A stretch of 64,000 nucleotides of DNA. Source: a virus. Below, piece after piece: positions 1 through 64,000 of the stretch. The stretch covers positions 4,691 to 68,690 of the IMG/VR virus record IMGVR_UViG_3300044800_000040. One strand, given 5' to 3'. Position 1 is the first letter of the stretch; each line of letters starts with the position of its first letter. The notes beneath the pieces are model-generated. The model did no database searches and had not been told where the DNA came from. It was given only the letters and a program-made list of their open reading frames with translations. The translations under genes and the position numbers were made by a program.

Positions 1-82
1 GGCCCGGAGCAGTACCACGGGACCATCACTGGCCTGCTCGCCTCCTAGTCTGGCTGACTAGGTCAACAAGGAGGAAACAGAC

Positions 83-499
83 ATGATGACCGACAACAAG
101 ACGGGGCTGTCCCCGACCCAGCGTGACACCGAGATCATGATGGCCCTGGCCGCTGCCGGTGACCTTGTGTTCACCGTGTACCCCGCGACCTGCACCAGGG
201 TGGCCACCTCGGCGGCTTGGAGCCGCGAAGTGCGCATCCGCCTCAACAGCGCCTCCCTGGACTGCCACACGTGGTTCAGCGGGGCCATCGCCAACGGCGT
301 GTCCATCGGCGATACGGCGTCCGGCACTGCCGCCATTGCCAGCACCACCCTGACCTTCGTCCACGGTGAGGCCGTGGTGACCGTCACCGGCACTGGCGCG
401 TTCGCCGCGACCAACACCGACACCCTGACCATCGCCCAGGCGACGATCATGGGTGCGACCGTGGCCAGCAAGACCAGCGTCCAGACCTGGACCAGTTAA
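83..499 (+). CDS. Putative virion (head decoration-like) protein
   Basis: AGGAGG RBS; Thr/Ala-rich beta-type sequence; precedes the head-tail genes. Confidence 0.5.
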   Translation: MMTDNKTGLSPTQRDTEIMMALAAAGDLVFTVYPATCTRVATSAAWSREVRIRLNSASLDCHTWFSGAIANGVSIGDTASGTAAIASTTLTFVHGEAVVTVTGTGAFAATNTDTLTIAQATIMGATVASKTSVQTWTS

Positions 500-562
500 C
501 CAACCCAGGGCAGGGGCTTCGGATGAGGCCCCTGCCCTACACAACAACCGGAGGAAACCGGA

Positions 563-859
563 ATGACCACTTTCTACCAGACTGAAGGCAAGGCCACTGT
601 GGTGTGGGACGCGGAGCAGGATTGCGCGCTGTGCGAGTTCGCGAACCGTCAGCTCGAGACGGACGACCCCAGGGTGATCGCCAAGCTGGAAGAGCTGGGC
701 TACCCCAAGCAGGGCCAGCCGCTGAACTACTCCGACGCGGAGCAGATGGCGCAGATCGACCAGATCAACGACACGGGCGACAGCGGAGCCTCCCCCCAGG
801 AGATGGCCGAGAAGGCTGCCGCCCCTTTGGCCAAGCCCACGCGCCGCGCCAAGAAGTAG
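563..859 (+). CDS. Hypothetical protein
   Basis: GGAGG RBS; fits the gene tiling. Confidence 0.6.
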   Translation: MTTFYQTEGKATVVWDAEQDCALCEFANRQLETDDPRVIAKLEELGYPKQGQPLNYSDAEQMAQIDQINDTGDSGASPQEMAEKAAAPLAKPTRRAKK

Positions 860-1347
860 TGACCCTGGTTGTCGGCTCGGCTCCATGCTGGGCCGACGAC
901 TTGGCAAACTTCGCTGCGCTGGGGTGGCCTATCAAAGAGGTGATTGCGGTGAACAGAGCAGGCATCGAATACACCAGCCCCATCGCAGCTTGGGCCACCT
1001 ACCACCCCGAGGAACTCCCGGAGTGGTTGGCCGCCAGACGGGCCGCTGGTGGCAATGTGGGCATCCCTTGCTACTCTCACCGCCTTGTCCCCCACGTCAC
1101 CCAGGTGCTTGAGCATGAGGAGCCCAGTGGCTCGTCCACCCTTTTGGGTGTGCGGGTTGCCCTGCTCCGCGGAGCTCTCGGCGTAGTCGTGGTGGGTTGC
1201 CGGCTCGATGATCAGGACTACTGGGTCTATCGTCAGGGCTGGCGCGAATACACTGATCAACTCCAGGGCTGCGTGCGGGCCATGTCGGGGTGGCTGTCAC
1301 AGCACCTCGGCGTTCCGTCGCACCCCTGGTTGGAGGCACTCACATGA
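859..1347 (+). CDS. Rossmann-like enzyme (MptE/DUF115/GT29-like fold), paralog of 4938..5531
   Basis: GTG overlaps the upstream stop; motifs LVVGS, VIAVN, ATYHP, GSSTL, VVVG, VRAMSG shared with the paralog. Confidence 0.5.
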   Translation: MTLVVGSAPCWADDLANFAALGWPIKEVIAVNRAGIEYTSPIAAWATYHPEELPEWLAARRAAGGNVGIPCYSHRLVPHVTQVLEHEEPSGSSTLLGVRVALLRGALGVVVVGCRLDDQDYWVYRQGWREYTDQLQGCVRAMSGWLSQHLGVPSHPWLEALT

Positions 1348-1688
1348 ACGACCGCGCTGTCGAAATCCTGGAGATGAGCAACATCAGGCTCTTCTGCCCT
1401 GGTGCTACCCTGACCGGGGCTCCCCTTGTATGCAACACGGGTAGCAACGCCACCACGGGCACGGCCACGACTGGCCTGCTCTACGTGTACTCGACCGTGG
1501 ACTTCCACATCAAGATCAGCACCGCCAGCCCGGCGACTGCGGCGTCCACCAATGACGCTCCGTTCCCCGGCCTGACCCCGTTGCTGTTCTCGGTGCCGTT
1601 GGGCTCCAGGGTGGCTGTCGTGAAGCGCGATGGCGTGGCCGACGGCACGACCTGGGTCCACAACGTCATTGACACCACGAGGGTGTAG
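1344..1688 (+). CDS. Hypothetical virion protein
   Basis: ATGA overlap, GGAGG RBS. Confidence 0.55.
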   Translation: MNDRAVEILEMSNIRLFCPGATLTGAPLVCNTGSNATTGTATTGLLYVYSTVDFHIKISTASPATAASTNDAPFPGLTPLLFSVPLGSRVAVVKRDGVADGTTWVHNVIDTTRV

Positions 1689-1690
1689 TC

Positions 1691-2089
1691 ATGGGCCTGG
1701 GCGTTGTTCTCCAGCAGGCGATCGTGGACTGGCTCAAGGGCACGTCCTTCATCGCTGCACCCGTGTCCATGACCCTGGCGCTGTCCACTGCCGACCCCCT
1801 GGACGATGGCAGCGGCCTGGCCGAGCCCACCGGCAACGGCTATGCCCGGCAGACCTTCACGCCAGGGGCCCGCACCAGCACGAACGGCGTTGGCACAACC
1901 GTGGCAAACGCGACCGACATCATCCACGGCCCGGCGTCGGGATCGGGGTGGGGAACCATCACCCACTTCTGCGTCATCGACAGCTCCAGCCGGAAGGTGC
2001 TGTCCGGTTCCTACGCTGTGCCCAAGAACGTAGCCGTCGGCGACTCCTTCGTGACCAACGCCGGCAGCATCATCCTGACTGTGAGGTAG
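1691..2089 (+). CDS. Structural protein (LALSTADP...EPTGNGYARQ type)
   Basis: Motif common in phage virion proteins. Confidence 0.6.
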   Translation: MGLGVVLQQAIVDWLKGTSFIAAPVSMTLALSTADPLDDGSGLAEPTGNGYARQTFTPGARTSTNGVGTTVANATDIIHGPASGSGWGTITHFCVIDSSSRKVLSGSYAVPKNVAVGDSFVTNAGSIILTVR

Positions 2090-2092
2090 CAG

Positions 2093-2560
2093 ATGCGTGG
2101 ACCTTCCCAGGCCAACCGGCAGCAGTCCGGAGCAGTCCTTGTCGGTGGATACCTGGCAGGGACTTCCGGCGTTCGGAGGTCTGGTACGGGCACGTGCCTG
2201 GCTCTCGCAGAAACGGGTGCTGTGGGCGTGCGGGGAGCCGGGGGGCAGTCTGACCTTGCCCTGGGCGTCTCCGTTGCCACAGCGCACGCAAACCGCTTCC
2301 TTGCCCGGTCTGTGCAGTCGCTCGGAGCCGAGTGCGTCTGCATCACCGCCAAGGAAATCGTGGCCATCTCTCGCGGCGTGTGGGAGGCCCTGCTCGGTGG
2401 CACGATCACCGCAGAGGACGCCATGCTGGCCGCGGGTTCCGCCGGAGACCCCTGGATCACCCCGCTGCCTGGCACGTACCCCGCTGGCAGTGCAGGCGCT
2501 CTCGTGTCCGGGCTGGACACCAAGGTTGACGACACCCAGGCGCTGGTCCTGGCAAAGTAG
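2093..2560 (+). CDS. Hypothetical virion protein
   Basis: Fills the gap between flanking genes; GAGG RBS. Confidence 0.5.
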   Translation: MRGPSQANRQQSGAVLVGGYLAGTSGVRRSGTGTCLALAETGAVGVRGAGGQSDLALGVSVATAHANRFLARSVQSLGAECVCITAKEIVAISRGVWEALLGGTITAEDAMLAAGSAGDPWITPLPGTYPAGSAGALVSGLDTKVDDTQALVLAK

Positions 2561-2569
2561 GAGAGGAAC

Positions 2570-3127
2570 ATGCCCACCACGCTCATCGTCGAGGACGGCA
2601 CCGTCGTTGCCAACGCGAACGCCTTCGTTGCCCTGGCAACCTGCGACACGTATCACAGCCTGCGCGGCAACTCGGCCTGGACCGGGACCGACGCTGCCAA
2701 GGAAGCTGCCATCGTCAAGGCCACCTTCTATCTCGACCGGCTCAACTGGAAGGGGCTCAAGACCGGGGTCAACAACCCGCTCGCCTGGCCGCGCTACGGC
2801 GACAGTCTCCAGGGCTGGAACCGGATGGTCATGCCGGCCTCGCCGTTCATCGGCATTGTGGACGAGGACGGGTATGATGTGGGCACGGCAACGGTCCCGG
2901 TGAAGGTTCAGTACGCCTGTTGCGAGATGGCGCTGCGCTTCTTGAACAGCGCGGTGCCCGAGCCCGACCTCGACAGGGGTGGCAAGATCAAGTCGCAGAC
3001 CATCGACGTCATCAGCATCACTTACGAGTCCGGCGCACCGACCGCCCCGGTGTACACGGTCATCCAGCGGCTCCTGCGCGGGCTGCTGCGCGCCGACACC
3101 ACCTCGACGATTCAGCTGGGGATGTAG
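2570..3127 (+). CDS. Head-tail connector (DnaT-like family)
   Basis: LIVEDGTVVANANAFV...LAWPR...VQYACCEMAL pattern; position. Confidence 0.75.
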   Translation: MPTTLIVEDGTVVANANAFVALATCDTYHSLRGNSAWTGTDAAKEAAIVKATFYLDRLNWKGLKTGVNNPLAWPRYGDSLQGWNRMVMPASPFIGIVDEDGYDVGTATVPVKVQYACCEMALRFLNSAVPEPDLDRGGKIKSQTIDVISITYESGAPTAPVYTVIQRLLRGLLRADTTSTIQLGM

Positions 3128-3129
3128 TC

Positions 3130-3507
3130 ATGGAATGGAACTCCATCGCGGGCACGGTCGCCACCCAGATTGCCAACTATGGTGCGGACGTGACAATCAG
3201 TCGGGCCATCAAGGGCACCTTCAACGATGCGGCAGGGACGTTCACCGGGGACTCGGTGGCCACCTACCCGGTCAAGGCGCTCATCAACGCCAAGGGGAAG
3301 CGGGGCTATGGTGAGGACCGCGAGCCTGGTACCCTCATCCGCTCCGCCTCCATCAGCTTTCTTGTGGCCGCCAACTCCCTGTCCATCACCCCGCTGGCGG
3401 GTGACTTGGTCACCCTGGCGAACGGCACCGTGTTCACGGTTGAGCAGAACATCCCGGTGTTCCCTGGGGGCGTCTACCTGATGCACCGTCTGCTGTGCAG
3501 GGCGTAG
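3130..3507 (+). CDS. Head closure / head-tail joining protein
   Basis: Size and position after the connector. Confidence 0.6.
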   Translation: MEWNSIAGTVATQIANYGADVTISRAIKGTFNDAAGTFTGDSVATYPVKALINAKGKRGYGEDREPGTLIRSASISFLVAANSLSITPLAGDLVTLANGTVFTVEQNIPVFPGGVYLMHRLLCRA

Positions 3508-3510
3508 GTC

Positions 3511-3996
3511 ATGGCGGGCAGCTTCCAGATTGCGGTGAAGAAATTCACCGACCAGACCGAGAAGCGGATCAACGCAACCGTGCGCTGGCTTTGCCTTGAA
3601 ATCAGTCGCCGTGTCATTCTCAAGACCCCCGTGGACACCGGACGTGCCCGCGGGTCATGGACCCCCGCCATGAACGCAATGGCGACGGGCGGTGGGCAGA
3701 TAGACAAGTCTGGGGGAGCCACCCTGGGTGCGGTGTCCGGGGTCGTCGCCGGCTACAAGCCAGGGGACACCTTCTACCTGATGAGCAACCTGCCGTACAT
3801 CGGCGTGCTGGAATATGGGCAGTACCCCGATCCCCCTGCACGTGGCAGCTGGGTCAAGAAGGCGGGCAAGAAGGGCAGCTGGGTTGTGAAGTCCTCCGGG
3901 GGCTTTTCCAAGCAAGCCCCCGCGGGCATGGTGCGCATCACCCTGGCAGAGTTCCCGGGCATTGTCGAACAAGCAGTCAGCCACGCCAAGGAGTAG
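3511..3996 (+). CDS. HK97 gp10-like tail completion protein
   Basis: TPVDTGRARGSW, NLPYIGVLEYG, SKQAPAGMVR motifs. Confidence 0.85.
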   Translation: MAGSFQIAVKKFTDQTEKRINATVRWLCLEISRRVILKTPVDTGRARGSWTPAMNAMATGGGQIDKSGGATLGAVSGVVAGYKPGDTFYLMSNLPYIGVLEYGQYPDPPARGSWVKKAGKKGSWVVKSSGGFSKQAPAGMVRITLAEFPGIVEQAVSHAKE

Positions 3997-3999
3997 CAA

Positions 4000-4731
4000 G
4001 TGGGAAAGCACACCGACATCCAGTCCCTTCTCAATGCCAGGCTCGCGACGATCTCGCCCGCACTGCCCATTTGTCACGAGAACATTGACTTCACTCCGCC
4101 CAACCCGACAGACGCCGTGCTGCCGCAGATCAGCAAGTGCTATTTCGTCGCCCGCACCCCTGCCGTCGATGACGTCTACACAATCACCATTGACGGCGTG
4201 GCGCATACGGCCTCCGGAGCAAGCCTGTCCGCGATCATGGCCGCGCTCACCGGCAGTATTGTGGGTGCAAGGCTCACCGCTAGCCCTCCCACTGTCATCA
4301 TCACAGGGGCGTCAGACGGCACGCCCTTCACCGTGGCTGTGTCCGCTGTGACAGCGGGCGGCGTGCCCATTGCCGGAGCCCTTGCGTCCCCGGCCTACGC
4401 CACCACCCAGGACGCCTTCATCGGCAATGCCTGGCTGCGCTCCTTTCTCATGGAGGGTCGCCCGATGCCCGCCACCATTGGCGTCGACGGGCTCAACAAG
4501 CAGGTCGGCGTGTTCCAGGTGGATGTGCTGTTCGCGGCGGGGGAGGGCTGGGGCGACTGCAAGGCAATGGCGGACACGGTCTGTGCGTTGTTCAAGCGAG
4601 GCACCTCCATGACCCAGGGCACCAGCCGTGTGCTTGTCGAAGGCAGCGGGCCTGGCCCGGCGACGACCGATGGCCAGTGGTACCGCATCCCCGTGTCGGT
4701 CTACTACATGGCGTTCGTGGAAAATGACTGA
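4000..4731 (+). CDS. Tail terminator (DUF4128-like) with internal insertion
   Basis: ENIDFTPP...GVFQVDV...ADTVCALFKRGT...WYRIPVSVYY. Confidence 0.7.
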   Translation: MGKHTDIQSLLNARLATISPALPICHENIDFTPPNPTDAVLPQISKCYFVARTPAVDDVYTITIDGVAHTASGASLSAIMAALTGSIVGARLTASPPTVIITGASDGTPFTVAVSAVTAGGVPIAGALASPAYATTQDAFIGNAWLRSFLMEGRPMPATIGVDGLNKQVGVFQVDVLFAAGEGWGDCKAMADTVCALFKRGTSMTQGTSRVLVEGSGPGPATTDGQWYRIPVSVYYMAFVEND

Positions 4732-4906
4732 TGCCAAGCCGCAGGCCATTCACAACTTCCGCTGCCCGGTCTGTACCCACTTGCTTTTCAGGGGTCAGGT
4801 CCTTATGGTGGAAATCAAGTGCGACAAATGCAAGTCGCTGATGGTCTTTCATGCATCGGGCAAAGCCCAGTTGATCGAGCGTCGTAGAACGCCTGCTGTG
4901 AAGTGA
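4724..4906 (+). CDS. Mu Com-like zinc-finger regulator
   Basis: RCPVCTHLLF...VEIKCDKCK. Confidence 0.7.
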   Translation: MTDAKPQAIHNFRCPVCTHLLFRGQVLMVEIKCDKCKSLMVFHASGKAQLIERRRTPAVK

Positions 4907-4937
4907 TTCCCGGTGGGCGTTTTCTTTTGGAGGCGGA

Positions 4938-5531
4938 ATGGCGAAGATGCGCGTTGAGAACAAGCCGAGGCAGGCAAAGGTGCGGGGAGCCGGCACATCG
5001 ACAGATGTGGCCGCTACTCCTGTCTCCCTTGACCCGATCCTGCTCGTGGTTGGTTCGAGCTCGCGCATCGCCCCCGACGTTTCCCTGGCGCACAGCATGT
5101 TGGGGGGGCTGCCCTTCGACGTGATGGTCGTGAACAACACGGGCGCGATCTACACCGACCCGATCAAGTACGTGGCGACCTGGCACCCGGACGACATGGA
5201 GCACTTCAGAGAGAACCGGGCCAAGGTTGGGGGCAACATGGACTTCACTGTGGTGACCCAGTTCAGCCACTACGAGCAGTTCGGTGCAATGCACGTCGGC
5301 GTGACCATCAGCGGGGGCAGCTCCGCACTGTACGCTGTCCTTGCCGGCATCCAGCTCGGGTATTCCCGGGTGTTGATCGCTGGTGTTGATTTGAGAGGTG
5401 AGTACGCCCACTTCCAGAAGGGGTGGGCGAAGTCGTATGAGGCGATCAAGGACAAGGTCCGGGCCCTGTCCGGCTACCCCAACGAACTGCTGGGCCCACC
5501 CAGCCCGGAATGGTTGGCGGGCAACAAATAA
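4938..5531 (+). CDS. Rossmann-like enzyme, paralog of 859..1347
   Basis: LVVGS, ATWHP, GSSAL, IAGVDL, VRALSG; GGAGG RBS. Confidence 0.55.
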   Translation: MAKMRVENKPRQAKVRGAGTSTDVAATPVSLDPILLVVGSSSRIAPDVSLAHSMLGGLPFDVMVVNNTGAIYTDPIKYVATWHPDDMEHFRENRAKVGGNMDFTVVTQFSHYEQFGAMHVGVTISGGSSALYAVLAGIQLGYSRVLIAGVDLRGEYAHFQKGWAKSYEAIKDKVRALSGYPNELLGPPSPEWLAGNK

Positions 5532-5549
5532 GCGCAGGAGGATTCTGCC

Positions 5550-6464
5550 ATGACCACTTTCGCCGCGGGCTCCCAGCACGCACTCCAGTACATCACCGAA
5601 GTGACGATGGGCACCACCCCGTCGACCCCGCAGATGATTGCTCTGCGCAACACCAGCTGTACGCTGGATCTGACCAAGGACAACTTCGCCTCGGGCGAGA
5701 TCCGGTCGGACCGCATGATCAGCGACATGCGCCTGGGTGTCCAGAAGGTGGCCGGCGACATTGGCTTCGAGCTCTCGTACAAGGAGTTCGACACCCTTCT
5801 CGAGTCGGCCCTGTTCGGCGCGTGGAACGTCGACGTCCTCAAGGCCGGGGTCACCCCCAAGTACATGACCTTCGAGCGCCAGTTCACCGACATCACCAAG
5901 TACCGGGTGTTCCGTGGCTGCGTTGTGGACAAGCTCTCCCTGTCCATCAAGCCCAACTCCATGATCACCGGCACGTTCAGCCTGATCGGCATCGACAACG
6001 TGAACAACAATACCCCGCTGGACGCCTCGCCCACTGCGTCGCAGACCAACAGCCCGCTCGACTCGTTCACGGGCACGCTGACGGAAGGTGGGGTGGCCAT
6101 CGCGACCGTCACCGGCATCGACCTGACCCTGAACAACGGAGTCACCCCGGCTCTGGTCGTGGGCTCCACCAAGGCCGCCGCTCTGGTTCCCCAGCGCATC
6201 GACCTGACCGGCTCCATCGACGCTTACTTCCCTGACCTGACCCTGCTCAACAAGTTCATCAACGAGACCGAGTCGAGCCTGTCCATCGTGCTCGGCAACG
6301 GCGCCACCAAGAGCTACACCCTGCTCATCCCGCGCATCAAGTTCACGGGTGGCGAGACCCCGCTCTCCGGCGAGGGCCCCATCGTCCTGAAGATGCCCTT
6401 CCAGGCGCTTCTCGACAGCTCGTCCACCAACACCAACTTCCAGATCACCCGCACGGCCACCTAA
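5550..6464 (+). CDS. Major tail (tube) protein
   Basis: SGEIRSDR, GDIGFELS, LESALFGAW; position; strong RBS. Confidence 0.85.
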   Translation: MTTFAAGSQHALQYITEVTMGTTPSTPQMIALRNTSCTLDLTKDNFASGEIRSDRMISDMRLGVQKVAGDIGFELSYKEFDTLLESALFGAWNVDVLKAGVTPKYMTFERQFTDITKYRVFRGCVVDKLSLSIKPNSMITGTFSLIGIDNVNNNTPLDASPTASQTNSPLDSFTGTLTEGGVAIATVTGIDLTLNNGVTPALVVGSTKAAALVPQRIDLTGSIDAYFPDLTLLNKFINETESSLSIVLGNGATKSYTLLIPRIKFTGGETPLSGEGPIVLKMPFQALLDSSSTNTNFQITRTAT

Positions 6465-6490
6465 CATCAACCGACCAAGGGGACACAACA

Positions 6491-6868
6491 ATGGATCTCA
6501 CGAGCATCACCGACATCAGCGGCAACGGCGCGGAACTTGTCATCACCCATCCCGTCACTGGCCAGGACACCGACATCAAGTTCACCCTGGCCGGGTCGGA
6601 CAGTGAGCAGTACCGCAAGGCGCAGCGCCTCATCCAGAACCGCCGCTTGCAGAAGCCCGGTCGCATGAAGCTGGACGCCGCGGTCATTGAGAAGGAAGCC
6701 CTGGAGCTGCTCGCCGCTTGCGTGATCAGCTGGAAGGGTGTCCAGCTGGACGGGATGGAGCTGCCTTGCACCCGGGAGAACGCCATGGGCGTCTTCGAGC
6801 GGTTCCCCTGGCTCCGCGACCAGTGCGACAACTTCATCGGCGACCGGCAGAACTTCTTGCAGGACTGA
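6491..6868 (+). CDS. Tail assembly chaperone
   Basis: Between tube and tape measure genes; HPVTG, GSDS, WKGV, PWLRDQ. Confidence 0.8.
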   Translation: MDLTSITDISGNGAELVITHPVTGQDTDIKFTLAGSDSEQYRKAQRLIQNRRLQKPGRMKLDAAVIEKEALELLAACVISWKGVQLDGMELPCTRENAMGVFERFPWLRDQCDNFIGDRQNFLQD

Positions 6869-7218
6869 TTGACGCCCTGACTGGCGCAGTCAGGGCAACT
6901 GTGCAGCTCGAGTACCCGAGGAAAGATGGCACGAAGCTCGCTGACCACCTCGACCAGATCCTCCGCACACATGGGGAGCTGCCTCCGGGCTCCCCTGTGG
7001 TGGAGGAGATCCCTTTCCCAGCAGCCGCTCTCTGGAGCATCTTCTGGCAGCTGTCTGGGGCACGGGGATCAAATGGCTTCGGGCCGACTGGGCTCTCCTT
7101 CACGGAGATCCAAGCCTGGTCAGACCTGTACGCAGTAGAGCTGACACCCTGGGAGGTTGAGGCACTGAAGGCCATGGATGCCGAGTACCTCAAGACCACC
7201 GCCCAACTGGAGAAGTAG
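6850..7218 (+). CDS. Tail assembly chaperone, gpT-like part (-1 frame; start uncertain)
   Basis: LSFTEIQAWSDLYAVELTPWEVEALKAMD motif; in the -1 frame of the preceding gene. Confidence 0.65.
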   Translation, partial: ELLAGLIDALTGAVRATVQLEYPRKDGTKLADHLDQILRTHGELPPGSPVVEEIPFPAAALWSIFWQLSGARGSNGFGPTGLSFTEIQAWSDLYAVELTPWEVEALKAMDAEYLKTTAQLEK

Positions 7219-9942
7219 ATGGCTGACCTCGCTGAACTTGGAATTGCGATCCGCTCCGACGGGGTGGTCGTTGCTGTTGACCGGCTCAAGCAGCTGGAGC
7301 AGGAAGCGGGCAAAGCGGAGTCTGCCACGGACAAGCTCGGCAAGTCCTTCGACAGCCTCCAGTCCATTGCTTTGAAGTTGGCCGGGTACTTTGCCACGTT
7401 CGAGCTGGGCAAGCTGGCCAAGGATGCCACTATGGCGGCCGCGCATCACGAGACGCTGGCCCTGTCCATGCGCAAGGTCGGGGAGAACGCCGGGTACACC
7501 ATCGACCAGCTCGAGCACCTCACCGAGACCCTCACCAAGTATGGCATGACCGAGGAAGGGGCGATGGAGGTCATCAACAAGATGGCCGGCCAGTACCTCA
7601 ACCTCGCTGATGCCCAGGAGCTTGCCGAGCGCGCCCGTGACATCGGCATCGCCAAGGGTGAGCAGACCACGGAAGTGATGAGTGCGATGATCCGCGCCAT
7701 CGAGACGGGCAACACCAGGATGCTCCGCCAGTTCGACATCATGGTGAACCAGGAGACCGCGGTGCTCAAGTACGCGGACAGCCTGCACCTCTCCACCAAG
7801 GAGCTCAACGAGAACCAGCGCATGGAGGCCATCCGGTTGGAGGTCATGCGCAAGTCCGCAGGCTACGCTGGAGTCGCGGCGTCCACGCAGGACATGCTCA
7901 CCCGCAAGCTTGGTGCCCTGCGCCGCGCCTGGGACGAGTTCCATGATGATCTGGGCAAGGCGTTCCAGGGTCCGGGTGCCGCAGTGTTGTCTGCGCTGAC
8001 CGACCAGTTGGAACACCTGCGCAAGATCGTGCAGACCGACGAGTTCCAGGACAAGCTCAAGAGGGTGGCCGAGGCCGCTGCCAAGCTCGCCAAAGTTTTG
8101 GTGGAGATGGGGGCACAGGTAGGCACGCTGGCTTACAATCTCCTCGACGTGCTGGCCAACCTGCCCGAATGGGTGTTGGAGGCGGGCATCATTGGGGTGT
8201 TCCTGTTCGGCAAGAAAGCCAAGTTTGTGATCGCGGGCATCGCCGTAGCCGCCAGCGTCATCAAGGGTGTGGAGGCTCGTGGCCGCAAAGCTGCGGATGA
8301 GGAGACGGAGGCAATGGGGTATGGGGCTGCCCCCGGAGCCGCGTCCACTGCCACCGATCTTGACAAGGCCAAGGCCGCCGCAGCCAACGCTGCCAGGCAG
8401 GCCGAGTCCGTCAAGGCTGCCGCAGAGGGAGCCGCCAACCGCAAGAAGGAACTCTCCGAGGAGGAGGCCCTGCGTCAGCGGAAGCTGGCCGCAGAGTTGC
8501 TGGCGTCCGAGAAGGCTGCCGGCGAGGCCCAGTGGGCTGCCCGCATTTCGCTGTACACCGACCAGGGCAAGAAGGTGGAAGCCGCCGAAGCCGAACTGCA
8601 GGCCAAGCTCTACTCCATCGAGATGGACCGCCGGGTGAAGCAAGCCAACATGGATGCCGCCAGTGGCACCAGGGGCAACATCAACGACGCCGCCACGGCA
8701 GCAGCAGAGCAGGCGACCATCGAGGGCATGCGCAAGATTGCCCAGGCCAAGGCCGAGGTGGTCGCCATTCAGCACGAGCTCCAGTCGAAACTCGGCACGG
8801 CGATGGGCTCCGCGGGCACGCTTGGGTCCAGTATTTCCGCGGCGTTCGATGAGTACCAGAAGGGTGCCAACTCCACCACCACGGACGCGAACAAGGAGAT
8901 GTTCCAGAAGATTTTCGTTGAGCAGCGTGCCAGGCTGAGCGAGGACGCTGCCCAGGCTGCCGCTACTGCACAGAATGCCGCACAGCAGACCACTGCGAGT
9001 CTGCGTGGCGAAGGAGCCTCCTCTCTGTTCGGCTTCGACGTGGAGGCACGCCAGGCAGCCAAGGTTGCCCAGGTGCAGGCCGAGGAGGCCGGTAAGATGC
9101 TGGCCGTGCAGAAGCAGATCACGGACGCCGTACGCGAGGAAGCTGCCGCTCGTGAACAGCTCAAGTCTGCCAAGGAGGAAGGTGACTGGTCGGAGGCCAG
9201 CCTCGCTGCACTCCAGGAAGAGATTGACCGCCGCAAGGAACTGGTCCGGCTTCTTGAACTCCAGAAGGGAGTGCAGGCCGACACCAGTCGCCGCAAGGTC
9301 GAGAATGTCAAGAACGAGCGCACGCTGCTGGGTGGTCTGACACAGGCGTGGAATGACTACTCCGATCAAGTCAGCAACACCGGCAAGAATGTGGGCACCG
9401 CGTTCACGAACATCATGGGTGGGCTGGAAAACACGATGGTGGAGTTCTTCGACAAGGGCACCATCGGGTGGAAGCAGTTCGGCGCAATGGTCCGCACAGA
9501 GCTCACCAAGATGTACGTCAAGGAACAGGTCATGGCTCCGCTCATGGCTGGTGCCAAGGGGCTCTGGGCCTCTCTGTTCAGCGCCAACGGCAACGCCTTC
9601 GGGCCCAGTGGCCTGCTCGCCTTCGCGAACGGTGGGGTGGTCAACTCGCCCACCATGTTCGGCTACGGTGCTGGCAACATCGGCATCATGGGTGAAGCGG
9701 GGCCGGAGGCCATTGTTCCCCTGTCCCGGGGCACTGACGGCAAGCTCGGCGTCAAATCGCAGGGAGGCGCGGCTCCTATCAACGTGCAGGTCAACGTGGT
9801 GAACCAGTCGGGCACGGCCGTTCAGCAGAAGGGCCCGGCCAAAGTGCAGTGGTCGAACGAAATGCGCGACGGCATCATCACGGTGGTCGTGGAAGCCATC
9901 GATAACAACACAGGCGGCCTGCGCACCAAGTTGGGGGGCTAG
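7219..9942 (+). CDS. Tape measure protein
   Basis: 907 aa, Ala-rich helical; C-terminal FANGG...MGEAGPEAIVPL. Confidence 0.92.
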   Translation: MADLAELGIAIRSDGVVVAVDRLKQLEQEAGKAESATDKLGKSFDSLQSIALKLAGYFATFELGKLAKDATMAAAHHETLALSMRKVGENAGYTIDQLEHLTETLTKYGMTEEGAMEVINKMAGQYLNLADAQELAERARDIGIAKGEQTTEVMSAMIRAIETGNTRMLRQFDIMVNQETAVLKYADSLHLSTKELNENQRMEAIRLEVMRKSAGYAGVAASTQDMLTRKLGALRRAWDEFHDDLGKAFQGPGAAVLSALTDQLEHLRKIVQTDEFQDKLKRVAEAAAKLAKVLVEMGAQVGTLAYNLLDVLANLPEWVLEAGIIGVFLFGKKAKFVIAGIAVAASVIKGVEARGRKAADEETEAMGYGAAPGAASTATDLDKAKAAAANAARQAESVKAAAEGAANRKKELSEEEALRQRKLAAELLASEKAAGEAQWAARISLYTDQGKKVEAAEAELQAKLYSIEMDRRVKQANMDAASGTRGNINDAATAAAEQATIEGMRKIAQAKAEVVAIQHELQSKLGTAMGSAGTLGSSISAAFDEYQKGANSTTTDANKEMFQKIFVEQRARLSEDAAQAAATAQNAAQQTTASLRGEGASSLFGFDVEARQAAKVAQVQAEEAGKMLAVQKQITDAVREEAAAREQLKSAKEEGDWSEASLAALQEEIDRRKELVRLLELQKGVQADTSRRKVENVKNERTLLGGLTQAWNDYSDQVSNTGKNVGTAFTNIMGGLENTMVEFFDKGTIGWKQFGAMVRTELTKMYVKEQVMAPLMAGAKGLWASLFSANGNAFGPSGLLAFANGGVVNSPTMFGYGAGNIGIMGEAGPEAIVPLSRGTDGKLGVKSQGGAAPINVQVNVVNQSGTAVQQKGPAKVQWSNEMRDGIITVVVEAIDNNTGGLRTKLGG

Positions 9943-9945
9943 CAG

Positions 9946-10290
9946 ATGAGCTACAACACGTTCCCGACCAGCATCACCGCCCCCTCGTACGGACTGGACG
10001 AGGAGGTTGTGTTTCCCCAGATCGCCACCACGTTTGATGATGGCACGGTGCAGGCACAGAACAAGTACACCCGGGCCAGGCTCTCGTGGACGCTGCAGTG
10101 GGACAACATGCCCGAGGCCGACTACCAGATCCTCAAGGCGTTCTTCCTGGCCAACCGCTCGCTGCGGTTCTACTACACACACCCGATTGACTTGGTCACC
10201 CGGTTGTGCATGTTCGGGCCCAACAACCTGAAGAACGTGGCGGACCAGCCGGGCCATCGCCGGACGTCCATCAGCATCCTGGAGATGTAG
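9946..10290 (+). CDS. Distal/minor tail protein (lambda gpM-like)
   Basis: Position and size after the tape measure gene. Confidence 0.65.
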   Translation: MSYNTFPTSITAPSYGLDEEVVFPQIATTFDDGTVQAQNKYTRARLSWTLQWDNMPEADYQILKAFFLANRSLRFYYTHPIDLVTRLCMFGPNNLKNVADQPGHRRTSISILEM

Positions 10291-10291
10291 C

Positions 10292-10933
10292 ATGACCTTG
10301 CCGATCAGCAGCACAGCGATTGTGGAGAAAAACTCCCTGTCCACGGACGGGGTGTTTCTCCTTGCGCTGAAGATCCTGATCCCGGGTACGCCCCCGGTGT
10401 ACGTTGTGCGCAACACCGACGACATCACCTGGGCCGGGCAGCTGTACCAGGCCTTCCCCTTTGAGGTCGACGAGATCGGCCAGGGCAAGGATGGGGCAGT
10501 GCCCCAGGTCAACCTCCGCGTCTCCAATGTTGGCCGTGCGCTTGAGTCGTACGTTCAAGCATATGACGCGTACTGCAAGGCCAACGGCTACAGCCGCATC
10601 TTCGTCACGATCTATGTGGTGAACAGCAAGAACCTGTCCGACCCCACGCCGGAGTGCGAGCACGAGTTCATCCTCAAGAACCCGCAGAGCGGTGAGCAGT
10701 GGATGACCTTCGTCCTGGGCGCGTCCAACCCGTTCCGGATGCGCAGTCCGATGAACCGCATCCTCAAGAACCGCTGCACGAGCACCTTCAAGGATGCCCG
10801 CTGCCAGTATGCCGGGGCAGTGACCTCGTGCGACCACACGCTGCCCACTTGTCGCAACCTTGGCAACCAGGCTCATTTCGGTGGATTCCCCAGTGCCGGC
10901 CCCGGAGGACTCAATGTTTCGACCCCTACCTGA
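10292..10933 (+). CDS. Minor tail protein (gpL-like)
   Basis: YQAFPFE, RVSNV, C-terminal Cys cluster and FGGFP. Confidence 0.8.
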   Translation: MTLPISSTAIVEKNSLSTDGVFLLALKILIPGTPPVYVVRNTDDITWAGQLYQAFPFEVDEIGQGKDGAVPQVNLRVSNVGRALESYVQAYDAYCKANGYSRIFVTIYVVNSKNLSDPTPECEHEFILKNPQSGEQWMTFVLGASNPFRMRSPMNRILKNRCTSTFKDARCQYAGAVTSCDHTLPTCRNLGNQAHFGGFPSAGPGGLNVSTPT

Positions 10934-11333
10934 TCTGCGTGACCTCATCGGGGTGCCCTTCGTTGATCGTGGGCGTGACCCGCTCACCGGACTCGACTGC
11001 TGGGGTCTGGTCATGGAAGTGCATCGGCGCATGGGCAACGAGATCCAGGACCTGGGGTCCGCCGCCTCCGCGCACGATGCCGAGGCGTCGTATGCGTGCA
11101 TGCAGCGGGCAGTAGCCTTCCGCATGTGGTACAGGGTCGACGTGCCCGAGCTGGGGGACGTGGTTGCAATGGCACTGGAGCCCGAAGCTCCCGAGGCCGT
11201 CGGCCACGCTGGGGTGTACTTGGAGGAGGGTCGCTTCCTCCACACTCTGGTTGGGCACGAGTGCTGCATCGCACGCATCGATGATCACTTCTACAAGAAC
11301 AAGATCCGGGGGTACTACAGATGGGACAGGTAG
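10914..11333 (+). CDS. NlpC/P60 tail peptidase (gpK-like)
   Basis: GLDCWGLV...HAGVY...FLH; GGAGG RBS. Confidence 0.88.
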   Translation: MFRPLPDLRDLIGVPFVDRGRDPLTGLDCWGLVMEVHRRMGNEIQDLGSAASAHDAEASYACMQRAVAFRMWYRVDVPELGDVVAMALEPEAPEAVGHAGVYLEEGRFLHTLVGHECCIARIDDHFYKNKIRGYYRWDR

Positions 11334-14300
11334 AGTACCTTCCTCCTGACCGGGCGTACTCCTCGGCACACAAGGGCCGGGAGGATGTGGTTGTCACGTC
11401 CATCCCCAACCCGTTCGAGCCGCTCGTCCACCGGGTGACCCGTGCGTTCGCTCCTGGCAAGACCGGGCGCGACTACGTGATGGAGTTCTGGCCGCTGCTG
11501 CCCCCCGACCGCGAAGTGATGATGATCATCAACGGGGTGTCCTACCACAATTCCGAGTGCTACGACATCGTCATGCAGCCGGGTGACTCCCTGGCGTTCT
11601 ACCTCGTGCCCGGCAAGGGTGGTGGTGGCAAGCAGATCATCACGATGGTCGCCATGATCGCCCTCACCATCGTCACGGGCGGCGCGGGCATGGGCGTGCT
11701 GCTGTCCGACATGGCAAGCGAGGGGCTGTATTCTGCCGCGACGATCGTCGCCAGTACATTCGGCACCAGCACCGCGGTTGTGTTCGGCGTTGGCGCTACC
11801 ATTGTCGGCGGTGCCGTCATGGCGGCGGTTGGGGCCATGTTGCCCAGCGGGGACAGCTCGTCCAACCAGGCATCGCAGAGCCTGGACGCCAGTGCCACGT
11901 ACTCCTGGGGCTTGTCGAACAACCCGGTCGTCGAGGGCGGCCCGTGCCCCTTCCTCTACGGCACCGTGCGCATCACCCCGCCCTGCATCGGGCGCTACGT
12001 CATTGATGCCGCCAGCACGGACACGGACAACAAGAACCAGTACCTCGCCATGTTGTTCCTGGTGGCTGACCATGCGGTCGACTCCATCAGTGACATCTGG
12101 ATCAACGGCAACCCGCTGTCCTACTACACGGACGTGACCACCGAGACGCGCCTGGGCACCAACGACCAGACGGCCATCAGCTTCTACACCGACACCATCA
12201 GCCAGAAGGGCTCCGGTGCGGTGCTCACGGCCACCGGATGGGTCTCGGTGCGCACCGATGGCAATGCGTTGCAGGGCCTGGGTCTGTGCCTGGCGAATGA
12301 TCAGGGCTTGTTCCACGGCACGGGCAGCACGACCGAGAGCACCAGCGTCACGGTGCAGGCGCAGTACCGCAAGGTGGGCAGCGTCACCTGGCTCCCCTTC
12401 TTCGACAGCGGGGCAACCGACACCAAGACCATCAGCGGCAACTCCACCTCTCCCCTGTTCCACTACTACCGCCTGGACAACCTGCCGGACGGTCCCGGGC
12501 AGTACGAGATCCAGTGCCGGTACTTGACCGCACCGTCCGCGGACATTGCATACCGCAACCGCACCATCATCTCGTACATTCACGAGATCATCTACGACGC
12601 CTTCACCTACCCGGGCCGCTCCCTGCTGGCGCTTAAGATCAAGGCCACCGACCAGCTCTCCGGCAGTGCCCCGTCCATCTCGTGCCTGGTGACTCGCAGC
12701 ACGGTGAGCGTGAGCGACGGAGTGACCACGTACAGCAAGCCGGCGAACAGCCCGGCCTGGGCCAGTCTGGAGCTCTTGCAGTCCACCATCTACGGCGGGC
12801 AGGTGAGCCCCTCCCGCTGCGTCTGGGCGGACTTCAACAATTGGGCCACGTGGTGCACCTCCAAGGGCTACACCACGAACTACTACGCGGACACGGCGCA
12901 GGGCCTGCCCAAGCAGCTCGCCGCAGTTGGCATCCAGGGCCGGGGCACGGTCGTGCAGTTCGGCTCCAAGTTCCAGTGCATCGTGGACCGCCCGGTGGCG
13001 CTGCCCGTCCAGAAGTTCCTTTTCAACGTGAGCAACATGCGCGACTTTCAAGAGTCCTGGGCTCCGATGGAAGGGCGCGCCAACATCATCGAGATCACCT
13101 ACTTCGACTCCACCGCGGACTACTCGCGCCAGGTGGTGCCGGTGCAGGCCATGGACTTCGACACCACCGACATCGAGGTCATCACCCAGGGCGTCGCCCT
13201 GCCGGGTTGCACTGACCGGGCCCAGGCGCTGGTCTATGGACAGTTCCTCATCAACTGCAACCGCTACCTGACCAATACCATCACGTTCACTGCGGCCATC
13301 GACTCTCTGGCCTGTACCATCGGTGATGTGGTTGACGTGCAGCACGCCGTGCCGCAATGGGGCTTTGGCGGTCGGGTTGTCTCGGCCACGGCGACCCAGG
13401 TCGTTCTCGACCAGGAGATGACGATGGTGGCGGGCACGGCCTATGCCATCCAGATCATCCTCGGTGCTGACGACACCCGGGCGGATGTGAACGTGGTCTG
13501 CGTGCCGGGCTCCACCAACACCCTGACCATCGTCGGAGCCTGGCCTGGGGCAACTCCTGCCGCGGACGACCGCTTCGCCTTTGGCCCGGTCGGCTACGTG
13601 AGCAAGTCCTTCCGCATCGTGAGCATGACACGCAACGGCGACTTCCAGCGCAAGCTCACGGCGCTTGAATACTACGAGCCGGTGTATGAGGACGCCGTGT
13701 CCATCCCGGCAATGGTCAACCAGTCGCTGCTGCCCTCGGTGTACGCTCTCATCGCCTCCGAGCTGTACGATGTCGTCAGTGGTTGGCCTGTGCCCCGCGT
13801 GTCCCTGGCCTGGAAGGGTGCTGCGCTGAATTGGGATGTGGCCTACCGCGTTGCCGGCACCACTGCCTGGACTTCCCTGGGCACCGTGACCTACCCCAGC
13901 AAGGAAGTGCCCGGCACGATGCTGGTGCCCGGGACGGAGTACGATTTCCAGGTGTCCTCCAACGGTCTGTCCGTCATCTCTCAGGTGCAGTATGCCGGCG
14001 GACCGACTCCCCCTGATGTGGTCGGCCTGTACAGCAGCCTCACTGGCGGTGCGCTGTACCTCAACTGGGACCCCGCGCTGTGCCCGTACAGTGTCAACTA
14101 CGAGGTGCGCGAGGGCACCATGTGGGCGACTGCACAGATCATCTACTACGGCCCTGCCACCTCGGTGCCGTTGAGCGGGCCGGGCTCGTTCCTGGTGTCC
14201 GCGAACTCGGGCATGATCTACTCGGCAACCCCCGCAGCCATCACGGTCACGGACACCCCGCTCATCCAGAACGTGATCGCGACCTTTGACGAGTTTGCAA

Positions 14301-15007
14301 CCGGCTGGACCGGGACCAAGACGGACGACCTGGCAATCGTGGGCGCGGAGTTGTGGCTGGTTGGCGGCGGTGACTTCTACGCTGCCCCCGACGTCTACGC
14401 CATATCCGATGTGTACACCTACGGCGGCATCGGGCCGGTTGGCACCTACACCATCCCCACCGGGCATCAGGTGGACATCGGCACGGCCTCCCCCTGCAAC
14501 GTGGTTGTCCGGTACAGCCTGCGCGCCGACGGGGTCTATGATGATTTCTATGCCGTGGCAGATGTGTACGCAGAGAGCGACGTCTATGGGGGTTGGGGTT
14601 CGTTCGTCTTGGCGCAGCCACAGATTCGCATGTACAACGGCGGTGCGTGGGGCAGCTGGATCAACTACTCGCCGGGCACCTACACCGGGCAGAAGTTTGA
14701 CATGCGCATCGTGCTGTCGACCACCAGCGACACCGCCCTGGCGATTCTGACCGGGCTGTCCTTCTCGGTGGATGTGCCGGATCGGGTTGACTGGCACAAG
14801 GGTGTGAGCGTGCCTATCACCGGGCTGAACTTCACGCACACGCCGAGTTTCCGTGCGGTGCCCTCGACCGTTGTGCAGATTCTGTCCGCAACCCAGGGCG
14901 ACGACGACGTGCTGACCGCAGAAACGGTAGCGGGCGGAACCTTGTTCATCTACAATGGGGGCGTCGCGGTGGCCCGCTCCGTGAACCTAATCCACCAGGG
15001 GTACTGA
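11321..15007 (+). CDS. Central tail tip / host specificity protein (gpI-gpJ-like)
   Basis: 1228 aa; PFLYG, RLGTNDQ, YPGRSLL, NSPAW, GDVVDVQH. Confidence 0.88.
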   Translation: MGQVEYLPPDRAYSSAHKGREDVVVTSIPNPFEPLVHRVTRAFAPGKTGRDYVMEFWPLLPPDREVMMIINGVSYHNSECYDIVMQPGDSLAFYLVPGKGGGGKQIITMVAMIALTIVTGGAGMGVLLSDMASEGLYSAATIVASTFGTSTAVVFGVGATIVGGAVMAAVGAMLPSGDSSSNQASQSLDASATYSWGLSNNPVVEGGPCPFLYGTVRITPPCIGRYVIDAASTDTDNKNQYLAMLFLVADHAVDSISDIWINGNPLSYYTDVTTETRLGTNDQTAISFYTDTISQKGSGAVLTATGWVSVRTDGNALQGLGLCLANDQGLFHGTGSTTESTSVTVQAQYRKVGSVTWLPFFDSGATDTKTISGNSTSPLFHYYRLDNLPDGPGQYEIQCRYLTAPSADIAYRNRTIISYIHEIIYDAFTYPGRSLLALKIKATDQLSGSAPSISCLVTRSTVSVSDGVTTYSKPANSPAWASLELLQSTIYGGQVSPSRCVWADFNNWATWCTSKGYTTNYYADTAQGLPKQLAAVGIQGRGTVVQFGSKFQCIVDRPVALPVQKFLFNVSNMRDFQESWAPMEGRANIIEITYFDSTADYSRQVVPVQAMDFDTTDIEVITQGVALPGCTDRAQALVYGQFLINCNRYLTNTITFTAAIDSLACTIGDVVDVQHAVPQWGFGGRVVSATATQVVLDQEMTMVAGTAYAIQIILGADDTRADVNVVCVPGSTNTLTIVGAWPGATPAADDRFAFGPVGYVSKSFRIVSMTRNGDFQRKLTALEYYEPVYEDAVSIPAMVNQSLLPSVYALIASELYDVVSGWPVPRVSLAWKGAALNWDVAYRVAGTTAWTSLGTVTYPSKEVPGTMLVPGTEYDFQVSSNGLSVISQVQYAGGPTPPDVVGLYSSLTGGALYLNWDPALCPYSVNYEVREGTMWATAQIIYYGPATSVPLSGPGSFLVSANSGMIYSATPAAITVTDTPLIQNVIATFDEFATGWTGTKTDDLAIVGAELWLVGGGDFYAAPDVYAISDVYTYGGIGPVGTYTIPTGHQVDIGTASPCNVVVRYSLRADGVYDDFYAVADVYAESDVYGGWGSFVLAQPQIRMYNGGAWGSWINYSPGTYTGQKFDMRIVLSTTSDTALAILTGLSFSVDVPDRVDWHKGVSVPITGLNFTHTPSFRAVPSTVVQILSATQGDDDVLTAETVAGGTLFIYNGGVAVARSVNLIHQGY

Positions 15008-15008
15008 A

Positions 15009-16190
15009 ATGAGTTACGCTGCACTGACCTTCGCGGGAGCACCACTGACGGGCACAGCTATGCTGGCAGCCCTCACTGCCAAGCTCCAGTCCCTCGCAAG
15101 CCTGCGCTCGGGCACAAGCCGTCCGGCGGACGCGCAGACTCCCGAGATGTGGATGGACACGACCACGTCCACGGCCTGGGCGCTCAACATCTGGGACGGC
15201 ACGCACGATATCTGCATCGGGCACGTCAACTCGTCCACGGGCATCTTCACCCCGACGAGTGGCTCCGTGTCCATCGCGGCCGCCACGGGAACGGTGGATG
15301 CAATCACCGCCACGTTCAGCCCGGCGATGCCCTTGACGGACATGACGGTGTGCTTCGTGATTGCTGCTGGAGCGAACACGACCGCCACCCCGACCTTCGC
15401 CCCCAACGGCCTGACCGCACACACCATCACCCGCAGGGGTGGTCAGGCTTTGGCTCCTGGTGACGTGGCCGGGCCCGGTGCCCTGCTCGTGCTGGAGTAC
15501 AACCTGGCAAACACCCGCTGGGAGCTGGGCAACCCAGCCACCATTCAAGAGCCCTGGGCAGTTGCTGCGGGCACTGCGGACGTGATCACACTGACGCTGG
15601 CTCCTGCCGCTCCGGCGCTGGTAGACGGTCTGTGCGTGAGCTTCCGTGCGTCGGGAGCCAACACGGTGACCACCCCCTCGCTCAATGTCAACGGCCTGGG
15701 GGCCAAGACCATCGTGAAGCAGGGCGGTCAGGCTCTCGGCATCGGGGACATCCCCCGCGCCCTGTACGAATGCATCTGCGTCTACAACCTGGCAAACACC
15801 CGCTGGGAATTATTGAACCCGGACAATCCCAACACGGCCCTACGCGATATATCCCAGTCCTACACCGCCACGCACTACCCCGCGCCTGTGGCTCTGACCA
15901 CTACTGGCGGGCATATCTCCTTTGACAACTCCATCCACGCCTACGCTACCCACACCATGACGGAGACTACCAATCTGGACGCCATGAGCAATCGCGCTGA
16001 CGGGCAGGCTGGCGAACTCGTTGTCACTGGCGCGGGCAGCTACACCTTGTCGGCCACGGCCACGAATGGCTGGAAGATGGTGGACGGGACGAGCTTCTCT
16101 GTTTCGCTCGTCGCGGGCAAAAAGACCTGGATTTACTGGGAGTGCAACGGCACCCAGAACCTCATCGTCGGCACGAAGCAGGAGTCCTAA
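15009..16190 (+). CDS. Tail fiber protein with duplicated domain
   Basis: Two copies of GANT..P...NGL...GGQAL..GD...YNLANTRWEL. Confidence 0.75.
   Translation: MSYAALTFAGAPLTGTAMLAALTAKLQSLASLRSGTSRPADAQTPEMWMDTTTSTAWALNIWDGTHDICIGHVNSSTGIFTPTSGSVSIAAATGTVDAITATFSPAMPLTDMTVCFVIAAGANTTATPTFAPNGLTAHTITRRGGQALAPGDVAGPGALLVLEYNLANTRWELGNPATIQEPWAVAAGTADVITLTLAPAAPALVDGLCVSFRASGANTVTTPSLNVNGLGAKTIVKQGGQALGIGDIPRALYECICVYNLANTRWELLNPDNPNTALRDISQSYTATHYPAPVALTTTGGHISFDNSIHAYATHTMTETTNLDAMSNRADGQAGELVVTGAGSYTLSATATNGWKMVDGTSFSVSLVAGKKTWIYWECNGTQNLIVGTKQES
15498..15808 (+). repeat. 26-bp exact direct repeat (15498-15523; 15783-15808)
   Basis: tacaacctggcaaacacccgctggga occurs twice. Confidence 0.9.
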
Positions 16191-17222
16191 ATGCTCACGC
16201 ATCGTAGACATCGTGGGCTTGGTGGAGGGGCCAACTATTTTGGTTCTGGTGCTGACGGCAACGTGACCATCAGCGCAGACACAAATCTGACCTCATCCAC
16301 AGATGGCGATATGGTGGTGGCGAATTACAACACGTTGACCATTGACTCTGGGAAAACGCTATCCGTATCCAATCGTTGCAAGGGTCTGTTTATTTACGTC
16401 AAGGGCAACTGCACCATCAATGGCACCTTGAGTATGACGGCCAAGGGCGCGAGTGCAGACCCATCCGTGGCCGGAGTTTCCGCAACGGGTCTACGCATTA
16501 TTCGCAATAAATCAGGTGGTACGGATTCTCTGTCCGCGTCCGACCTTGCGGGCTGCGGCAGCCCGGCGACTACGGCGGAAGCGAACCAGAAAGCTGTGTC
16601 CAGTGGACTTGTGGTCACGACTGACCGTACGGGCGGCAGTGGTGGCGCGTCATTCACCGGACCAACATACCCCAGTGGTACTGTCGGAAATACCGGAGGC
16701 ACAGGCGCAACAAAGATGGGTGGTGGCGGTTCCGGTGCGGCGGGCGCGGCGGGTATCTGTGGGCGCGGCGGCAATGCAACGTGCTTTTCCGGTGGCCCTG
16801 GCGGCGGTAGCGCTGTGGCGAACACCGGTACGGCTGGTTCCGACACGGGCGGCGCGGGTGGAAATGGCCTTGACAATGGGACGCCGAGTGCTGGTGCTGG
16901 TGCAGGCAATCCCCCAGGTACGGGGACAGGCAGCGCCGCCGAAGCTGGGACAGGTGGTCTGCTTATTGTCATTGTCGGCGGTAACTTCGTTCAGGGTTCT
17001 GGCTCGTCCATTATCTCTGCGGGCAAGAAGGGCGGCGCGAGTGCCAACTACTGCGGTGGCGGTGGTTCCGGTGGCGGACGAGTTATTGTTCTGTACGCTG
17101 GAACGCGCACTGACAATGGCGGGACAATTTCTGCCCCCGGTGGGCTGGGCGGTGTTGGGTATACTGCAAATGGTGGCCCTGGCGGCGCGGGTGCTGTAAC
17201 TATTTCCCAAATAGATAAGTAG
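16191..17222 (+). CDS. Glycine-rich tail fiber / receptor-binding protein
   Basis: FGSGADG start, Gly-rich repeats, codon usage differs from neighbours. Confidence 0.7.
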   Translation: MLTHRRHRGLGGGANYFGSGADGNVTISADTNLTSSTDGDMVVANYNTLTIDSGKTLSVSNRCKGLFIYVKGNCTINGTLSMTAKGASADPSVAGVSATGLRIIRNKSGGTDSLSASDLAGCGSPATTAEANQKAVSSGLVVTTDRTGGSGGASFTGPTYPSGTVGNTGGTGATKMGGGGSGAAGAAGICGRGGNATCFSGGPGGGSAVANTGTAGSDTGGAGGNGLDNGTPSAGAGAGNPPGTGTGSAAEAGTGGLLIVIVGGNFVQGSGSSIISAGKKGGASANYCGGGGSGGGRVIVLYAGTRTDNGGTISAPGGLGGVGYTANGGPGGAGAVTISQIDK

Positions 17223-17232
17223 GAGACACGCT

Positions 17233-17721
17233 ATGAATCAGTGGAGCTACCCCATCGGGGCAATAGTCAATAACGATACTCTGACTGAGCGGCGGATTTT
17301 TGGCGCGTTGCCTGTCACCATCAACGACATCAGTTACGGGTCTGATATTTTCAGCAAGTGGCCGATGGCTGACTTGGCTGCTTTGGGCTTGAACTTGTTC
17401 GTCGAGAACCCCATCCCCCAGGACTACATCGGAGGCGTCCCGGTGGACATCGAGACTGACGAGCAGATCACGCGCACGTACCCAGACATGTATCTGGATA
17501 CCGGGGCCGTGACCACTCGCCAGAAGCAGGCCATCTACGCCGAGTTGTCCGAGCTCGACGGTGAGCGTGTCAGGCCCGCTGCAGCGATCACCAGGGCCCA
17601 GGCCAACAGCGAAACGCCCGACCCGGATGATGTGGCAAAACTCAACCAGTTGGAAGATCGCGCCGAAGTTCTGCGTCAGGAACTCCGCGCCCTCGATGTC
17701 GCCAACACTCCGCTGCCCTAG
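17233..17721 (+). CDS. Putative tail fiber chaperone
   Basis: Position; C-terminal coiled coil. Confidence 0.5.
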   Translation: MNQWSYPIGAIVNNDTLTERRIFGALPVTINDISYGSDIFSKWPMADLAALGLNLFVENPIPQDYIGGVPVDIETDEQITRTYPDMYLDTGAVTTRQKQAIYAELSELDGERVRPAAAITRAQANSETPDPDDVAKLNQLEDRAEVLRQELRALDVANTPLP

Positions 17722-17754
17722 CACCCGAACCCCAACCTCACCGGGAGTACCCAC

Positions 17755-18282
17755 ATGACCACGACAGCACCCAATTCCGTCGCCTACTCGTTCGATGTGC
17801 TCTGCCGTGATTTCCCGCTCAAGGCGACGGTCACTTGTGGTATCTCTGTCGTGTCGTACTTCGCGGGGGGAATCGACCAACTAGTGTCCTCACTGTTCCT
17901 GCTCATGGTCCTGGACTTCGGGCTGGGCTTCTCCCGGGGCTGGCATGAGGGCAACATCTCCGGCGACAAGATGAAGCACGGGGCAATCAAGTTCATCATC
18001 TATGGCATCTCCGTCTATGTTGCGGTGCTGATGCAGACCACCATGCAGGCCCTGGACCCGTCGTTGCTGGGCATACGGTTCAGCTTCGCGGTCCGGGACT
18101 GGCTGCTGGCGTACCTTGTGCTCAACGAGTCCATCAGCTGCATGGAGCACCTTGTGTACTTCAAGGCCCCGCTGCCCATCAGCTGGATCAAGAGGCTCAA
18201 GAACTACCGGGGCTGCATATTTGCTGGAAAGAGCCACGAGGGTCCACCCGCCCAGGAGAACAAGCCCAAGGAGGACGAATAG
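17755..18282 (+). CDS. Holin (phage holin family 4-like)
   Basis: Several TM segments; LMVLDFGLG, NESISCMEHL. Confidence 0.75.
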   Translation: MTTTAPNSVAYSFDVLCRDFPLKATVTCGISVVSYFAGGIDQLVSSLFLLMVLDFGLGFSRGWHEGNISGDKMKHGAIKFIIYGISVYVAVLMQTTMQALDPSLLGIRFSFAVRDWLLAYLVLNESISCMEHLVYFKAPLPISWIKRLKNYRGCIFAGKSHEGPPAQENKPKEDE

Positions 18283-18284
18283 AC

Positions 18285-18476
18285 ATGGGACCGAAGGAAA
18301 TGTTTTGCGCCCTCTTGGCGGGGCTGGTTTTGGCGGGCTTCGGAGCCGGGTGGTTGGTGGGCGACTACCTGGATGCAGGACTGGTGTGGGGCATAGCTGC
18401 TGGGGTGTGCTTCACTGTGGTTCTGTTCGTGGCCATACACAGCTATGCCTTCTCCAAGCTGCGTATCACGGGGTGA
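18285..18476 (+). CDS. Small membrane protein
   Basis: Two hydrophobic segments; GGAGG RBS. Confidence 0.55.
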   Translation: MGPKEMFCALLAGLVLAGFGAGWLVGDYLDAGLVWGIAAGVCFTVVLFVAIHSYAFSKLRITG

Positions 18477-18480
18477 CGCC

Positions 18481-18819
18481 ATGGGACTGATTGAGACCGT
18501 CAAGAGCATCTACAGCGGCGACAACTCCGGCATCGACTACACCCACGTCAGTCACTCGATCATCGCCGCCATCATCGTCGGCATGTGGGTCTGGAAGTCC
18601 TGGGAACTGGTCGGGGCCTTGTGCGACTTTCCTCCGGGCGTCCAGCTGGTGCTTTTCGCCGTGGTCGGGGCCGTACCGCTGTCCGGCGCGGTGAACGCCT
18701 ACCGGGCCATCGGGACGCAGACCACTGCCACCTCCATCGTGCGGACAGAACAGGCCACCGTGGCCACCACCGAGACCAAGAACGCTGACGATGACGACAG
18801 CGGAACCGCCAGACCGTAG
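18481..18819 (+). CDS. Membrane protein (holin-like)
   Basis: Two TM segments within the lysis region. Confidence 0.5.
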   Translation: MGLIETVKSIYSGDNSGIDYTHVSHSIIAAIIVGMWVWKSWELVGALCDFPPGVQLVLFAVVGAVPLSGAVNAYRAIGTQTTATSIVRTEQATVATTETKNADDDDSGTARP

Positions 18820-18828
18820 GAGGGGACG

Positions 18829-19218
18829 ATGCCATTCTTGCTCACCAACTGGAAGTTGATCCTGATGGCCCTGCTGCTCGCTGCACTGGGGCTCCAGACC
18901 CTGCGCCTGTCGTGGAGCCAGACCGAGGTCGTGACCTTGCAGGGCGAGGTGGTCACCGAGAAGGAGAAGGTGGAGAAGCTCACCGAGGATCAGGCTACCA
19001 AGAAGGAGCTCATCGCCACGCTCCAGAATCAGATGAAAGAGAACAACGACGCCCTTGACCTCTGGAAGCGGACCAACGGCAAGATCACCACCATCGTCTC
19101 CGGCTTCCATTCCCAGCCCGCTGCCCAACCAATCGCCCGCAAGGAGGTACTCGATGCGCAGTCTTCTGCTGCCGCTGTTCGTAGCATCAACGATGCTGCT
19201 GACCGGATGTCCTGGTAA
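18829..19218 (+). CDS. i-spanin (Rz-like)
   Basis: N-terminal TM anchor plus coiled coil; overlaps a lipoprotein gene. Confidence 0.75.
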   Translation: MPFLLTNWKLILMALLLAALGLQTLRLSWSQTEVVTLQGEVVTEKEKVEKLTEDQATKKELIATLQNQMKENNDALDLWKRTNGKITTIVSGFHSQPAAQPIARKEVLDAQSSAAAVRSINDAADRMSW

Positions 19219-19432
19219 GTCTGGCCGGCAGATCGTCGAGTGCCAGGCGGTCTACGAGCCCTGCCAGCGCCCGAACCCGATGCGCCTTGCCCGGCTCGAC
19301 AACGCCACGCACATCGGCGGTGCCACCAACGTCGAGATTCTGATGCGCGACTTCAATGACCTCGAACTGTTCATCAACCAGATGAACGCAACCATCGGCT
19401 GCTACGAACGGCAGGCCAAGAAGGGGAACTGA
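19154..19432 (+). CDS. o-spanin lipoprotein (Rz1-like)
   Basis: AAGGAGG RBS; signal peptide with lipobox LLTG-C; implies a diderm host. Confidence 0.78.
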   Translation: MRSLLLPLFVASTMLLTGCPGKSGRQIVECQAVYEPCQRPNPMRLARLDNATHIGGATNVEILMRDFNDLELFINQMNATIGCYERQAKKGN

Positions 19433-19625
19433 TCATGGGGGGGACAAAACGAACGGCACGCGGGCACCATCATTGACGTGTGCCCGGACACAATCCAGGC
19501 GCTTTTGGAACTCGGGTACTTGCAGAGCGTTCCTGGAGCGGGCTGCGTGTACATGCCCACAGACAAGGGTCGCGAGGAGCTCGGACGGCACTTCCAATGG
19601 GAGGCCAAAAAGAAGGACGGATTCC

Positions 19626-20216
19626 ATGAGTGACCTGTTCGACACCGTTGGCTACCCGCGCACATGCAACTTCGAGGGCACCTATTCCAACGACCCCACC
19701 GACACTGGCGGCGAGACGTGGAAGGGCGTCGCCAGGAACAAGCACCCGCACTGGAAGGGATGGGACCTTGTGGACAGTCTCAAGTCCGACCCGTCCTTCC
19801 CCGCGTGCTTGTCGCAGTCCGTCGGGCTGGAACAGGCCGTGCAGGATTTCTACCGCGAGGAGTTCTGGGAGAAGATGGGATGCCCGAACATGCCGCCCGC
19901 CCTGGCCCTGGACATTTTTGACTGCGGCATCAACTGTGGCACCGGGACGGCCATCAAGATGCTCCAGCGCGTCCTCAACGTGATGAACAAGTGCCAGGCC
20001 CTCTATGCGGACACAGCTGCGGACGGCCAGTGGGGTGCAGGCACCCAGGCCGCCATGCTGGGATACTTCGCCACCCGCAAGGACCTGGACGAGCTGCTGG
20101 TCGCCTTCAACTGTCTGCGTGGGTCCTACTACGTGGAATGCGCCGAAAAGCGCGAGGCAAACGAGAAGTACGAGTTCGGCTGGTTCAAGCAGCGCATCGC
20201 CCTGCACCCGATCTAG
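19626..20216 (+). CDS. Endolysin, glycoside hydrolase family 108
   Basis: EGTYSNDPTDTGGETWKGV, FDCGINCG, LQRVLN, DGQWG, GWF. Confidence 0.9.
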   Translation: MSDLFDTVGYPRTCNFEGTYSNDPTDTGGETWKGVARNKHPHWKGWDLVDSLKSDPSFPACLSQSVGLEQAVQDFYREEFWEKMGCPNMPPALALDIFDCGINCGTGTAIKMLQRVLNVMNKCQALYADTAADGQWGAGTQAAMLGYFATRKDLDELLVAFNCLRGSYYVECAEKREANEKYEFGWFKQRIALHPI

Positions 20217-20254
20217 CATCCCCGGACGGGGTTTTCTCCCCCTCGTCCGTATGC

Positions 20255-20290
20255 ACGCCCCTGGTACGTCCCTGCCAGGGGCGTTTTTCT
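20255..20290 (+). terminator. Intrinsic terminator of the late operon
   Basis: acgcccctgg/ccaggggcgt stem followed by a T tract, in the convergent gap. Confidence 0.65.
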
Positions 20291-20631
20291 GTGCCTGGGC
20301 AGGGCAAGGGTGCCCCCGGTGCGAGAAACGCAGCGACAGGGCGGTTTTTGCGAGATGTGGGGGGCTCTGGTGAGTTGGGCCGGGGTAGTGTTTAGGTGAA
20401 GTTGGGTCGTGCGAACTCCCCGGCCCGGTGAGACTAGATGGGAATGTGCCACGTATTGCGCGGCAGGCTGGTGTTCGGGACTTGGCCGATGCCCTTGCAC
20501 CCAGTACAGGGCGGAGCGCCCATCGGGCGGTCGTACAGAGCAATCTGCCTGGCAGGGAGCATGGGTTCCTTGCGGCCACCCATGCACCGGGCGCACTCAC
20601 GCCAGTATGTGATCGTGATCAGCATAGTGCC

Positions 20632-21153
20632 TCAAATTGGGATGAGGGTTGCGGGCAGGGTACCGAACCTGGCAGCGTCACGCTCGCCCACCATGTAGAT
20701 GTCCACGCTGCGGTACTTGCCGTGCGCCATGCGATCCTCCACCCGGAAGACGCCAAGGTCACGCTCGCCAGCAACAACCCGGACGCGTCGGCCCTTCAGA
20801 TGCCAGAGGTCCTTGCTCACTGCGATGGTGTGGTCCTGGCGCACCCTGGTGCCGCTGGCGGTGATGCCGTCGGTCTTGCCGCACTGGGCGACGGAGACGC
20901 TGTACGCTGTGGCGCGCACTTCGGCGATATGCGCTTGTTGCAGACTCAAGTATGCGTCGGTGAAGTATGTGGCGTTGTCAGAGCAGAGGGCTGCTTGCAC
21001 AACGAGCTGCCGGTAGCGTTCCTTGGACAGGACGACCCGACCATCCTCCAGGCGCTCCTCATCAGGAATGATGCGGGGAGGTGAGGAGAACAAGAGCAGT
21101 CCCATCAGGAACAATGCAAAGAGGGCTACGGGCCACACGATTGTCGTCTTCAT
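20632..21153 (-). CDS. 3D-domain (MltA-like) cell wall protein with N-terminal TM
   Basis: ATAYS, ITASG, IAVS, VEDR, VDIY. Confidence 0.8.
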   Translation of the reverse strand: MKTTIVWPVALFALFLMGLLLFSSPPRIIPDEERLEDGRVVLSKERYRQLVVQAALCSDNATYFTDAYLSLQQAHIAEVRATAYSVSVAQCGKTDGITASGTRVRQDHTIAVSKDLWHLKGRRVRVVAGERDLGVFRVEDRMAHGKYRSVDIYMVGERDAARFGTLPATLIPI

Positions 21154-21154
21154 G

Positions 21155-22465
21155 CTACTGCTCCTCAACGGCCATGATGTAGTCGAGGATGGCCTCGCTG
21201 AACCCGTCCACGTGGTGCCAGGGACCGTAGCCGACGCCGTGGGTGTTGGTCGCCACGTTGACCATGTAGTTGCGGCCGCACTTGGGCGAGCCCACCACGC
21301 CATGACTCTGCTCGTCGGTGAACACGATCAGGCGGTCCCAGGTGGTGTGCTGCTCGAGCCCGCCCAGCGCGGTACCGAGGTACGTGCCCTCGTGCGACTG
21401 GCTCTGCACGATGCTGTCACGCAGCGCGAAGCCCCGGCGCGGGGGCACCTGGCAGAGCTGCATCGAGAACGTGTAGACCTCGATGTCGTCGGACAGCTCG
21501 CGGGCCAGCACAGCCAGGCCGCAGGCGGCATCCATGCGGGTCATGTCGCTCTTGTTGCTGATGGGGTGGTCCATGGAGCCGGACACGTCGATCAGCAGCA
21601 CAGTCTTGCCCGGCAGGTTGACCTTGTCGCCCAGGCAGCGGTACATAGCCTGCTCCAACTCGGGCTCCAGGGCCGGGGCGTAGCGGGCAGCGGCGATGAA
21701 GCGGAAGGGCAGCACACGCTCGGTCTTCATGTTGAGCAAGCCCTGGCGGATGGCGTCGCGGTCGACCCCGGCCTGTTCCATGTTGCGGAGGTTGCGCAGC
21801 AGGGCGAGCGCCCCCAGCTTGCCCTCGGACAGCAGGCGCGTCCAGATGGCCTTCTTGTCGGTACCGCCAGCGGACAGGGCCACTTCCCAGGTGTCGGGGA
21901 TGGCGAGCTGCCCGTCGACGAGGCGCTTCCAGACTTCCGCCTGCACAGCGTCCTTGGGTTTGGCATGGACGAGGAACAGCACGTCACGCAGCTTGACCGC
22001 GTTGTCTCGGTTGTACTTGGCCAGGGCGTACTCGTCGAACTTGGTGAACGCACGCGCAAGGCCCTTCTTGACCTGGGCGGACAGCTTGCACCGTCCAGCC
22101 GACCAGTACAGCGACAGGAACTCGGTGAGCTCGTCAGGGCGCTGGATGATCTGTGCCAGGGTGTCCGCCACCAGGCCCTTGTGATTGGGCAGGTAGGCCA
22201 TGATGCGCGCAATCATCAACGGAGCGTGACGCAGCTTCATCTTGGTACGGGCTTCCACCGCCATGCTCTGCACAGTCACCGGGTCGACCAGGGGCACGAG
22301 CTTGGCAAGGCGTTCGGTGATGGACAGACCGTCCTCGTAGAAGGTGTTCTCCCACAACATGCAGGCCATCAGCGTCCGGCGCAGTTGCAGCTCGGCATTG
22401 ATGCGCTTGGCGGGGGCTCCTTCGTGGGTGCGGATGGGCTGGACGGGGAGGTTGGTGCGGGCCAT
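21155..22465 (-). CDS. rsr: TROVE-domain Ro60/Rsr RNA-binding protein with vWA domain
   Basis: THEG, FYEDG, IQRPDEL, FDEYALAKY, HAKP, TWE, ALLRNLRN, LPFRF, DVSGSM, TDEQ; AAGGAG RBS before ATG 22465. Confidence 0.93.
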   Translation of the reverse strand: MARTNLPVQPIRTHEGAPAKRINAELQLRRTLMACMLWENTFYEDGLSITERLAKLVPLVDPVTVQSMAVEARTKMKLRHAPLMIARIMAYLPNHKGLVADTLAQIIQRPDELTEFLSLYWSAGRCKLSAQVKKGLARAFTKFDEYALAKYNRDNAVKLRDVLFLVHAKPKDAVQAEVWKRLVDGQLAIPDTWEVALSAGGTDKKAIWTRLLSEGKLGALALLRNLRNMEQAGVDRDAIRQGLLNMKTERVLPFRFIAAARYAPALEPELEQAMYRCLGDKVNLPGKTVLLIDVSGSMDHPISNKSDMTRMDAACGLAVLARELSDDIEVYTFSMQLCQVPPRRGFALRDSIVQSQSHEGTYLGTALGGLEQHTTWDRLIVFTDEQSHGVVGSPKCGRNYMVNVATNTHGVGYGPWHHVDGFSEAILDYIMAVEEQ

Positions 22466-22486
22466 AGCAGGCTCCTTGGGTAAGAG

Positions 22487-22549
22487 GTCCGGGAACAGGC
22501 GGCGGCAGTGATGTTCTAGCACGAAGTAACTGCAACCTTCACCACGGAA
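22487..22549 (-). ncRNA. Y-RNA-like unit D (minimal)
   Basis: uccg-UGGUGAAG-stem-UUACUUC-loop-stem-CGCCUGUUCC-cgga. Confidence 0.75.
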
Positions 22550-22559
22550 CACAAAGGCA

Positions 22560-22674
22560 AGATCTGGGAACGAGCGGGGTGTGAGTACCGGCTTTCGCCG
22601 GGTGCGGTCGTCTCCGAGCCGCGACGCTCCCGAAGGAGCGGGCAGATGTATCACAACCCTATCACCACAGATCT
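22560..22674 (-). ncRNA. Y-RNA-like unit C (three-hairpin domain)
   Basis: agaucug-UGGUGAUA...AUACAUC...UUCG and GAAA hairpins...CGCUCGUUCC-cagaucu. Confidence 0.8.
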
Positions 22675-22684
22675 GAAAGAGCGA

Positions 22685-22817
22685 AGTCGGGGAACAAGCG
22701 ATCAAGGCATTTTTCCAGCTGCTCTACCAGTTGAGCTACGGGTGCCGAAGCTCCCGACGGGATTTGAACCCGTGACCAACTGTTCCGATGAAGTAGCCCT
22801 GGTCTTCACCACCGACT
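22685..22817 (-). ncRNA. YrlA-like Y RNA with permuted tRNA-like domain (unit B)
   Basis: T arm ACGGG-UUCAAAU-CCCGU, then closed acceptor-like hairpin, then D arm UAGCUCAACUGGUAGAGCA, inside a UGGUGAAG/CGCUUGUUCC stem. Confidence 0.88.
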
Positions 22818-22825
22818 GAAAACTG

Positions 22826-22894
22826 TTGACGGAGGAACGAGCGGTTCGCGGTGTATTTCCCCAAGAAGTAGCCGCGGCCTTCACCATCCGTCGA
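22826..22894 (-). ncRNA. Y-RNA-like unit A (minimal)
   Basis: ucgacgga-UGGUGAAG-GCCGCGG-CUACUUC...CCGCG..CGCUCGUUCC-uccgucaa. Confidence 0.78.
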
Positions 22895-22900
22895 GGACCT

Positions 22901-22909
22901 ATTATACGC
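22901..22909 (-). promoter_or_regulatory. GCGTATAAT promoter for the Y RNA array and rsr
   Basis: TATAAT ends 6 nt before unit A; the motif recurs elsewhere. Confidence 0.75.
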
Positions 22910-23114
22910 CAAGACCCCCGTGAACAAGATGCTTGAGACGCTGATCGACGAGCCAGATGAAGTGATCAACGTGGACGGGGTTGTACTGCTTCTGCTTGGA
23001 CAGACGATAGATCCACTCGCGCGTGTTGTCGAGGTGCTCTGCAGTCTTGCAGGAGCAGATCACTCGACCGAGCCGGCCCTGGATGGGCTGCGGGATGTCT
23101 TGGTGCATGGGCAT
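22902..23114 (-). CDS. Hypothetical protein
   Basis: AAGGAGG RBS. Confidence 0.55.
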   Translation of the reverse strand: MPMHQDIPQPIQGRLGRVICSCKTAEHLDNTREWIYRLSKQKQYNPVHVDHFIWLVDQRLKHLVHGGLGV

Positions 23115-23126
23115 GGTGGACCTCCT

Positions 23127-23585
23127 TCAAAAGTTGAGAGGGTCATACGCATCCGCTACGTGCTCCTCCCCCGTCTCGGCAATGTACTTGTCGAGGAACT
23201 TGCTCTTGCACTTCTTGCAGCGGTACTCCCCATCGGTGACCTTCTTGCAGTCAACGCAACGGCAGCTGATCACCTTGGCGTACACGCTCTTCTTCTCACC
23301 CCTGCACTCCAGGCACGTGTCGTGCGGTTGGAGCTGGGCATTGAGGAACTCACTGACCGGGCGGTATGACCGGCACCCAGGACAGCGGCGCACATGGCGC
23401 TCCCGGTTCTTGTCCGGGTTGGACAGGGTGGCCTGCCAGTTGAGGTACTTGCCGAAGTGTTTGTGGTTGCAGAACTTGGCGCGGCGTGCCCTCGTGCCCC
23501 GGACGTACCAGACACGCCCACACCAGAGGCACTCACATAGAAATCGCGTGCGCCGAGGGCGCTTGGCATCGCTCACATCAGTCAC
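23127..23585 (-). CDS. Cys-rich zinc-finger protein
   Basis: Five CxxC pairs. Confidence 0.6.
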   Translation of the reverse strand: MTDVSDAKRPRRTRFLCECLWCGRVWYVRGTRARRAKFCNHKHFGKYLNWQATLSNPDKNRERHVRRCPGCRSYRPVSEFLNAQLQPHDTCLECRGEKKSVYAKVISCRCVDCKKVTDGEYRCKKCKSKFLDKYIAETGEEHVADAYDPLNF

Positions 23586-23596
23586 GCTGCACTCCG

Positions 23597-24211
23597 CTAG
23601 GCTACATCGACGTCAGCTGTCACCACCCCAGACCTCACCTTGAACACCCGGTCAGCCGCTTCGACGATGCCGGGCAGGTGTGAGATCATGATTATCTGAA
23701 GATGTAGTTGCTTGGCAAGCCCCCGCAACATCTCGGCGCATGCCTGGTGCAGATCGGTGCTCACGAACTTGAAGGGCTCATCGAGGATGATCACCGGGCG
23801 CGAACGGCTCAACGCCCAGAAGGCCATGCGCAGAGCCAGGCTGGCCACGTCCAGGGGTCCACCTCCGGAGCTGGTCATGGGGTCGAGGTGTGTCATGTTG
23901 CCCCGCGCGAAGTACAGGTCGCACTCCACCCGACCACGCCTGTCCACGAACTCCACCTTGAACTCGTAGGGGTCCGGGAACACGGCCGCCAGGGCGGAGC
24001 TGACCAGGGAGGACAGATGCACTTCGAGCTGTTGCTGGGTCATGCGCGCCGCTTCCTGCACGACGGTCTTGGCCTGGGCGAGCGTCTGGACCTCCGCCTC
24101 GGCCGAGTCCGCCAGAGCCTGGGCCTTGGCCCTCTGCTCCTGCCAGGACTGCAAGTCCGCACGCATGCGGGAGACCCTGCGCCGCAGGACGGCTATGCGT
24201 TCGATTGGCAT
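23597..24211 (-). CDS. SbcC/Rad50-like ATPase, C-terminal half
   Basis: SSGGG signature, IILDEPF Walker B, ISH. Confidence 0.85.
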   Translation of the reverse strand: MPIERIAVLRRRVSRMRADLQSWQEQRAKAQALADSAEAEVQTLAQAKTVVQEAARMTQQQLEVHLSSLVSSALAAVFPDPYEFKVEFVDRRGRVECDLYFARGNMTHLDPMTSSGGGPLDVASLALRMAFWALSRSRPVIILDEPFKFVSTDLHQACAEMLRGLAKQLHLQIIMISHLPGIVEAADRVFKVRSGVVTADVDVA

Positions 24212-24444
24212 GCCGCCTCCAGCTGCTCCACCTCGTTGATGAGCTCCTCCTCGAGGGTGTGCTGGCGGGTCTCCAGCTTGTCCAGTTCCTTGTTCGCAGC
24301 AGTGATGGTCTTGAAGCCGAGCTCCTCCAGCGTCTTCATGCCGGCATCGAGTTCACCCTGGGCCCGGTCCATGTCTCGCTGGGCGGTGCGTTCCAGTTCT
24401 TCAAGTTGCTTGAGACGCCGCAGGGCGTCGTTCACGTCAGACAT
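24193..24444 (-). CDS. Coiled-coil protein
   Basis: Heptad-rich; GGAGG RBS. Confidence 0.65.
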   Translation of the reverse strand: MSDVNDALRRLKQLEELERTAQRDMDRAQGELDAGMKTLEELGFKTITAANKELDKLETRQHTLEEELINEVEQLEAACQSNA

Positions 24445-25408
24445 GACTCATCGCCTCCTCAATGAAAGGTTCGACGCGCTTGCGTTCCTCTGTGGGCAGG
24501 CTGTGCAGTACGCGGTGCAGGTTGTCCTTGAAGTTGGTGCCGGCTTCCTGGCCGGAGGTGAGGTTTTCGATGAACAGCTCCAGGCGTTCGTTGCGCTCTG
24601 CCAGCAGCTCGGCCCGGTCAACGTCGAAGACCCTGGCAGCGGGTTCGCAGGGGATCCAATGCCGGGTGAGTTCCCGGTGGTAGGAGTCCCAGACGTAGGC
24701 GCGGGGGCGGTGGTCGATTTGGTCGATGCTGGAGCGCATGAGGGAGCCGCAATTCACCACGTGCCTGTTCTTCACGGAGACAGTGAATGCCTTGTGGTTG
24801 TCGCCACACACCCAGAGGTCCACCGTTGGGTAGTCCTCGAGCAGCGTGCGCGCATCGAGGTTGCCCTCCTGGCCCTCCCAGAGCTTGCCGGAGTTGGTGG
24901 TCATGGCGTGCATGATCACAACGTGCGGACGGTTGGGGTACTGGGTGAACGTCAGGTGCTCCATCTCGTCCGGGGTGGGTAGGGTGCATCCCCAGGCACG
25001 GAACAGGATCGCGATGTCGTGGGTCGGCACGAACTCCAGACCAGACTCGGCACTGATGGTGACCTGCCCGGACATGGTCTCGTTGAGGAGCCCTGCCGGG
25101 GTGTTCACCAGGGACAGGTTGTGAAAGTGGGTGTCGTGCTGGCCCAGGGTCGTGTAGATGTGGACGTTTGTGGGGGTCAGCAACTTCACGAGACGGGTCA
25201 CAACCTCGTACGATGCCCTGGGGGAGTCAACGAGGTCTCCTGGCTGCATAAGACCGGGGCATGATTCGCCGTCCTCCTTGGCAACCCTGGTTGCCAGGTC
25301 GAGCAGGAACTTGAGCTTGCCCAGGGCAGTGCCAAGATAGTCCGCATCTGTGCGGAAACGGGGACGCCTGTCAGTGAGGTGCAGGTCACCAGCAAGTACG
25401 AACCTCAT
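24437..25408 (-). CDS. SbcD/Mre11-like metallophosphoesterase nuclease
   Basis: GDLH, GDLVD, GQHD, GDNH, NCGSL. Confidence 0.88.
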   Translation of the reverse strand: MRFVLAGDLHLTDRRPRFRTDADYLGTALGKLKFLLDLATRVAKEDGESCPGLMQPGDLVDSPRASYEVVTRLVKLLTPTNVHIYTTLGQHDTHFHNLSLVNTPAGLLNETMSGQVTISAESGLEFVPTHDIAILFRAWGCTLPTPDEMEHLTFTQYPNRPHVVIMHAMTTNSGKLWEGQEGNLDARTLLEDYPTVDLWVCGDNHKAFTVSVKNRHVVNCGSLMRSSIDQIDHRPRAYVWDSYHRELTRHWIPCEPAARVFDVDRAELLAERNERLELFIENLTSGQEAGTNFKDNLHRVLHSLPTEERKRVEPFIEEAMSHV

Positions 25409-25626
25409 GACTTCTCCGAGTGCCCGTTCGGGTTGTTGATGGTGGTGCCGTTCATCTTGCCGAGCGTGGCCGCTTTGATAAACTCACCGCACCAATCGAA
25501 TGGGGAGACGCATGGGAAGTGGTAATCCTTATGCGGCGGGTATCTGCGACAGATACCCCGGTCGTTTATCATGGTCCGTCCATCGTAGTATTGGCAGTCT
25601 TTGCACTGCTGCTCACACGGTCCCAT
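25405..25626 (-). CDS. Small Cys-rich protein
   Basis: CKDC...GICRRYPP...DWCGEF; GGAGG RBS. Confidence 0.65.
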   Translation of the reverse strand: MGPCEQQCKDCQYYDGRTMINDRGICRRYPPHKDYHFPCVSPFDWCGEFIKAATLGKMNGTTINNPNGHSEKS

Positions 25627-25647
25627 TTCTTTCCTCCTCCCTACTGA

Positions 25648-25926
25648 CTACAGATCAGCCGCAGCGAGGGCGGCTTTGTACGTGGCGCGAAGTTCCATGT
25701 ACGCAGGATTCCACGGTACGGTGACACACGCATCTATCATGTCAAACGCCAATTCCTGCACCTCCACCAGCCACTCCAACGCCTCGCACCGCTCCCGGCA
25801 TGAGGCGAGGGAGGAGCGGAGGGCGGCGTTTTCCCTTGATTCGGACTGCAAAAGTGCGCACGTCCCCGTCAGCCCCGAGTGTTCGTGCCACGCGACTCCG
25901 CAAGCTCCGCAAAATTCAGTTGCCAT
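25648..25926 (-). CDS. Hypothetical protein
   Basis: GGGGGAG RBS before MATEFCGACG. Confidence 0.55.
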   Translation of the reverse strand: MATEFCGACGVAWHEHSGLTGTCALLQSESRENAALRSSLASCRERCEALEWLVEVQELAFDMIDACVTVPWNPAYMELRATYKAALAAADL

Positions 25927-25927
25927 G

Positions 25928-26104
25928 CTACTCCCCCTCGGACTTGTTACATTCCCGGCATAGTGATTCATCGGTTTCCCTCGTCTGGTCAGAATCGGGC
26001 CAAATCTGCCGATGAATTGCGGCCCCTGATTCAAGGTCAGCGAAGGGTATGTATCTCCCGCACTCGTCGCAGCGGGGACATGTTTCTTTCTGCTTCCAAG
26101 ACAT
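25928..26104 (-). CDS. Small CxxC protein (58 aa, absent from ORF track)
   Basis: MSWKQKETCPRCDECGRYIPF...LCRECNKSEGE, translated by hand. Confidence 0.55.
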   Translation of the reverse strand: MSWKQKETCPRCDECGRYIPFADLESGAAIHRQIWPDSDQTRETDESLCRECNKSEGE

Positions 26105-26105
26105 A

Positions 26106-26264
26106 CTACTCCCCCTCCGGCCACAGGTTTTTCATGTCTCGGATACAGGCATCCGCAGCGTCTCCCGAAAACTTCTGCAACGCAGCAATTGGGAGAAGCA
26201 GCCACCAGATAGCGGCACATATAGCCCATCCGCATGCCACCAAAATAAGTGCAATGCTACGCAT
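26106..26264 (-). CDS. Small membrane protein
   Basis: Hydrophobic N-terminus; GGGGGAG RBS. Confidence 0.5.
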   Translation of the reverse strand: MRSIALILVACGWAICAAIWWLLLPIAALQKFSGDAADACIRDMKNLWPEGE

Positions 26265-26321
26265 GGTGTTACTCCCCCTTCGTCCGTCTGGACAGCTCAA
26301 CATCAAATTCTTTAGCAGTTC

Positions 26322-26765
26322 TCACGAATGTGGCGCGCAATGCGGCAGTATTCTCACGCAGAACATCACGTTCAAGGCAGGAATTGCATGCGCGGAGAAT
26401 CCGCTTACGGAGTCGATAACGGAGATTGCTGCGTCAATGTCTATCGCAGGCAGCGGGGCGGGCTTGGCCTCCAACTGCGTGATGTAGGCCAGGAGGGTGT
26501 CGAGATCGTCAGACAGGCAGGTACTCCAACGCTTGGGCGCAAGCACAGGAAAGAATCCGTCACCGGTATCAATTTCACCTGTGCGGGCGTCTCCCGCAAG
26601 TCGCTCTATCGCCTCCCGCACTTCGGCGGGGGAGGGAACTGCACGGGGTCCTGCGTGCTTCGCGCAATACACGATTTCCTCAAGGTCGATGTCACAGTAC
26701 CCGTCGCCGTCATTGTCCACGGACATGTGTACCATGCATCCACAGTCCATTTCATGCGTGCTCAT
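26322..26765 (-). CDS. Hypothetical protein (possible frameshift near 3' end)
   Basis: ATGA overlap with the upstream gene; GGAGG RBS. Confidence 0.45.
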   Translation of the reverse strand: MSTHEMDCGCMVHMSVDNDGDGYCDIDLEEIVYCAKHAGPRAVPSPAEVREAIERLAGDARTGEIDTGDGFFPVLAPKRWSTCLSDDLDTLLAYITQLEAKPAPLPAIDIDAAISVIDSVSGFSAHAIPALNVMFCVRILPHCAPHS

Positions 26766-27682
26766 ACGACCTCCAGGGGGCGCTTGCAGGTTGGGCAATA
26801 TTTGATGCTCTTGCGCGCTGCCTCGATGGACTGCCGGATGTTGCGCAGCTCATCGCTGGCCTTGTCACGGCGTGCAGTTGCTTTGCTGATGTTGGACACG
26901 GACAGGGCCAGAGTTGACCTCGTGCTGATCACAGCAAGGAGATCCTCTCGCACGGCGACAGCGGTGCGCACGTCACCCAGACTGTCCATGGTACGCCTGG
27001 CACTGGTGAGCTTGTCCCTGGATTGCATCACCCGGCGCACAGCTCCGGACAGGTTGAAAATTGTGGTCGCCTGGGCGGTGATACGTTCCTGAAGACGTTC
27101 ACACACCGCCAGCATCTTCTCGGCCTTGTCCACGTCCGGACTGGCGGCAATGCTGGCGTCCACATCCTGCACGATTTCGAGCTGTGCCGTGGCAAGAGTG
27201 CGTGCGCGAACCTGGCGCGAGTTGAGCGCAGTGAAGACTCCATCGATCTCAAACCCGGCCAGGGCGTTGATGGCCTTGGCGACCTCGCCCGGAGGGCTAT
27301 CCAGCATGAACGGCCCTTCCCCTTGTTTCTGCATGCAGTAGGGGGACACGTGCAGCATGTCCTCGACCTGCTCGGGTACGTTGGTACCCACGGCGGCGAA
27401 GGGGGTGCCGTTCACGTCGTATGTGTTGGTGTTCCCCTTGCGCGAGCGTGTGATGTCCCCCTCGGGGGTGGTGACCTTCACCCAGACCGGCTCTCCCTTG
27501 GGTGCTCCCTCGCGGCGGTAGCCATCACCCCGCAGGTTGTTGAACAGCACCCAGCCCAGGGCACGCAGCACACTGGACTTGCCCTGGTCGGACGGCCCGG
27601 TGATCACGTTCACTCCTGGGTGTAGGTCGAGCGTGCTGTCCTTGTGCGCCTGGAAGTTCTGGAGGCGGATGCGGGTGAACAT
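26762..27682 (-). CDS. SbcC/Rad50-like ATPase, N-terminal half ending in zinc hook
   Basis: LQNFQAH, GPSDQGKS Walker A, terminal CPTC. Confidence 0.88.
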   Translation of the reverse strand: MFTRIRLQNFQAHKDSTLDLHPGVNVITGPSDQGKSSVLRALGWVLFNNLRGDGYRREGAPKGEPVWVKVTTPEGDITRSRKGNTNTYDVNGTPFAAVGTNVPEQVEDMLHVSPYCMQKQGEGPFMLDSPPGEVAKAINALAGFEIDGVFTALNSRQVRARTLATAQLEIVQDVDASIAASPDVDKAEKMLAVCERLQERITAQATTIFNLSGAVRRVMQSRDKLTSARRTMDSLGDVRTAVAVREDLLAVISTRSTLALSVSNISKATARRDKASDELRNIRQSIEAARKSIKYCPTCKRPLEVV

Positions 27683-27690
27683 GGGGGCTC

Positions 27691-27927
27691 CTAGTCCGTT
27701 GCCTGGACGCGGTCGAGGTCGAGGCTTTTCTGGTCAGCCATCCACTCGCTGATGAACACGTCGCAGGAGTCGCCTTCCTTGAGCTCGTCCAGCGGGGTCG
27801 TCCAGTCACCGAGCTGCGACTTGGGGAACCACAGGCACTCCCCGTCAAGCAGCTTGACCTTCACAGCCTTGTCCGTCTGGGTGAGGTACACAGCACGGAG
27901 CTGCACCTCGTTGTTATTCACTGCCAT
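27691..27927 (-). CDS. Hypothetical protein
   Basis: TDKAV...WFPKSQ motif; AAGGAG RBS. Confidence 0.65.
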   Translation of the reverse strand: MAVNNNEVQLRAVYLTQTDKAVKVKLLDGECLWFPKSQLGDWTTPLDELKEGDSCDVFISEWMADQKSLDLDRVQATD

Positions 27928-27951
27928 GATGTCTCTCCTTGTCCTTGGATA

Positions 27952-28575
27952 CTACGCACTGGCCTTCTTGCGGCGGCTCTTCTTGACAGGCACGGAGCCG
28001 CCGAGCCAGAGCACACAGCCGGACTTGAACTTGTCGAGGCACTCCTGTTCGAGTGCGGACAGGCCCTTGCCACAGTGGTGCGGGTAGGCCGGGCCAAGCC
28101 CCCCGCCAAGTGCCAGGTGCCCAAGCATGGCCAGGCCAAAGGCGTCCGCCAAGTTGTCGTTGGTCATGATCGTGTTCCAACGCTGGAGCACCTTCATCAG
28201 CACCAGCTGCTTCTCGGCGTTGCCCTTGCCGGTGAGGAACTTCTTGAGGGTGCCGTTGTGGCAGAGGCAGATGCGTTCCTGGGGGATGTCGTACTCCTCA
28301 AGCAGCATGTACTTCACCGTGCCGGCGAACTCGGCCAGGCGCGTGATCTGTCCGGGAGCGGCATAAGCATAGTCCTCGATGACGATGAGGTCGGTGGGCT
28401 TGGGACGGCACTCGTGCATGATCTGCCTGGCCTGCCGGCTGAAGCGCAGGGTGTCCAGCACACAGGGCTCGGGCTTGGAGCCGACAATGCAGGACAGCTC
28501 GACGTGACCACCGGCACCCATAACGCAGATGCCGGTGGCGGTCAGTGACAGGTCGAGGCCGATGGTCCGGCTCAC
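27952..28575 (-). CDS. RuvC-like Holliday junction resolvase
   Basis: IGLDLSLTATG, VIEDY, LKKFLTGKGNAEK, DNLADA. Confidence 0.85.
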   Translation of the reverse strand: MSRTIGLDLSLTATGICVMGAGGHVELSCIVGSKPEPCVLDTLRFSRQARQIMHECRPKPTDLIVIEDYAYAAPGQITRLAEFAGTVKYMLLEEYDIPQERICLCHNGTLKKFLTGKGNAEKQLVLMKVLQRWNTIMTNDNLADAFGLAMLGHLALGGGLGPAYPHHCGKGLSALEQECLDKFKSGCVLWLGGSVPVKKSRRKKASA

Positions 28576-28742
28576 ATCTTCCTCCGCATCTTGCGCAGGT
28601 GCTTCTTGTTCAGCGCGTTGCGGCCGTACAGGTGCTTCGGGTCGTTGACCCAGCCCTGCACGAACGACTCCTTGCGCGCTCCGGTGTAGCCCAGGGCATC
28701 CGCCACAACACCAGCCGCCAGTTCCTTCTTCTTGATGCTCAT
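28572..28742 (-). CDS. Hypothetical basic protein
   Basis: Overlapping start/stop tiling; RBS. Confidence 0.5.
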   Translation of the reverse strand: MSIKKKELAAGVVADALGYTGARKESFVQGWVNDPKHLYGRNALNKKHLRKMRRKM

Positions 28743-29008
28743 GATGCCTCCATGTACTTTTTGATGATGCGTCGAGGTGGCACCGGGATTGGCATCCACC
28801 ACTCGTTCCATAGGTCCGCTTTCTTGGCACCACGTTCCAGCTGTGCCCGCAGGCGGTAGTTGAAGTCAGAAGCCGGGCCGACGTACACGTTGCCGTAGCG
28901 CAGGTCGAGCATCAGGATTTCCTTGCTCGTGTTGGGGGGAGCCTGGTCGCGCCAGTGAATCCACCCCATGTCCTCGAGCAGCTCTGTGAGCGCGGTAGGC
29001 ACTCTCAT
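28739..29008 (-). CDS. Hypothetical protein (DUF551-like)
   Basis: WIHWRDQAP...WWMPIP. Confidence 0.5.
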   Translation of the reverse strand: MRVPTALTELLEDMGWIHWRDQAPPNTSKEILMLDLRYGNVYVGPASDFNYRLRAQLERGAKKADLWNEWWMPIPVPPRRIIKKYMEAS

Positions 29009-29379
29009 TATTTCCTCGGCCGCCACATGTCGAGTGGGCTGTTGGTGAACTTCTCCCACTTACCACCCTGGGTGCAAAGGGACATGAACTGGCAGTAGCC
29101 CCCCGGAGTGACGTCGAGTTGCTTGGCGCAGTTGTCACAGCACCGCGCGTCCGCGGGGATCTTGCTGGCCTTGACACGCAGGCCGTTCCAGAACGAGACG
29201 AGGATGGCCTGGCACCATCCACGGGAGTGCTTGAAGCCGTCGAGGAACCCGCCGACTGCCAGGCCAACCACCCAGCCGAGCCCCTGCACGATTGCACACA
29301 GGATCACCAGGATCATCCAGGGCACGAAGCCGATGAGCTTGCCCAGGAGCTTGAAAAACGAGAGCAGCAGTTTGATCAT
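29008..29379 (-). CDS. Hypothetical membrane protein with Cys-rich tail
   Basis: Hydrophobic N-half, CCDNC. Confidence 0.5.
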   Translation of the reverse strand: MIKLLLSFFKLLGKLIGFVPWMILVILCAIVQGLGWVVGLAVGGFLDGFKHSRGWCQAILVSFWNGLRVKASKIPADARCCDNCAKQLDVTPGGYCQFMSLCTQGGKWEKFTNSPLDMWRPRK

Positions 29380-30230
29380 CACCGGAAGTTTACCTCCCAC
29401 GGTCGCAGGTTGCGGAGCATGGAGGCGAAGCCATACTCCTGACAGACATCCTTGAAGCCTTCCAGATCGAAGCGGCACTTGGCTGGAATGGGGCAGCGGG
29501 TGCCGGGCAGCGGCAGCTTGATGAGCCAGCGGTTGCGGATGAGGTCGGCCGTGCCCATGAACGCCTCGATCTTCTGGTAGGTCTTGGAACTGGGCTTGAG
29601 CTGCCCACGGACCCACTTCAGCGCAGTAGGGATGCCAACGCCAACCACCCCAGGCACCTCGTCCGTGTCGCACCCGGCAATGATCTTGGCCTCGAGGTAC
29701 TGGTCGGGGAAGCATCCCAGATCATCCCGCAGGTTGCTGGTGGTGTAGAGTAGCCCGTTGGTCTTACTCATGGGTGCCAGGTGCAGGCACTGGTACAGGT
29801 CCTGGTCGGAGGTCACCAGGATGCAGCCGGGGTAGCGCGCCGCCATCGCCGCAAGGAGGTCGTCCGACTCGTACCCGGTCTGCCGGAACTGGTTCAGGAA
29901 ACCCATGCGGGGCAGCAGCTCTTGGCGCAGGCGCTGGAACTGGTCGAAGCACAGCTCGTCGGCGCGCATCTCCAGGGCAGTGCGCTCCTTGAGCTTGGCA
30001 CGCCGCTTCTCCTTGTACGCAGGGAACCGGACACGGCGCTGTGACTTCTGGCTGTCCCAGCAGAACACGTACTCCGTGCCAGGCCCGAACGCCTTGCCCA
30101 GGGAGAGAAGCTGCTCCAGGAAGCCGAACACGACGCCGGACGCCAGGTCCTCATGGGACAGGTCGCCTGTGGTGAACTTGGCCCTGTAGCAAAGCTGGTT
30201 GGCGTCGAGACAGAGAGTTGTCACGCCCAT
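29379..30230 (-). CDS. 5'-3' exonuclease / flap endonuclease (T4 RNase H-like)
   Basis: LDAN, WDS, YESDD, SDQDLYQ, GCDTDEVPGVVGVG. Confidence 0.9.
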   Translation of the reverse strand: MGVTTLCLDANQLCYRAKFTTGDLSHEDLASGVVFGFLEQLLSLGKAFGPGTEYVFCWDSQKSQRRVRFPAYKEKRRAKLKERTALEMRADELCFDQFQRLRQELLPRMGFLNQFRQTGYESDDLLAAMAARYPGCILVTSDQDLYQCLHLAPMSKTNGLLYTTSNLRDDLGCFPDQYLEAKIIAGCDTDEVPGVVGVGIPTALKWVRGQLKPSSKTYQKIEAFMGTADLIRNRWLIKLPLPGTRCPIPAKCRFDLEGFKDVCQEYGFASMLRNLRPWEVNFR

Positions 30231-30448
30231 TGCCCATTCAGCCTTTTGCGGATTGCGGACACAATGTTCTCCCTTCGCCTGGGTTGGTCGGTTGCTGTGC
30301 CGGGCACTCGGGTCATCACCTCCCGCCCGTCCTCCATGCTCACCGTGAGCAGGCCATGTCCTCGTCCGGGCTCCCACTTGAGGAAGCTGATGCCCGGGAT
30401 CTTGCGGCGCAGGAACTTCTCGAACTCCAGTTGCCGGAATGGGGCCAT
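30221..30448 (-). CDS. Hypothetical protein
   Basis: AGGAGG RBS. Confidence 0.55.
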   Translation of the reverse strand: MAPFRQLEFEKFLRRKIPGISFLKWEPGRGHGLLTVSMEDGREVMTRVPGTATDQPRRRENIVSAIRKRLNGQWA

Positions 30449-30456
30449 GTGGCCTC

Positions 30457-31581
30457 CTACGCGAACCGCCGTTTGCGGCCCGACTTCAGTGCGTCCTCTT
30501 GTTCCTGCCAGGCACGCGCCACAACTCTGCGGAGTGCCCCCTCCTTGCCAGTTTCTTCGATGGCCTTAACCAACTGCTTGACCGTGCCCGACAGCTCCAC
30601 ATCTGTCGCATCTACGACACCGCCCTTGGTCTTGTCCCAGACCCCCTGATCGACGAGGTACTCGATGCAGCTGGTGAGGTCGTCGACGCCGTAGTCGTAC
30701 AGGATGGGGAAGGTTGCCGAGCGCACCTTGCCGGTGAGCTTGTTCTTCTCGCACTTGGCAATGACGTTGACGCCGATGGGGAGGTTCTTCTCCTTGACCT
30801 TGATGGACACGTTGGACTCGACCGCCAACCAGACCTCGTGCGTGGCGTAGAACTTCAGCGCACGCCCACCGGAGCGGGTCTTCTTCTTGCCGAAGGTGAC
30901 GCCGATCTTGTCACGGGTCTGGCTGATGATGATCAGCACGGAGTTGGTGCGCTTAAGCCCGGCACAGATGGCACGGAACAGCTTGCTCGCGCTCTTCTGC
31001 TTGTTCATGCCGTAGGTGCCCTTGGACTCCTGCCCGTCGCACTTCTCCAGCGCCTCAACCTCCGCGTCCTCCTCCACCGAGCCGATGGCATCGAAGGAGT
31101 CCAGCACGTAGATGAAGGGCACGTTCTTCTTGATGGCCCGGAGCACCCTGGCGAAGAACTCCTCCACCGTGGTGCTGTACAGGGGCTCCCCGTCGTCGTC
31201 CTTGGCAGGGGGCTCCATGCGCTCGGCCAGGGCGTCGCCGAACAGGTAGGAGATGTCCATCTCCAGGGCGTGCTCGGCATCGTCGAAGATGATGCGGTAG
31301 TCGTCGAACCGGGTGTCGTTGGCCATAGCCGCCAGGCCCGTCAAGGCAAGGAACGTCTTGCCGGCACTCGAGTCGCCGACAAGGTTCGTCATCTTGCCAG
31401 CGCCGTAGCCACCACGGTGACTGTCGGACAGGGCCAGGTTCAGCAGCGTCGACCCGGTTGGGATCAGATCAGCCTTTGCGCTTGCGGGGGCTTTTTCCGA
31501 CTTTCCTTCCACCGGCTTCATGCGTCGGCTTGTGGAAATACTTTGCGCTGGCTTGGTAGACGGGGTCTTGGTTCGCGTCAT
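30457..31581 (-). CDS. RecA/UvsX-like recombinase
   Basis: IPTGS, GDSSAGKT, DAEHAL, SQTRDKIG, GGRALKFYA, KNK. Confidence 0.92.
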   Translation of the reverse strand: MTRTKTPSTKPAQSISTSRRMKPVEGKSEKAPASAKADLIPTGSTLLNLALSDSHRGGYGAGKMTNLVGDSSAGKTFLALTGLAAMANDTRFDDYRIIFDDAEHALEMDISYLFGDALAERMEPPAKDDDGEPLYSTTVEEFFARVLRAIKKNVPFIYVLDSFDAIGSVEEDAEVEALEKCDGQESKGTYGMNKQKSASKLFRAICAGLKRTNSVLIIISQTRDKIGVTFGKKKTRSGGRALKFYATHEVWLAVESNVSIKVKEKNLPIGVNVIAKCEKNKLTGKVRSATFPILYDYGVDDLTSCIEYLVDQGVWDKTKGGVVDATDVELSGTVKQLVKAIEETGKEGALRRVVARAWQEQEDALKSGRKRRFA

Positions 31582-31756
31582 TGAGAATCGCCTCCAGGCG
31601 CATGAGTGAGTAGTACCACCGCATGCCGATTTTGATGGCCAGGGAATGCTCCCTCGCCCAGTTGTACAACGTGTCCTTGGACACCTCGATGCCCCGTGCG
31701 CCGAGCCACTCGATGGTCTCCTTGATGTTCAGGTACTGCTTTTTCGCGACTGTCAT
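31469..31756 (-). CDS. Excisionase-like HTH protein
   Basis: YLNIKE...VSKDTLYNWAR...IKIGMRW. Confidence 0.65.
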   Translation of the reverse strand: MTVAKKQYLNIKETIEWLGARGIEVSKDTLYNWAREHSLAIKIGMRWYYSLMRLEAILNDANQDPVYQASAKYFHKPTHEAGGRKVGKSPRKRKG

Positions 31757-32313
31757 TTCAACCTCGCTACCGCTCTCTTGTAGCGGTCGATGAACTTGGA
31801 ATAGGCCACCTCGTGTGTCCAGAACTTGAGCTTGCCCAGGTCGGGGATGTCCGCCAGCGCGGGCACCTGGAACTGGAACGACTCCACGTAGCGGCTCCGG
31901 TTCATGCGTACCTCGTAGAGGAACGCCTGATGATCCATCTCCTGCACGAACTCGACCCGCTCGCCAGGCAAACCATGCTTGCGCATCGCCGTGGCGTAGA
32001 TGCTGTCTTCAAACAAGCGATACTCACCGAAGCACTCCTTCAGCGGCTTGGGGATGTCCGACAGGTACACCTCGCCGATGTCGTGCAGCAGTGCCGCCAC
32101 CAGGATGGACGGGTAGGCTCCCGCTTCATGCACAAGGTCATGCACGATGCAGCAGTGCTCCGCAACGCTGACAAAGCGGTCGCAGTGCCCATTGAAGCGG
32201 CACTGCTTGCTCAACGCCAGGGCAGCATCCCTGACGGAAATCTCGTCGGCTGTGATGGACAACGGGTGGACCCATTTGCCAGTCGCCGTTATGATCGCCG
32301 GTCCGCGCTCCAT
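31753..32313 (-). CDS. HD-domain 5'-deoxynucleotidase (YfdR-like)
   Basis: CRFNGH, SVAEH, ALLHDIGEVYLSDIPKPLK. Confidence 0.85.
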   Translation of the reverse strand: MERGPAIITATGKWVHPLSITADEISVRDAALALSKQCRFNGHCDRFVSVAEHCCIVHDLVHEAGAYPSILVAALLHDIGEVYLSDIPKPLKECFGEYRLFEDSIYATAMRKHGLPGERVEFVQEMDHQAFLYEVRMNRSRYVESFQFQVPALADIPDLGKLKFWTHEVAYSKFIDRYKRAVARLK

Positions 32314-32360
32314 GTTGCTCCTCAAAGGGGGCAGAGCTTGTGCCCTGCCCCCTGGTTGGT

Positions 32361-33500
32361 CTACTTGCCGGCCTTGGCAGCCTTGCGCAGCTCGCGCTTC
32401 TTCTCCTGGCACTCCTCCCAGACGTTGCACTTCTCGCACTCGTCGAGGGAGTTGCAGTCGGTGCCGTAGGTGCCGCCATGCGGGCACTCGTCACCATCCT
32501 CGTCCTTGGCCTTGCCCTTCTTCTTGGCGGGCGGGTCCTCGTCCTCGTCGTCAGCGGGCTTGGAGCCGCGCTTGGGCTTGGCCGGAGGGGCATCCTCGTC
32601 GTCCTCGTCCTTGGCCGGCTTCTTCTTGGACTTGGCCGGGGGTTCCTCGTCCTCCTCCGGTTCGGGCTTGGCCTTCTTCTTGGGCTTGGGATCGTCCTCC
32701 TCGTCGTCCTCCTTGGGGGCCGGCTTCTTCTTGCGCGGGGCTTCGTCCTCGTCCTCGACCGGGGCACGCTTCTTGGCACGGGGTTCGTCGTCCTCGTCGA
32801 CCGGATCGTCGACGCCCAGGAACTGCCGCTCCAGGGCCGCGTACTCCATGATCACCATGCACTGGTCGAGGTTCTGCACCTGCTCCAGGATCTTCTTGCT
32901 GATGGGGGCGTCGCGCTCCTCGAAGTCGATGCGCTTGGCCTCGAGGAACTTCTGCTTGCCCATTTGCTTCTCGTTGAAGCGGACCTTGAGGGTGAGACCT
33001 TCCTTGGGGTCGTAGAAGCCGGCCACGTTCTCGTCAGCCTCGACCTCCTCCTCGAGCATCTTGCCGAACAGGTGGTAGCTGATCTCCCAGACGTGCAGCT
33101 TGCCGGCGCCGTCGCCGTCGTAGGGCACCACGAACATGACTTCGCGATCCTTGGGGAGCAGGGCTTTCTTGCCGTCCTCGTCAAGGTTGGCGGTCTTGCG
33201 ATGGGCGCAGATGGGGCAGGGCTTGCCGATGGTCAGGGGGCACAGCACGGACTTCTCGTCCACGCCGATCTTGAAGTGAGTCTTGATCGGGCGGCGCGGC
33301 CACAGCTCGCCCACCTCGGCCTTGTCCAGGTGCTTCTTGTCGCTGACCTCGTACGGGATGATGTCGATGAGGTTGACGCCAGCCTTGGGCTTGTAGAAGG
33401 GGAGATCCGGGTCGAGCCGGATGTAGCCGCCCCCGCCGCCACCCTGGGCCTTGTGCTCCGTGGCGCGCTTGCGGAAACGGTCAGCATTCACCTTCGCCAT
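32361..33500 (-). CDS. Single-stranded DNA-binding protein (gp32-like)
   Basis: H...CP...CPIC Zn site, FYDPKEG, long acidic/Lys-Pro tail. Confidence 0.75.
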   Translation of the reverse strand: MAKVNADRFRKRATEHKAQGGGGGGYIRLDPDLPFYKPKAGVNLIDIIPYEVSDKKHLDKAEVGELWPRRPIKTHFKIGVDEKSVLCPLTIGKPCPICAHRKTANLDEDGKKALLPKDREVMFVVPYDGDGAGKLHVWEISYHLFGKMLEEEVEADENVAGFYDPKEGLTLKVRFNEKQMGKQKFLEAKRIDFEERDAPISKKILEQVQNLDQCMVIMEYAALERQFLGVDDPVDEDDEPRAKKRAPVEDEDEAPRKKKPAPKEDDEEDDPKPKKKAKPEPEEDEEPPAKSKKKPAKDEDDEDAPPAKPKRGSKPADDEDEDPPAKKKGKAKDEDGDECPHGGTYGTDCNSLDECEKCNVWEECQEKKRELRKAAKAGK

Positions 33501-33504
33501 GTGT

Positions 33505-33696
33505 CTAGTCCTCCTTGCTGTTGCGACCGGAGAGTCCGGTCAGCTGTTTGAATGATTCCAACTTGGCACTCAACTTGGCCTTGTGCACGGTCTTAGTCAC
33601 ACTCCAGGCGAGCAGGTTGATGAGAAAGAACACGGCTACGATGCCGCCAAGTACAGCCACAAGCCGTACGAACATCTCGCCCAGGTCGTAGATCAT
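33505..33696 (-). CDS. Small membrane protein
   Basis: Single TM segment; coupled start/stop. Confidence 0.5.
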   Translation of the reverse strand: MIYDLGEMFVRLVAVLGGIVAVFFLINLLAWSVTKTVHKAKLSAKLESFKQLTGLSGRNSKED

Positions 33697-34229
33697 CAGT
33701 TGCCTCGCTTGGGTGCAGCCTTACGCATGGCGGCCGTGGCATGCTCCTTGGTCTTGGCCCGGTCCTGGGCACTGCGGCGCTTGAACTCACGCTCGACGGA
33801 GTCCGCGAGGTTGTGCGGCGCGTCGACCGGGGCAGAGAAGTAGTCGGCCATGAGCAAGCGCACGAGGTTGGCCAGGGCATCGCGTTTGTGGTCGAGCGCC
33901 TTCATGGCCGCGCTGTACAGACCCATGTCCGCGGCAGCGTCCTGCAACTGGTCTTGCGCAACGATGCGGTCGCGGTGGGTGGTCACCCAGGCTTGGGCGG
34001 CCGCCTCGGTCGGCTTCTGCCCCGCAGCTTCCAGCGTCTCCTTCGCCATCGGGTACAGTCTGGCTTCGACCAGTACGAGGCGGTCCTTTGCCATGTTGTA
34101 GCGGGTACGTGCGTCGGCCTCCATGCGCGCATACTTGCCCACGAGCCCGGCCTGGCGCGTCCACTCCACGTCCAGGGCATCGGGGTTGATGTCCACGTCG
34201 CTGTCGAAATTGAATTCAGGCTCGATCAT
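33696..34229 (-). CDS. UvsY-like recombination mediator
   Basis: Helical; KPTEAA...W, ALDHKRDAL; next to SSB; AAGGAGG RBS. Confidence 0.6.
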   Translation of the reverse strand: MIEPEFNFDSDVDINPDALDVEWTRQAGLVGKYARMEADARTRYNMAKDRLVLVEARLYPMAKETLEAAGQKPTEAAAQAWVTTHRDRIVAQDQLQDAAADMGLYSAAMKALDHKRDALANLVRLLMADYFSAPVDAPHNLADSVEREFKRRSAQDRAKTKEHATAAMRKAAPKRGN

Positions 34230-34429
34230 GTTGCCTCCTTGCGATGTTGTTCTGGGGCTGGCTTTGCGCCTTCAGCGGCGAACTTGTCAGGCTAGGCGTT
34301 TATGCCTGGGGCCGAAGCCCATGTTGACCTTTTCCACCAGCGAGTGACCGACTCCTAATCCAGGGATGGACACCTGATACGCCCGTATGTCGGCTGCTTG
34401 TCAAACTCCATTGAAGCCCAGGACTTGAG

Positions 34430-34438
34430 ATTATACGC
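34430..34438 (-). promoter_or_regulatory. GCGTATAAT promoter motif
   Basis: Exact motif at the head of a 200-nt intergenic leader. Confidence 0.7.
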
Positions 34439-36405
34439 TAGCCGCAGACCACCGCATAACAGGACAGGACGAGGCCGGCCCGGCCGCTGGCGTAGTAGGG
34501 CTCCTTGAAGCACTCCAGCACCAGGGCGGCGTGGGGGTTGTCCCCCTTGATCAGCACGCTGGTGAAGTAGCCGAGCACCGAGCGGCGGATGGACTCCTCG
34601 TCCTGGTCTGCCAGGCCACGTAGGATGGTGGCGATGGGTGCCCAGGTCAGCTTGCCCTTGCCCATGAGCGCACGACACAGCTCGATGGTGGCAGACAGGT
34701 CAGCCGCCGCCTTGTCCACCATCTTGACCTGATCCGCAGGGGAGAGGTCGATGAGCGCCTCGAGGATGGACAGGGCGAGCCTGGCACTGCCCACGGCATT
34801 GCGTGCGATGAGCTCAACCACTTCTTCCGACACCTTGGCCTTCTCGGCACGGCATACCCGGTTGACCAGGGCAATGAGCTTGGCTTCGGTAAGGCTGCTC
34901 ACCTCGTAGGTTGTGAGCCGGGTCTTGACCGTCGGCAGCAGCTTCTGCGGCTCGGTCGTCGCCATGAGCACGAACACATGACCCGGAGGATGCTCCAGCC
35001 CTTTCAGCAAGGCATTCTGGGCGTCATTGGTGAGCTTGTGGCAGTTGTGTACCAACACCCCACCTGCGAAGTAGCTGGGGTGCCCATCGATCTCGAGGTC
35101 ATGGTATTCTACGAAGCCGCGACGAATTTCATCACTTGTGAAATCACTCGGGCCAAGTCCTGCATCACCTCCTGATTCGTAAAGCGCAACACCACCCACC
35201 CGAACGAGTGCAGGAGCTCCGTCTTTTTCGTATCCAGCAGTGAATTCCGCCTCGACCTGTGCCCACGTCCGTCCACTTCTACGGCAATTTTCAACACAGA
35301 ATTTGCGATGTCCACCTTGTAGCTGTTCGGGCACCCCGGTGCTTTCCCCGTCGGGATCACCACTTCCATCGGCCAACCAAGTGCCGTCGCCAGCAGGCGT
35401 TGAGGTTCTGTTGTCTTCCCGTTCCCTCCCCGCGCCCCCTTCCATATGCGAAGGGAGCCCTTGGCTGTCTTGGTCGCACGGGCCTTCTCCAATGTGATGG
35501 GGTTGGCCGACGGGTTGTCTCGCTGCATGCGCTGACTGTGCGCCTGTCTCTCCGCAGCCCCCTCTGGGGTCTCCATCAGAAACCGCTTCCGACTGATGGA
35601 AATCTTTGCCGCAACTTGCGCGTTGTGCACCTTGGCACGGACTTCCGGAAGTGCCATCCGTCTCACCGCTGCACATGACCTGGAGCATGTCTGCTGATTG
35701 TACTTCTCCTGTCGGTTCGGAAAGAACGGCATCGGTGTACTGCATACTGGGCACGGTCTCGTCGTTGTCATTAGGAACCTCCGCAAGCATCGCTGGTGAG
35801 CTTGTGCGGTCCACATTATGACAATTCATGGGGTATAACAAGTCCCCCTCACGAAGATCACCAGCGGGCACCCACCCTCGCGTGGTGCGGAACAGGTGCT
35901 CCCGAGAGCAGCGGATGTCCCCTTGGTCAGTATGCACCCGCGCTGTGCGCTCCAAGGGCACCTTGTTGACAAAGTGGTTGAGCACTGTGCGGAATCCCTG
36001 CATGGATTGCACAAGTTCGCCGGGCTGGATGTCTTGAATGGGTCGCACCCCGCCCAGGCACACGACAGGTGTGTCGGCCGCGAAGCACTCGTCCAGGAAG
36101 AAGACCCGGCACGGCCCGGCCATCGGCTTGAGCCGCATCTGCTGGCGCAGGTCACGGATGGAGTCGATGCCGCGGAAGTCCGCGCTGTCCACTTCCTTGA
36201 AGTCCAGCTCCATGTTGCAGCCCAGTTCGGCGGCGACGATGCGGGCAAGGGTTGTCTTGCCACAGCCCGACGGGCCGAGGAACAACATGGAGTGCGGGAT
36301 GTTCTCCCGGTCACGGGCCAGGACGTTGCGCAGGGACTCGATCACCTGGGGGTTACCAAGCATCTCGTCCAGGCTTTGCGGGCGGTGTTTATTGTACAGC
36401 GACAT
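34438..36405 (-). CDS. dnaX: Clamp loader ATPase (DnaX gamma/tau-like) with intein
   Basis: LYNKHRP, GPSGCGKTTLAR, LDE|CH, AQNALLKGLEHPP, ATTEPQKL. Confidence 0.9.
   Translation of the reverse strand: MSLYNKHRPQSLDEMLGNPQVIESLRNVLARDRENIPHSMLFLGPSGCGKTTLARIVAAELGCNMELDFKEVDSADFRGIDSIRDLRQQMRLKPMAGPCRVFFLDECFAADTPVVCLGGVRPIQDIQPGELVQSMQGFRTVLNHFVNKVPLERTARVHTDQGDIRCSREHLFRTTRGWVPAGDLREGDLLYPMNCHNVDRTSSPAMLAEVPNDNDETVPSMQYTDAVLSEPTGEVQSADMLQVMCSGETDGTSGSPCQGAQRASCGKDFHQSEAVSDGDPRGGCGETGAQSAHAARQPVGQPHHIGEGPCDQDSQGLPSHMEGGAGREREDNRTSTPAGDGTWLADGSGDPDGESTGVPEQLQGGHRKFCVENCRRSGRTWAQVEAEFTAGYEKDGAPALVRVGGVALYESGGDAGLGPSDFTSDEIRRGFVEYHDLEIDGHPSYFAGGVLVHNCHKLTNDAQNALLKGLEHPPGHVFVLMATTEPQKLLPTVKTRLTTYEVSSLTEAKLIALVNRVCRAEKAKVSEEVVELIARNAVGSARLALSILEALIDLSPADQVKMVDKAAADLSATIELCRALMGKGKLTWAPIATILRGLADQDEESIRRSVLGYFTSVLIKGDNPHAALVLECFKEPYYASGRAGLVLSCYAVVCG
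35044..36087 (-). mobile_element. Intein (348 aa) in clamp loader Walker B
   Basis: CFAADT...CSREHLF...YHDLEIDGHPSYFAGGVLVHN followed by Cys. Confidence 0.92.
35109..35771 (-). CDS. DUF559/Vsr-like endonuclease in the +1 frame of the intein
   Basis: GGAGG RBS; CPVC..CSRSC; YKVDIA..KIAVEVDGRGH..DTKK..GWVVLRFTN. Confidence 0.85.
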   Translation of the reverse strand: MTTTRPCPVCSTPMPFFPNRQEKYNQQTCSRSCAAVRRMALPEVRAKVHNAQVAAKISISRKRFLMETPEGAAERQAHSQRMQRDNPSANPITLEKARATKTAKGSLRIWKGARGGNGKTTEPQRLLATALGWPMEVVIPTGKAPGCPNSYKVDIANSVLKIAVEVDGRGHRSRRNSLLDTKKTELLHSFGWVVLRFTNQEVMQDLARVISQVMKFVAAS

Positions 36406-36408
36406 GAA

Positions 36409-39096
36409 TCACTCCATGATGTTGTGGCCGCACTTGGGGCAGCCGAAGACCTTTTTCTTGGTGACCTTGTCGAAGCCCTTGCGCATGAATGCACTGCCGC
36501 AGGGGCACTGCTTGGCTACCAGCTCCTTGAGGTTGTACCAGGGCTCGTCGACCAGGGTGCATTCAACCTCGATCTCCAGGGGCACGATGATCCACTTCCA
36601 CTCGGCGACAAGCTCCTTGGTCATTATACGCCGGCAGGCGTTGACGACCATGTCCAGCTCATCGGGGTCGATGCTCATGACAATGGAGTCGTGGATCTGG
36701 CCGATGGGAAACGACTTCCACTTCTCCTTGCGGGCAAGCTCGGTGATTCTGGCGAACGACCAGAGCAGGCAGTGGAACGCGCTCCCTTGCACGGGGTAAT
36801 TGATGGCGTCGTTCTTCATCATGAGCCCGCCACACTGGAAGCCGGTCAAGGTCTTGAAGTAGCCGCGCTTGCTGTATGCCTTGAGATGGTCCTCCTTCCA
36901 CTGCTGGTAGACCGGGAAGCGTTCGTACCAGAAGTGCCGCTCCACCTTCTCGATGTGCTTGGCGAAGGTGTCCTGATTGCGGATGCCAACCGAGGCCAGG
37001 TGCTCGCGCAGAGGGATGCCGTCCGCGGTCTCCTCGTGGATGCCGTCGGCCCAGAGCCCCTTGGCACAAGCCTTCCACCAGTCGCCGTAGAACTGGGGGA
37101 ACACGAACTTGTTCTTTGCTGCCTGGCGCAGCGGCTTGCTGACTTGCTTCTCCTTGAGCTTGTAACACTCGGCCGCCATGTCCCGGTGCATGTCCGTCGA
37201 GTCGTCGAAGATGTAGGTGAGCATGGTCGGGTCTTCGTGGTAGCACGCGGCAACACGCACCTCGACGCCGGAGTAGTCCAGCTCCATCATGATGTGCCCA
37301 GGGTGCGGCAGGATGGCCCGGCGAGTGATCTTCTGGCTTTCCGGGTCACGCTTGGGCACGTTCTGGAAGTTGGGGTTGGAGGAGCTGCTGCGGTAGGTCA
37401 CCACCGTGTGCAGGTTGAAGAACGGGTGCATGTAGCCGTCGACCGTCTCCCGCACCCAACCACCCAGGTACGTGCCCCGGATCTTGTCCAGCTTGCGGTA
37501 CTCGAGCAGGTCGTCCACGATGGGGATGTTCATGCTGCGCAGGGAGTCCGCATCAACCGAGGGCTTGCCGCTGGCTGTCTTCTTTGCGATCTCCACCCCC
37601 AGGTCTTCCACAATGACCTTGGCGAGCTGGTCGTCCGAGTCGAGGTTGTAGTTCGCCCCGTACCTGGCACGTAGCCCCTTGCCGAGCTTGGAGTCCATCA
37701 CGGTGGCCTTGAGGTTCTTGCAGCGCCTGTCCAGATGGGAGAGCTGGCGGTGGCAGTAGTCCATGTCCATGCGCAGCCCTTTGACCTCGGCGTCGACCAG
37801 GGCAATCGCCCCGTCGTGCAGCAGGGTGTACGCTGGCATCAGCTTGCGCCGGGCCATCTCCTCCTTCTGCTTGAGCATGAGCCGGTGCTGCACCAGGGCA
37901 TCCGTGCCGCCATACTTGAGCAGGGCGTCGATGGGTGCCTGGTGGATGCGGTTCATGGAGTTGGCGTTCTTGCGGTCCTTGCTCTCCAGGTACTTGCTGA
38001 TCTGGGTCGAGTAGTCTGCCTGGCCGAAGTTGACATACGACTGGAACTTGAGGCCGTGTACTCCCTGGCGGTTGTCCAGGACGTGCGCTGCCAGCATGGA
38101 GCACCAATCCCAGGACTGCACTCTCTGGCGCAAGGCAACGATCGACCACAGCTGCTCGAACTTGAGGCCATGCGCCGACTTGCGCAGACCCTCGTCCGCC
38201 AGCATGACCCGCATGGCCGTCTGCACTTCCTTGTCGTGCATGGTGAAGGCTACGGCATGACCTGGGTCCTGGCATACCGATGCAGTGAAGATGCGGTGCC
38301 CCTCCGCTTGAGGTTTGCGTCCAGTTGTCTCCCAGTCAAAGGAGACGACGTTGTCGCGCCTCTTGGGCAGACTTCGCAGGTAGTTGATGACTTGCTTGGG
38401 CTCCCACAAGATCTCAACCCCATCGGTGGGGTCTTCCCATGCGGGCAGGGGCTGGTCGACCAGGGTCAGCGCCGCCTTGAGGTCTTGCTTCCAGATCGTC
38501 CAGATGGCCTCGAGGTTCTCCATGCGCATGATGTAGCTGGGGTGGTAGGTCGGGCACACCCAAGCGCCGTATGTGTGCTCCGGGATGTGCCAGCCGCGCC
38601 ACTTGCCAATACCCCCGGCACTGCGCTCGCTGTCGTCCTCCTCGTCCTCGAGGTAGCGGGGCTCGAGGATGGACTGCACCGCCACGTTGCCCAGGGGAAT
38701 GATCAGCGAGGGCTTGTAGCGTTCGATGGCTTCCAGTACCCGGGGGCGGCAGCACTCGATCTCGATGTCCTCGGGGGTTCTGTTCTCTGGCGGCCGGCAG
38801 TTCACTGCGTTGGTCTTCCAGCAGTCCCGGTCGAGATCGATGTCCAGCTCGGCCAGGGTGTCGCGCAGGGTCTGGCCTGCCTTGCCCACCAGTTGGGTGT
38901 TGCGCACGTCCTCGGTGCGCCCTGGTGCCTCGGCTATGATCAGGATGCCCTTGCGCCCTTTGCCAGTTGGCTCCATGCGTGGAGAGCGGCAGGTCTTCCA
39001 AAGCCCGCACCCGTCACAACCCAGGGCACGGGGGCTGCCCTTGGCACGGGCCTTGGAGATGACCGTGGTGACTTCGGATGCCTTAAAGAAGGCCAT
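36409..39096 (-). CDS. Family A DNA polymerase with N-terminal UDG-like domain (SPO1 type)
   Basis: AEAPG..ED, NAVNCRPPENRTP, TYHPS; DWETTG exonuclease; SSSNPNFQN, DYSGVEVR, INYPVQGSA, QIHDS. Confidence 0.95.
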   Translation of the reverse strand: MAFFKASEVTTVISKARAKGSPRALGCDGCGLWKTCRSPRMEPTGKGRKGILIIAEAPGRTEDVRNTQLVGKAGQTLRDTLAELDIDLDRDCWKTNAVNCRPPENRTPEDIEIECCRPRVLEAIERYKPSLIIPLGNVAVQSILEPRYLEDEEDDSERSAGGIGKWRGWHIPEHTYGAWVCPTYHPSYIMRMENLEAIWTIWKQDLKAALTLVDQPLPAWEDPTDGVEILWEPKQVINYLRSLPKRRDNVVSFDWETTGRKPQAEGHRIFTASVCQDPGHAVAFTMHDKEVQTAMRVMLADEGLRKSAHGLKFEQLWSIVALRQRVQSWDWCSMLAAHVLDNRQGVHGLKFQSYVNFGQADYSTQISKYLESKDRKNANSMNRIHQAPIDALLKYGGTDALVQHRLMLKQKEEMARRKLMPAYTLLHDGAIALVDAEVKGLRMDMDYCHRQLSHLDRRCKNLKATVMDSKLGKGLRARYGANYNLDSDDQLAKVIVEDLGVEIAKKTASGKPSVDADSLRSMNIPIVDDLLEYRKLDKIRGTYLGGWVRETVDGYMHPFFNLHTVVTYRSSSSNPNFQNVPKRDPESQKITRRAILPHPGHIMMELDYSGVEVRVAACYHEDPTMLTYIFDDSTDMHRDMAAECYKLKEKQVSKPLRQAAKNKFVFPQFYGDWWKACAKGLWADGIHEETADGIPLREHLASVGIRNQDTFAKHIEKVERHFWYERFPVYQQWKEDHLKAYSKRGYFKTLTGFQCGGLMMKNDAINYPVQGSAFHCLLWSFARITELARKEKWKSFPIGQIHDSIVMSIDPDELDMVVNACRRIMTKELVAEWKWIIVPLEIEVECTLVDEPWYNLKELVAKQCPCGSAFMRKGFDKVTKKKVFGCPKCGHNIME

Positions 39097-39286
39097 GCAC
39101 TACACCGGCAGCTTGTGCTGTTCCAGGGGGGAACAGGTGATCATCACAAGTATGCGTGATGGAATGCACCTCCTCGGTCATTGCACATTTGCGGAAGCGC
39201 CGGGCCTTCCCTTTCTTGGGAGCTTCGTTGCGAGTGACCCTGGCAGCCTGGACGCAGGTATAGCACGCCTTCGTTTTGTCGCGCAT
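39083..39286 (-). CDS. Small Cys-containing hypothetical protein
   Basis: AGGAGG RBS. Confidence 0.5.
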   Translation of the reverse strand: MRDKTKACYTCVQAARVTRNEAPKKGKARRFRKCAMTEEVHSITHTCDDHLFPPGTAQAAGVVHGLL

Positions 39287-39295
39287 GTCAGCCTC

Positions 39296-40321
39296 CTACA
39301 CCAGCGAGATGGCGTGCATGAAGTTGTCCCCGGTGAACAACATGGCGTTCTCCGAGACCGTGGTCTCCTCAAGGTGCGCCAGGATCTCGATGAGGAACTG
39401 CGGGTTGATGACGACCTCGCGCTGCTCGCCGTCGTACTTGATGCGCCCGGTCTCCTCGAGCCAGCCGATCTTGCCCTGGGCCTTGACGGTGACCTTGCCC
39501 GGCTCCAGCACCAGGGTGACCTCCTCATCGGAGTCGAAGTCCTTCTGGCTGAAGACTCCGGCACGCGACAGCATGTCGGTCACCATCTCCTGGGGCAGCA
39601 TGAGGTCTTCGCCCTCAACGGAGAGGAAGTCGTCAAGGTCGGGGAACTTGTACTCCTCGTGGTCGATGGTGCGTGCGGACAGGATGGTGCCGGCTTCGGT
39701 GCGGAAGTGGACCCAGCCGTCAACGACGCACTGGTCGACCACCTTGAACGCAAGCAGGGCACGGCATGTCGCCGCAGGGATGAGCACCTCGGCCTTGATG
39801 GCTCCGTCCTTCATCTTCCAGCGGGTGATGCGGAACTGGTCACAGGTCTCCAGCAACGCACCGTCCACATGCACGCAGGTCAGCGCCGGCTTGGTCATGT
39901 CCCGGCTGGCGCTGAACAGGACGAAGCGGAGCCCCTCCAGGAAGTTCTCGGGCAGCTTGTTCCACTTCTTGGCAGCGTTGATGCTGTCCAGGGGCAGGCG
40001 CACTTCGCTGTCCAGGCGGATGCCCGCGTTCAGCTTCTTGCCCTTGATGAGCAACTGGCTGCCCTCGTCGCCCTGGGTGACCTCGAGGATCAGGGTCTCG
40101 TCCTTGATGCGGGTCAGCAGCTTGTGCAGCTCCTCGGCCTGGACAGCACCCTCGAAGCCGACCTTGATCGGATGGGAGACGGCCAGCTCGTCGTTGAAGG
40201 TGACAACCCGGTCACCCATGAACGCGAACGAAGTGGAGTGCTCGACGATTTCCTTATTTGCCAGACCGGGACGCACCTTGGTGAGTGCGTCCAGCAGTTC
40301 GCTTGTTTTGACCTTGGCCAT
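39296..40321 (-). CDS. dnaN: Sliding clamp (DNA pol III beta-like)
   Basis: ASRDMTKPALTCVH, TCDQFRI, KFPD, INPQFLIEIL; AAGGAGG RBS. Confidence 0.85.
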   Translation of the reverse strand: MAKVKTSELLDALTKVRPGLANKEIVEHSTSFAFMGDRVVTFNDELAVSHPIKVGFEGAVQAEELHKLLTRIKDETLILEVTQGDEGSQLLIKGKKLNAGIRLDSEVRLPLDSINAAKKWNKLPENFLEGLRFVLFSASRDMTKPALTCVHVDGALLETCDQFRITRWKMKDGAIKAEVLIPAATCRALLAFKVVDQCVVDGWVHFRTEAGTILSARTIDHEEYKFPDLDDFLSVEGEDLMLPQEMVTDMLSRAGVFSQKDFDSDEEVTLVLEPGKVTVKAQGKIGWLEETGRIKYDGEQREVVINPQFLIEILAHLEETTVSENAMLFTGDNFMHAISLV

Positions 40322-40475
40322 CGAGAACCTCCTTGATGAGTTGCAGCGCGGGCTTGCGCGTTGAGTGTCGAGTAGGAAGCAGATCCCAGTAGGAGTGCAG
40401 GACTGCGTATGCCCCGGAGCTTCGCACCATCTCCAACACATGGGGCACCTCCGCTCCGGCCAAGTAGATGATCAC
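40254..40475 (-). CDS. Micro-ORF resembling the DpdA N-terminal module
   Basis: (M)IIYLAGAE...VLHSYW; GTGA coupling. Confidence 0.65.
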   Translation of the reverse strand: MIIYLAGAEVPHVLEMVRSSGAYAVLHSYWDLLPTRHSTRKPALQLIKEVLDGQGQNKRTAGRTHQGASRSGK

Positions 40476-40630
40476 TTCTGTTCCTTCTTGAGCTCCGCCA
40501 TGCACGCAGTCGTGTCACGTGCCTGGTTCGGGCTGGTTCTGAAGTAGCTGATCAGCACAGTCGCCACGGCACCGATGTCGGCGAACATGGCGAGATGTAC
40601 TTTCTCCGCGTTGGCGATGTAGACAATCAT
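40472..40630 (-). CDS. Micro-ORF resembling the DpdA N-terminal module
   Basis: MIVYIANAE...VLISYF; ATGA coupling. Confidence 0.65.
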   Translation of the reverse strand: MIVYIANAEKVHLAMFADIGAVATVLISYFRTSPNQARDTTACMAELKKEQK

Positions 40631-40854
40631 GCCACGCTCTCCGGGTAGTTGAGCAGGAGTTCGTGCATGGCGTCCTTGAGTGCCTCCTTGGTCATCTTGT
40701 ACTCGTCCGGCCTGGAGAGGAAGTTGGGCTCCACCCGCAGGAATGCTTTGCTGGCCTGTGCCACTTTGTGCAGGCGGCGAGCGTAGGAGCGCAGCATGTT
40801 GCACTCCTCACAGCCGCTCACAATCCCTTCAATCCTCGGTGTGCGGGTCATCAC
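40627..40854 (-). CDS. Hypothetical protein
   Basis: Coupled to both neighbours. Confidence 0.55.
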   Translation of the reverse strand: MMTRTPRIEGIVSGCEECNMLRSYARRLHKVAQASKAFLRVEPNFLSRPDEYKMTKEALKDAMHELLLNYPESVA

Positions 40855-41903
40855 AGGAACCCCTTCCGGGTTGTCGGCTTCTTGAACGCCCAGGGATACT
40901 CCGGCAGAGCGTTCTGGAGGTCGAGGAAGTAGATCAAGTTGGCCTTGTCGCGCAGCAGGTAGTCGTTCGCCAGGCCCGGTTCGATGATGCGCTCGAGGCC
41001 GCGTGCGTTGCCGTCTGCCTTTGCCATGAAACGCTCGCTCTCGCCAAGCTCGTAGTCCGCGGGCACGGTGGTGAACTCGGACTTGCCCATCGGCAGCTCC
41101 TTGCTGTCGAGGTAGTCCATGACCACTCGCTGGACAGCCTGGGGCATGGTGGAGAAGTGCGCGCCGGCTTCCGTGGTGTTCGGCGACCTGGCACTCACGA
41201 AGATCTTCCAGGCTTCCTCAAGGTAGTCGTACTTGCCGCCCTTCCACCTGGGCACGTAGATGCTGCCCATGCGCGAGGACATCAGCCAGGAGGTGGAGTC
41301 GACGCTGAACCAGGGGTAGCGGATCATGAGCCGCAGGCTGGTCATGCCGAAGCCGTGGACGCGCACCTTGGGCATGCCGTCCGGCCCGCAGATGTGCTCA
41401 CCGAAGATAGAGTCGAGCCAGGGCTGCAGGTCCCGGGTAGCGATGGGCACCATGCCGCCGAGGGCAATGTAGTCGTACTGCTCCATGTACTCGTGCAGGT
41501 ACTTCACGTCCTCGCCGTAGTGGAAGCACGGCATCGGGCGCAGCCCCTGGCGCTCCATCGCTTTCTGGTTGTCGCGGGTGCCCTCGGGGTCACCGATCTC
41601 GTCGAGGTTGGCGTACACCTCGAGGTACTTCTTGTTCGCTTTGATGAAGTCGCAGTATTCCTTGATGTCGATGGTGACGCCCTTGGTGAATGCGGAGTAC
41701 GCACCCGAGTCCAAGAACAGCTTGATGTCGCGGCTCATGACTTGCTCCTTGTGAGTGGTGCGCGCCGCACGCATGGTGGCGTGCCTGTCCTGTCCAGCCT
41801 CGCAGACGTAGAAGTACGAGATGAGGCGGTACGGCGGGCCGTCCTCCAGCACCATCGCTTCACGTCCGGCCGAGCCGGTCTCACCTGCGAGGTAGATTTC
41901 CAT
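40851..41903 (-). CDS. dpdA: DpdA-like 7-deazaguanine DNA transglycosylase (TGT fold)
   Basis: LFLDSGAYS, NLDEIG, PCFH, IALGG, VHGFG, SVDSTSW; clustered with folE/queCDE. Confidence 0.82.
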   Translation of the reverse strand: MEIYLAGETGSAGREAMVLEDGPPYRLISYFYVCEAGQDRHATMRAARTTHKEQVMSRDIKLFLDSGAYSAFTKGVTIDIKEYCDFIKANKKYLEVYANLDEIGDPEGTRDNQKAMERQGLRPMPCFHYGEDVKYLHEYMEQYDYIALGGMVPIATRDLQPWLDSIFGEHICGPDGMPKVRVHGFGMTSLRLMIRYPWFSVDSTSWLMSSRMGSIYVPRWKGGKYDYLEEAWKIFVSARSPNTTEAGAHFSTMPQAVQRVVMDYLDSKELPMGKSEFTTVPADYELGESERFMAKADGNARGLERIIEPGLANDYLLRDKANLIYFLDLQNALPEYPWAFKKPTTRKGFL

Positions 41904-42060
41904 GTTGCTCCTTCTGTGCTTTGACCCAGACGGCGATGGACGGATGCTCCGCGCCGCGCCTGCTCCTGATGGCGAAGAACGAGGTGAGCCGGTAGGGGTA
42001 GAACTGGATCATGTGTTCGTCCATCTCCATCTCCCCCTTGCCGGCCGCGTAGATGATCAT
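41881..42060 (-). CDS. Micro-ORF resembling the DpdA N-terminal module (59 aa, absent from ORF track)
   Basis: MIIYAAGKGE...YPYRLTSFF; starts right after the folE stop. Confidence 0.65.
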   Translation of the reverse strand: MIIYAAGKGEMEMDEHMIQFYPYRLTSFFAIRSRRGAEHPSIAVWVKAQKEQHGNLPRR

Positions 42061-43833
42061 CTACTTGCCGCAGAGCGCCATGAGTTCGGCGCGGGCGCTG
42101 GAGCCCTTGAAGGTGTCCTCAAGGAACACGCCCTTCAGCGAGCTGTAGCCCATCACCGAGTGCTGCTTCTCAACGCCCCGGGCGGTCATGCACAAGTGCT
42201 TGGCCTCGATGATGCAGGCGGCACCCTTGGGCTGGAGGTGCGTCATGAGCGCCTCGGTGACCTGCTCGGCAATGCGCTCCTGCACCTGGAGCCGGCGAGC
42301 GTAGACCTCGAGGATGCGGGCCAGCTTGCTGACTCCGATCACCTTGCCGTCGGGGATGTAGGCGATGGTGGCGTGCCCGAAGAACGGGATCATGTGGTGC
42401 TCGCAGTTGTGGACGACAATGCCGTTCGCCACGAAGTTCTGGTGCCCTGGCACTTCCATGCACCACACGTCTTCGGTGTAGTTGAGCTCCTCAACTCCGA
42501 GTACCTTGTGATTCGGTACGCGCTGCTCCTTCCAACTGCGCTTGACGGACTCGGACCGCTTCTTGCACATTGCTTCCCGCTTGTCCGGGTCAGCCATCAT
42601 CTTTGCCAGGCCGGCCCACTGCGCGGCATCGAACGCTTCCCGCTCCTGCGTCGTCATCCTCGCCCAACGCTCGGCCTCGCGTGCCCCACGCCCGTCCTCT
42701 TGCGCGTGCAAGCGGGAGTGAGCACTCGGGGACAGGATGGACAGATTGCTCGGGTCATTGTTCGCCGGGTTGCCGTCGAGATGGTGGACGTGCTCATGCT
42801 GGCGCAGCTCTCTGCCGAGCATGGCCGCCATGATCTTCCGGTGCTCCGCAACCAGCTTGCCGTCCTTGTACTGAATGTGGCTCCTGGGCTTGTCCGCGTG
42901 CATGATGATCCCACGGAGCAGGGCAACCACCGATTCGCCGGGAAGCAGGTCCGCCGCCGCCACCCACCCGCGCTTGTATGTCAAGAAGCGGTGGTTGGGG
43001 GTGCAGATGACAGTATCCTTATCGGTGTACACCCGCACCAGCTTGGCGTCGCGCTGGGTGATCCTCGGGTTCTGGCAGCGCACGAGGTCGAACCGCTGGG
43101 TGTCCTCGTTCCAACTGTACACCCAGTCTCCGTCTGCAAGGCGACTGATGGGCACACGGCCCTTTGGGGTTTCGATGAAGGTGGAGCCTACAAGGCACGT
43201 GGAGTAGAACTCCACGTCCTTGAGGTAGACCATGCCGCCGCTGGCCTTCTCGTTGAAGACCTTGAACAGCTCCTCCACGTCGGAGTGGTAGCCTTCGAAG
43301 AGCTTGCCGTACGACTTGACCACCCTGGCCGGGGTCTCCAGCAAGCCCTCGCGGTTGGGGTCCTCGCCGATGTACTCGAGGATGCGGACGATGTTGTCCT
43401 CCGGCCCGGTCTCGCCCTTCATGGTCTCCCACCAGAACTCGACCCAGGTGTCCAGGGTGAACAGGCCGGCTTCGATCATGTAGTTGCGCTGCACCGGGGT
43501 GAAGTCAGAGTTGTTCGGCTGGGCGGAGCTGTGCTTCTTGTACGTCAGCGCCGCGAAGGGGAAGCCGAAGAACCGCTCCCTGGTCGCCCCGGTGTCACAG
43601 ATGTCGTCGACCACCAGGACCTCGGGGTCCGGCCCGGCGGGCAGGTCGGTGCGGATGGGCAGGTTCAGCAGGTTGGAGAGGATGATGGCCGGGTACAGGC
43701 CACCACGGGGCACGGGGTAGATGCTGCGCAGCATGCTGCCAGGGGGGAGGAACTGGCACTGCACGCGGATGTGCTTGGCAAGCTCACGGCAGAGCTGTTC
43801 CACAGTAGAGTGGTCGAGGACAACGCGGGGCAT
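42061..43833 (-). CDS. folE: Phosphoribosyltransferase-GTP cyclohydrolase I fusion with intein
   Basis: VPRGG and VLVVDDICDTGAT (PRTase); REGLLETPARV, CEHH, SKLAR, RLQVQE, HLCMTARGV (FolE). Confidence 0.92.
   Translation of the reverse strand: MPRVVLDHSTVEQLCRELAKHIRVQCQFLPPGSMLRSIYPVPRGGLYPAIILSNLLNLPIRTDLPAGPDPEVLVVDDICDTGATRERFFGFPFAALTYKKHSSAQPNNSDFTPVQRNYMIEAGLFTLDTWVEFWWETMKGETGPEDNIVRILEYIGEDPNREGLLETPARVVKSYGKLFEGYHSDVEELFKVFNEKASGGMVYLKDVEFYSTCLVGSTFIETPKGRVPISRLADGDWVYSWNEDTQRFDLVRCQNPRITQRDAKLVRVYTDKDTVICTPNHRFLTYKRGWVAAADLLPGESVVALLRGIIMHADKPRSHIQYKDGKLVAEHRKIMAAMLGRELRQHEHVHHLDGNPANNDPSNLSILSPSAHSRLHAQEDGRGAREAERWARMTTQEREAFDAAQWAGLAKMMADPDKREAMCKKRSESVKRSWKEQRVPNHKVLGVEELNYTEDVWCMEVPGHQNFVANGIVVHNCEHHMIPFFGHATIAYIPDGKVIGVSKLARILEVYARRLQVQERIAEQVTEALMTHLQPKGAACIIEAKHLCMTARGVEKQHSVMGYSSLKGVFLEDTFKGSSARAELMALCGK
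42406..43197 (-). mobile_element. Intein (264 aa) with in-frame HNH endonuclease
   Basis: CLVGST...CTPNHRF...VHHLDGNPANNDPSNL...NFVANGIVVHN followed by Cys. Confidence 0.92.
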
Positions 43834-43835
43834 GT

Positions 43836-44621
43836 TTACTCCTTGGTGTGGTCGCCACAAACGACACGGCGTCCGCCCGGCAGGTTGGGGTCGTCAGGGC
43901 CACCGACGAGGATGGTGTGCTCCGCGGTTAGCGTATTGTGCGAGATGTGGGGCAGCGGGTCGCGTCTCCCAGCCTTGGCGAAGGCCTCGATGCGTTCGAC
44001 GCAGGAGCCGCACTTTCCGCAAGAGGTGGGCTGGTCTTTGTAGCAGGTGCGGGTCAGCTCGTAGGGCACATTCAGCAGGGTGCCCATGATGGCGATGTCA
44101 CCCTTGTCCATGCCCAGGAAGGGAGCCAGGATCTCCACCCGGGAGCCGGTGCCCAGGAACAGGGCGGTGTCCATCGCCTTGATGAACTCGGGCCGGCAGT
44201 CCTCGTAGATGGCGTGATCACCCGCATGGACACCCAGGGCGATGTACGGGGCGCCCTTGCTCCAGGCCAGGCCCGCCATGAACGAGCTGAAGATGATGTT
44301 GCGTGCGGGCACGACGGTCGCGCTCATGCTGGCGTCGGTGTAGTGCCCCTCGGGGATGGCCGGGCCGTCGCCCATGAGCGCCGACTTGAAGCCGATGAAG
44401 GCATCGGTCAGGTCGATCAGAGTGCGCTGCAGGCCGTAGTGGACGCAGAGCTTGTCGGCGGCGGCGCTCTCGTACTGGTTGTGCTTGCTGCCGTAGATGA
44501 AAGAGATGGGGATGGGCTCGCAACCCTTGTCAATCAGATGGGCGAGCAGGGTGGCACTGTCCATGCCACCGCTGACGGCCACAACGACCTTGGTGCCTGG
44601 GACGAACTGCGGTGTGATCAT
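43836..44621 (-). CDS. queC: 7-cyano-7-deazaguanine synthase
   Basis: SGGMDS, VPARN, YEDCRPEF, TCY...CGKCGSC. Confidence 0.95.
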   Translation of the reverse strand: MITPQFVPGTKVVVAVSGGMDSATLLAHLIDKGCEPIPISFIYGSKHNQYESAAADKLCVHYGLQRTLIDLTDAFIGFKSALMGDGPAIPEGHYTDASMSATVVPARNIIFSSFMAGLAWSKGAPYIALGVHAGDHAIYEDCRPEFIKAMDTALFLGTGSRVEILAPFLGMDKGDIAIMGTLLNVPYELTRTCYKDQPTSCGKCGSCVERIEAFAKAGRRDPLPHISHNTLTAEHTILVGGPDDPNLPGGRRVVCGDHTKE

Positions 44622-44938
44622 CTGTCCTCCATTGGTGTGTAGTGTCTGACAACTGGGCGGGTGTCCTTGATGTCCATGATATGCACGGTGCGACTGATCT
44701 CGACTGGGATGCCGACGATGCGTGTAAGGGGTGGTGCCTCGGGTCCCCGGTTGACTTCGCAGTAGTTGAAAAGCTCCTGCATGTTCAGCTCGGTGAGGAT
44801 GACGTGCTGCGCCTCGGGGGACAGCCAGACCTTGAGAGACTCGCCGGGGTCGTCGTCGATGTTGGTGCTGCGGAACTTGTCCCTGTGCCGGAGCACCATG
44901 TGTACCAGCTCCATCCCCAGGTTGAACTTGAGCGCCAT
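44618..44938 (-). CDS. Hypothetical protein
   Basis: AGGAGG RBS. Confidence 0.55.
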   Translation of the reverse strand: MALKFNLGMELVHMVLRHRDKFRSTNIDDDPGESLKVWLSPEAQHVILTELNMQELFNYCEVNRGPEAPPLTRIVGIPVEISRTVHIMDIKDTRPVVRHYTPMEDR

Positions 44939-44954
44939 GCTTCCTCCTGCGGGT

Positions 44955-44985
44955 AAAAGGAAAGGGCCGAGTTGCCCCGGCCCTA
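44955..44985 (-). terminator. Intrinsic terminator
   Basis: agggccg-gggcaact-cggccct followed by ttcctttt. Confidence 0.7.
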
Positions 44986-45009
44986 TTTTACGCATTGGCG
45001 TCTTGAAGC

Positions 45010-45660
45010 CTAGAACTTGAACATGCCCTTGTCGTTCTTGGTGAGGGTGAGCCCGCACTCCTTGTTGACCCGGTTGGGGATCTGGACGGCCACGGTCTTC
45101 TTCATGGCGTCGGCGTCGCGCTCCGGGAACTTCTTGGACAGGTGCTCCAGCACCATCTCGCGGTTGAAGCCCTTCTTGCCGTTGGCCTTGGCGAACTCGC
45201 GGATGGCGGCGATGATGCCGGGGCCCTTGGCGATCTTCTCACCCTTGGTCTTGGGGGCCTTGGGCAGCTTGCCGTCCTTGGGGGTGCGCGGCACCGGGAG
45301 CTGCTCCTCCTTGGCGGCGACCTTTTCCTGGGCCTTCTGGACGGCCTTCTGGTTGGGGCCGACGCCGAGGCGCTTCAGCACGTCCCAGGTGCTGATGGCG
45401 AGCTGGTCCTTGGGCATGATCTCGTCGGCGATGCCCTTCACGGCCTCGATCAGCTCGTCGCGGGTCAGCTCGAGGTCGATGGCCGGGTTCAGCTCGAGGA
45501 TGGTGTTGATGTCGGTGGCGGCATCGACCATCTCGTCCTTGGACGGCAGCTTGGACGCGGCTTCCTTGGGGGCGGTGGCCTTGGTGGGAGCCTTGGCAGC
45601 GGGCTTGGAGGTGGACTTGGCAGGGGCCTTGGACGCGGGGGTCGACTTCTTGGTGCTCAT
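45010..45660 (-). CDS. Lys/Ala/Pro-rich putative DNA-binding protein
   Basis: Histone H1-like N-tail; strongly biased codon usage; own promoter and terminator. Confidence 0.65.
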   Translation of the reverse strand: MSTKKSTPASKAPAKSTSKPAAKAPTKATAPKEAASKLPSKDEMVDAATDINTILELNPAIDLELTRDELIEAVKGIADEIMPKDQLAISTWDVLKRLGVGPNQKAVQKAQEKVAAKEEQLPVPRTPKDGKLPKAPKTKGEKIAKGPGIIAAIREFAKANGKKGFNREMVLEHLSKKFPERDADAMKKTVAVQIPNRVNKECGLTLTKNDKGMFKF

Positions 45661-45729
45661 GTGATTCTCCCTTGATAGTTGTTTCGGCGGCTGCCGTGGA
45701 TTGCCTGTGCGCCAACGCGCTCATGACAG

Positions 45730-45738
45730 ATTATACGC
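45730..45738 (-). promoter_or_regulatory. GCGTATAAT promoter motif
   Basis: Exact motif, intergenic. Confidence 0.72.
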
Positions 45739-45778
45739 ACGGTGGCCTTCCTAACAAGCGTTTTTGCGCAAACTTTTT

Positions 45779-46549
45779 TCACAAAGTTTCGCCGGGATTA
45801 TCCTCCACCAATTCCAGCATCTTATGGATCTGGAAGTTGACGATCACGTCGAACAGCTCCGCCTCACGCAGCCAGTTCATGAAGGTGGGCATGCCGATCC
45901 CCACCGTGCCGGTGCCATGCATGACAGGGGAAAGGGCCACCCAGGGGGCATCGGCACCAGCGGCCGCAGCATTGTGGCGCACCTCGGTCAGATGGGCCAG
46001 GGCGAACTCGAAGTCGTTGAAGTCGCTGATCACGTATTTCAGGAAGGCGGGGCTCTGGCGTCCCCAGGTCAGCCAGATGGGGTCACTGGCCTCCGGCATG
46101 CGCGACCACATGCCGGAGCTCGGCAGCTTGACGTCCACCACGTAGGACAGTTTCGGGTGCAGGATGGGCGGGGGCAGACTGCCGTTGGTCTCGCAGCTGA
46201 TGGTGTGCCCACGGGAGGTCAGGGCGAGCACCAACTGGATGAACGCCTGGGTCTGCATGAGGGGCTCACCCCCGGTGATGGTCACCTTGGGGCAGCCGAT
46301 CTTGAGTACCTCATTCACGATGTAGCCGACGTTGACCTGCTGGCTGGCCTGCACCTCCCAGGTGGCTCCGCTGTCGCAATACCCGCAGCGCAGGTTGCAA
46401 CCAGAGAAGCGCACGAAGGTACTGGGGCAGCCCTGGCCGACGGCGTTCACCTCGCCGTCGATGGAGTGGAAGACGGAGAACAGGTTCACCGGGGTGCGCA
46501 GCGGGTAGGGGGTCGCCAGCATGGCGCTCTGTTCGGGGGTGAGGATCAT
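45779..46549 (-). CDS. queE: 7-carboxy-7-deazaguanine synthase (radical SAM)
   Basis: FHSIDGE, FVRFSGCNLRCGYCD, TGGEPL, ETNG, DVKLPSSG, QIHK. Confidence 0.93.
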   Translation of the reverse strand: MILTPEQSAMLATPYPLRTPVNLFSVFHSIDGEVNAVGQGCPSTFVRFSGCNLRCGYCDSGATWEVQASQQVNVGYIVNEVLKIGCPKVTITGGEPLMQTQAFIQLVLALTSRGHTISCETNGSLPPPILHPKLSYVVDVKLPSSGMWSRMPEASDPIWLTWGRQSPAFLKYVISDFNDFEFALAHLTEVRHNAAAAGADAPWVALSPVMHGTGTVGIGMPTFMNWLREAELFDVIVNFQIHKMLELVEDNPGETL

Positions 46550-47037
46550 GCTTCCTCCCTGACCCACTCGGCGTAGCTGGTGGGGGTCTCGTAGACCCGC
46601 ACACGCTGCACGAACACGGGGGTGTCTGCCAGATCGTCCTCGAGGATGTCCTTGATCTGCATGGCCATGTTTTCCGCCGTGGGCATCATGTGCGAGGGGA
46701 AGAACTCGTGGCCGTTGAGTTCCTGGTGGTCGAGCTGCTCAAGGATGGGGGCGACCATGGACTTCATGTCGTTAAAGTCCATGACCATGCCGATGTACAG
46801 CTGGGCGTGGAAGTCTCCTGGCTTGCAGTGCATGTCGGCCATGTACTCACTGGGCAGCCGGGAGATGTACGGCTCATTCGGGGTGTGCTGCATCTGCACC
46901 TCGCGGAAGTCCCGGTCGCTCATGCCGAACGTGACCTCTAACTTGCCGTTGTGGCCGTGCAACTGGCAGCACTTGCCGATGTAGCCGGGCAGGTGGTGGG
47001 CGTAGCAGAAGTCAAAGCTCTTGGTGACGGTGATCAT
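46546..47037 (-). CDS. queD: 6-carboxytetrahydropterin synthase
   Basis: AHHL, CQLHGHN, GMVMDF, LDHQELN, PTAEN, VYETP. Confidence 0.92.
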   Translation of the reverse strand: MITVTKSFDFCYAHHLPGYIGKCCQLHGHNGKLEVTFGMSDRDFREVQMQHTPNEPYISRLPSEYMADMHCKPGDFHAQLYIGMVMDFNDMKSMVAPILEQLDHQELNGHEFFPSHMMPTAENMAMQIKDILEDDLADTPVFVQRVRVYETPTSYAEWVREEA

Positions 47038-47090
47038 AGGCGCTCCTTCAAAAGGGAAGGGGGTGGCCGAAGCCACCCCCTGTTGATGGG

Positions 47091-47489
47091 CTACTGGTTG
47101 GAGTCGGCAGGTTCGGTGGTGGTGGGCGGCGTCCAGAGCTTCATGCGGCGGCTGTCGAAGTAGAACTCCTCGTAGTCGCCGTCCGGGTCCTGGGTCAGGC
47201 AGACGAGGTCACGGAACTGCCGGTTGCCCCCGTCCTCCGTCTGCGTGTCCACCTCGGGGATGAGACGCATCACGATGCAGGGCTGGCCAGCGGCGGGCCA
47301 CCGCTTGTTGACGAGGTCGTCGGCCGCCCAGGTGATCAGGTCGCCGGGATTGAACTGGGGGCGCTGCTCGAGCATGATGGCAGCGGCGGTCTGGAGGCCA
47401 CGCACGTTCACGGGCTCCATCTCGATCTGATCTCCACCACCGAGAGCCTGTCTCATCATGAGCTCCATTTCACGCGGCATCTTCTTCAT
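47091..47489 (-). CDS. Hypothetical protein
   Basis: GGGAG RBS downstream of a promoter motif. Confidence 0.6.
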   Translation of the reverse strand: MKKMPREMELMMRQALGGGDQIEMEPVNVRGLQTAAAIMLEQRPQFNPGDLITWAADDLVNKRWPAAGQPCIVMRLIPEVDTQTEDGGNRQFRDLVCLTQDPDGDYEEFYFDSRRMKLWTPPTTTEPADSNQ

Positions 47490-47538
47490 ACGCTTCTCCC
47501 TTGCTCGCCCTTCCGGGCGGTTGTGGTTGTGATGGGAG

Positions 47539-47547
47539 ATTATACGC
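47539..47547 (-). promoter_or_regulatory. GCGTATAAT promoter motif
   Basis: Exact motif, intergenic. Confidence 0.72.
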
Positions 47548-47555
47548 ACTGCGTG

Positions 47556-47906
47556 CTAGAATGCTTTCCCGTGCCGGTAGGGCCGCTCGCTGTTGTATGC
47601 CAGCTTCGCGATGAGCGCAGGCGCGACTCGCCAACCGCGACCGGACGCCATGTCCATGATGCGGATGATGCAGTCGGCCAGTTCCTCCTCCACCTGGGTG
47701 AAGTCGGGGATCTTGTCCGAGGACGGGTTGCCGGCACGCAGACCTTCCAGAGCTTCGGACAGCTCACTGTGCATGAGGGCAATGGCCTCGCCGTCGTTGC
47801 GCTCGTCACGCCACCAGCCCTTGTCCCTGGCGTTCACGAATACCTGTGTCTGGACGACCTCGAAGCCAGTGACGAATTTCTGCTCGATCGCTTCCTGTAC
47901 GCTCAT
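47556..47906 (-). CDS. MazG-like nucleotide pyrophosphohydrolase
   Basis: ALMHSELSEALE...EEELADCIIRIMD...KLAYN. Confidence 0.85.
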   Translation of the reverse strand: MSVQEAIEQKFVTGFEVVQTQVFVNARDKGWWRDERNDGEAIALMHSELSEALEGLRAGNPSSDKIPDFTQVEEELADCIIRIMDMASGRGWRVAPALIAKLAYNSERPYRHGKAF

Positions 47907-47908
47907 CT

Positions 47909-49474
47909 CTACTCCTTGTTGTGTGCCCGAAAGCTGGTCAGGTAGGGTCTGCCAATCGCAAGGCATTGCAGCACGGACACCATGTCACGCACGTCAAAGT
48001 CGTCCTCGCGCTTGAGTAGCTCACTGATGTTCATGATGCCCTGGCTCTTCTGCTCGGGCGTCTGGTTCAAGGCAATCACATGGGTGGCGTGTGCCAGCTT
48101 GCGCTTGTCCTCCGACCCGGCATCCTCCACGTCGAGCCTGGCCTTGGAGTGCCCCCCGAGCTTGGCCTGGGTGGCAGTGACCACAAGGCAGTTGCGCTGC
48201 TGTGCCAGGGCACGCAGGGCCATCCACGTCTCGTTGACTTGGTGCCTAGCTTCCTTGCGCCCGTCGATGGGCATGAGGATGTCGGCGTAGTCGATCACAA
48301 CCACGTCGGGGATGAAGCACTCCTTCTCCCAGATGTCGAGGTAGCTCTGGATCATCTTGACGCTGACCGTGTTGGCGGGCTTGCACTCCAGGCGCAGGGT
48401 GCGTGACCCGACGCGCTTGTTGAACCCTTTGAGGGCGTGCTCCACCAGATCGGGGCTCATGGCGGGCACCTTGAACTCCTGCGCCCAGGCACGGCCCTGG
48501 AAGTCCTTGGGTGCGCTCTTGGCACATGCTGTGCAGGGGATGTGATCGGGAAAGTCCTTGGGGTCGAGGGTGAACCACTTCTTCGCTTTGGTACGGTACT
48601 CGGCGACCTCGTCCTTGTTCGCCGGGCACTCGTCCTTGCTGCACTCGCGGCTCTGGTTGTGCAGGCAGTCCAGCACAGGGCGCATGACTGTGCGGCCGCC
48701 GTGCTTGGCGCTGGACTCGGACAGGTAGGAGTACACACGCCCGAGCATCTGTTTCGTGCTCATGTCACCAACGGAGAAGAAGCCGACGTTGCAGCGGCTG
48801 ACTGCCGCACGCATGGCGAACTCCATCAACCACCAAGTCTTGCCCCGCTTCTCCGGACCGCAGATGGCCAGGAAGTTGTCACGCTCCATCGGGCCAAGCA
48901 TCTGCCCCAGGGCACCGGGCATCTTGAAAAGGACCTGGCTCTCCTCCTCGGCGAACACCCGGGAGATGGCGGTGGGGTCGCGCAGGGGGTCGACCCAGGA
49001 AGCCGACGGGCGCATGACTGGCTTGTACGTGGCGAGCAGGGCCTCGGCCTCCAGGGAGTCACCCTGGGTGAGCAGCCCCTTCACGTCCTCGGCTAGCATC
49101 AGCAGGGAGCGCGACTTGAAGAACTCCTCGGCGCGCTTGGCGGCATAGGGTGCGTTGAAGCCGCCGCTCTGCTCGTACTGGTCAGATGCTGACTCGAGGA
49201 GTGCCCCCACCAGCTCCTCATGCTCACCCAGGGAGCCGGCACGCTTGGCGGCCTCGTAGATGTCCTGCACATGGCGTCCAGGGGGCTTGCCGAACTCGCG
49301 CCAGAAGTCCAGGCACCAACCCGCCACGGTGCGGCAGTGCTCGGACTGGAGGTAGTCGTTGTCGAAGATGGGCTCGATGTCCCGGAGGAACTCGCCGCTG
49401 GTGATCATGCCGATGAGGATCAGCCGCTCAATGGAGCTCTCCTCGTCCAGCTTCTTGCGCGTGATCTTGGGCAC
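47909..49474 (-). CDS. DnaB-like replicative helicase
   Basis: GPEKRGKT, VIDYADIL, VTATQA; Cys-rich insertion. Confidence 0.88.
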   Translation of the reverse strand: MPKITRKKLDEESSIERLILIGMITSGEFLRDIEPIFDNDYLQSEHCRTVAGWCLDFWREFGKPPGRHVQDIYEAAKRAGSLGEHEELVGALLESASDQYEQSGGFNAPYAAKRAEEFFKSRSLLMLAEDVKGLLTQGDSLEAEALLATYKPVMRPSASWVDPLRDPTAISRVFAEEESQVLFKMPGALGQMLGPMERDNFLAICGPEKRGKTWWLMEFAMRAAVSRCNVGFFSVGDMSTKQMLGRVYSYLSESSAKHGGRTVMRPVLDCLHNQSRECSKDECPANKDEVAEYRTKAKKWFTLDPKDFPDHIPCTACAKSAPKDFQGRAWAQEFKVPAMSPDLVEHALKGFNKRVGSRTLRLECKPANTVSVKMIQSYLDIWEKECFIPDVVVIDYADILMPIDGRKEARHQVNETWMALRALAQQRNCLVVTATQAKLGGHSKARLDVEDAGSEDKRKLAHATHVIALNQTPEQKSQGIMNISELLKREDDFDVRDMVSVLQCLAIGRPYLTSFRAHNKE

Positions 49475-49478
49475 TCGG

Positions 49479-50972
49479 TTACTCCTGTGCCCTGGGGTCT
49501 TCGAACGACCTGGGCTGCGGGATGTCGTAGGGGGCGAAGTATTCGTTCATGTACTCGACGAACGCAGCAAACATTTTACGCCCAGGGGCAAGGTGTCCTA
49601 CCCGAATCTTTTTGAAGCCGCTGTACTCGCGCACAACCCATTCGCGGTAGTGTTCGCCAAGCACCGCCGGACTGTCCCAGGCCACGTCCATGTCCTTCTC
49701 GAAGGAGCACCACCATGCATCGATTGCCTTGGCGACCTGTATGGAGTCCTGTTCCTCGCCTGGCAACAGGTCACCGCGGATGTCCTCGACGATGCCCTGC
49801 ACCTCCATCATGAGGGCGTGGGTGTCGTCGTCCATCTTGCTCATGGTGGCATCTGTGCGCTTCTGCTTGATGGGCTCCGCTTCGCCTTTGACCTTGGCGA
49901 TGGTGAGCAGCGACTTGCCCACGTCACCGTCATAGATCACCTTGGCAAGCCCCATGCCTTTCATGGCCGGGCCGGGCCACATGCCGTCGCCGAGCATGTC
50001 GTTGACCACCGCCAGGGCGCGACGGATCTGCTCGTCAGACCAGGGCTGGGTGAGGTGCTTCATGGTGACGCCGTGCGACTTCATCCAGTTGGGGTCCCAG
50101 TTGTTGCGCTTGGACAGGCCGCACCGTTCCAGCTCCCGAAGGAGCTTGCACGCCTCGGCCCTGGCCTTGGTTCCGGGCTTGTCATGGTGCCTGGTATTGG
50201 GCAGGGTGTTCCAGAACTGGAGGAGAGGGTGGTCAGCGTCCTTGGCTGGTGGCTTGGCTGTGCTATGCTTCTCCCTGGCCCTCGCTGCAAAGCGATCCCC
50301 ATCCACGGGCTTGGGTGCCATTCTACGAGGACGATCAGCCTGGGTGTCTCCGGCAGGAGACGCAGCTACTGGTCCTCCAGTAGCGTATAGTTCCCTGTCC
50401 ATAGTTATCTCGTGGATTTCTTCCATGTCCAGACGTGTAGAAATTCCACATCCCACAGTGAAAAGCTCCGCCCTGTTTACTGGCAACAGATCCACCATGC
50501 GGGCAACCCAACGCTTCTCCTCCACCAGGAACTCTGCCAAGGCCCTTGCCAGTAGGGGGTCCGGGTCGTTCTCCATGTGGACGGCATACAGCAATTCGCT
50601 GCATTCAATGAGAAGCTCAAGGTATCCCTCGCGCACTTGGAAGTGCCGCTTGAATGGCAGTCCGAACTTGGTTGTCTTCAGCACTCCCGTCTGTTCCAAC
50701 ATACCCAGGATGCCACCCAGTGTGCGGGTGTCCCCGACGCCAATCATGGGCATGAGCCGGGTCTCTTGCTGGTAGAACCAGAGCTGCCCTTCGTGGGGGA
50801 TCAGTGTTCCCTTGCGAGTGAAGTGGCGCTGGAGGCCGCGGAGCTGAAACAGGAGGACGCTTTCGCGCAGGCCAATGAGCCAGGACATGGGGGCATGGAA
50901 TGTGCGGTAGTAGCTGCCGTCTCTGCTGTCGTTGTGCCGGGTGGTTGCGTACTGTTCGCGTGCGGAGCTCAT
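49479..50972 (-). CDS. Putative replication initiator / origin-binding protein (wHTH)
   Basis: WFYQ...LKTTKFGLPFKRHF; lies between primase and DnaB. Confidence 0.55.
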   Translation of the reverse strand: MSSAREQYATTRHNDSRDGSYYRTFHAPMSWLIGLRESVLLFQLRGLQRHFTRKGTLIPHEGQLWFYQQETRLMPMIGVGDTRTLGGILGMLEQTGVLKTTKFGLPFKRHFQVREGYLELLIECSELLYAVHMENDPDPLLARALAEFLVEEKRWVARMVDLLPVNRAELFTVGCGISTRLDMEEIHEITMDRELYATGGPVAASPAGDTQADRPRRMAPKPVDGDRFAARAREKHSTAKPPAKDADHPLLQFWNTLPNTRHHDKPGTKARAEACKLLRELERCGLSKRNNWDPNWMKSHGVTMKHLTQPWSDEQIRRALAVVNDMLGDGMWPGPAMKGMGLAKVIYDGDVGKSLLTIAKVKGEAEPIKQKRTDATMSKMDDDTHALMMEVQGIVEDIRGDLLPGEEQDSIQVAKAIDAWWCSFEKDMDVAWDSPAVLGEHYREWVVREYSGFKKIRVGHLAPGRKMFAAFVEYMNEYFAPYDIPQPRSFEDPRAQE

Positions 50973-51334
50973 GACAACCACTCCGGAGATGACAGACGCA
51001 CGTGCCGCTTGCATGGCAGGCCGAACTTCTCGATGTGTAGCTCTCCGCTTTCTTGCAAGGTGGTCAACGCTATTTGCAGATCACGTCTCCGGCATCCCAA
51101 TACGTGCATGATGTCCTTGTCTGTGGCCGGCAGCCATTCGTGTTCGCCGTGGGTGACGAAGGGGGCGGGGAAGTTCGGGCGGGAACCATCCATCTCATCG
51201 TCATATTCAGTCTGCAGGAGTATGGACACGATTGCGGCCGGGAGTAGGCCATACCTGTCGAGGAGTTTTCGATGGATGAACAACTGGTCACGGAGCGTCC
51301 AGCAGTTGGATGGCTGACGATGTTTTTCAGACAT
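50969..51334 (-). CDS. wHTH protein paralogous to the N-terminus of the next gene
   Basis: HEGQLW/HGEHEW and KFGLPxKRH shared; AGGAGG RBS. Confidence 0.6.
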   Translation of the reverse strand: MSEKHRQPSNCWTLRDQLFIHRKLLDRYGLLPAAIVSILLQTEYDDEMDGSRPNFPAPFVTHGEHEWLPATDKDIMHVLGCRRRDLQIALTTLQESGELHIEKFGLPCKRHVRLSSPEWLS

Positions 51335-51522
51335 GGGAGGACCTCCTGGGTCTCGTTGGTGTGCCACGGGCCGGGCAGCTACCCCAACCAACCAACGAGT
51401 CAGTCTGCGGAGAGCAGGAACTGAAATCGAAGTTGAGGTACCCACCCGGCCCATCACCCAGGCCTTGGGCTAGTGGCGGCAAGCCAGATACTACGCCCTG
51501 GCCCGGTTGAAAACAAGTGACC

Positions 51523-52446
51523 TCACTTCAACAGGCCGAGCTCTCGCATGAGGGTGTTGGCCTCCCCTTGGCTCATCTCGGCCGGGTCACCATCGCTCAA
51601 GGTCAGCAGCTCCACGTCCACACCGAGGGCTGCCAGGTTCGCACCAAGCTGTCGGGCCTGGGCCTGTGCCTGGACCTCGGAGTCGTACAGCACGAAGACC
51701 CGCTTCATGCGTGTCAGCAGGGCAACCTGGGGCGGACGGAACTTGATCCCGAACGTGGCGCAGGCACCAGGGCCAAGTCGCCAGGCATCGGTGATGCCCT
51801 CAACCACAAGGCAAACGTCCCGGCGGATGAGGTGCAGGCCATAGAGCGTGTCGTGGTGATCCATGACCTCGCGTTCCTTGGGGCACGCCTTGTAGCGGAG
51901 GTCACTCTTGCCGGTGACATCCCGGCCCTGGTAGCTCACCAGCTCGTCACCGTGGTAGATGGGTGCGATGAGCCGGAACTTGTAATCACCGATGGGCCCG
52001 GTCGCACAGACCTTCCAGACCTCGGCCAGATAGTCCGGGTCGAACCCCCTGGCTTCGCAGTAGCGGCGGTGAAGTGTCGCATTTGGGTCGCCCAGGGGCA
52101 TGGTACCAGGGGGAAGGGCCAGTTCCGCAGCGGAGGCACCCCTCCTGGCTGCGCGTATTTCACGCCTAGCAGGGCGTACAACGCATTTGCGCACCAGACC
52201 CCGTGCCTGACCCTCGGGAATGCGCAAAAGCGCAGCGACAACGCGCCAGGCAGGCTTCCAGCCACAGCGCCAGCACGAGAAGAAGTGGTCGTCAAAACAC
52301 CATCCCAGATGATAGTCTTTTGACCCCGAACAGAACGGGCAATGAATCTGTACCCAACCAGGCACACAGTGTTTATTTCCACTTGTGATATATTGGATGC
52401 CGTGCTCCCTGTAAAATCGAAGAGCGTCGAACGCTATCTTCTTCAC
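51523..52446 (-). CDS. DNA primase
   Basis: CPFC...CWRC zinc finger; YQGR, VEGITDA, YDSE, DP Toprim motifs. Confidence 0.9.
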   Translation of the reverse strand: MKKIAFDALRFYREHGIQYITSGNKHCVPGWVQIHCPFCSGSKDYHLGWCFDDHFFSCWRCGWKPAWRVVAALLRIPEGQARGLVRKCVVRPARREIRAARRGASAAELALPPGTMPLGDPNATLHRRYCEARGFDPDYLAEVWKVCATGPIGDYKFRLIAPIYHGDELVSYQGRDVTGKSDLRYKACPKEREVMDHHDTLYGLHLIRRDVCLVVEGITDAWRLGPGACATFGIKFRPPQVALLTRMKRVFVLYDSEVQAQAQARQLGANLAALGVDVELLTLSDGDPAEMSQGEANTLMRELGLLK

Positions 52447-52781
52447 AGCACAAGCCCCGCGCGAATGGCCCCCCGGACTTGTGCCCGGTGTCGGAGCAGA
52501 TTGACCAGTTTCGGGTGCATCAAGCTGTACAGCATCAGTTGAGCCACTTCTTGCTTGGCCGCAAAGTTGTTCTCACTGTCTTCGTATGGGAACGGGTCCT
52601 CCCCCGTGTCCCAGATGAAGTGGAGGGTGCTCGGCGCGGGTAAGAAGATAAGCTCGGCAATGGTGGCACGCGCCTCTCCAGAGAGGAAGATCAGACGACG
52701 CAGTTCTTTGACGCACTCACGCAGCCGCTGTCTTTTTTGGTGACGTATTTCGACGGGGATTGATGTCTGGAGTGGGTTCAT
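52443..52781 (-). CDS. Hypothetical protein
   Basis: AGGAG RBS; coupled to primase. Confidence 0.55.
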   Translation of the reverse strand: MNPLQTSIPVEIRHQKRQRLRECVKELRRLIFLSGEARATIAELIFLPAPSTLHFIWDTGEDPFPYEDSENNFAAKQEVAQLMLYSLMHPKLVNLLRHRAQVRGAIRAGLVL

Positions 52782-52804
52782 GCTGGATCTCCTGTTGACT
52801 GGGC

Positions 52805-52838
52805 AAAAGAAAAGGGCAGCCCCGCAAGGACTGCCCTT
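52805..52838 (-). terminator. Intrinsic terminator
   Basis: aagggcagtcc-ttgc-ggggctgccctt followed by ttctttt. Confidence 0.75.
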
Positions 52839-52840
52839 GG

Positions 52841-52849
52841 ATTATACGC
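52841..52849 (-). promoter_or_regulatory. GCGTATAAT promoter motif abutting the terminator
   Basis: Exact motif. Confidence 0.68.
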
Positions 52850-53544
52850 TACGCCGTGAGAAAAGAGCGAAGGAGGTTTTGCGCGATGGTGCCCGTGTTT
52901 GCTTTGCCGTGGCAACTGGCGCACAGGCAGATGAGGTTGGTGGGGGTGTTGTTGTCCTTGTCGAAGTCGATGTGGTGTACATCCATCTTGCCATGAGTTC
53001 GGGAGCAGAATCGACAGGCGTTCCCATCGCGCTGCCGGATCGCTTGGCGTAGCCAACGTGTCCATTCTTTCCCGTATGGCAGGGAGCTCACTCCACCCTG
53101 CCAGTTGGGACCATCCTCCCCGCGGAACTTGCCGGTGTTTGCTTCGCGCAAACGCTCCTTCGTTGCTTGTGTGTGCTGCTTGCCGAGGAATGCGTTTGGG
53201 TTGTTCTGGTGCCATTCTTTCAGGGTGCGTGAGATTGCTTCGCGCTGATCTTGTGGTATTTGTTTGCCCTTGCTGGAGGCGGATATCTTGTCCCCCCAAG
53301 TGATCATGCGCCCCATCATTCCCCGCGAAATCTTCTGACGGGTTTCCGCGGATACGCAGTACCCCTGTTCCTTGTGCAGACGCTCTCGTTCGGCAGCCGC
53401 CACCGACATTTTTTTCTTGGCCTGTTCGGTATGTCGATGACCAGTGGAGGCCACTCGGCGGGCCTCCACTTCTTCCGGATGCTCCGCTAGTCTCTTCTTC
53501 ATGCTGGCGGAGATCTTGGCGCGGCGTTGTTCTTCGTTGGTCAC
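52849..53544 (-). CDS. Free-standing HNH homing endonuclease with NUMOD3-like repeats
   Basis: HTEQAKKKMS, RDGNACRFC, VHHIDFDKDNN..NLICLCASCH. Confidence 0.88.
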   Translation of the reverse strand: MTNEEQRRAKISASMKKRLAEHPEEVEARRVASTGHRHTEQAKKKMSVAAAERERLHKEQGYCVSAETRQKISRGMMGRMITWGDKISASSKGKQIPQDQREAISRTLKEWHQNNPNAFLGKQHTQATKERLREANTGKFRGEDGPNWQGGVSSLPYGKEWTRWLRQAIRQRDGNACRFCSRTHGKMDVHHIDFDKDNNTPTNLICLCASCHGKANTGTIAQNLLRSFLTA

Positions 53545-53577
53545 TGGTGGGTTCCTCCTGAAGTATCTTCCGCCTGA

Positions 53578-56500
53578 TCATACTCCCCTCTTTCGGCCGA
53601 TACAAGAGACGAGCTCTGCGAGGACCCCTCCTGTGGTATTCCCAACCCCATCCATATTGGACACACCGTCCAGCGCCATGCCAATCACTTGCGCCTTGTT
53701 GTGGAGAAGGGTTGTGATGTCGTCGTCGAGGGTGTCTTGGGCCACAAGGCAGTACGAGCTGACGCTCTGCGACTCCTGTCCAATTCGGAGAACGCGGTCT
53801 TCCGCTTGGAGGAGTTCCGATGGGGTCCAAGGAAACTCCACGAAGCAGGTCGAGTCCGCCGCGGTCAGGGTGATTGCCACACCAGCCGCCTTGAGCCCGC
53901 CGATGAAGATCCGGCAGGTCGGGTCCTCCTGGAAGCGGTCGATGAACGCCTGCTTCATCATCGGCGGGGTGCGACCGTCCAGGCGCACAGGGTTGAACTC
54001 TCCCAGAGCTTCGAAGAGCCCGTCCAGGATCTCATGGTGGTGTGCGAACACAACCAGCTTCTTGCCGCTGTCCATGTAGTCCTTGATCCACTCGATGGCT
54101 GCCTCGAGCTTGGCCTTGGCAGACCAGAGCTTCAACTGGGTGATCTGCGCCAGCACCTGCCCAGGCTCCTTCTTGCCCGGTCTGGCGTTCTCCACCGCGA
54201 ACTCCGCCTCGAGCTTGGCATACGCCTTCAGTGCGGCCCGGGACAGTTCCAGGGGCACTACGCTGCGCTGCTTGATGGGCAGGTCCGGCATCACGTCCAC
54301 CTTGAGGCGGCGGATCATGACGGTCTTGGTCAGCAGGGCATGCAGCTCGTCCATGTTGGAAGCGCCGTTGAAGTTCCAGCCGTAGTCGGTGCGCTTGGCG
54401 TCGCAGAACCGCTGGGTGTAATCCCAGAAGCTCGGGAACACGTCGGGGCGCAGCATGTGCAGCACAGTCCAGAACTCGATGGGGCGGTTGATGATGGGGG
54501 TGCCGGAGGTGGCCACGATGTGCCGGCAACCTGTCGCCAGGCCGGGGTGCTTGATCTTCACCTTCTGCCAGGTGGCCTTGTCCATGATCTCTTCTTCGTA
54601 CCCGACGATGGCCCGGGTGCGAGCAGCCTTGGGGTTCTTGATCGCATGGCAGTTGTGAACCAGAACTTCGTTCGCGTAGTAACTTGGGTGTCCGCTGACC
54701 TGGAGATTATACACTGTCGCACCGTCTCCAGGACCTTCTCCGGGGTCTGTACAACCTCCCAATTCCAGAATCTCAACACGCACCACCCGAGGCTGGTCAG
54801 TACCTCTGTTTTCTTGGTGTCCAGCTTCTGTGCGCGCTTGGTCTGATGTCCCCGACCATCTATCTCGATTGCAATTTTCAGTCGGGGATGGGCAAGATCC
54901 ACTTTGTAGCAATGTGGGCACTCCGGACGATTGTTTGTGGGAATAGCCACCTCCGCTGACCAATGAAGTAGGCATGCCAGAAGTTTCTGTGGTTCTGTGA
55001 GTATCCCATTCCCTCCCCGCAGGCCCTTCCACGCCCGCAGGGTCCCGTTCCGTTCCTTGGTATCTCGCATCTTCTGAATGGTGGCAGGGGAGTGCATGGG
55101 GTTCTTCTTGGTCATGCGTATTGCCGCGTCTGGTCGGGGAGCACCTTTGAGTGCTTGTGACAACTTCCTGTTGCGTTCTGGTGAGAACACCCTTTTGCGA
55201 ATTTCCGGCTGGGACATCCTCCACTTCGCGGAGCAAGATGTTCCGCAAAAGCGTCTCGGCCGATTCTTTTTCTGTGCCGCAAGGAATGTCGCCCCGCACC
55301 ACTCGCATGTCATTTCCGTCATTTTCATTTATTGTTCCCTCCTTGCGGGACACTATACCAAGAATCTTCTCAGCAGGAAACAATAATCTTCCGGTGAGGT
55401 TTTCTGCGGCCACCCATCCAGATTCCGTAAAGATGGGGTGGTTGGGAGTGCATTCAAAGCTGGTACCATCGTCGAGTACAACACGGACAAGCGTGCTCAC
55501 TTTTTTCGAGAACACCTTCTGTACCTGTCCCATTCCGAACGCATTGTACACCCAGTCCCCCACCTCTATTTCCTCGATGGGGCGTGTGCCGTGTTCTGTG
55601 CGAATGGGGGTGCCAGCGGGGAAGCACTCGTCCAAGGCAATGACCTCGGGTGTGCCAACCTGGGCGACGATCTCGCACCACCAGTCGGAGAGGATGTCGT
55701 AGTTGACGATGATGATCACGCCCTTGCTCTCTCCCTTGGCCTTGCGCACGGTGTGGTCGAAGATGTTGTCGTTCTTGCCGGGCTTGCCACGCAGGGTGAT
55801 GACGTGCGGGTCGGACATCCACTGCAGGACATGGCGCTCCCAGGACGGCTTCGCCGTGGCAGGGCACACGATCACCGCGGGGCGAAGCTCCGGGTGCAGT
55901 TGCAGGTAGCCGATGATCTGGACGGTCTTGCCGAGACCCATGTCGTCGGCGAGCAGGGCGTTGCCGCCCATCTGGTCGAGGAAGGACACGCCCACGGTCT
56001 GGAAGGGGCGCAGCGTCTTCTGGAGGCCGGGGATCGCCAGGTCGGCGTTCTCACCCTTGGTGAAGGAGGCGAACCAGTCCTGCAGCGCCTTGCCCCGGAG
56101 TTCGAAGCCCAGGTTGCGCAGACCCTCGACGGCCTGGAACGACTGGGGCAGCGTCCAGAGCTTGCGGTCGGGGCACCAGCGGCGGCCCGGCAGATTCTTC
56201 ACGTCGGCGACGGTCTGGGGGTTGTAGGGGAAGCTCACCAGAAGCGTATTGCCCTCGAGGGTGACGAACTTGGTCGGGCTCTGGCTGCTGGCTGCACTCG
56301 CCTGGGGCACGGCCACAGGGGGCACGGGGCGCTTGCCGTTGGGTCGGGGAGCCACCTCGGCGTGCATCAGCTGCTTGGCATACTTGTGCAGCTTGGGCTT
56401 GATGAAGGACATCTGCCGCTCGGTGAGGAAGCCCTTGTCCTTGTACCACTCGGCAATGCTGGTCAGGATGTCAGCGTCGATCATGTTGAAGCCAGCGCCG

Positions 56501-56643
56501 TTCTGGTGGGAGGTCGTCTGCATGTACTTCTCGTCCTCCTCCTGGCGATGGTAGAGGGTCATGAGCGCGCCGATGGCGAACTCGTCGTTGTTCTTGATCT
56601 GCTCGATGATGCGCGCGACTTGTTCTTGCTGTTCGGCCTTCAT
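53578..56643 (-). CDS. SNF2-family (HARP/SMARCAL1-like) helicase with intein
   Basis: LADDMGLGKT, DE|CHAIKN, SGTPIINRP, QAEDRVLRIGQ; AAGGAG RBS before MKAEQQ. Confidence 0.92.
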   Translation of the reverse strand: MKAEQQEQVARIIEQIKNNDEFAIGALMTLYHRQEEDEKYMQTTSHQNGAGFNMIDADILTSIAEWYKDKGFLTERQMSFIKPKLHKYAKQLMHAEVAPRPNGKRPVPPVAVPQASAASSQSPTKFVTLEGNTLLVSFPYNPQTVADVKNLPGRRWCPDRKLWTLPQSFQAVEGLRNLGFELRGKALQDWFASFTKGENADLAIPGLQKTLRPFQTVGVSFLDQMGGNALLADDMGLGKTVQIIGYLQLHPELRPAVIVCPATAKPSWERHVLQWMSDPHVITLRGKPGKNDNIFDHTVRKAKGESKGVIIIVNYDILSDWWCEIVAQVGTPEVIALDECFPAGTPIRTEHGTRPIEEIEVGDWVYNAFGMGQVQKVFSKKVSTLVRVVLDDGTSFECTPNHPIFTESGWVAAENLTGRLLFPAEKILGIVSRKEGTINENDGNDMRVVRGDIPCGTEKESAETLLRNILLREVEDVPAGNSQKGVLTRTQQEVVTSTQRCSPTRRGNTHDQEEPHALPCHHSEDARYQGTERDPAGVEGPAGREWDTHRTTETSGMPTSLVSGGGYSHKQSSGVPTLLQSGSCPSPTENCNRDRWSGTSDQARTEAGHQENRGTDQPRVVRVEILELGGCTDPGEGPGDGATVYNLQVSGHPSYYANEVLVHNCHAIKNPKAARTRAIVGYEEEIMDKATWQKVKIKHPGLATGCRHIVATSGTPIINRPIEFWTVLHMLRPDVFPSFWDYTQRFCDAKRTDYGWNFNGASNMDELHALLTKTVMIRRLKVDVMPDLPIKQRSVVPLELSRAALKAYAKLEAEFAVENARPGKKEPGQVLAQITQLKLWSAKAKLEAAIEWIKDYMDSGKKLVVFAHHHEILDGLFEALGEFNPVRLDGRTPPMMKQAFIDRFQEDPTCRIFIGGLKAAGVAITLTAADSTCFVEFPWTPSELLQAEDRVLRIGQESQSVSSYCLVAQDTLDDDITTLLHNKAQVIGMALDGVSNMDGVGNTTGGVLAELVSCIGRKRGV
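54558..55328 (-). CDS. DUF559/Vsr-like endonuclease in the +1 frame of the intein
   Basis: AAGGAGG RBS; CEWC..FCGTSC; YKVDLA..KIAIEIDGRGH..DTKK..GWCVLRFWN. Confidence 0.85.
   Translation of the reverse strand: MKMTEMTCEWCGATFLAAQKKNRPRRFCGTSCSAKWRMSQPEIRKRVFSPERNRKLSQALKGAPRPDAAIRMTKKNPMHSPATIQKMRDTKERNGTLRAWKGLRGGNGILTEPQKLLACLLHWSAEVAIPTNNRPECPHCYKVDLAHPRLKIAIEIDGRGHQTKRAQKLDTKKTEVLTSLGWCVLRFWNWEVVQTPEKVLETVRQCIISRSADTQVTTRTKFWFTTAMRSRTPRLLAPGPSSGTKKRSWTRPPGRR
54652..55626 (-). mobile_element. Intein (325 aa) in helicase Walker B
   Basis: CFPAGT...CTPNHPIF...VYNLQVSGHPSYYANEVLVHN followed by Cys. Confidence 0.92.
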
Positions 56644-56663
56644 GTCTTGCTCCTTGGTTGATG

Positions 56664-56729
56664 TTGGGTGCCTCATCAGGCCAGGAGACCCAAGCTCCTA
56701 GCGACAGGGGGCGCACCCCCTGTTTCGGC
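56664..56729 (-). ncRNA. Type II hammerhead ribozyme
   Basis: gcc-GAAA-caggggg/ccccctg-UC-gctaggag/ctcctggc-CUGAUGA-ggc; loop uugggu can pair with tail acccaa. Confidence 0.92.
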
Positions 56730-57227
56730 TTACCTTGCCAGCGTCCGTGCAATGCTCCAGAGCCCCACGTGCCCGCGCTTGAGCACTTCAAGCAGTGCCC
56801 GCTTCTCCTCCAAGTAGGTCTGGGCGAAGGCCGGATCGAAGGCGATGATGGTCTTTGTGTTGTCGATCAGGTCGGCCAGTTTGATCGTCTGCGCCTGGGG
56901 CGAGGCCAGAGCCAAGTGCTCCAAGTCCAGGCGCTTGCGGACGGCTCGGTTGCCGTCGGTTGGCTTGGACACGTCGGTGACGGCCATGACGAGGTCAGTC
57001 ACTCGCGAGCCAAAGGTTGCTGCGAGGTAGCAGGGATCGACCCCGCAGTCCTCCACCACGTCGTGCAGGAGCGCGGCTGCGATGCTGTAGTCGTCCGCCC
57101 CGGTGGAGGCCACCAGGCCAGCTACGGCGAAGGGATGCACGATGTAGGGCTCCTGCGTGTACTTGCGCTTCTGTCCGTCATGGGCGCGCAGGGCGATGTC
57201 CATGGCCTGTATGATGATCATGCTCAT
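56730..57227 (-). CDS. RelA/SpoT-type HD hydrolase (small alarmone hydrolase-like)
   Basis: AHDGQKRK..EPYIVHP, ALLHDVVED, IKLADLIDN. Confidence 0.85.
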   Translation of the reverse strand: MSMIIIQAMDIALRAHDGQKRKYTQEPYIVHPFAVAGLVASTGADDYSIAAALLHDVVEDCGVDPCYLAATFGSRVTDLVMAVTDVSKPTDGNRAVRKRLDLEHLALASPQAQTIKLADLIDNTKTIIAFDPAFAQTYLEEKRALLEVLKRGHVGLWSIARTLAR

Positions 57228-57231
57228 GTTG

Positions 57232-57549
57232 TTACCTCACCAGCCCGATGAGCTGGTCGTTCTTGTCGATGTACATGGCGCTGTAATAGCCGCTGACGGT
57301 ACGCAACCAGTGCAGGGAGTTGTCGAGGTTGCTGCGGTACTGCCGCTCCACCCTGGCCATGATCTTGGACAGCTTGATGCGGTAGTGCCCAGGGCGCACG
57401 CCGCTGTCCGCGGTGAGGTCTTTGTGCAGGTGTCCCCAGGCGTCCTGTGTCCAGCCGTTGCGCAGTGCCCAGGCGCGGACTTCATCGGGGGTCACCCGCT
57501 TCTTGTGCGGCCTGGGCTTGGGGTTGAGTCGCATTCGTTCGATGGTCAT
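57232..57549 (-). CDS. Hypothetical protein
   Basis: GGAGGA RBS. Confidence 0.6.
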   Translation of the reverse strand: MTIERMRLNPKPRPHKKRVTPDEVRAWALRNGWTQDAWGHLHKDLTADSGVRPGHYRIKLSKIMARVERQYRSNLDNSLHWLRTVSGYYSAMYIDKNDQLIGLVR

Positions 57550-57568
57550 GTTGTCCTCCTCCTTGATG

Positions 57569-58090
57569 TTACGCTGACGCCTGCAAGGCAGTGCGAACTT
57601 CCTCGAACACGGCCGTGCTCTTTTTGCGCGACCAGCCCAGGGTGCGCTTGAGGTGCTTGGCGATGGGGTGCAGGATGGTGCGGCCCTTCCTGGCATCGGC
57701 CATCGACGCGAAGACCTCGGCGGGGGTGTTGAAGACGATGCGCACAACGATCTGTGCCTCGTGGCTCATTCGCTGCAGGGTCAGGTTGAACATGGCCTGA
57801 TGCGCCGTCGAGTCGCCGCCGCTGGTCTGGTGGTAGTCCATCAGCTCCTCGGACATGGTGAGCGGCTTGCGGCGGTTGCCCTCGTTGTAGCAGTAGTCCG
57901 TGAGGTGGTTGCGCAGGGTGGTTACGAAGAGCGTGCTGAACTTGGCTTCGCGGTTGCGCTCCCACTGGGTGTACGTTTTCATGTAGGCGACCTGCGCCTC
58001 GCTCAACAGCTCGTCCATGTCGAAGCCGGTGGTCTTGGCAAACGAGAGGCAGCCGTGGACTGCCAGGCCCTTGATGTCTTCCCACTTCAT
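57569..58090 (-). CDS. Sigma70 region 2-like phage transcription factor
   Basis: DELLSEAQVAYMKTYTQWERNREAKFSTLFVTTLRNHLTDY. Confidence 0.7.
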   Translation of the reverse strand: MKWEDIKGLAVHGCLSFAKTTGFDMDELLSEAQVAYMKTYTQWERNREAKFSTLFVTTLRNHLTDYCYNEGNRRKPLTMSEELMDYHQTSGGDSTAHQAMFNLTLQRMSHEAQIVVRIVFNTPAEVFASMADARKGRTILHPIAKHLKRTLGWSRKKSTAVFEEVRTALQASA

Positions 58091-58207
58091 ACTGTCCCCC
58101 TCCTGAACTTCTGGTTGAAGATGAACGCCCAGTGGTGGGCGCACTGGCGCAGGTGAATGCGCAGACAGAACCAACGGGCCGCCAGCTCTCTACGAACGCG
58201 CCACATC

Positions 58208-58363
58208 TTACGCCTCCAGCTTGTTGATGGTCATGCTGTCGTTGCCGTGCTTGAGGCAGTGCGCGATGTAGCGCAGGGCTTCCCAAAGGCTGGAGAACTT
58301 CGGGCCGCCGCTGGTGCCTCGGTGCTGCACTTGGTACTTGCTCGGGCGCGGTTGTCTGCTCAT
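58208..58363 (-). CDS. Small early protein
   Basis: AAGGAG RBS downstream of a hammerhead. Confidence 0.6.
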   Translation of the reverse strand: MSRQPRPSKYQVQHRGTSGGPKFSSLWEALRYIAHCLKHGNDSMTINKLEA

Positions 58364-58382
58364 GATCTGCTCCTTGTTGATG

Positions 58383-58446
58383 TTGGTTGCCTCATCAGTG
58401 ACCGGGACCCGCCCGGCCAGACAGGGGCACATGCCCCTGTTTCGGC
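58383..58446 (-). ncRNA. Type II hammerhead ribozyme
   Basis: gcc-GAAA-caggggc/gcccctg-UC-tggccggg/cccggtca-CUGAUGA-ggc. Confidence 0.92.
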
Positions 58447-58821
58447 TTACTTGATCTGCGTGACCTCGACGATTTCCAGCATGGCGCCCTGCTCGCGGGC
58501 GATGATGAGCTGTTCCCAGGCAGCCTTACCACCCAGGTCACGGATGGTCTTGTTCGCCCAGTTGCGCCAGGTCGATGGACGGGAGCCACGGGGGTTGCAG
58601 ACCTCGTTGAAGTCGCGGCGTCCGGTGAGCTGGTTCAGGGACATGCGGGCGGCCTTCTCGGCGTTTGACCGTGAGCTGCTGAAGCCCGAGATGCTGTAGC
58701 GCATCGGGGAGTCAGCCCGGTCGCACTCGACGTAGTAGGCATGCGTGTACGGGTTGTGCGAGCTGCGGGTGATGATCTCCCCAGTCGAGAAGGTGGCGGT
58801 GAACTTGTGCTTGGCGGTCAT
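58447..58821 (-). CDS. Hypothetical early protein
   Basis: GGAGG RBS. Confidence 0.65.
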   Translation of the reverse strand: MTAKHKFTATFSTGEIITRSSHNPYTHAYYVECDRADSPMRYSISGFSSSRSNAEKAARMSLNQLTGRRDFNEVCNPRGSRPSTWRNWANKTIRDLGGKAAWEQLIIAREQGAMLEIVEVTQIK

Positions 58822-58831
58822 GTTGTGCCTC

Positions 58832-59074
58832 CTAGCTCTGCAGCTTGCCGTTGGGGTTGGTCAGGCTAAACGTGATCCACTTGGCGGTGGTGACGGACAG
58901 AAGCATGTCGGCCACCCAGTGCATAGGGATGACGTAGACGATAGTGTAGCGGCGGGCGGCGATGGCCAACTTGGCAGACTCCATCGCGGCCTTCTTGTTG
59001 TGGTAGGTAGTTTCGATCCGAGTCTCGGTGCCGTCGGGCAGTTCGTTGATGTACACGCAGTTGTGAATGGCCAT
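58832..59074 (-). CDS. Hypothetical early protein
   Basis: AAGGAG RBS downstream of a hammerhead. Confidence 0.6.
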   Translation of the reverse strand: MAIHNCVYINELPDGTETRIETTYHNKKAAMESAKLAIAARRYTIVYVIPMHWVADMLLSVTTAKWITFSLTNPNGKLQS

Positions 59075-59097
59075 CGTAAGCTCCTTTGTGGTGAATG

Positions 59098-59166
59098 TTG
59101 GTTGCCATCGTCAGGCCCATGCAACCTTGCATGAGCGACACCCACCAGTGAGGCGGGTGTTTCGGC
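59098..59166 (-). ncRNA. Type II hammerhead ribozyme (extra U after A9)
   Basis: gcc-GAAA-cacccgcc/ggtgggtg-UC-gctcatgc/gcatgggc-CUGACGA-u-ggc. Confidence 0.87.
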
Positions 59167-59680
59167 TTTGTTGTACGAGGCAGGAAGGCTACCCAGCCTG
59201 TGCTCTCGGTTGTTGGGGGTAGGCCGCTGGGCCTTGTGGTGCCGCTTCCTTCCTACCCCGGTGCCCCTTGAGGGCCTCTCTTGTCAGTTCCCGGCGGCCT
59301 CGTTCGGCCGCACCCCATATATAAAGCCGTGCAAGACGCATTACAAGGGGTCTGGAGGCATTTGTAGAAAATTCTTTTCCTAACAGAACAGGCACTTACG
59401 AAAAAATCTTGCGGCAACGTGCGGCAACTGCCGAGGAAGAACCCCAGATCCGCACGAAAACCCGGGATCACCAGTGGGCAAGCATGGGAAAGGAAATCCG
59501 CAGTGAGGAGGGGCACACCAGGGTGAAGCCTGGGCCTCGATCAGCACAGGACAGCCAGCCAGAGCAGGGCAGTGTCACACCAGTCGACACCAGCTGACAG
59601 CAAGGACACCAGACAAGGTCGGAAGCCACAGTGCGCAACGCTCTTGTCTCACCGAGGATGATCCGGTAGTTGTCTCTGTC

Positions 59681-60442
59681 ATGAGCTACTACCGACAGAA
59701 GACACCATCGACTGTGGCCACACCCCCACCCAGGAAGCGTATGAGCGCACCGGGGGCAGTACCTGCGTCACCAACGGCGGAGGCACGTGATCAGTTGCAG
59801 GAGGTACGGACAGCGGCCAGGGTGGACAGGCCAGCCTCCCCAGAGGACAAAGCCCTGCGCAAGCAGTTCGAGGCCAAGGTGAAGCTGAAGGGGAAGGGCG
59901 TCCAGCTCGAAGAGGATGAGGGCTACGCGCCGGAGCCGGGGACCAGACCCAGAAGCGGCAAGCCGAGCGACATGGAAAAGAAGTTCGGCTTCCGGACAGC
60001 CCTCGCACCCATCACCAAGATGCCCAGGGGCAGCAAGCACAGGGCGACCATCATGGCAGAGGAGCTCCTCGCTGGACAGGGCAAGCTCCTGATCCGGGTC
60101 ATGATCGAGCGCGCCCTGCTAGGCTGCCCCACCTGCCTCAAGCTCTGTGCCGAGCGTCTCATGCCCGCCAAGCGGGAATCAACCATCCAGATCAAGGTGC
60201 CCAAGATCGAAACCCTGGGTGACGTGCCAGCGGCAATGCAGGCAGTCGCCGATCAGGTGTTCAAGGGGGACATCACCCTGGGCGAAGGGCGCAATGCTGT
60301 CGCACTGTTGAGCGCCTGGGCCGACAGCATGGCTCTGGCCAACACTGGGGGTGCCAAGAGCAGCACGCCCGAGGAACTGGTCAAGCGGCTGCGCGAGGCG
60401 TCCAAAGCGATGGACGCCATGTCGTCACCAGACGAGGAGTAG
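59681..60442 (+). CDS. Putative terminase small subunit
   Basis: PRGSKHRAT...IERALLG...LKLCAERLMP; first gene of the block ending in TerL. Confidence 0.6.
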   Translation: MSYYRQKTPSTVATPPPRKRMSAPGAVPASPTAEARDQLQEVRTAARVDRPASPEDKALRKQFEAKVKLKGKGVQLEEDEGYAPEPGTRPRSGKPSDMEKKFGFRTALAPITKMPRGSKHRATIMAEELLAGQGKLLIRVMIERALLGCPTCLKLCAERLMPAKRESTIQIKVPKIETLGDVPAAMQAVADQVFKGDITLGEGRNAVALLSAWADSMALANTGGAKSSTPEELVKRLREASKAMDAMSSPDEE

Positions 60443-60444
60443 AC

Positions 60445-60669
60445 ATGCTCGCGATGCTTGTCACATGGGCTACAGGGGACAACCCAATCTTGCAGTGGCT
60501 CTTGGTGGCCACCTGGCCTCTGCCGGCCATCATCGGGTATTGGCGTCATCACCATCGCCGGCACCTCATTCTGTTCATGACCTTTCTGCTTGGCTGGCTG
60601 AACCTCATCTGGGCCGCAGTGCTGGTCTGGTCCATCACAGGCAAGACCGAACCAAGGGAGCCCCAATGA
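60445..60669 (+). CDS. Superinfection immunity protein (T4 Imm-like)
   Basis: LPAIIG..RHH...LLGW.....AVLVWS. Confidence 0.7.
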   Translation: MLAMLVTWATGDNPILQWLLVATWPLPAIIGYWRHHHRRHLILFMTFLLGWLNLIWAAVLVWSITGKTEPREPQ

Positions 60670-60902
60670 ACCAGGCAATCATCTTCATCACGGGCATGCT
60701 CATCATCTGGCTGCTGACCCGGCGAGACTTGGCCTGGTGGCTCATGGACAGGCGCGTCACAGCGAGACAGGTGGCGTGCTTTGTGGGGCTCCTCGCTGCG
60801 CCAAGCTGGCTCTACGAGACCTGTGTGACCGGGCAATGGGGAATGGGCCTCCTGGCCGCGTGGTACACTGGCTGCTACTTCGACGGACTCTGGAGGAGCT
60901 GA
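60666..60902 (+). CDS. Small membrane protein
   Basis: Hydrophobic segments; ATGA coupling. Confidence 0.55.
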   Translation: MNQAIIFITGMLIIWLLTRRDLAWWLMDRRVTARQVACFVGLLAAPSWLYETCVTGQWGMGLLAAWYTGCYFDGLWRS

Positions 60903-61071
60903 TGAGCAGTCACCCCGAAGCGGACCCCACGCCAGTTCTGGTGCGTCTTGGGCGCGGTGACTTCGACAAGGAAGGGCCGTTCGACTGCGTGCGGCTGCCG
61001 GGCCTGTATCCCCGCAAGGAAACAACCATCGAGGGCTTCACCAGTGCCCCCGACGACGAGGAGGATCTGTC

Positions 61072-62157
61072 ATGACGTTCAAGTTCTGGGTCTGGATCAT
61101 CGTTCAGCTGCTGCTCACCATCCTGAAGCTGCCCCTCATCGGGCTCTTCCGCATCTGGCGTCCGAGCTGGGTGTTCGACCCGTCCCTGTTCTCGGAGTCC
61201 ACCGTGCCGCCAGGCCCGGTGAACGTGCAGGCCTACGCCATGAGCGGTGACGGACCCAAGTTCATCGGCTTGCTGTACGCTGCCACCATGTCGGACGACC
61301 ACTGGGCCGAGCTCAAGAAGTTCTGGAGGGTGGGCACGTTCGCCAGGTACCAGGACCCAGCTATGGACGCAGGCAGCGACAACTTGAGCGGCGACCAGCT
61401 GGCGGGGATGCTGTACGGCATCTGGCAGCGGCACCTGCACACCGGGCTGACTGCCCAGGAGTACAGCCAGTTGCGCGACATCTGGATCAACACGCTGCTC
61501 GGCACACCTATCCTGACCTTCAAGCACCCGACCAAGACAACGCGCCCGGACAGGGGCTACCTGCTGGGGTGGATGAGCTTCGGCTGTGACCTGATCCAGA
61601 CGCTGGCGTTCCTGGAGTTCGGTGCAGATGTGCTGAAGCTGACGCAGTGCGGGCTGATTGCCAAGCAGCTGCGCTTCTGGCTGCGCCCGATGCTCATGTG
61701 CGTGGACACCGCGTTCGCCCTGGGCAGGGTGTACGCCGCTGCCTGGTACGACGAGCACAGCACCATGCTGCTCTGCTGCCTCACCACGATGGGGCAGGCA
61801 CCCATGAAGTTCCTGCGCGACCGCTACCCAGCCAACCCTGACATCCAGGGCCTGTTCTACCGGCACGAGCTGGCGCACCCGCTGGAGGCTACCGAGTCCT
61901 TGGAACGCGCCCGGATGTTCCTCGATGACTACACCCTGGACGGGCGCGCTGTGCCCTCGGATTGGATGCAGAGCTACTTCAGTCTGCGCCAGCTCATCGA
62001 GTTCAAGTGGCCCATGAAGACCATGTCCAAGTTCATCCTGCCGAGCCAGTACCGCAGTGGCCGCTACCTCTGGGAACAGAATGACGTGCAGCCCGACCAG
62101 TCAGTGAAGACAGGGCAGACGCTGGACTACCACTTTCTCAAGAGTCTGGTGGAGTAG
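61072..62157 (+). CDS. Hypothetical protein (361 aa)
   Basis: Long ORF with phage-typical codon usage; GGAGG RBS. Confidence 0.75.
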   Translation: MTFKFWVWIIVQLLLTILKLPLIGLFRIWRPSWVFDPSLFSESTVPPGPVNVQAYAMSGDGPKFIGLLYAATMSDDHWAELKKFWRVGTFARYQDPAMDAGSDNLSGDQLAGMLYGIWQRHLHTGLTAQEYSQLRDIWINTLLGTPILTFKHPTKTTRPDRGYLLGWMSFGCDLIQTLAFLEFGADVLKLTQCGLIAKQLRFWLRPMLMCVDTAFALGRVYAAAWYDEHSTMLLCCLTTMGQAPMKFLRDRYPANPDIQGLFYRHELAHPLEATESLERARMFLDDYTLDGRAVPSDWMQSYFSLRQLIEFKWPMKTMSKFILPSQYRSGRYLWEQNDVQPDQSVKTGQTLDYHFLKSLVE

Positions 62158-62160
62158 CGT

Positions 62161-62349
62161 ATGTCGTGGGGCGTGTTCGAGATAAAGGATCCCGTGGGAC
62201 GCTTGATGGAGGTCCACGTGGCACCTTCTACCCGGGATGGTCTTTTGGTGGGCCATCACACCCTCACTCCGGGTTGCTACTGCCAGCCCGAATACCAGGA
62301 CGAAGGCCCGCGCTGCGCTCCTGTCTACATTCACAACTTGGAGAACTGA
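62161..62349 (+). CDS. Small His/Cys protein
   Basis: HVAP...H...CYCQP...YIHN. Confidence 0.55.
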   Translation: MSWGVFEIKDPVGRLMEVHVAPSTRDGLLVGHHTLTPGCYCQPEYQDEGPRCAPVYIHNLEN

Positions 62350-62350
62350 T

Positions 62351-62602
62351 ATGGCACTCATCTTGCACATGCCCAAGAACGAGCCCAGCGCAGACCTCAT
62401 CATGGTGCTGGAGGATCTGCTGGAGCGGGCCAAGGCGGGCGACATCACCAGCATGGGCTTCATCGTGCGGGGCAAGGACGACAGCAACGCGGGCAACGGC
62501 TGGACGGACGGCTTCATTGACAACCCGGCCGAGGCTCTGGGCTGGCTCGGGTACATGCAGCAGCGCATCTACCACAACATGAGCTTCGTGGAGACCGAGT
62601 GA
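62351..62602 (+). CDS. Hypothetical protein
   Basis: GGAG RBS; coupled to TerL. Confidence 0.6.
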   Translation: MALILHMPKNEPSADLIMVLEDLLERAKAGDITSMGFIVRGKDDSNAGNGWTDGFIDNPAEALGWLGYMQQRIYHNMSFVETE

Positions 62603-63957
62603 ACCTGGCACTGAACCCAGCCCTACCCAACCGCTGGACGGCGCTCCGCCCGCATGACGAGCAGCGCCGTCTGTGGCGTTCGAAGGCCCGGTTCAGGGTC
62701 GTGCCGGCTGGGCGTCGTAGTGGCAAGACAGAGCTCGCGAAGCGGTATCTGGTGCGCCGGGCCGTAGTCGCCCACGAGGAGCGCCCCCAGTACGATAGCT
62801 GGTTCTTCTTCGCAGCAGCCCCTACGCGGGATCAAGCCAAGCGCATTTACTGGGATGACCTGAAGCGTCTGGTGCCCGACGACCTGATCCTGTCCATCAG
62901 CGAGAGCCAGCTCATCATCAAGCTGATCACCGGAGCCGAGATCCATGTCATTGGCATGGACAAGCCCGAGCGCATCGAGGGCACGCCCTGGGATGGCGGC
63001 ATCCTCGACGAGTATGGCAACATGAAGGCCCGCACCTGGACGTTGCACGTGCGTCCTGCCCTGTCCGACCGCGGTGGCTGGTGCTGGCTCATCGGCGTGC
63101 CGGAAGGGCGCAACCACTACTACGACATTTTCAAGAATGCCCAGGCCGACGACACAGGGGAGTGGGATGCGTTCCATTGGAAGAGTGCTGACATCCTGCC
63201 CGCAGCGGAAGTGGAAGCTGCCAGGCGCGATCTGGACGAGCTGTCCTTCCAGCAGGAGTACGAGGGCAGCTTCATCCACTTCCAGGGCCGGGCCTACTAC
63301 ACGTTCGACGAGAAGATCCATTGCCGTGCGCTCACGTATGACCCCGTGCAGCCGCTCATCATTTGCTTCGACTTCAACGTGAGTCCAGGCGTCGCCGTTG
63401 TCTGCCAGGAGCAGGTGCTCCCGGGCGTATTCCTGGCCGATGGTGAGCCGGTCATTGGGACTGGCGTCATTGGCGAGGTTCACATCCCCAGGAACAGCAA
63501 CACCCCGGCCGTGTGCCGCAAGTTGGTGCAGGACTGGGGTGGCCACCTGGGCAAGGTGTTCGCGTATGGTGACGCGACGGGTGGTGCGAAGGGCACTGCC
63601 AAGCTCCAGGGCAGTGACTGGGACATCATCGCACAGGAGCTGCGGCCGACCTTCGGGCAGCGCCTGTTCTTCCGAGTGCCCAAGTCCAACCCTGCCGAGC
63701 GTGTGCGCGTCAACAGCATGAACACTCGGTTCCAATCGGCGACGGGCCTGGTGCGCATGATGGTCGACGCCAGGCGAGCCCCCCATGTCGTGCGTGACTT
63801 GGAAGGTGTGCGAGTGCTCGAGGGCGGCAGTGGTGAAATCGACAAGCAGAGCGACCCCCACCTCACCCACTTGTCTGATGCTGTGGGCTACTATATCGTG
63901 CGTGAGTACCCGATCATCAAGCTGATCGGCGAACAACAAGAACTGCGAATCGTCTAG
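62599..63957 (+). CDS. terL: Terminase large subunit
   Basis: AGRRSGKT, AAPTRDQAK, ILDE, GVPEGRNH, FQQEY, DFN, HLSDAVGY. Confidence 0.95.
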   Translation: MNLALNPALPNRWTALRPHDEQRRLWRSKARFRVVPAGRRSGKTELAKRYLVRRAVVAHEERPQYDSWFFFAAAPTRDQAKRIYWDDLKRLVPDDLILSISESQLIIKLITGAEIHVIGMDKPERIEGTPWDGGILDEYGNMKARTWTLHVRPALSDRGGWCWLIGVPEGRNHYYDIFKNAQADDTGEWDAFHWKSADILPAAEVEAARRDLDELSFQQEYEGSFIHFQGRAYYTFDEKIHCRALTYDPVQPLIICFDFNVSPGVAVVCQEQVLPGVFLADGEPVIGTGVIGEVHIPRNSNTPAVCRKLVQDWGGHLGKVFAYGDATGGAKGTAKLQGSDWDIIAQELRPTFGQRLFFRVPKSNPAERVRVNSMNTRFQSATGLVRMMVDARRAPHVVRDLEGVRVLEGGSGEIDKQSDPHLTHLSDAVGYYIVREYPIIKLIGEQQELRIV

Positions 63958-64000
63958 GAGGCCACATATGCCCGGAGTCGTCGATCCCAACCTGCCCGCA

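What the first reader, a model, noticed from the sequence alone, without database searches (positions are those of the whole stretch)
21155..22909. Phage Ro60 operon with a tandem array of four Y-RNA-like units carrying different payload domains
Seen: the 430-nt gap upstream of rsr is filled by four self-closing stems. They share UGGUGA(AG/UA) on the 5' strand, a UAC(U/A)UC box and CGCYYGUUCC on the 3' strand, while the flanking helices differ in sequence yet keep pairing (gacgga/uccguc, agucgg/ccgacu, agaucug/cagaucu, uccg/cgga). Payloads differ: short loops (A, D), a T-arm/acceptor/D-arm permuted tRNA mimic (B) and a three-hairpin junction (C). A GCGTATAAT motif sits 6 nt before unit A. Known: Ro60/Rsr binds Y RNA stems, YrlA RNAs have this permuted tRNA domain, and Ro-Y RNPs act in RNA decay and repair. 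Inference: one protein with four interchangeable RNA adaptors, perhaps decoying host anticodon nucleases or recruiting host RNases.
Basis: partly seen in the sequence, partly recalled or inferred. Interest (0 to 1): 0.9.

Follow-up and report, generated by a model that had tools for sequence, protein, structure and literature searches.

The report
Four Y RNAs before phage Ro60
An uncultivated phage carries a Ro60-type RNA-binding protein gene preceded by four small RNA genes that share one protein-docking stem but carry different tips, which extends a known bacterial and phage system rather than revealing a new one.

Summary
On the minus strand, a 436-nt gap between a GCGTATAAT promoter box and an rsr (TROVE plus vWA) gene contains four self-closing units: A 22892-22828, B 22817-22685, C 22674-22560 and D 22548-22488. 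All four share a closing stem, a UGGUGA box, a UAC(U/A)UC box and a CGCYYGUUCC box.

A covariance model built only from 133 units of other loci finds exactly these four in the 64-kb window and nothing else. The shared stem covaries strongly: 95% of cells pair against 67% in shuffles, and 14 of 14 pairs show compensatory change.

Unit B is a YrlA-type permuted tRNA mimic, but scores below Rfam's gathering threshold. A and D are minimal hairpins. C has a three-hairpin tip with no relative.

Arrays like this are common. I found 1-8 units upstream of rsr in 26 phage or viral loci, 59 of 69 metagenome loci and 4 of 4 MAG loci.

Best reading: a co-transcribed set of Y RNAs for one phage Ro60. The anticodon-nuclease decoy idea gets no support here, because no unit has an anticodon loop. 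Expression and binding are untested. I rate it a new variant of a known kind, of moderate interest.

The parts
22901..22909 (-). GCGTATAAT promoter box with a perfect -10 hexamer, ending 8 nt before unit A
   Evidence: Sequence. TATAAT occurs 7 times in the window, all on the minus strand, against 0.94 expected. GCGTATAAT has 6 exact copies, all on the minus strand; with up to 1 mismatch there are 11 matches against 1.74 expected (contexts). The generic sigma-70 scan did not call it because the -35 is weak (7 of 12).
22828..22892 (-). Unit A: a minimal Y-RNA-like hairpin of 65 nt with a 6-bp closing stem
   Evidence: R3 45.5 bits, E 2.4e-8. R1 67.5 and R2 57.3 bits, but A was in the training sets of those two models. 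No Rfam match.
22685..22817 (-). Unit B: YrlA-type Y RNA of 133 nt. The Y stem carries a T-arm, a closed acceptor-like hairpin with a UUCG loop, and a D-arm.
   Evidence: Rfam YrlA RF02553 at 42.2 bits, E 5.4e-8 in a 601-nt search, full model 1-114, but below the gathering score of 69 and absent at gathering threshold. R1 gave 49.0 bits although B was not in its training set. R3 gave 54.3 bits. ARAGORN calls no tRNA.
22560..22674 (-). Unit C: a Y stem with a 7-bp closing stem that carries a three-hairpin junction with UUCG, GAGA and GAAA loops. It has no T- or D-loop motif.
   Evidence: R2 38.0 bits, E 2.8e-7, and R3 37.5 bits, E 1.6e-6; C was in no training set. Fold -48.8 kcal/mol, z -2.63. 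The payload has no BLAST relative in the roughly 105 related loci.
22488..22548 (-). Unit D: a minimal Y-RNA-like hairpin of 61 nt with a 4-bp closing stem. It ends 22 nt before the rsr start codon.
   Evidence: R3 55.5 bits, E 1.2e-10. R1 66.9 and R2 61.2 bits, but D was in the training sets of those two models.
22472..22477 (-). AAGGAG ribosome-binding site of rsr, 6 nt before the ATG
   Evidence: Sequence.
21155..22465 (-). rsr: a Ro60/TROVE protein of 436 aa with a C-terminal vWA domain and a DVSGS (DxSxS) motif
   Evidence: Pfam TROVE E 7e-19, 68.8 bits against a cut-off of 23. vWA_Ro60 scores 23.9, below its cut-off of 27.7. PHROG 850 'RNA-binding protein', E 1.4e-50. PDB 9KOP/9L5Y, phiLo Ro60, E 3.1e-26. 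Translation.

Best explanation
This is a phage Ro60 (Rsr) operon whose leader encodes four Y RNAs.

Proposed sequence of events:
1. A phage promoter of the recurrent GCGTATAAT class starts transcription a few nucleotides before unit A. One transcript runs through A, B, C, D and rsr (inferred).
2. Host endoribonucleases cut in the 10-11-nt U-rich linkers and release four stem-closed RNAs of about 61-133 nt. This is inferred by analogy with M. smegmatis YrlA and YrlB, which are processed from one precursor upstream of rsr.
3. Each RNA docks on the phage Rsr through the same conserved module: the closing stem, two G-C pairs, and an asymmetric internal loop with UGAAG on the 5' side and GCYYGUU on the 3' side. 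That conservation and covariation are shown; the binding is inferred.
4. The variable tips give the Rsr particle different partners or properties (inferred). B offers a tRNA-shaped domain. A and D offer only a conserved loop, pyrimidine-rich on its 5' side and A-rich on its 3' side. C offers a private three-hairpin junction.

The most likely overall role is to redirect or dampen host RNA decay and RNA quality control during infection, for example through PNPase.
For: Gene identity: TROVE, PHROG 850 and phiLo Ro60.

Specificity:
- R3, trained without any window sequence, hits only the four units in 128 kb of searched strand.
- R2 gives 86 hits at E<=1 in 27 sources. Of these, 85 lie upstream of rsr on its strand.
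- R2 gives 161 hits in 69 metagenome loci, all upstream of rsr, 160 on the rsr strand and 1 on the opposite strand.
- R2 gives 13 hits in 4 MAG loci, 3-4 per locus.

Structure:
- A plain MAFFT alignment of 8 short units gives 10 of 14 pairs with compensatory change.
- A4, 46 units: 96.5% of cells paired against 63.3% in shuffles and 44-57% in slid controls.
- A5, 133 units: 95.0% against 67.2%, with 14 of 14 pairs compensatory.

Motif: the 5' box GG(C/U)G(A/U)AG overlaps the GNCGAAN0-1G motif that Chen et al. 2014 propose for Rsr recognition (PMC4201824, passages).

Promoter:
- GCGTATAAT has 6 exact copies, all on the coding strand.
- In 10 of 23 loci a sigma-70 match of at least 9 of 12 lies within 50 nt before the first unit, against 1.8% of random windows.

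Precedent:
- Y RNAs near Ro60 in 254 bacteria and 22 phages; at least two Y RNAs in each studied species; the M. smegmatis pair processed from one precursor (PMC4201824, sections 5 and 10 and passages).
- phiLo Ro60 binds two upstream Yrl RNAs and host PNPase (PMC12135203, passages).
Against: - There is no expression, processing or binding data for this phage. No RNA run holds the sequence, and the host is unknown.
- A and D do not fold better than shuffled sequence (z -0.81 and -0.16).
- Alignments A4 and A5 were fitted to the model, so their pair counts lean towards the structure.
- R3's training units were collected with R2, which had seen A, B and D, so R3 is independent in sequence but not in design.
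- C's payload has no homologue, so its fold rests on energy alone.
- The promoter has a weak -35 and failed the generic scan.
- B is below Rfam's gathering score.
- 10 of the 69 metagenome loci gave no unit. Four of those had a full 1.3 kb of upstream sequence.
- The phage has no RtcB, no PF09414 RNA ligase and no tRNA gene, so nothing in the genome points to a specific pathway.
Confidence: 0.8

Rival explanations
1. The four stems are a cis-acting structured leader. Rsr binds its own 5' UTR to autoregulate translation or mRNA stability, and no separate small RNAs are made.
For: No terminator-like site lies between the units and rsr. Unit D ends only 22 nt before the ATG and 10 nt before the ribosome-binding site. 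The units are always on the rsr strand and directly upstream.
Against: One of the best-scoring units, L044 1201-1263 at 70.9 bits, lies on the opposite strand to rsr and cannot be part of its leader. In S. Typhimurium the Y RNAs lie 3' of rsr (10.1101/312249, passage). In M. smegmatis they are cut out of the precursor (PMC4201824, passage). Conserved tRNA-like payloads in 39 of 78 units have no obvious role in a leader. The two readings are not exclusive.
Confidence: 0.1
2. This is the first reader's idea: the units are decoys for host tRNA-cleaving defence nucleases, with Rsr serving only to stabilise them.
For: B has a full tRNA elbow, with canonical T-loop and D-loop motifs. In related phages, 12 of 78 units carry an anticodon-arm-like hairpin (5-bp stem, 7-nt loop with U at position 2 and a purine at position 6) placed 4-5 nt before the T-arm.
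Against: None of the window's four units has such a loop. B's anticodon position is taken by the Y stem, as in solved YrlA, which 'lacks the anticodon loop' (10.1101/312249, passage). Three of the four units are not tRNA-like at all. No defence or repair gene is linked.
Confidence: 0.06
3. The units are decaying relics of a tRNA gene cluster, or a repeat family, and have no function of their own.
For: The 5' box resembles the acceptor-to-D-arm junction of some tRNAs; this comparison is recalled from memory, not tested. Depositors annotated related units as tRNA-Thr and tRNA-Ser. tRNA clusters flank rsr in L007 and L015.
Against: Compensatory change in all 14 stem pairs across 130 distinct sequences indicates selection on the structure. 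The UAC(U)UC box is nearly invariant. The link to rsr is exclusive: no other hit in the whole 68.7-kb genome. ARAGORN and Rfam tRNA find no tRNA here.
Confidence: 0.04

Closest known systems
YrlA (Rfam RF02553), the tRNA-like Y RNA of S. Typhimurium, M. smegmatis and 22 phages (Chen et al. 2014, PMC4201824)
   Same: Unit B has the same order of parts: Ro60-binding stem, conserved UA box, T-arm, closed acceptor-like hairpin and D-arm. Like YrlA it is encoded next to rsr on the same strand.
   Different: B scores 42.2 bits against a gathering score of 69. Its 5' box is GGUGAAG, with U where the published GNCGAAN0-1G motif has C. Both strands of the docking helix are conserved here, whereas Chen et al. 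say only the 5' strand is recognisable in the Salmonella and M. smegmatis RNAs. A, C and D lack the tRNA domain.
[quoted passage not shown]
   Same: A and D are simple hairpins with a pyrimidine-rich 5' loop side. They lie beside a YrlA-type RNA and upstream of rsr.
   Different: Chen et al. report that Salmonella YrlB has orthologues only in other S. enterica serovars and that Ro60-bound RNAs in all three studied bacteria eluded bioinformatic discovery. Here one model finds short units in dozens of loci. A and D, at 61-65 nt, are shorter than the 80-130 nt quoted for characterised Y RNAs. No homology to YrlB was tested, because no YrlB sequence was on hand.
Thermus phage phiLo Ro60 with Yrl1 and Yrl2 (PMC12135203, 2025; PDB 9KOP and 9L5Y)
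   Same: It is the closest solved protein, E 3.1e-26. It is phage-encoded, its Y-RNA-like genes lie in the upstream non-coding region, and binding of the RNAs and of host PNPase was shown in vitro.
   Different: phiLo has two RNAs, found through CGAA motifs. The window has four units with a UGAAG or UGAUAG box, and one of them is a tRNA mimic. I did not compare the RNA sequences.
Vertebrate Y RNA sets (two to four per species)
   Same: One Ro60 serves several RNAs that share the docking stem and differ in the loop, which binds other proteins (PMC4201824 introduction; 10.1101/312249).
   Different: By recall, vertebrate Y genes are separate polymerase III units. Here the units lie head to tail behind one promoter and in front of the protein gene.
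Listeria phage CKA15: three highly transcribed regions upstream of an Rsr-like gene (PMC12282133, 2025)
   Same: Several abundant phage RNAs are made within 2 kb upstream of, and in the same direction as, a phage Rsr-like gene. The authors suggest they may be Y RNAs.
   Different: That report has expression data but no structural model. This one has a structural and comparative model but no expression data. I did not examine the CKA15 sequence.

Membership tests
Y RNA (Ro60-associated non-coding RNA) | Encoded close to a Ro60/Rsr gene, usually on the same strand | tested here: met
   All four units lie within 430 nt upstream of rsr on its strand. The same holds for 85 of 86 R2 hits and 160 of 161.
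Y RNA (Ro60-associated non-coding RNA) | The 5' and 3' ends pair into a stem that holds a conserved bulged helix or internal loop, the Ro60 docking site (GNCGAAN0-1G-type 5' strand) | tested here: met
   Closing stem, GG/CC pairs and an asymmetric loop are present in all four units. The family motif is GG(C/U)G(A/U)AG. The window has the U variant. Covariation is shown.
Y RNA (Ro60-associated non-coding RNA) | Accumulates as a discrete small RNA that is bound and stabilised by Ro60 | not testable with these tools
   No RNA run holds the sequence, and no RNA-protein prediction tool was available.
YrlA (Rfam RF02553) | tRNA-like effector domain: T-arm, closed acceptor-like stem, D-arm | tested here: met
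   Met for unit B only, with a full-length alignment and canonical T- and D-loops. A, C and D have no T-arm, so they are not YrlA.
YrlA (Rfam RF02553) | Reaches the curated gathering score of 69 bits | tested here: not met
   B scores 42.2 bits, and the window has no YrlA hit at gathering threshold. Units in 10 related loci score 31-56 bits, all below the threshold.
Ro60 / Rsr protein | TROVE (HEAT-repeat ring) domain | tested here: met
   PF05731 at 68.8 bits against a cut-off of 23. phiLo Ro60 matches at E 3.1e-26 over residues 12-390.
Ro60 / Rsr protein | C-terminal vWA domain with a MIDAS motif | tested here: inconclusive
   vWA_Ro60 scores 23.9 bits, below its cut-off of 27.7, and VWA_2 scores 22.2, below 27. 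A DVSGS (DxSxS) motif is present in the translation. No structure was predicted.
tRNA | Cloverleaf with open acceptor ends and an anticodon arm | tested here: not met
   ARAGORN finds 0 genes in the window. Rfam tRNA gives no match in the whole phage genome.

The most novel reading that the evidence does not exclude
Phage and phage-like Ro60 operons may carry an expandable cassette of Y RNA adaptors. A constant, covarying docking stem with a nearly invariant UACUUC box would act as a socket. Evolution would plug different tips into it: nothing, a T-arm alone, a permuted or unpermuted tRNA body with or without an anticodon loop, or private folds such as unit C. One viral protein could then be aimed at several host RNA-handling machines at once. 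The window's four-unit set, and the eight-unit sets of Caulobacter phages CcrColossus and CcrPW, would be working examples. The short units would define a Y RNA class that current databases miss.
Probability: 0.3. Interest if true: 0.7.

Novelty: new variant of a known kind. Interest (0 to 1): 0.48.

Why it matters
Ro60-Y RNA particles are conserved from bacteria to humans, and what their RNA tips do is still poorly understood.

If the four units are real adaptors, phage arrays become a natural library of tips on a common docking stem. They also give a sequence and structure model that finds the non-tRNA Y RNAs, which earlier searches could not find by homology.

Cultivable relatives with 5-8 units (Caulobacter, Brevundimonas and Xanthomonas phages) would make it possible to test directly what a virus gains from Ro60.

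The basic system, phage Ro60 with upstream Y RNAs, is already published, so this extends known biology rather than opening new ground.

Tried and rejected
- Rfam at gathering threshold finds no Y RNA family in the window, only two Hammerhead_II elsewhere.
- R1 with filters off truncated B to 16 bits and missed C. This is a window-length limit of the short model, not evidence against those units.
- R1 gave a weak hit at window 52968-53029 (+), 15.2 bits, E 0.29. R2 gave one at 15801-15872 (-), 14 bits, E 0.7. Neither was repeated by the other models, so I treat both as chance.
- Sequencing runs: no RNA holder is listed. There are two DNA holders, one of which may be the source sample. I did not use read laying because contigs of DNA runs cannot show RNA ends.
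- The generic sigma-70 and terminator scan did not call the array promoter. It found one weak terminator-like site after rsr.
- A BLAST of unit C and its payload against all fetched loci found no relative.
- The closest relatives found have only 45-67% Rsr identity. Orthologous units for a unit-by-unit comparison were therefore not available.
- There is no RtcB, no PF09414 RNA ligase and no tRNA gene in the phage genome. I dropped an RNA-repair-operon reading like Salmonella rsr-yrlBA-rtcBA.
- The extended ORF 21155-22705 (TTG start), which would cover units C and D, was rejected. Homologues align from residues 1-13 of the ATG-22465 form, and a strong ribosome-binding site precedes that ATG.
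Supplementary tables of Chen et al. 2014 could not be opened.
Full report
**What is there**

The window is bases 4691-68690 of a 68,690-bp virus record with direct terminal repeats, estimated 100% complete. Its only full DNA holder among public runs is labelled a peat metagenome and may be the source sample.

On the minus strand an ORF from ATG 22465 to 21155 encodes a 436-aa protein. The evidence that it is a Ro60/Rsr homologue:
- Pfam TROVE, E 7e-19, above the cut-off.
- A sub-threshold Ro60-type vWA match.
- A DVSGS motif in the translation.
- PHROG 850, E 1.4e-50.
- Its only solved relatives are the two PDB entries (9KOP, 9L5Y) for the Ro60 of Thermus phage phiLo, E 3.1e-26.

Upstream genes are an unknown 70-aa ORF that ends inside the promoter box, another unknown ORF, and SbcC-like and SbcD-like genes. 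The downstream genes are unknown. The genome has no RtcB, no PF09414 RNA ligase and no tRNA gene.

**The four units**

There are four stem-closed units:
- A, 22892-22828
- B, 22817-22685
- C, 22674-22560
- D, 22548-22488

They are separated by U-rich linkers of 10, 10 and 11 nt. After D come 22 nt that contain AAGGAG.

Each unit has the same layout:
- a private closing stem of 4-7 bp;
- U, then GG paired to CC;
- an asymmetric internal loop, UGAAG or UGAUAG opposite GCYYGUU;
- a second helix whose sequence differs in every unit;
- the box UAC(U/A)UC;
- a variable tip.

**Is it more than chance?**

Folding energy alone is weak evidence. The z-scores are -0.81, -1.82, -2.63 and -0.16 for A to D. 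The comparative evidence is strong.

- I fetched rsr loci from three named phages, 23 viral contigs, 80 metagenome contigs and 4 MAG contigs.
- R1 was built from 10 short units, including A and D. It gave 62 hits at E<=10 in 27 sources, and 61 of them lay upstream of rsr on its strand. B scored 49 bits although it was not in the training set.
- R2 was built from 46 R1 hits. It gave 86 hits at E<=1. Of these, 85 are upstream units and one is a 14-bit hit elsewhere in the window. Unit C, never used for training, scored 38.0 bits (E 2.8e-7).
- R3 was built from 133 units of 49 metagenome and MAG loci, with no window sequence. It finds exactly four hits at E<=1 in the window on both strands, and they are D 55.5, B 54.3, A 45.5 and C 37.5 bits.
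- Caveats: the E-values come from a shortened calibration and are rough, and R3's training units were gathered with R2.

**Structure**

- A plain MAFFT alignment of 8 short units gave 14 consensus pairs, 10 of them with compensatory changes.
- On the model-fitted alignments, which lean towards the structure, A4 has 96.5% of cells paired. Shuffles give 63.3% and slid controls 44-57%.
- A5 has 95.0% paired against 67.2% in shuffles, and all 14 pairs show changes on both sides.
- In A4, several positions are invariant or nearly so, including the GG/CC pairs, the G of the loop and the UACUUC box.
- The 5' box is GG(C/U)G(A/U)AG. Half of the relatives carry the C form, which fits the GNCGAAN0-1G motif that Chen et al. 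2014 propose for Rsr recognition (PMC4201824, passages). The window carries the U form.
- The conserved UA corresponds to the UA noted as conserved in YrlA RNAs (10.1101/312249, passage). This equivalence is my inference from the Rfam alignment.

**The tips**

- B aligns to Rfam YrlA over the whole model. It has a T-arm with a UUCAAAU loop, a closed acceptor-like hairpin and a D-arm. It scores 42.2 bits against a gathering score of 69, so standard annotation misses it.
- A and D have only the pyrimidine-rich and A-rich loop.
- C carries three hairpins with UUCG, GAGA and GAAA loops on a four-way junction. It has no sequence relative in any fetched locus, so its fold cannot be tested by covariation.

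**How common are such arrays?**

R2 unit counts per locus:

| Locus | Units |
|---|---|
| window | 4 |
| Xanthomonas phages Sopo and 10KY502B | 5 each |
| Brevundimonas phage Gurke | 6 |
| Caulobacter phages CcrColossus and CcrPW | 8 each |
| L016 | 5 |
| other loci | 1-3 |

For the metagenome loci I searched 69 of the 80.
- I left out five that are the same contigs as viral loci: L030, L038, L040, L049 and L075.
- I left out six with fewer than 75 nt upstream of the match: L080, L087, L091, L094, L101 and L104.
- Of the 69 searched, 59 had at least one unit, with 161 hits in all. All 161 lie upstream of rsr, 160 on its strand and one on the opposite strand (L044).
- Eleven loci had four or five units.
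- Ten loci had none, four of them despite 1.3 kb of upstream sequence.

The four MAG loci had 3-4 units each, so the layout is not confined to recognisable phages.

In a census of 78 units from 24 loci, 27 were 80 nt or shorter and 39 had a T-arm. Twelve had an anticodon-arm-like hairpin just before the T-arm, and none of those twelve is in the window.

**Transcription**

- TATAAT occurs 7 times in the window, all on the minus strand, against 0.94 expected.
- Six of those copies are GCGTATAAT. This is therefore a recurrent promoter-type box of this phage, and one copy sits 8 nt before unit A.
- In 10 of 23 loci, a sigma-70 match of at least 9 of 12 lies within 50 nt before the first unit, against 1.8% of random windows.
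- The generic scan did not call the window's own site because its -35 is poor.
- No terminator-like site separates the units from rsr.
- Co-transcription followed by processing is therefore the simplest reading, but it is inferred.

**Comparison with what is known**

- Chen et al. 2014 reported YrlA-type RNAs next to Ro60 in 254 bacteria and 22 phages. They found at least two Y RNAs in each species studied, showed that M. smegmatis YrlA and YrlB are cut from one precursor upstream of rsr, and suggested that extra Y RNAs widen the range of Ro60 partners (PMC4201824; abstract, sections 5 and 10, and passages).
- Wang et al. showed that the YrlA tip is a true tRNA fold without an anticodon loop (10.1101/312249, passages).
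- The 2025 phiLo study found two Y-like RNAs upstream of a phage Ro60 and showed binding to them and to host PNPase, with slower PNPase decay in vitro. It cites CcrColossus as a phage already known to have Y-like RNA (PMC12135203, passages).
- A 2025 Listeria phage study saw three abundant RNAs upstream of an Rsr-like gene and suggested they may be Y RNAs (PMC12282133, passages).
- My six literature searches found no description of arrays of four to eight units or of a general model for the non-tRNA units.
- That negative result has limits. The supplementary tables of Chen et al. were closed, the 2018 and 2020 reviews are not held, and subscription journals are not searched. Those sources may bear on the claim.

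**Verdict**

The reading as a Ro60-Y RNA operon is well supported by comparison (confidence 0.8), but expression, processing and binding are untested. The anticodon-nuclease decoy idea has no support in this window.

The system belongs to a known kind. It differs from published cases in four ways:
- the number of units;
- the conserved two-stranded docking module with its U-variant box;
- the very short units A and D;
- the private tip of unit C.

Three of the four units are invisible to current models. I rate it a new variant of a known kind, with moderate interest.

Noticed in passing
window 58381-58447 (-) and 59096-59167 (-): Two type II hammerhead ribozymes about 650 nt apart on the minus strand. 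They score 45.3 and 51.5 bits against a gathering score of 37.
   Followed up: no
window 22901-22909, 34430-34438, 36623-36631, 45730-45738, 47539-47547, 52841-52849 (all -): GCGTATAAT occurs six times exactly, always on the minus strand. With one mismatch there are 11 matches against 1.74 expected. It is probably the phage's own promoter class.
   Followed up: partly
L018 1263-2454 and L019 1267-2455 (Caulobacter phages CcrColossus and CcrPW): Eight tandem Y-RNA-like units lie upstream of rsr, the largest arrays seen. In the fourth unit the two phages differ in the three central loop bases of an anticodon-arm-like hairpin, CUG against UAG.
   Followed up: partly
L001 1964-2097, L002 1954-2083, L003 1965-2094, L013 2305-2436, L017 2344-2478, L024 511-641 and others: Twelve of 78 units in related loci carry a hairpin with a 5-bp stem and a 7-nt loop (U at position 2, purine at position 6), placed 4-5 nt before the T-arm. 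This amounts to a whole permuted tRNA body on a Y stem. Two such units are annotated as tRNA-Thr and tRNA-Ser in the public records. By Wang et al.'s scheme this hairpin sits at the variable-arm position.
   Followed up: partly
L024 361-495: This unit's tip is an unpermuted tRNA body: D-arm, anticodon arm and T-arm in the natural order. Rfam tRNA scores 55.4 bits over model positions 5-66. The Y stem stands where the acceptor stem would be.
   Followed up: no
L044 1201-1263 (-): The best-scoring unit of the metagenome set, 70.9 bits, lies on the strand opposite to rsr, just upstream of it. It is the only such case among 161 hits.
   Followed up: no
L007 1181-1574; L007 3837-4169; L015 2023-2095 and 3802-6225: A tmRNA gene (113 bits) lies just upstream of one array. 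tRNA gene clusters flank rsr in two viral contigs, so in some phages rsr sits in a tRNA and tmRNA neighbourhood. The window's phage has no tRNA gene.
   Followed up: no
window 23597-24211 (-) and 24437-25408 (-): SbcC-like ATPase and SbcD-like phosphoesterase genes lie upstream of the operon.
   Followed up: no

Follow-up and report, generated by a model that had tools for sequence, protein, structure and literature searches.

A viral clamp-loader intein with a DUF559 nuclease gene nested in the +1 frame of its linker

Very probably, the viral clamp-loader gene described here carries a mobile intein at its DE/CH junction, and the DNA encoding the linker of that intein doubles as a separately translated homing-endonuclease gene in the +1 frame. 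According to this reading, ribosomes would pass straight through the insert in the host frame, the two ends of the insert would form a Hint splicing domain bridged by an unstructured linker of ~180 residues, and splicing would remove the insert to yield a 307-aa clamp loader. Read one base downstream (+1), the linker DNA would constitute a complete homing-endonuclease gene composed of a zinc ribbon, a helical region and a DUF559/Vsr-like nuclease, whose translation may start independently at an internal GGAGG-ATG within the host-gene mRNA. The nuclease presumably cuts intein-less DE/CH alleles of co-infecting phages, and repair would then copy in the whole element. The general design, i.e. an intein with an out-of-frame nuclease, is already known from other inteins.

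The clamp-loader locus and its intein

The window, by which we mean the whole stretch of DNA that was analysed, comprises 64,000 nt of the metagenome-assembled virus record IMGVR_UViG_3300044800_000040; all features of the locus lie on the minus strand (Table 1), in the places where an earlier note on this DNA had put them. The precursor ORF was matched by Pfam DNA_pol3_delta2 (1.3e-19, in two stretches) and AAA (1.3e-12) as well as by the clamp-loader family PHROG 5846 (1e-55, in two stretches), and the Pfam clamp-loader profile picks up again at position 105 past the intein. The point of insertion is the Walker-B DE/CH junction of the clamp loader. Among 80 related clamp-loader loci, a biased sample in that all were seeded by one peptide pattern, the intein is absent from 77, and DE is followed directly by CHKLTNDA in 77 of the 80; the insertion is hence precise and the distribution of the intein among related clamp loaders is sporadic. 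The GC content of the intein is 0.585 vs 0.620 for the window. A blastn search of the phage collection for near DNA relatives returned one record, with 4% of the query covered.

Table 1. Coordinates of the clamp-loader locus and of the second intein in the window
Feature	Position	Strand	Basis or remarks
Clamp-loader precursor ORF (exteins + intein), 655 aa	34438..36405	-	ORF, Pfam and PHROG matches
N-extein, residues 1-106, C-terminal end formed by the Walker-B residues LDE	36088..36405	-	
Intein, 348 aa, residues 107-454 of precursor	35044..36087	-	Cys1, SREH, VHN then Cys+1
N-terminal splicing region, intein residues 1-89	35821..36087	-	pLDDT mostly >90; aligns to mini-intein L008
Host-frame linker, intein residues 90-272, stop-free, predicted disordered	35272..35820	-	pLDDT 28-43
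Ordered C-terminal intein region, residues 273-348 (blocks F and G, VHN)	35044..35271	-	pLDDT 69-93; aligns to L008
C-extein, first residues CHKLTND	34438..35043	-	
Shine-Dalgarno-like motif GGAGG, 6 nt 5' of the nested ATG (35769-35771)	35778..35782	-	
Nested +1-frame gene, 220 aa + stop: zinc ribbon, helical region, DUF559/Vsr-like nuclease	35109..35771	-	
Doubly constrained segment, nuclease residues 190-204 (motif GW.VLRF.N.EV) and intein C-terminal strand in the host frame	35160..35204	-	
Second intein of the same kind, in SNF2-like helicase ORF 53578-56676	54652..55626	-	+1 nuclease ORF 54558-55328

The ORF coordinates bear out the observation in the earlier note that the host frame is free of stops across the whole intein. 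At the N-terminal end of the insert, a Cys follows LDE directly, and this C1 is invariant in seven aligned inteins; SREH, which we take to be the block B motif of the (T/S)xxH type, occupies intein residues 61–64, with H64 invariant in the intein alignment. The C-terminal junction consists of VHN followed by C, and the same junction type was found in 77 related hosts. The AlphaFold2 model of the intein frame, built on only seven sequences, displayed order at residues 1–89 and 273–348 only and supports a Hint fold: Foldseek returned 33 PDB matches at E≤1e-3, those listed being inteins, bacterial intein-like (BIL) or hedgehog Hint domains. The top match was gp41-1 (6qaz, E 2.2e-8), and the Spl DnaX mini-intein (7cfv) ranked tenth at 24% identity. 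Scores for the Pfam profiles Hint_2 and Intein_splicing were under their cut-offs for this intein.

The middle of the intein frame had been described as non-globular, a long "junk loop". The low pLDDT of residues 90–272 supports the first part of that description; however, the ordered C-terminal region takes in the last ~54 codons of the overlap with the nested gene, and a single 15-codon stretch is under constraint in both frames (see below). The linker is missing from the mini-intein L008, and its host-frame amino acid identity among relatives is only ~0.2. A functional middle domain in the host frame was rejected. In a test for selection towards a hydrophilic linker over and above the avoidance of stops, the Kyte-Doolittle hydropathy of the two loops in the window (−0.98 and −1.03) was the same as that of their synonymous shuffles; in four AT-rich loci the value lay below the shuffles, a comparison that is confounded by stop avoidance.

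The nested nuclease frame and the selection acting on it

Offset +1 relative to the host frame, the nested frame stays open all the way from 35816 to its stop codon at 35109–35111. The zinc finger and DUF559/Vsr-like endonuclease that had been read in this frame were both recovered: Pfam DUF559 matched the nested ORF with an E of 4.9e-13 (49.4 bits vs a cut-off of 20.6) and also matched 16/16 aligned relatives, in which the zinc-ribbon cysteines C7, C10, C29 and C33 are invariant. The AlphaFold2 model of the nuclease frame had a mean pLDDT of 89.4 and points to the Vsr-like catalytic fold of the EDxHD family, the top Foldseek match being the catalytic domain of I-Bth0305I (3r3p; probability 1.00, target-normalised TM 0.63) at an E of 1.8e-3, slightly above the 1e-3 line of the tool; Vsr and 3hrl ranked next. 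A profile search of the PDB with the nuclease gave 3hrl at 5.7e-12 and 3r3p at 6.9e-4. Residues D154, E165, D167, H171 and D180 are invariant in the nuclease family, and K183 is also retained in the window copy; the EDxHD register is uncertain, since HMMER aligns D167 and H171 of the family with N and W of I-Bth0305I. Instead of NUMOD/HTH motifs, the window protein possesses the four-cysteine zinc ribbon, and NUMOD3 was detected weakly in just 2 of the 16 relatives (best E 0.0065).

That the host frame should stay open across such a gene is not expected by chance. In 5000 synonymous-codon shuffles of the nested ORF, host-frame stops averaged 4.2, and the host frame was open in 0.64%; the third frame contains 11 stops. 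The host frame was likewise stop-free in 9/9 of the first-examined loci, where shuffle means ranged from 4.2 to 16 stops and the probability of an open frame was 0.0064, 0.0014 and, in the remaining seven, 0. These results show that about 660 nt are kept open in two frames at once by selection.

The constraint is frame-specific. Nucleotide identity among relatives at nested codon positions 1, 2 and 3 was 0.51, 0.57 and 0.355, and at the amino acid level identity reached 0.416 for the nested frame vs 0.203 for the host frame. The per-frame dN/dS comparison proposed in the earlier note gave the same picture: in 27 pairs of relatives, ω was 0.12–0.37 in the nuclease frame vs 0.61–1.67 in the host frame. 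In these relatives, therefore, the nuclease frame is under purifying selection and selection on the overlapped intein frame is relaxed. The window is in none of the pairs because its element has no close relative (best nuclease identity ~50%); peptide-pattern scans seeded by the window's own proteins yielded 2 and 3 loci only, and near-identical locus pairs with 0–1 differences carried no information on selection. One segment departs from the general pattern. In the doubly constrained segment, third-position identity rises to 0.57 vs 0.31–0.41 elsewhere, and host-frame amino acid identity is 0.43. In the +1 frame of the mini-intein L008, 31 codons from the 3' end of the nuclease persist as a remnant, in which this segment is preserved.

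Decay after fixation is frequent in homing endonucleases, and the occurrence of a mini-intein with a nuclease remnant at the same site may suggest that the nested ORF is itself an unexpressed or dying relic of a nuclease that invaded a mini-intein, only the host frame now being of importance. We consider this improbable. The window copy is intact, retaining 38 of the 39 positions conserved at ≥85% among 71 other members, including the four cysteines and all six of the residues named above, and the sole change is a conservative I to V. Furthermore, the nested ORF has a strong Shine-Dalgarno (SD) motif and ATG, purifying selection on the nuclease frame extends across the family, and the 77 intein-free clamp loaders in the pattern-seeded sample of 80 are still empty targets.

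Recurrence of the layout and expression of the nested gene

Related viral nuclease loci were taken as the best 80 of 319 by score, a biased sample that falls into 68 clusters at 90% identity. In 79 of these 80 the nuclease is nested at +1 within a longer open frame, and 77 of the 79 hosts match both the N-block and the C-block intein profiles. Three isolated phages with GenBank records have the same +1 layout, as does the second gene of the present genome, the SNF2-like helicase. The claim in the earlier note that the nuclease is separately encoded in the +1 frame is thus upheld by the recurrence of the layout, by frame-specific selection, by an SD motif and ATG of its own and by a confidently predicted fold, next to a host-frame loop predicted to be disordered. 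Separate translation would, as the earlier note proposed, uncouple nuclease expression from splicing.

The GGAGG and ATG that had been assigned to the nested ORF are both present with a 6-nt spacer (Table 1), and the upstream ATG at 35816 has no GGAGG-type motif. An internal start of this kind has to be weighed against +1 ribosomal frameshifting, by which the nuclease would be made as a fusion with the N-extein and N-intein. Three database proteins, P0046 (441 aa), P0083 (496 aa) and P0164 (344 aa), do have continuous reading frames that lead from the N-extein or N-intein into the nuclease and share its stop, and therefore other expression routes or broken forms exist. As the source of the nuclease, we nonetheless regard frameshifting as very unlikely: in 9/9 loci inspected, an ATG lies 1–10 codons before the first zinc-ribbon CxxC with a purine-rich SD-like motif ahead of it; SD-like motifs are enriched, being found in 34 of 68 relatives (50%, a rate inflated by the choice among candidate starts) vs 9.2% of control ATG triplets, with no recognisable motif in the other 34; and RNA folding around the nested start is unremarkable (z 0.16). 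A promoter scan gave no site upstream of the nested start and one weak site within the ORF, and no terminators were found.

A naturally split, "fractured" gene, with its halves made as separate polypeptides that trans-splicing then unites, is another arrangement that could account for parts of the data. In one relative (L047) the host-frame loop is interrupted by a stop, beyond which an in-frame ATG follows, and the closest solved structure to the N-terminal domain is the naturally split gp41-1 intein. For the window we consider this very unlikely, as its intein contains no stop in the host frame, selection keeps that frame open and 79 of the best 80 of 319 relatives are contiguous. Because the host frame is stop-free and maintained by selection, a single precursor is the simple reading. 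An obligately split gene with a stop after the N-intein and a new C-intein start was rejected; L047 is the only interrupted case, 1 of the same 80.

That two compensating indels in sequencing or assembly threw an ordinary in-frame intein nuclease out of frame is scarcely credible, even though the window comes from a metagenome-assembled record and contigs, not raw reads, were compared: a separately assembled 52-kb contig (run X1, possibly the source sample) matches the stretch over its full length with neither differences nor gaps, the same +1 offset recurs in 79 of the best 80 of 319 relatives, in the three isolated phages and in the second gene of this genome, and no contiguous in-frame nuclease form was found among the top 150 phmmer matches (all ≤496 aa) or, as weak evidence, among fused proteins of 386–2000 aa. 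Runs X2–X4 cover extein parts and short conserved pieces only, and the stretches that they leave uncovered are uninformative. An in-frame intein nuclease was accordingly rejected on the basis of the recurrent offset and the lack of a contiguous form in these searches. The +1 layout is neither error nor chance.

Comparison with known systems

The earlier note had seen in this locus a new class of dual-coding intein. That part of its proposal does not stand: out-of-frame and antisense intein nucleases were proposed by Gorbalenya in 1998, as cited in preprints, and out-of-frame and antisense examples have been described in two of them, in the text available from each (bioRxiv 10.1101/2025.01.02.630785 and 10.64898/2026.09.14.751524).

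The closest in layout is the system of Phillips, DeSimone and Gogarten (bioRxiv 10.64898/2026.09.14.751524). In the accessible portion of that preprint the host is likewise a clamp loader and the intein frame is disordered mid-way; the nuclease is encoded by a sense frame that overlaps it and has an SD to itself, dN/dS is low for this frame but high for that of the host, and alleles with a mini-intein occur beside alleles lacking any intein, all as here; the clamp-loader intein of the known system also sits right after Walker B, according to the part of Novikova et al. (PMC4760082) available. There, however, the nuclease is described as a LAGLIDADG enzyme in a +2 ORF of bacterial genes, whereas ours is a zinc-ribbon and DUF559/Vsr-like protein in the +1 frame of phage genes, and the same cassette occurs also in SNF2 and other helicases, unlike in the available account of Phillips et al. 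The splicing domains of the two systems, judged by the identity to 7cfv given above, are not especially close.

Non-canonical actinobacteriophage inteins were treated by Gosselin, Arsenault and Gogarten (bioRxiv 10.1101/2025.01.02.630785), where, in the text accessible, the nuclease similarly lies outside the intein frame and the in-frame middle has no recognisable structure. The origin suggested there is the invasion of an intein by a free-standing nuclease gene, and the authors caution that annotation overlooks such ORFs. The VSR-like nucleases in the available part of their account are antisense and the sense out-of-frame case is endonuclease VII-like in frame 3, in contrast to the sense +1 Vsr-like gene found here; among the hosts named there (DNA polymerase, minor capsid, terminase and thymidylate synthase) is neither a clamp loader nor a helicase. 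An insertion in the DNA methylase of phage ShiLan (PMC11855218, in the part accessible) is also stop-free in the host frame and hides an out-of-frame nuclease; in that case the nuclease is HNH, the host is a methylase and the insert is not identifiable as intein or intron. Our literature search gave no account of a sense +1 Vsr-like/DUF559 nuclease in clamp-loader or helicase inteins, although the preprint supplements may list some.

With regard to the nuclease itself, I-Bth0305I is the prototype of the EDxHD homing-endonuclease family (Taylor et al., 2011, PMC3239194, in the part available; PDB 3r3p). Both proteins have a C-terminal Vsr-like fold, as predicted for ours, with a DNA-binding region N-terminal to the nuclease, in a phage mobile-element setting. 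I-Bth0305I sits in a group I intron and has NUMOD/HTH motifs, whereas the present protein belongs to an intein and has a zinc ribbon. The sequence similarity between the two is weak, and the nested nuclease is nearer to Pfam DUF559 and 3hrl.

A large and mostly unannotated family joins the few documented inteins with a homing nuclease as a separate overlapping gene. Gene callers annotate the host ORF only; the nuclease goes unnoticed, and the intein will probably be taken for a "decaying" one. One cassette type targets the Walker-B DE/CH site in several phage ATPases that are unrelated to one another, with two instances in the present genome. The intein-less clamp-loader junction, as in loci L091–L093, and the SNF2 junction of this genome have a 13-nt core in common.

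The "fractured genes" of Dassa et al. (2009, PMC2677866) are split inteins whose two parts flank a free-standing endonuclease gene of the Vsr-like or GIY-YIG type, and Vsr-like nucleases were said there to be "not known to be present in inteins". In the sections of that paper available, several features are shared with the present system: the hosts are phage replication genes, the nuclease belongs to the Vsr-like family, its 3' end overlaps the C-intein coding region (by 6–69 bp there), and gp41-1, the best structural match of our intein model, derives from that study. In those genes the host frame is interrupted, with a stop and a non-coding gap ahead of a new start, whereas here it is stop-free through the nuclease gene, and neither clamp loaders nor SNF2 helicases are among the hosts in the part available. 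We raise as a tentative possibility, on which we would not insist, that the +1-overprinted family is a contiguous sister or precursor state of the fractured genes. One nonsense change in the dispensable linker would then turn the cis-splicing intein with its nested gene into two intein parts separated by a free-standing Vsr-like nuclease. Split inteins, which are valued in protein engineering, could plausibly arise by this single step. Four hints point in this direction: L047 is in exactly the nonsense-interrupted state, the closest solved structure is the naturally split gp41-1, the doubly constrained segment implies that an element losing its nuclease keeps a trace of it, as L008 does, and the nuclease overlaps the C-intein coding region at its 3' end as in the published fractured genes.

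A nuclease gene in the +1 frame of the clamp-loader intein

The source virus record, of which the window covers bases 4691–68690, is 68,690 bp long, has direct terminal repeats and is rated complete. The clamp-loader ORF was identified by matches to Pfam DNA_pol3_delta2 (1.3e-19, two stretches), Pfam AAA (residues 40–106, 1.3e-12) and PHROG 5846 'clamp loader' (1e-55, two stretches). An earlier note had described an intein in this ORF with a stop-free frame, a non-globular middle and, in the +1 frame of the same DNA, a zinc finger and a DUF559/Vsr-like endonuclease with its own ribosome-binding site; its positions and description proved correct, and the host frame is indeed open across the insert. 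The intein model displayed pLDDT values above 90 for most of residues 1–89, 28–43 for residues 90–272, in agreement with a non-globular middle, and 69–93 for residues 273–348. Its ordered parts matched solved inteins, with gp41-1 (6qaz) as the top match (E 2.2e-8, 36% identity, 88 columns). The GC content is 0.585 for the clamp-loader intein and 0.539 for that of an SNF2-like helicase, versus 0.620 for the window.

Coordinates of the features in the window and in two related loci
Feature	Position	Strand	Remarks
Clamp-loader ATPase ORF, 655 aa	34438–36405	minus	Pfam and PHROG matches
Intein, 348 residues, directly after Walker-B LDE	35044–36087	minus	first Cys-Phe, last Val-His-Asn, then Cys-His
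Nested ORF, 220-aa product	open from 35816 to stop 35109–35111	minus	one base downstream of host frame (+1)
Nested-gene ATG	35769–35771	minus	GGAGG at 35778–35782, spacer 6 nt
SNF2-like helicase ORF	53578–56676	minus	hosts second intein with +1 nuclease
Second intein	54652–55626	minus	inside SNF2-like helicase ORF
Second nested nuclease ORF	54558–55328	minus	+1; 47% identity to clamp-loader copy
Mini-intein, 148 aa, same clamp-loader site	L008 3310–3753		related viral contig
L047, N part	2669–3628		linker stop 3626–3628
L047, nuclease	3300–4139		+1
L047, C part	from ATG 3866		original frame

The product of the nested ORF is matched by Pfam DUF559 (49.4 bits, cut-off 20.6, E 4.9e-13). Its AlphaFold2 model, built with 15 relatives (mean pLDDT 89.4), displayed the following features: (i) two N-terminal β-hairpins with four invariant cysteines, (ii) a helical region and (iii) an α/β C-terminal domain. 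The top PDB match in Foldseek was the catalytic domain of the homing endonuclease I-Bth0305I (3r3p; probability 1.00, TM 0.63 to target, E 1.8e-3), followed by E. coli Vsr and the DUF559 protein 3hrl, and a sequence-profile search with the nuclease found 3hrl (5.7e-12) and 3r3p (6.9e-4). Of 39 positions with at least 85% conservation across 71 other members, the nuclease of the clamp-loader intein retains 38, including C7, C10, C29, C33, D154, E165, D167, H171, D180 and K183.

The ribosome-binding site and start codon were found as the note had it, while the ATG further upstream, at 35816, has no GGAGG-like motif. In all nine loci compared, an ATG stands 1–10 codons ahead of the first CxxC and after a purine-rich motif. 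A Shine-Dalgarno (SD)-like word lies 4–12 nt upstream in 34 of 68 distinct relatives versus 9.2% for the full set of ATG triplets at these loci, a comparison in which picking among candidate starts somewhat favours the test set over the control. A promoter scan upstream of the nested start in the window revealed no promoter-like site, and no unusual RNA structure was found at that start. Given its own SD and ATG and the lack of an upstream promoter-like site, the nuclease would most likely be translated by internal initiation on the mRNA of the host gene. At the clamp-loader loci L019, L032, L035, L036, L016 and L038 (20 nt upstream of the nested start), the SD is directly preceded by a TTCACT- or ATTACT-like word, perhaps a conserved edge of the cassette or a signal.

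The second nuclease ORF of the window extends approximately 94 nt beyond the end of its intein, into the extein. A 13-nt core spanning the junction is identical at the two insertion sites, and 26 of 42 bases agree overall. A quick tree built from 73 nucleases pairs the helicase-hosted copy of the window with an SNF2-hosted one and places all 31 clamp-loader-hosted nucleases on one side of 34 rows; the host label changes 15 times versus 36.5 in shuffles. On this tree the two copies of the window thus represent separate, target-specialised lineages and do not stem from a recent duplication.

Constraint on the overlapping frames

Compared over nine loci, the first, second and third codon positions of the nested ORF have nucleotide identities of 0.51, 0.57 and 0.355, which is the usual coding pattern and tracks the nuclease frame; amino-acid identity in the same columns was 0.416 for the nuclease frame versus 0.203 for the host frame. 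The per-frame comparison proposed in the earlier note pointed the same way, with Nei-Gojobori omega values of 0.12–0.37 for the nuclease frame versus 0.61–1.67 for the host frame in 27 pairs of relatives at 55–98.5% protein identity, the window, which is without a close relative, being in no pair. The note's 'long junk loop' agrees with the disordered linker, but not throughout: nuclease residues 190–204 (motif GW.VLRF.N.EV) overlap a C-terminal strand of the intein, and over this stretch identity increases to 0.57 at third positions and to 0.43 in the host frame. The overlapped host-frame sequence is thus not entirely junk.

Chance does not account for the two open frames, as 5000 synonymous-codon shuffles of each of nine nested ORFs gave means of 4.2–16 host-frame stops and left the host frame open in 0.64% of cases for the window clamp loader, 0.14% for phage MR14 and 0% for the other seven; the third frame contains 9–29 stops at these loci. 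Sequencing error, with compensating indels disguising an in-frame nuclease, is countered by a 52,131-nt contig of sequencing run X1 from another assembly pipeline, which spans the whole stretch with 0 differences and 0 gaps, although this is a contig-level comparison and X1 may be the source sample, hence no independent sampling. The stronger argument is recurrence of the layout in relatives.

Recurrence, empty sites and variants

A tblastn search of phage records with the nested protein matched 40 records, and each of the matches listed is covered by a single CDS annotated as helicase, P-loop NTPase or 'coil containing protein'. Pseudomonas phage MR14, Corynebacterium phage phi673 and Vibrio phage 1.088.O carry the homologue as a +1 ORF within a helicase intein whose host frame is open. 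GenBank entries MT104474.1, MG324353.1 and MG592463.1 (loci L001–L003) annotate just the long CDS, as 'helicase' or P-loop NTPase, and leave the nested ORF unannotated. Four viral contigs share the layout, in clamp loaders (L004, L006, L007) and a helicase (L005). Judged by eye from its translation, the 1207-aa helicase ORF of L005 (1118–4741) seems to contain another, larger insertion downstream of the intein that holds the +1 nuclease.

Scanning the viral collection with a profile yielded 319 relatives, the best 80 of which (68 clusters at 90% identity) were analysed. In 79 of these 80, a longer open frame on the same strand covers the whole nuclease match, with the nuclease always at +1, and small intein N- and C-block profiles built here match 77 of the 79 host frames, with junctions including DE|CF...HN|CH, DEAH|CF...HN|S and LDE|CF...HN|SS. 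Among the same best 80, the hosts comprise 36 clamp loaders (28 distinct), 24 SNF2-type helicases (21 distinct), and further Helicase_C proteins, proteins lacking any Pfam match and open frames above 2500 aa. Seven loci (L046, L051, L054, L057, L066, L068 and L080) have cassette-bearing open frames exceeding 2100–2500 codons; in five the frame spans the entire fetched locus, with junctions such as DEAH|CF...HN|S, and the 260 aa after the intein gave no Pfam match for L046 and L080.

Viral loci related to the C-extein, all 80 seeded by a CHKLTNDA-type peptide pattern and thus a biased sample, carry no intein in 77 cases, DE being followed directly by CHKLTNDA; the three exceptions are the L006, L007 and L008 contigs. 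Even so, the sample shows that Cys+1 is a native residue of the host family and that unoccupied sites are common. A wastewater contig (run X2, record 6) matches the C-extein at 35006–35041, with mismatches at 5 of 36 letters, as far as the intein boundary and then diverges, the minus strand reading ...WLIDEA; on this very short, 36-nt match it may be an intein-less relative. The L008 mini-intein aligns with both ends of the clamp-loader intein of the window, without the middle, and its +1 frame retains 31 codons from the C-terminal end of the nuclease, including the residues 190–204 stretch, with stops ahead. The remnant is a footprint of nuclease loss, so that the mini-intein arose by deletion of the nuclease gene.

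L047 (2669–4810), otherwise of the same layout, has the only interrupted host frame among the best 80 of 319 relatives; it could be a pseudogene, an error, or a gene on its way to becoming fractured, with a split intein. In database proteins P0046 (441 aa), P0083 (496 aa) and P0164 (344 aa), the reading frame runs from the N-extein or N-intein straight into the nuclease and ends at the nuclease stop; these proteins may reflect frameshifting, fracture or mis-assembly.

Relation to known systems

Altogether, the sequence evidence supports the reading of a separate +1 nuclease gene within the intein, with splicing, internal initiation and cleavage as putative activities of the clamp-loader element. 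The dual-coding class proposed in the earlier note holds as a recurrent layout; its principle, an out-of-frame intein nuclease, is already published, since a 1998 proposal by Gorbalenya, credited as the first by Phillips et al. (2026 preprint, bioRxiv 10.64898/2026.09.14.751524), and the preprints of Phillips et al. and Gosselin et al. (2025, bioRxiv 10.1101/2025.01.02.630785) precede it. The combination seen in the window is absent from the literature searched: no report was found there of a sense +1 nuclease with zinc ribbon and DUF559/Vsr-like domain inside contiguous inteins at the Walker-B site of phage clamp loaders and helicases.

I-Bth0305I was characterised, and the EDxHD family named, by Taylor et al. 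(2011, PMC3239194). The cyanobacterial dnaX intein, which sits right after Walker B (Novikova et al., PMC4760082), encodes a LAGLIDADG nuclease in a +2 ORF with frame-specific dN/dS (Phillips et al.), whereas the window has a DUF559/Vsr-like nuclease at +1 in a phage. Actinophage inteins in polymerase, capsid, terminase and thymidylate synthase genes carry antisense LAGLIDADG, antisense VSR-like and frame-3 endonuclease VII-like nucleases (Gosselin et al.); the Vsr-like nuclease of the window is sense, at +1. In 'fractured genes', a free-standing GIY-YIG or Vsr-like nuclease gene lies between the halves of a split intein, with a stop, a 27–51-base gap and a 6–69-bp 3' overlap, and the authors stated that such nucleases were not known in inteins (Dassa et al., 2009, PMC2677866). 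Unlike those hosts, broken by a stop and a gap, the host frame in the window is contiguous.

Follow-up and report, generated by a model that had tools for sequence, protein, structure and literature searches.

DpdA is the signature enzyme of phage 7-deazaguanine DNA modification and, according to published reports, different DpdAs are associated with different motifs and with very different modification densities (10.1101/2023.04.13.536721; PMC7544227; PMC10484667). The dpdA locus of an uncultured virus (IMG/VR record IMGVR_UViG_3300044800_000040, of which positions 4,691 to 68,690 were analysed; this whole stretch of 64,000 nt is called the window) raises the question of whether the catalytic barrel of such an enzyme can be closed by separately encoded small proteins. 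If the DNA-facing surface of DpdA resides partly on small exchangeable proteins, this would offer a handle on why DpdAs differ in motif and density. A preliminary description of the window had pointed to an internal start within dpdA and to three micro-ORFs repeating the N-terminal pattern of DpdA, and had suggested that a truncated core could be completed in trans by alternative modules.

The dpdA locus and its putative internal start

All features described below lie on the (-) strand. The preQ0 pathway is complete beside dpdA, with FolE, QueD, QueE and QueC all having Pfam matches within 42061-47037. The folE gene (42061..43833), located directly 5' of micro-ORF1, encodes GTP cyclohydrolase I (FolE) with an intein that carries an HNH endonuclease (GTP_cyclohydroI, 5.9e-61; Intein_splicing, 1.3e-17; HNH_3, 1.8e-7), and is accompanied by genes for QueC (43836-44621; QueC, 4.6e-52), a QueE-like radical SAM protein (45779-46567; Radical_SAM, 1.2e-11) and QueD/PTPS (46546-47037; PTPS, 1.2e-30). 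Two further ORFs in 43836..47037 matched no family. At the other end, the sliding clamp gene (39296..40321, starting at 40321) adjoins micro-ORF3 downstream; its Pfam match (DNA_pol3_beta_3, 5.5e-5) is under the curated cut-off. The order dpdA-clamp-polymerase is likewise present in cultured relatives.

The dpdA gene (40851-41903) encodes a protein of 350 aa whose sequence starts with MEIYLAGE and includes PYRLISYF (residues 24-31), as the preliminary description had read it. Gene callers disagree on the start of dpdA. Residues 1-55 (41739..41903) constitute an N-terminal module that continues in frame into the core; its predicted elements are a strand (5-7), a helix (12-21), a second strand (26-28) and two further helices (30-34 and 40-51). 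The core runs from Met56 to the stop codon (40851..41738, 295 aa) and by itself matches PHROG 887 at 3.4e-60; the whole protein matches the same profile at 3.9e-63 (protein 1-229 on profile positions 10-233 of 509), and no Pfam family was matched at E<=1. The core contains six barrel strands (62-64, 94-98, 126-128, 145-149, 181-185, and 200-202), and three aspartates that are invariant in a 57-sequence alignment, D65, D101 and D202, follow strands 62-64, 94-98 and 200-202, respectively (barrel strands 3, 4 and 8). By their order along the chain, these would correspond to D95, D130 and D256 of bacterial DpdA as numbered in the structural report (PMC10164549).

A Shine-Dalgarno-like hexamer AAGGAG (41745..41750), a 6-nt spacer and an ATG (41738-41736) are present at codon 56, where the sequence reads MSRDIKLFLDSGAYS; this had also been noted correctly. 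Taken alone, the motif is weak evidence of a start because 26 AAGGAG-N4-9-ATG/GTG pairs are found in the window (both strands together) and a second one occurs in frame inside dpdA at 41090. The position of this ATG is exactly where module-less homologues begin. Among relatives, a Met 3-14 residues ahead of the catalytic motif marks the junction in 33 of 39 long forms (0.038 expected), and an SD-like 4-mer precedes 7/16 junction Mets vs 15/117 other internal Mets. The junction Met could simply be the remnant of a recent fusion.

The fused frame across 41738 would be misleading if it were an assembly error joining what are truly a separate module gene and a short dpdA, like that of 22 short relatives, and short forms are indeed the majority (80/119) among the homologues listed. 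We consider such an error very improbable: the junction is spanned without gaps, and with two differences each, by a pair of short contigs (41601-41837 and 41639-41849) taken from two other runs in a single study, fused forms occur in 37 of the 79 related loci surveyed below, and the nearest relative of the window (L016) is fused as well.

Micro-ORFs and the family of free modules

Micro-ORF1 (ORF1; 41881..42060, 59 aa) is a free module upstream of dpdA whose ATG abuts the TAG of folE and whose final 23 nt lie inside the start of dpdA in another frame. Downstream of dpdA, ORF2 (40472..40630, 52 aa) is a divergent free module with MIVYIA and VLISYF, its ATG overlapping the TGA of a preceding 75-aa ORF (ATGA), and ORF3 (40254..40475, 73 aa) overlaps the ORF2 stop (GTGA) and, with its final 68 nt, the clamp gene. 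The MIIYLAG pattern given earlier for ORF3 is present, although its start codon is GTG, not ATG.

Two HMMs were searched against all 1324 six-frame ORFs (at least 25 aa) of the 68.7-kb genome. The first, derived solely from modules fused to DpdA in other viruses (35 sequences), found the DpdA N-terminus at E = 3.8e-9, ORF1 at 2.5e-6 and ORF3 at 0.0042, with ORF2 in rank 5 (0.55) behind the best unrelated ORF (0.37). The second, for which 112 free-standing modules from other loci were used, returned the same four as its top matches (DpdA N-terminus 5e-8, ORF1 6.7e-5, ORF3 1.6e-4, ORF2 0.76). In hhalign comparison with the free-module profile, ORF1 scored 91% (P 1e-6), ORF3 73% (3e-5) and ORF2 24% (8e-4), all above the top score of 2.1% among 60 random ORFs. 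By profile comparison, ORF1 and ORF3 are clearly recognizable as homologues of the DpdA N-terminal module, and the claim that the coupled micro-ORFs repeat this module holds up for these two at significant values; ORF2 may be a homologue, its resemblance being weak and by itself not significant. The micro-ORF frames show GC3>GC1>GC2, the pattern of the known genes (GC3 0.87-0.92), with GC3 of 0.90 in ORF1, 0.79 in ORF2 and 0.75 in the non-overlapping part of ORF3. The window modules share 22-33% identity with ORF1 and no DNA repeat above 19 nt with one another, and are old paralogues.

The same type of small ORF was searched for around dpdA in related viruses (79 loci, after exclusion of one of the 80 fetched because its dpdA was truncated by the contig end; module matches at i-E<=1e-3). 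The 190 module matches are all on the dpdA strand and none on the opposite strand, and dpdA is accompanied by one or more free module ORFs in 67 of the 79 loci (mean 1.9 per locus). An ATG-coded Met stands at the expected module start in 134 of 153 free matches, with a median length of 58 aa. L016 has the order module, fused DpdA, module, module, clamp, which is the same four-module layout as in the window, and its DpdA is only 56% identical to that of the window. A profile search of 1.84 billion representative proteins yielded 745 clusters at E<=1e-3, and 136 of the best 150 of these are of 95 aa or less. Of 112 non-redundant free modules, 91 match DpdA-fused modules by blastp, 13 of them with at least 50% identity over at least 40 aa. 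The module framework (M1, I3, Y4, A6, R24, L25, S27) is 89-100% conserved, and positions 8-23 are highly variable, with a spacing of 14-27 aa. A single spacing outlier of 1 looks like a regex mis-match. In 13 close pairs of free modules the pooled pS is 0.38 and pN 0.07, and one pair has 5 synonymous vs 0 non-synonymous changes; these pairs are few, not independent, and come from relatives rather than from the window genome, and their substitution pattern indicates purifying selection. The detachable module is a trait of the whole uncultured DpdA clade and is not special to the window genome. For annotation, it means that hundreds of unannotated viral ORFs of 50-65 residues form one family tied to dpdA.

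These observations bear on a simpler account, namely that only the full-length fused DpdA matters, that the micro-ORFs are decaying partial duplications or coupling uORFs, and that Met56 is no start. ORF2 is strongly diverged, the ends of ORF1 and ORF3 overlap the next gene out of frame, and AAGGAG may be read as a plain Lys-Glu codon pair that recurs in frame at 41090, all of which would fit. Decaying remnants, however, are not expected to stay open, Met-started and confined to the dpdA strand in so many loci and clusters, to have pN far under pS in close pairs, to keep a four-module layout in L016 at its DpdA identity, or to show coding-type GC3 in the proposed frames, and the DNA-level repeat that would mark a recent duplication is absent. 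We judge this account to be unlikely.

Split forms, fold and modelled docking

Truly module-less cores, defined by an in-frame stop codon less than 30 codons ahead of the catalytic motif, are found in 22 of the 79 loci, and 21 of these 22 have free modules in the same locus. In 10 of the 22 the module stop codon is no more than 60 nt from the core start, and in 10 of the 22 the modules are downstream only; if closure of the barrel is required, the downstream modules must close it in the latter, since no others are present. Tandem fusions of two or three modules occur in some DpdAs, and there are also proteins made up of two modules with no core. The tandem modules may point to another role, because one barrel slot is too small for all of them at once.

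The AF2 model of DpdA has a mean pLDDT of 84.6, with the core mostly above 90; the secondary structure of the fused module is reproducible between two runs on different alignments, at a pLDDT of just 48-65. The closest structural match is the bacterial DpdA 7ui4 (Z 12.3, rmsd 4.4, 247 residues aligned, model 4-335 vs chain 12-409), followed by TGTs with Z values of 11.5-12.2, in which model residues 1-3 align with TGT residues 41-59 and model residue 59 with TGT residue 96. This comparison assigns the module to strands 1-2 of the TIM barrel shared by TGT and DpdA (TGT residues ~45-95), in agreement with the earlier reading of the N-terminal piece as part of a TIM barrel. The family sequence profile found no TGT or DpdA among PDB sequences, only three chance matches (E 0.58-0.72), and the link to the TGT/DpdA families is therefore one of fold (Z about 12) and PHROG name.

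ORF1, the sole micro-protein modelled, was predicted in complex with core residues 56-350, together with three controls. The ipSAE values were 0.87, 0.88 and 0.87, vs 0.00 for the best of the controls, with a partner pLDDT of 58-62 and at least 80% of contacts agreeing between runs. The pair of ORF1 and core thus passed the mark used, which 58 of 80 solved complexes and only 2 of 110 mismatched pairs attain; these counts apply here just approximately, since custom alignments were supplied for the present predictions. ORF1 is placed in the gap of the truncated barrel between core strands 8 and 3, with residues 2-5 pairing with core 199-202 and residues 24-28 with core 62-64. The suggested docking of micro-proteins into the barrel is in this way reproduced in the model for ORF1. 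The passing score may be due to the resemblance of the pair to complete TGT/DpdA barrels on which the predictor was trained.

The micro-proteins could also be real, selected paralogues of the module that are not alternative barrel-completing subunits. They might regulate or inhibit DpdA (timing of modification, for example), bind a different protein, for instance a host enzyme of the TGT or DpdA type, or assemble with one another, two modules amounting to half a barrel and four to a whole barrel. The two-module proteins without a core and the tandem modules would fit such roles, as would the low AF2 confidence for the module, the presence of a module in cis in the window DpdA, and the finding that the downstream module types TW, xAP and GGMTV (sorted by eye) are never core-fused in the 73 loci sorted. 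We regard this explanation as possible but doubtful, as it leaves aside the module-less cores with downstream modules only, the conservation in all module types of precisely the docking strands 1 and 2, the modelled placement of ORF1 in the barrel gap against controls at zero, and a gene context that suggests no partner besides the adjacent dpdA.

Proposed mechanism and comparison with known systems

We propose, with a probability of roughly 0.55, that the DpdA of the window is a split enzyme with alternative small subunits, in which modules close the barrel of an internally started core. The first ~50 residues of DpdA would form the first quarter of the barrel (strand 1, variable connector, strand 2, helix), the rest providing the catalytic aspartates along with strands 3-8. 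In the uncultured viral clade this quarter would be a detachable unit, either fused to the core or made as a separate protein of ~50-65 residues, the separate quarters usually being several diverged paralogues that closely flank dpdA on both sides; the window would have one fused copy and three free copies. The three micro-ORFs would be translated as selected small proteins, a module-less core would be produced from the conserved internal start at 41738 beside the full-length protein, and the two strands of a free module would insert between core strands 8 and 3. The resulting holoenzymes would have a common catalytic core and differ in the strand-1-to-strand-2 connector on the DNA-binding face, which may change the target motif or substrate. 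The computed support for this proposal comprises module homology, family spread and selection, the occurrence of split and fused forms, the barrel topology, and the modelled docking of ORF1.

A further step is more tentative: the enzyme may be combinatorial, its six-strand core being completed by any of several two-strand quarter-barrel proteins, and each pairing modifying a different sequence context or inserting a different 7-deazaguanine. It is conceivable, with the same reservation, that the hypervariable connector lies on the DNA-binding face and that the phage widens or switches its anti-restriction modification by shuffling 50-residue genes. No description of a split DpdA with alternative small subunits was found in the literature searched. 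If true, this would be, to our knowledge, the first natural enzyme with a TIM barrel closed by alternative free quarter-barrel subunits, and it would bear on barrel evolution from small pieces and on split-enzyme design.

Cultured phages of the Queuovirinae and their relatives (for example Pseudomonas phages JG054, NP1 and PSASB_03, Escherichia phage ChristophMerian, and Rhizobium phage RHEph04) have DpdAs of PHROG 887 (alias 'queuine tRNA-ribosyltransferase') with about 40-45% tblastn identity to that of the window. The phage DpdA family puts 7-deazaguanines into phage DNA, according to two reports (PMC6884629; 10.1101/2023.04.13.536721). As in the window, the cultured phage loci have the order queE/C/D, folE, dpdA, clamp, polymerase, and their DpdA carries the N-terminal module pattern fused to the core; the connector, however, is longer, and the module occurs only in fused form (no free module in 6 loci, 980 six-frame ORFs), whereas in the clade of the window cores may be split and modules may be free paralogues or arranged in tandem. 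According to its structural report, the bacterial DpdA is a TIM barrel in which strand 3 precedes the first catalytic Asp (D95) and strands 1 and 2 are followed by loop insertions on the DNA-binding/active-site face; strand 8 is followed by a large insertion, a Cys3-His zinc site is present, and the N-terminal sheet lid of TGTs is lacking (PMC10164549). Unlike the split form, this enzyme of the Dpd restriction-modification system (7ui4) is one polypeptide of 413 residues, and its likeness to the window DpdA is in fold only.

The barrel fold is also common to the TGTs (Z 11.5-12.2), the substrate of which is tRNA. The eukaryotic TGT QTRT1/QTRT2 is a heterodimer of a catalytic subunit and a non-catalytic paralogue; the partner there is a whole second barrel, whereas in the window it would be a quarter barrel. 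In Type I restriction-modification systems, HsdS is an exchangeable specificity subunit, a separate DNA-recognition protein outside the catalytic fold; the parallel lies in the concept alone, a single catalytic core served by several small partners in alternation, and involves no homology. A precedent for strand-helix pieces that assemble non-covalently into a closed barrel is given by fragment-complemented barrels such as the half-barrels of HisF and by the quarter-barrel scheme of TIM evolution; these cases are laboratory constructs or evolutionary reconstructions. The split in the window, by comparison, would be a natural one, with a 2+6 strand boundary and several alternative small pieces.

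The repeated module of the dpdA region

The window covers most of a complete viral genome of 68,690 bp with terminal repeats and a GC content of 62%. On the minus strand, the genes are arranged in the order queD, a queE-like radical-SAM gene, two ORFs with no family match, queC, folE (GTP cyclohydrolase I, 42061-43833, split by an HNH-endonuclease intein; Pfam Intein_splicing 1.3e-17, HNH_3 1.8e-7), ORF1 (41881-42060), dpdA (40851-41903, 350 aa), a 75-aa ORF, ORF2 (40472-40630), ORF3 (40254-40475), the sliding clamp and a family-A DNA polymerase (36409-39096) with an N-terminal uracil-DNA-glycosylase-superfamily domain (residues 48-202, 2.4e-21). Those of the dpdA region are chained through start/stop overlaps (TAG-ATG, ATGA and GTGA). 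The dpdA product matches PHROG 887 ("queuine tRNA-ribosyltransferase", E 3.9e-63) and no Pfam family. The two ORFs of the preQ0 cluster between queC and the queE-like gene (146 aa, 44618-45058, and 216 aa, 45010-45660, both on the minus strand) had no match in Pfam and PHROG scans and could be additional modification enzymes. The 75-aa ORF (40627-40854, minus strand) overlaps both dpdA and ORF2, matches nothing in Pfam or PHROG, and is recognised as a module by neither of the two HMMs described below; L016, a related viral locus, has no ORF at this position.

According to the preliminary description, the N-terminal part of DpdA (approximately 55 residues, here called the module) is repeated in the three micro-ORFs ORF1 to ORF3. 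On re-reading, all of its coordinates and motifs, including the positions and patterns of the repeat, were found to be correct, with the amendment that ORF3 starts with GTG rather than ATG. A first profile HMM, built on N-terminal modules taken from 35 homologous DpdAs (the window's own excluded), was run against the 1324 six-frame ORFs of the genome and ranked the DpdA N-terminus (3.8e-9), ORF1 (2.5e-6) and ORF3 (0.0042) as the top three, followed by the best unrelated ORF (0.37) and ORF2 (0.55). With a second profile, made from 112 free-standing modules of other viruses, the four window copies took the top four places (5e-8, 6.7e-5, 1.6e-4 and 0.76). The proposed likeness is significant by profile for ORF1 and ORF3 and weak for ORF2 (0.55 and 0.76). 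The hhalign values were 91% for ORF1, 73% for ORF3 and 24% for ORF2, compared with 2.1% for the best of 60 random ORFs from the same genome, and the micro-ORF frames show the GC3-rich pattern typical of genuine genes in this genome. Judged by sequence comparison, ORF1 and ORF3 can be regarded beyond reasonable doubt as homologues of the module, and ORF2 as a probable, much-diverged member, supported by its position in the array and by its likeness, by eye, to the L016 module at the equivalent position. Other searches added little: neither the micro-ORFs nor the isolated module matched a Pfam or PHROG family at E<=1, ORF1 matched itself alone in a word-index protein search, and the ESM Atlas gave no usable match to ORF1. 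The copies are old paralogues; a recent tandem duplication was ruled out, since no DNA repeat longer than 19 nt was found between the window modules and the other copies are only 22-33% identical to ORF1.

Free and fused modules in related viruses

A single-protein query found no related loci; these were retrieved with an alignment query. Among the 119 best DpdA homologues, 39 are long forms with a fused module of about 50 residues and 80 are short or intermediate, 76 of the latter starting 5-13 residues ahead of a conserved Asp-Ser-Gly motif. The first profile was searched against 13,825 six-frame ORFs from 80 related viral loci, one of which was removed by a motif filter, leaving counts over 79 loci with a usable dpdA. 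At i-E<=1e-3 there were 190 module matches on the dpdA strand and none on the other, a split that rules out a compositional artefact of the HMM; at i-E<=1 the numbers were 282 vs 1. The module is fused in 37 of the 79 loci, and at least one free-standing module ORF is present in 67 (mean 1.9 per locus, maximum about six), located just ahead of dpdA or within ~2.7 kb past its start and often chained by overlapping stops and starts. The four-module layout of the window was also found in L016, its nearest relative (module, fused DpdA, module, module, clamp), at a DpdA identity of 56%. Cultured phages gave no match to the region in megablast, nor to two free modules in tblastn.

Most free matches (134/153) open with an ATG-coded Met where expected, with a median length of 58 aa, and in 13 close pairs from different loci, which are few and not independent, the pooled pS was 0.38 vs a pN of 0.07, with pN below pS in 13/13. 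The reading of the micro-ORFs as products of decay, or as ORFs that merely couple translation, fits the data poorly and is considered very improbable. Free-module ORFs usually run out of frame for a few codons into the gene or module that follows (41881-41903 and 40254-40321 in the window; 3646-4279 in L005 and 6081-6545 in L076 among many other loci), and their C-terminal tails are thus out-of-frame readings of the next start.

Free and fused copies are related to each other: 91 of 112 non-redundant free modules match DpdA-fused modules in blastp, 13 of them at 50-73% identity across 40 aa or more, so that one and the same module is a separate gene in some viruses and a part of DpdA in others. 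When modules were sorted by eye-chosen patterns, which left 84 copies as "other", the upstream kinds were found to be capable of fusion. The TW, xAP and GGMTV kinds occur only unfused and, with a single exception among the architectures, only downstream; two or more types are present in 40/73 loci. The free-module profile, searched against 1.84 billion representatives, detected 745 clusters at E<=1e-3, and the best 150 of these comprise 136 proteins of at most 95 aa, eight double modules, one protein whose two modules are separated by a long linker, and five DpdAs bearing a tandem of two or three modules. Related proteins with double or triple modules ahead of the core, or with two modules and no core, are P0149, P0164, P0207, P0136, P0242, P0056 (L006, 3845-5032), P0122, P0124, P0128, P0131, P0143, P0146 and P0195.

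Proposed internal start and closure of the barrel

The Met at codon 56 (41738), from which a module-less core would extend to the stop codon, coincides with the starting point of the short forms. A Met 3-14 residues before the motif is kept in 33 of the 39 long forms, compared with 3.8% predicted by the frequency of Met in the rest of the modules, and SD-like words precede 7/16 junction Mets vs 15/117 other internal Mets of the same genes. The SD at codon 56 of the window is perfect, which by itself proves little, because a second in-frame AAGGAG-spacer-ATG is found within dpdA at 41090 (minus strand, with 79 codons downstream of it); the latter is probably a mere Lys-Glu codon pair. The fused frame could in principle be an assembly error, a reading which fits the data poorly and to which we give almost no weight: two short contigs, recovered from two other runs of a single wastewater study, span the junction without gaps and are near-identical to the window within 41601-41849, with two differences each. 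Only one run contains the complete stretch; this run, which may be the source, carries the label peat. Coverage is too small for habitat inference. Four runs with small shares yielded mostly short dpdA pieces of other organisms and a few near-identical short contigs.

In the AF2 model of the window DpdA, residues 61-211 form six strand-helix units with pLDDT mostly >90, and the Asp-Ser-Gly motif closes the first strand of the core. The module contributes strands 5-7 and 26-28, together with the helices that separate and follow them, at a pLDDT of only 48-65, and a second run with long forms only in the alignment did not raise this confidence (48-58). Among solved structures, bacterial DpdA 7ui4 resembles the model most (Z 12.3), with TGTs next (Z 11.5-12.2). 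The structure alignments place the first module residues opposite TGT residues 41-59, and model residue 59 opposite TGT residue 96. In the published description of bacterial DpdA (PMC10164549), the strand-1 insertion contributes to the DNA-binding surface, and the loops inserted after strands 2 and 3 border the active site and may confer sequence specificity; D95 heads the list of conserved active-site residues there and the strand-3 insertion spans residues 97-109, from which we infer that D95 follows strand 3. Taken together, the AF2 topology, the structure alignments and these loop positions indicate that the module is the predicted first quarter of the barrel, bearing two DNA-facing loops. 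Across 116 aligned modules, M1, I3, Y4, A6, R24, L25 and S27 in the two strands are conserved at 89-100%, and the inter-strand connector is highly variable in sequence and 14-27 aa in length (an outlier of 1 aa looks like a regex mis-match).

In 22 of the 79 cores an in-frame stop is located fewer than 30 codons ahead of the catalytic motif, and such cores cannot carry strands 1 and 2. Free modules are present in the locus for 21 of these 22, the exception having no downstream flank; in ten, the stop of a module ORF lies no more than 60 nt from the core start, and modules are downstream only in ten, one of them with little upstream flank. Should closure of the barrel be essential, it would have to come from the free modules, downstream kinds included.

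One complex prediction was carried out, with core 56-350 and ORF1 each supplied as an alignment. The ipSAE was 0.87, 0.88 and 0.87 in three runs against 0.00 for the best of three controls; at this mark 58/80 solved complexes and 2/110 mismatched pairs pass, a calibration that is only rough here owing to the custom alignments. The runs share at least 80% of contacts, with a partner pLDDT of 58-62. ORF1 residues 2-5 pair with core 199-202 (strand 8) and residues 24-28 with core 62-64 (strand 3), and ORF1 also touches the last helix, a modelled geometry that is as expected for barrel closure. The model supports binding of ORF1 to the core, and its score may stem from likeness to a fold solved as one chain.

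A proposed two-piece DpdA and its relation to known enzymes

We propose that a two-piece DpdA with alternative small subunits is the most likely account, with a probability of roughly 55%. The micro-ORFs would encode real small proteins, a module-less core would be made from 41738 alongside the full-length enzyme, free modules would close the barrel of this core, and the variable connector would alter the DNA-facing surface. The further step, that different modules would lead to different motifs or substrates, is purely what we infer from this scheme and is put forward tentatively. The main rival holds that the micro-proteins are real and serve another role, such as regulation, binding of another partner, or self-assembly. 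Tandem modules and core-less multi-module proteins speak for it, and one barrel slot cannot hold two or three modules at once; we nevertheless regard this other role as rather unlikely.

The window's dpdA belongs to the phage DpdA family on the evidence of its profile match, its fold, its catalytic residues and its gene neighbourhood. Its sequence shows no close relationship to that of bacterial DpdA, as the family profile gave chance matches only against PDB sequences. Searches within 10.1101/2023.04.13.536721, PMC6884629, PMC10484667 and PMC10164549 and of listings of DpdA papers revealed no description of free or split modules, which supplementary alignments or gene tables of those papers could mention. 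In six loci of cultured phages the module is present in fused form alone, with no free copies, whereas in the window free copies lie beside dpdA; the new element is a detachable, multi-copy quarter-barrel.
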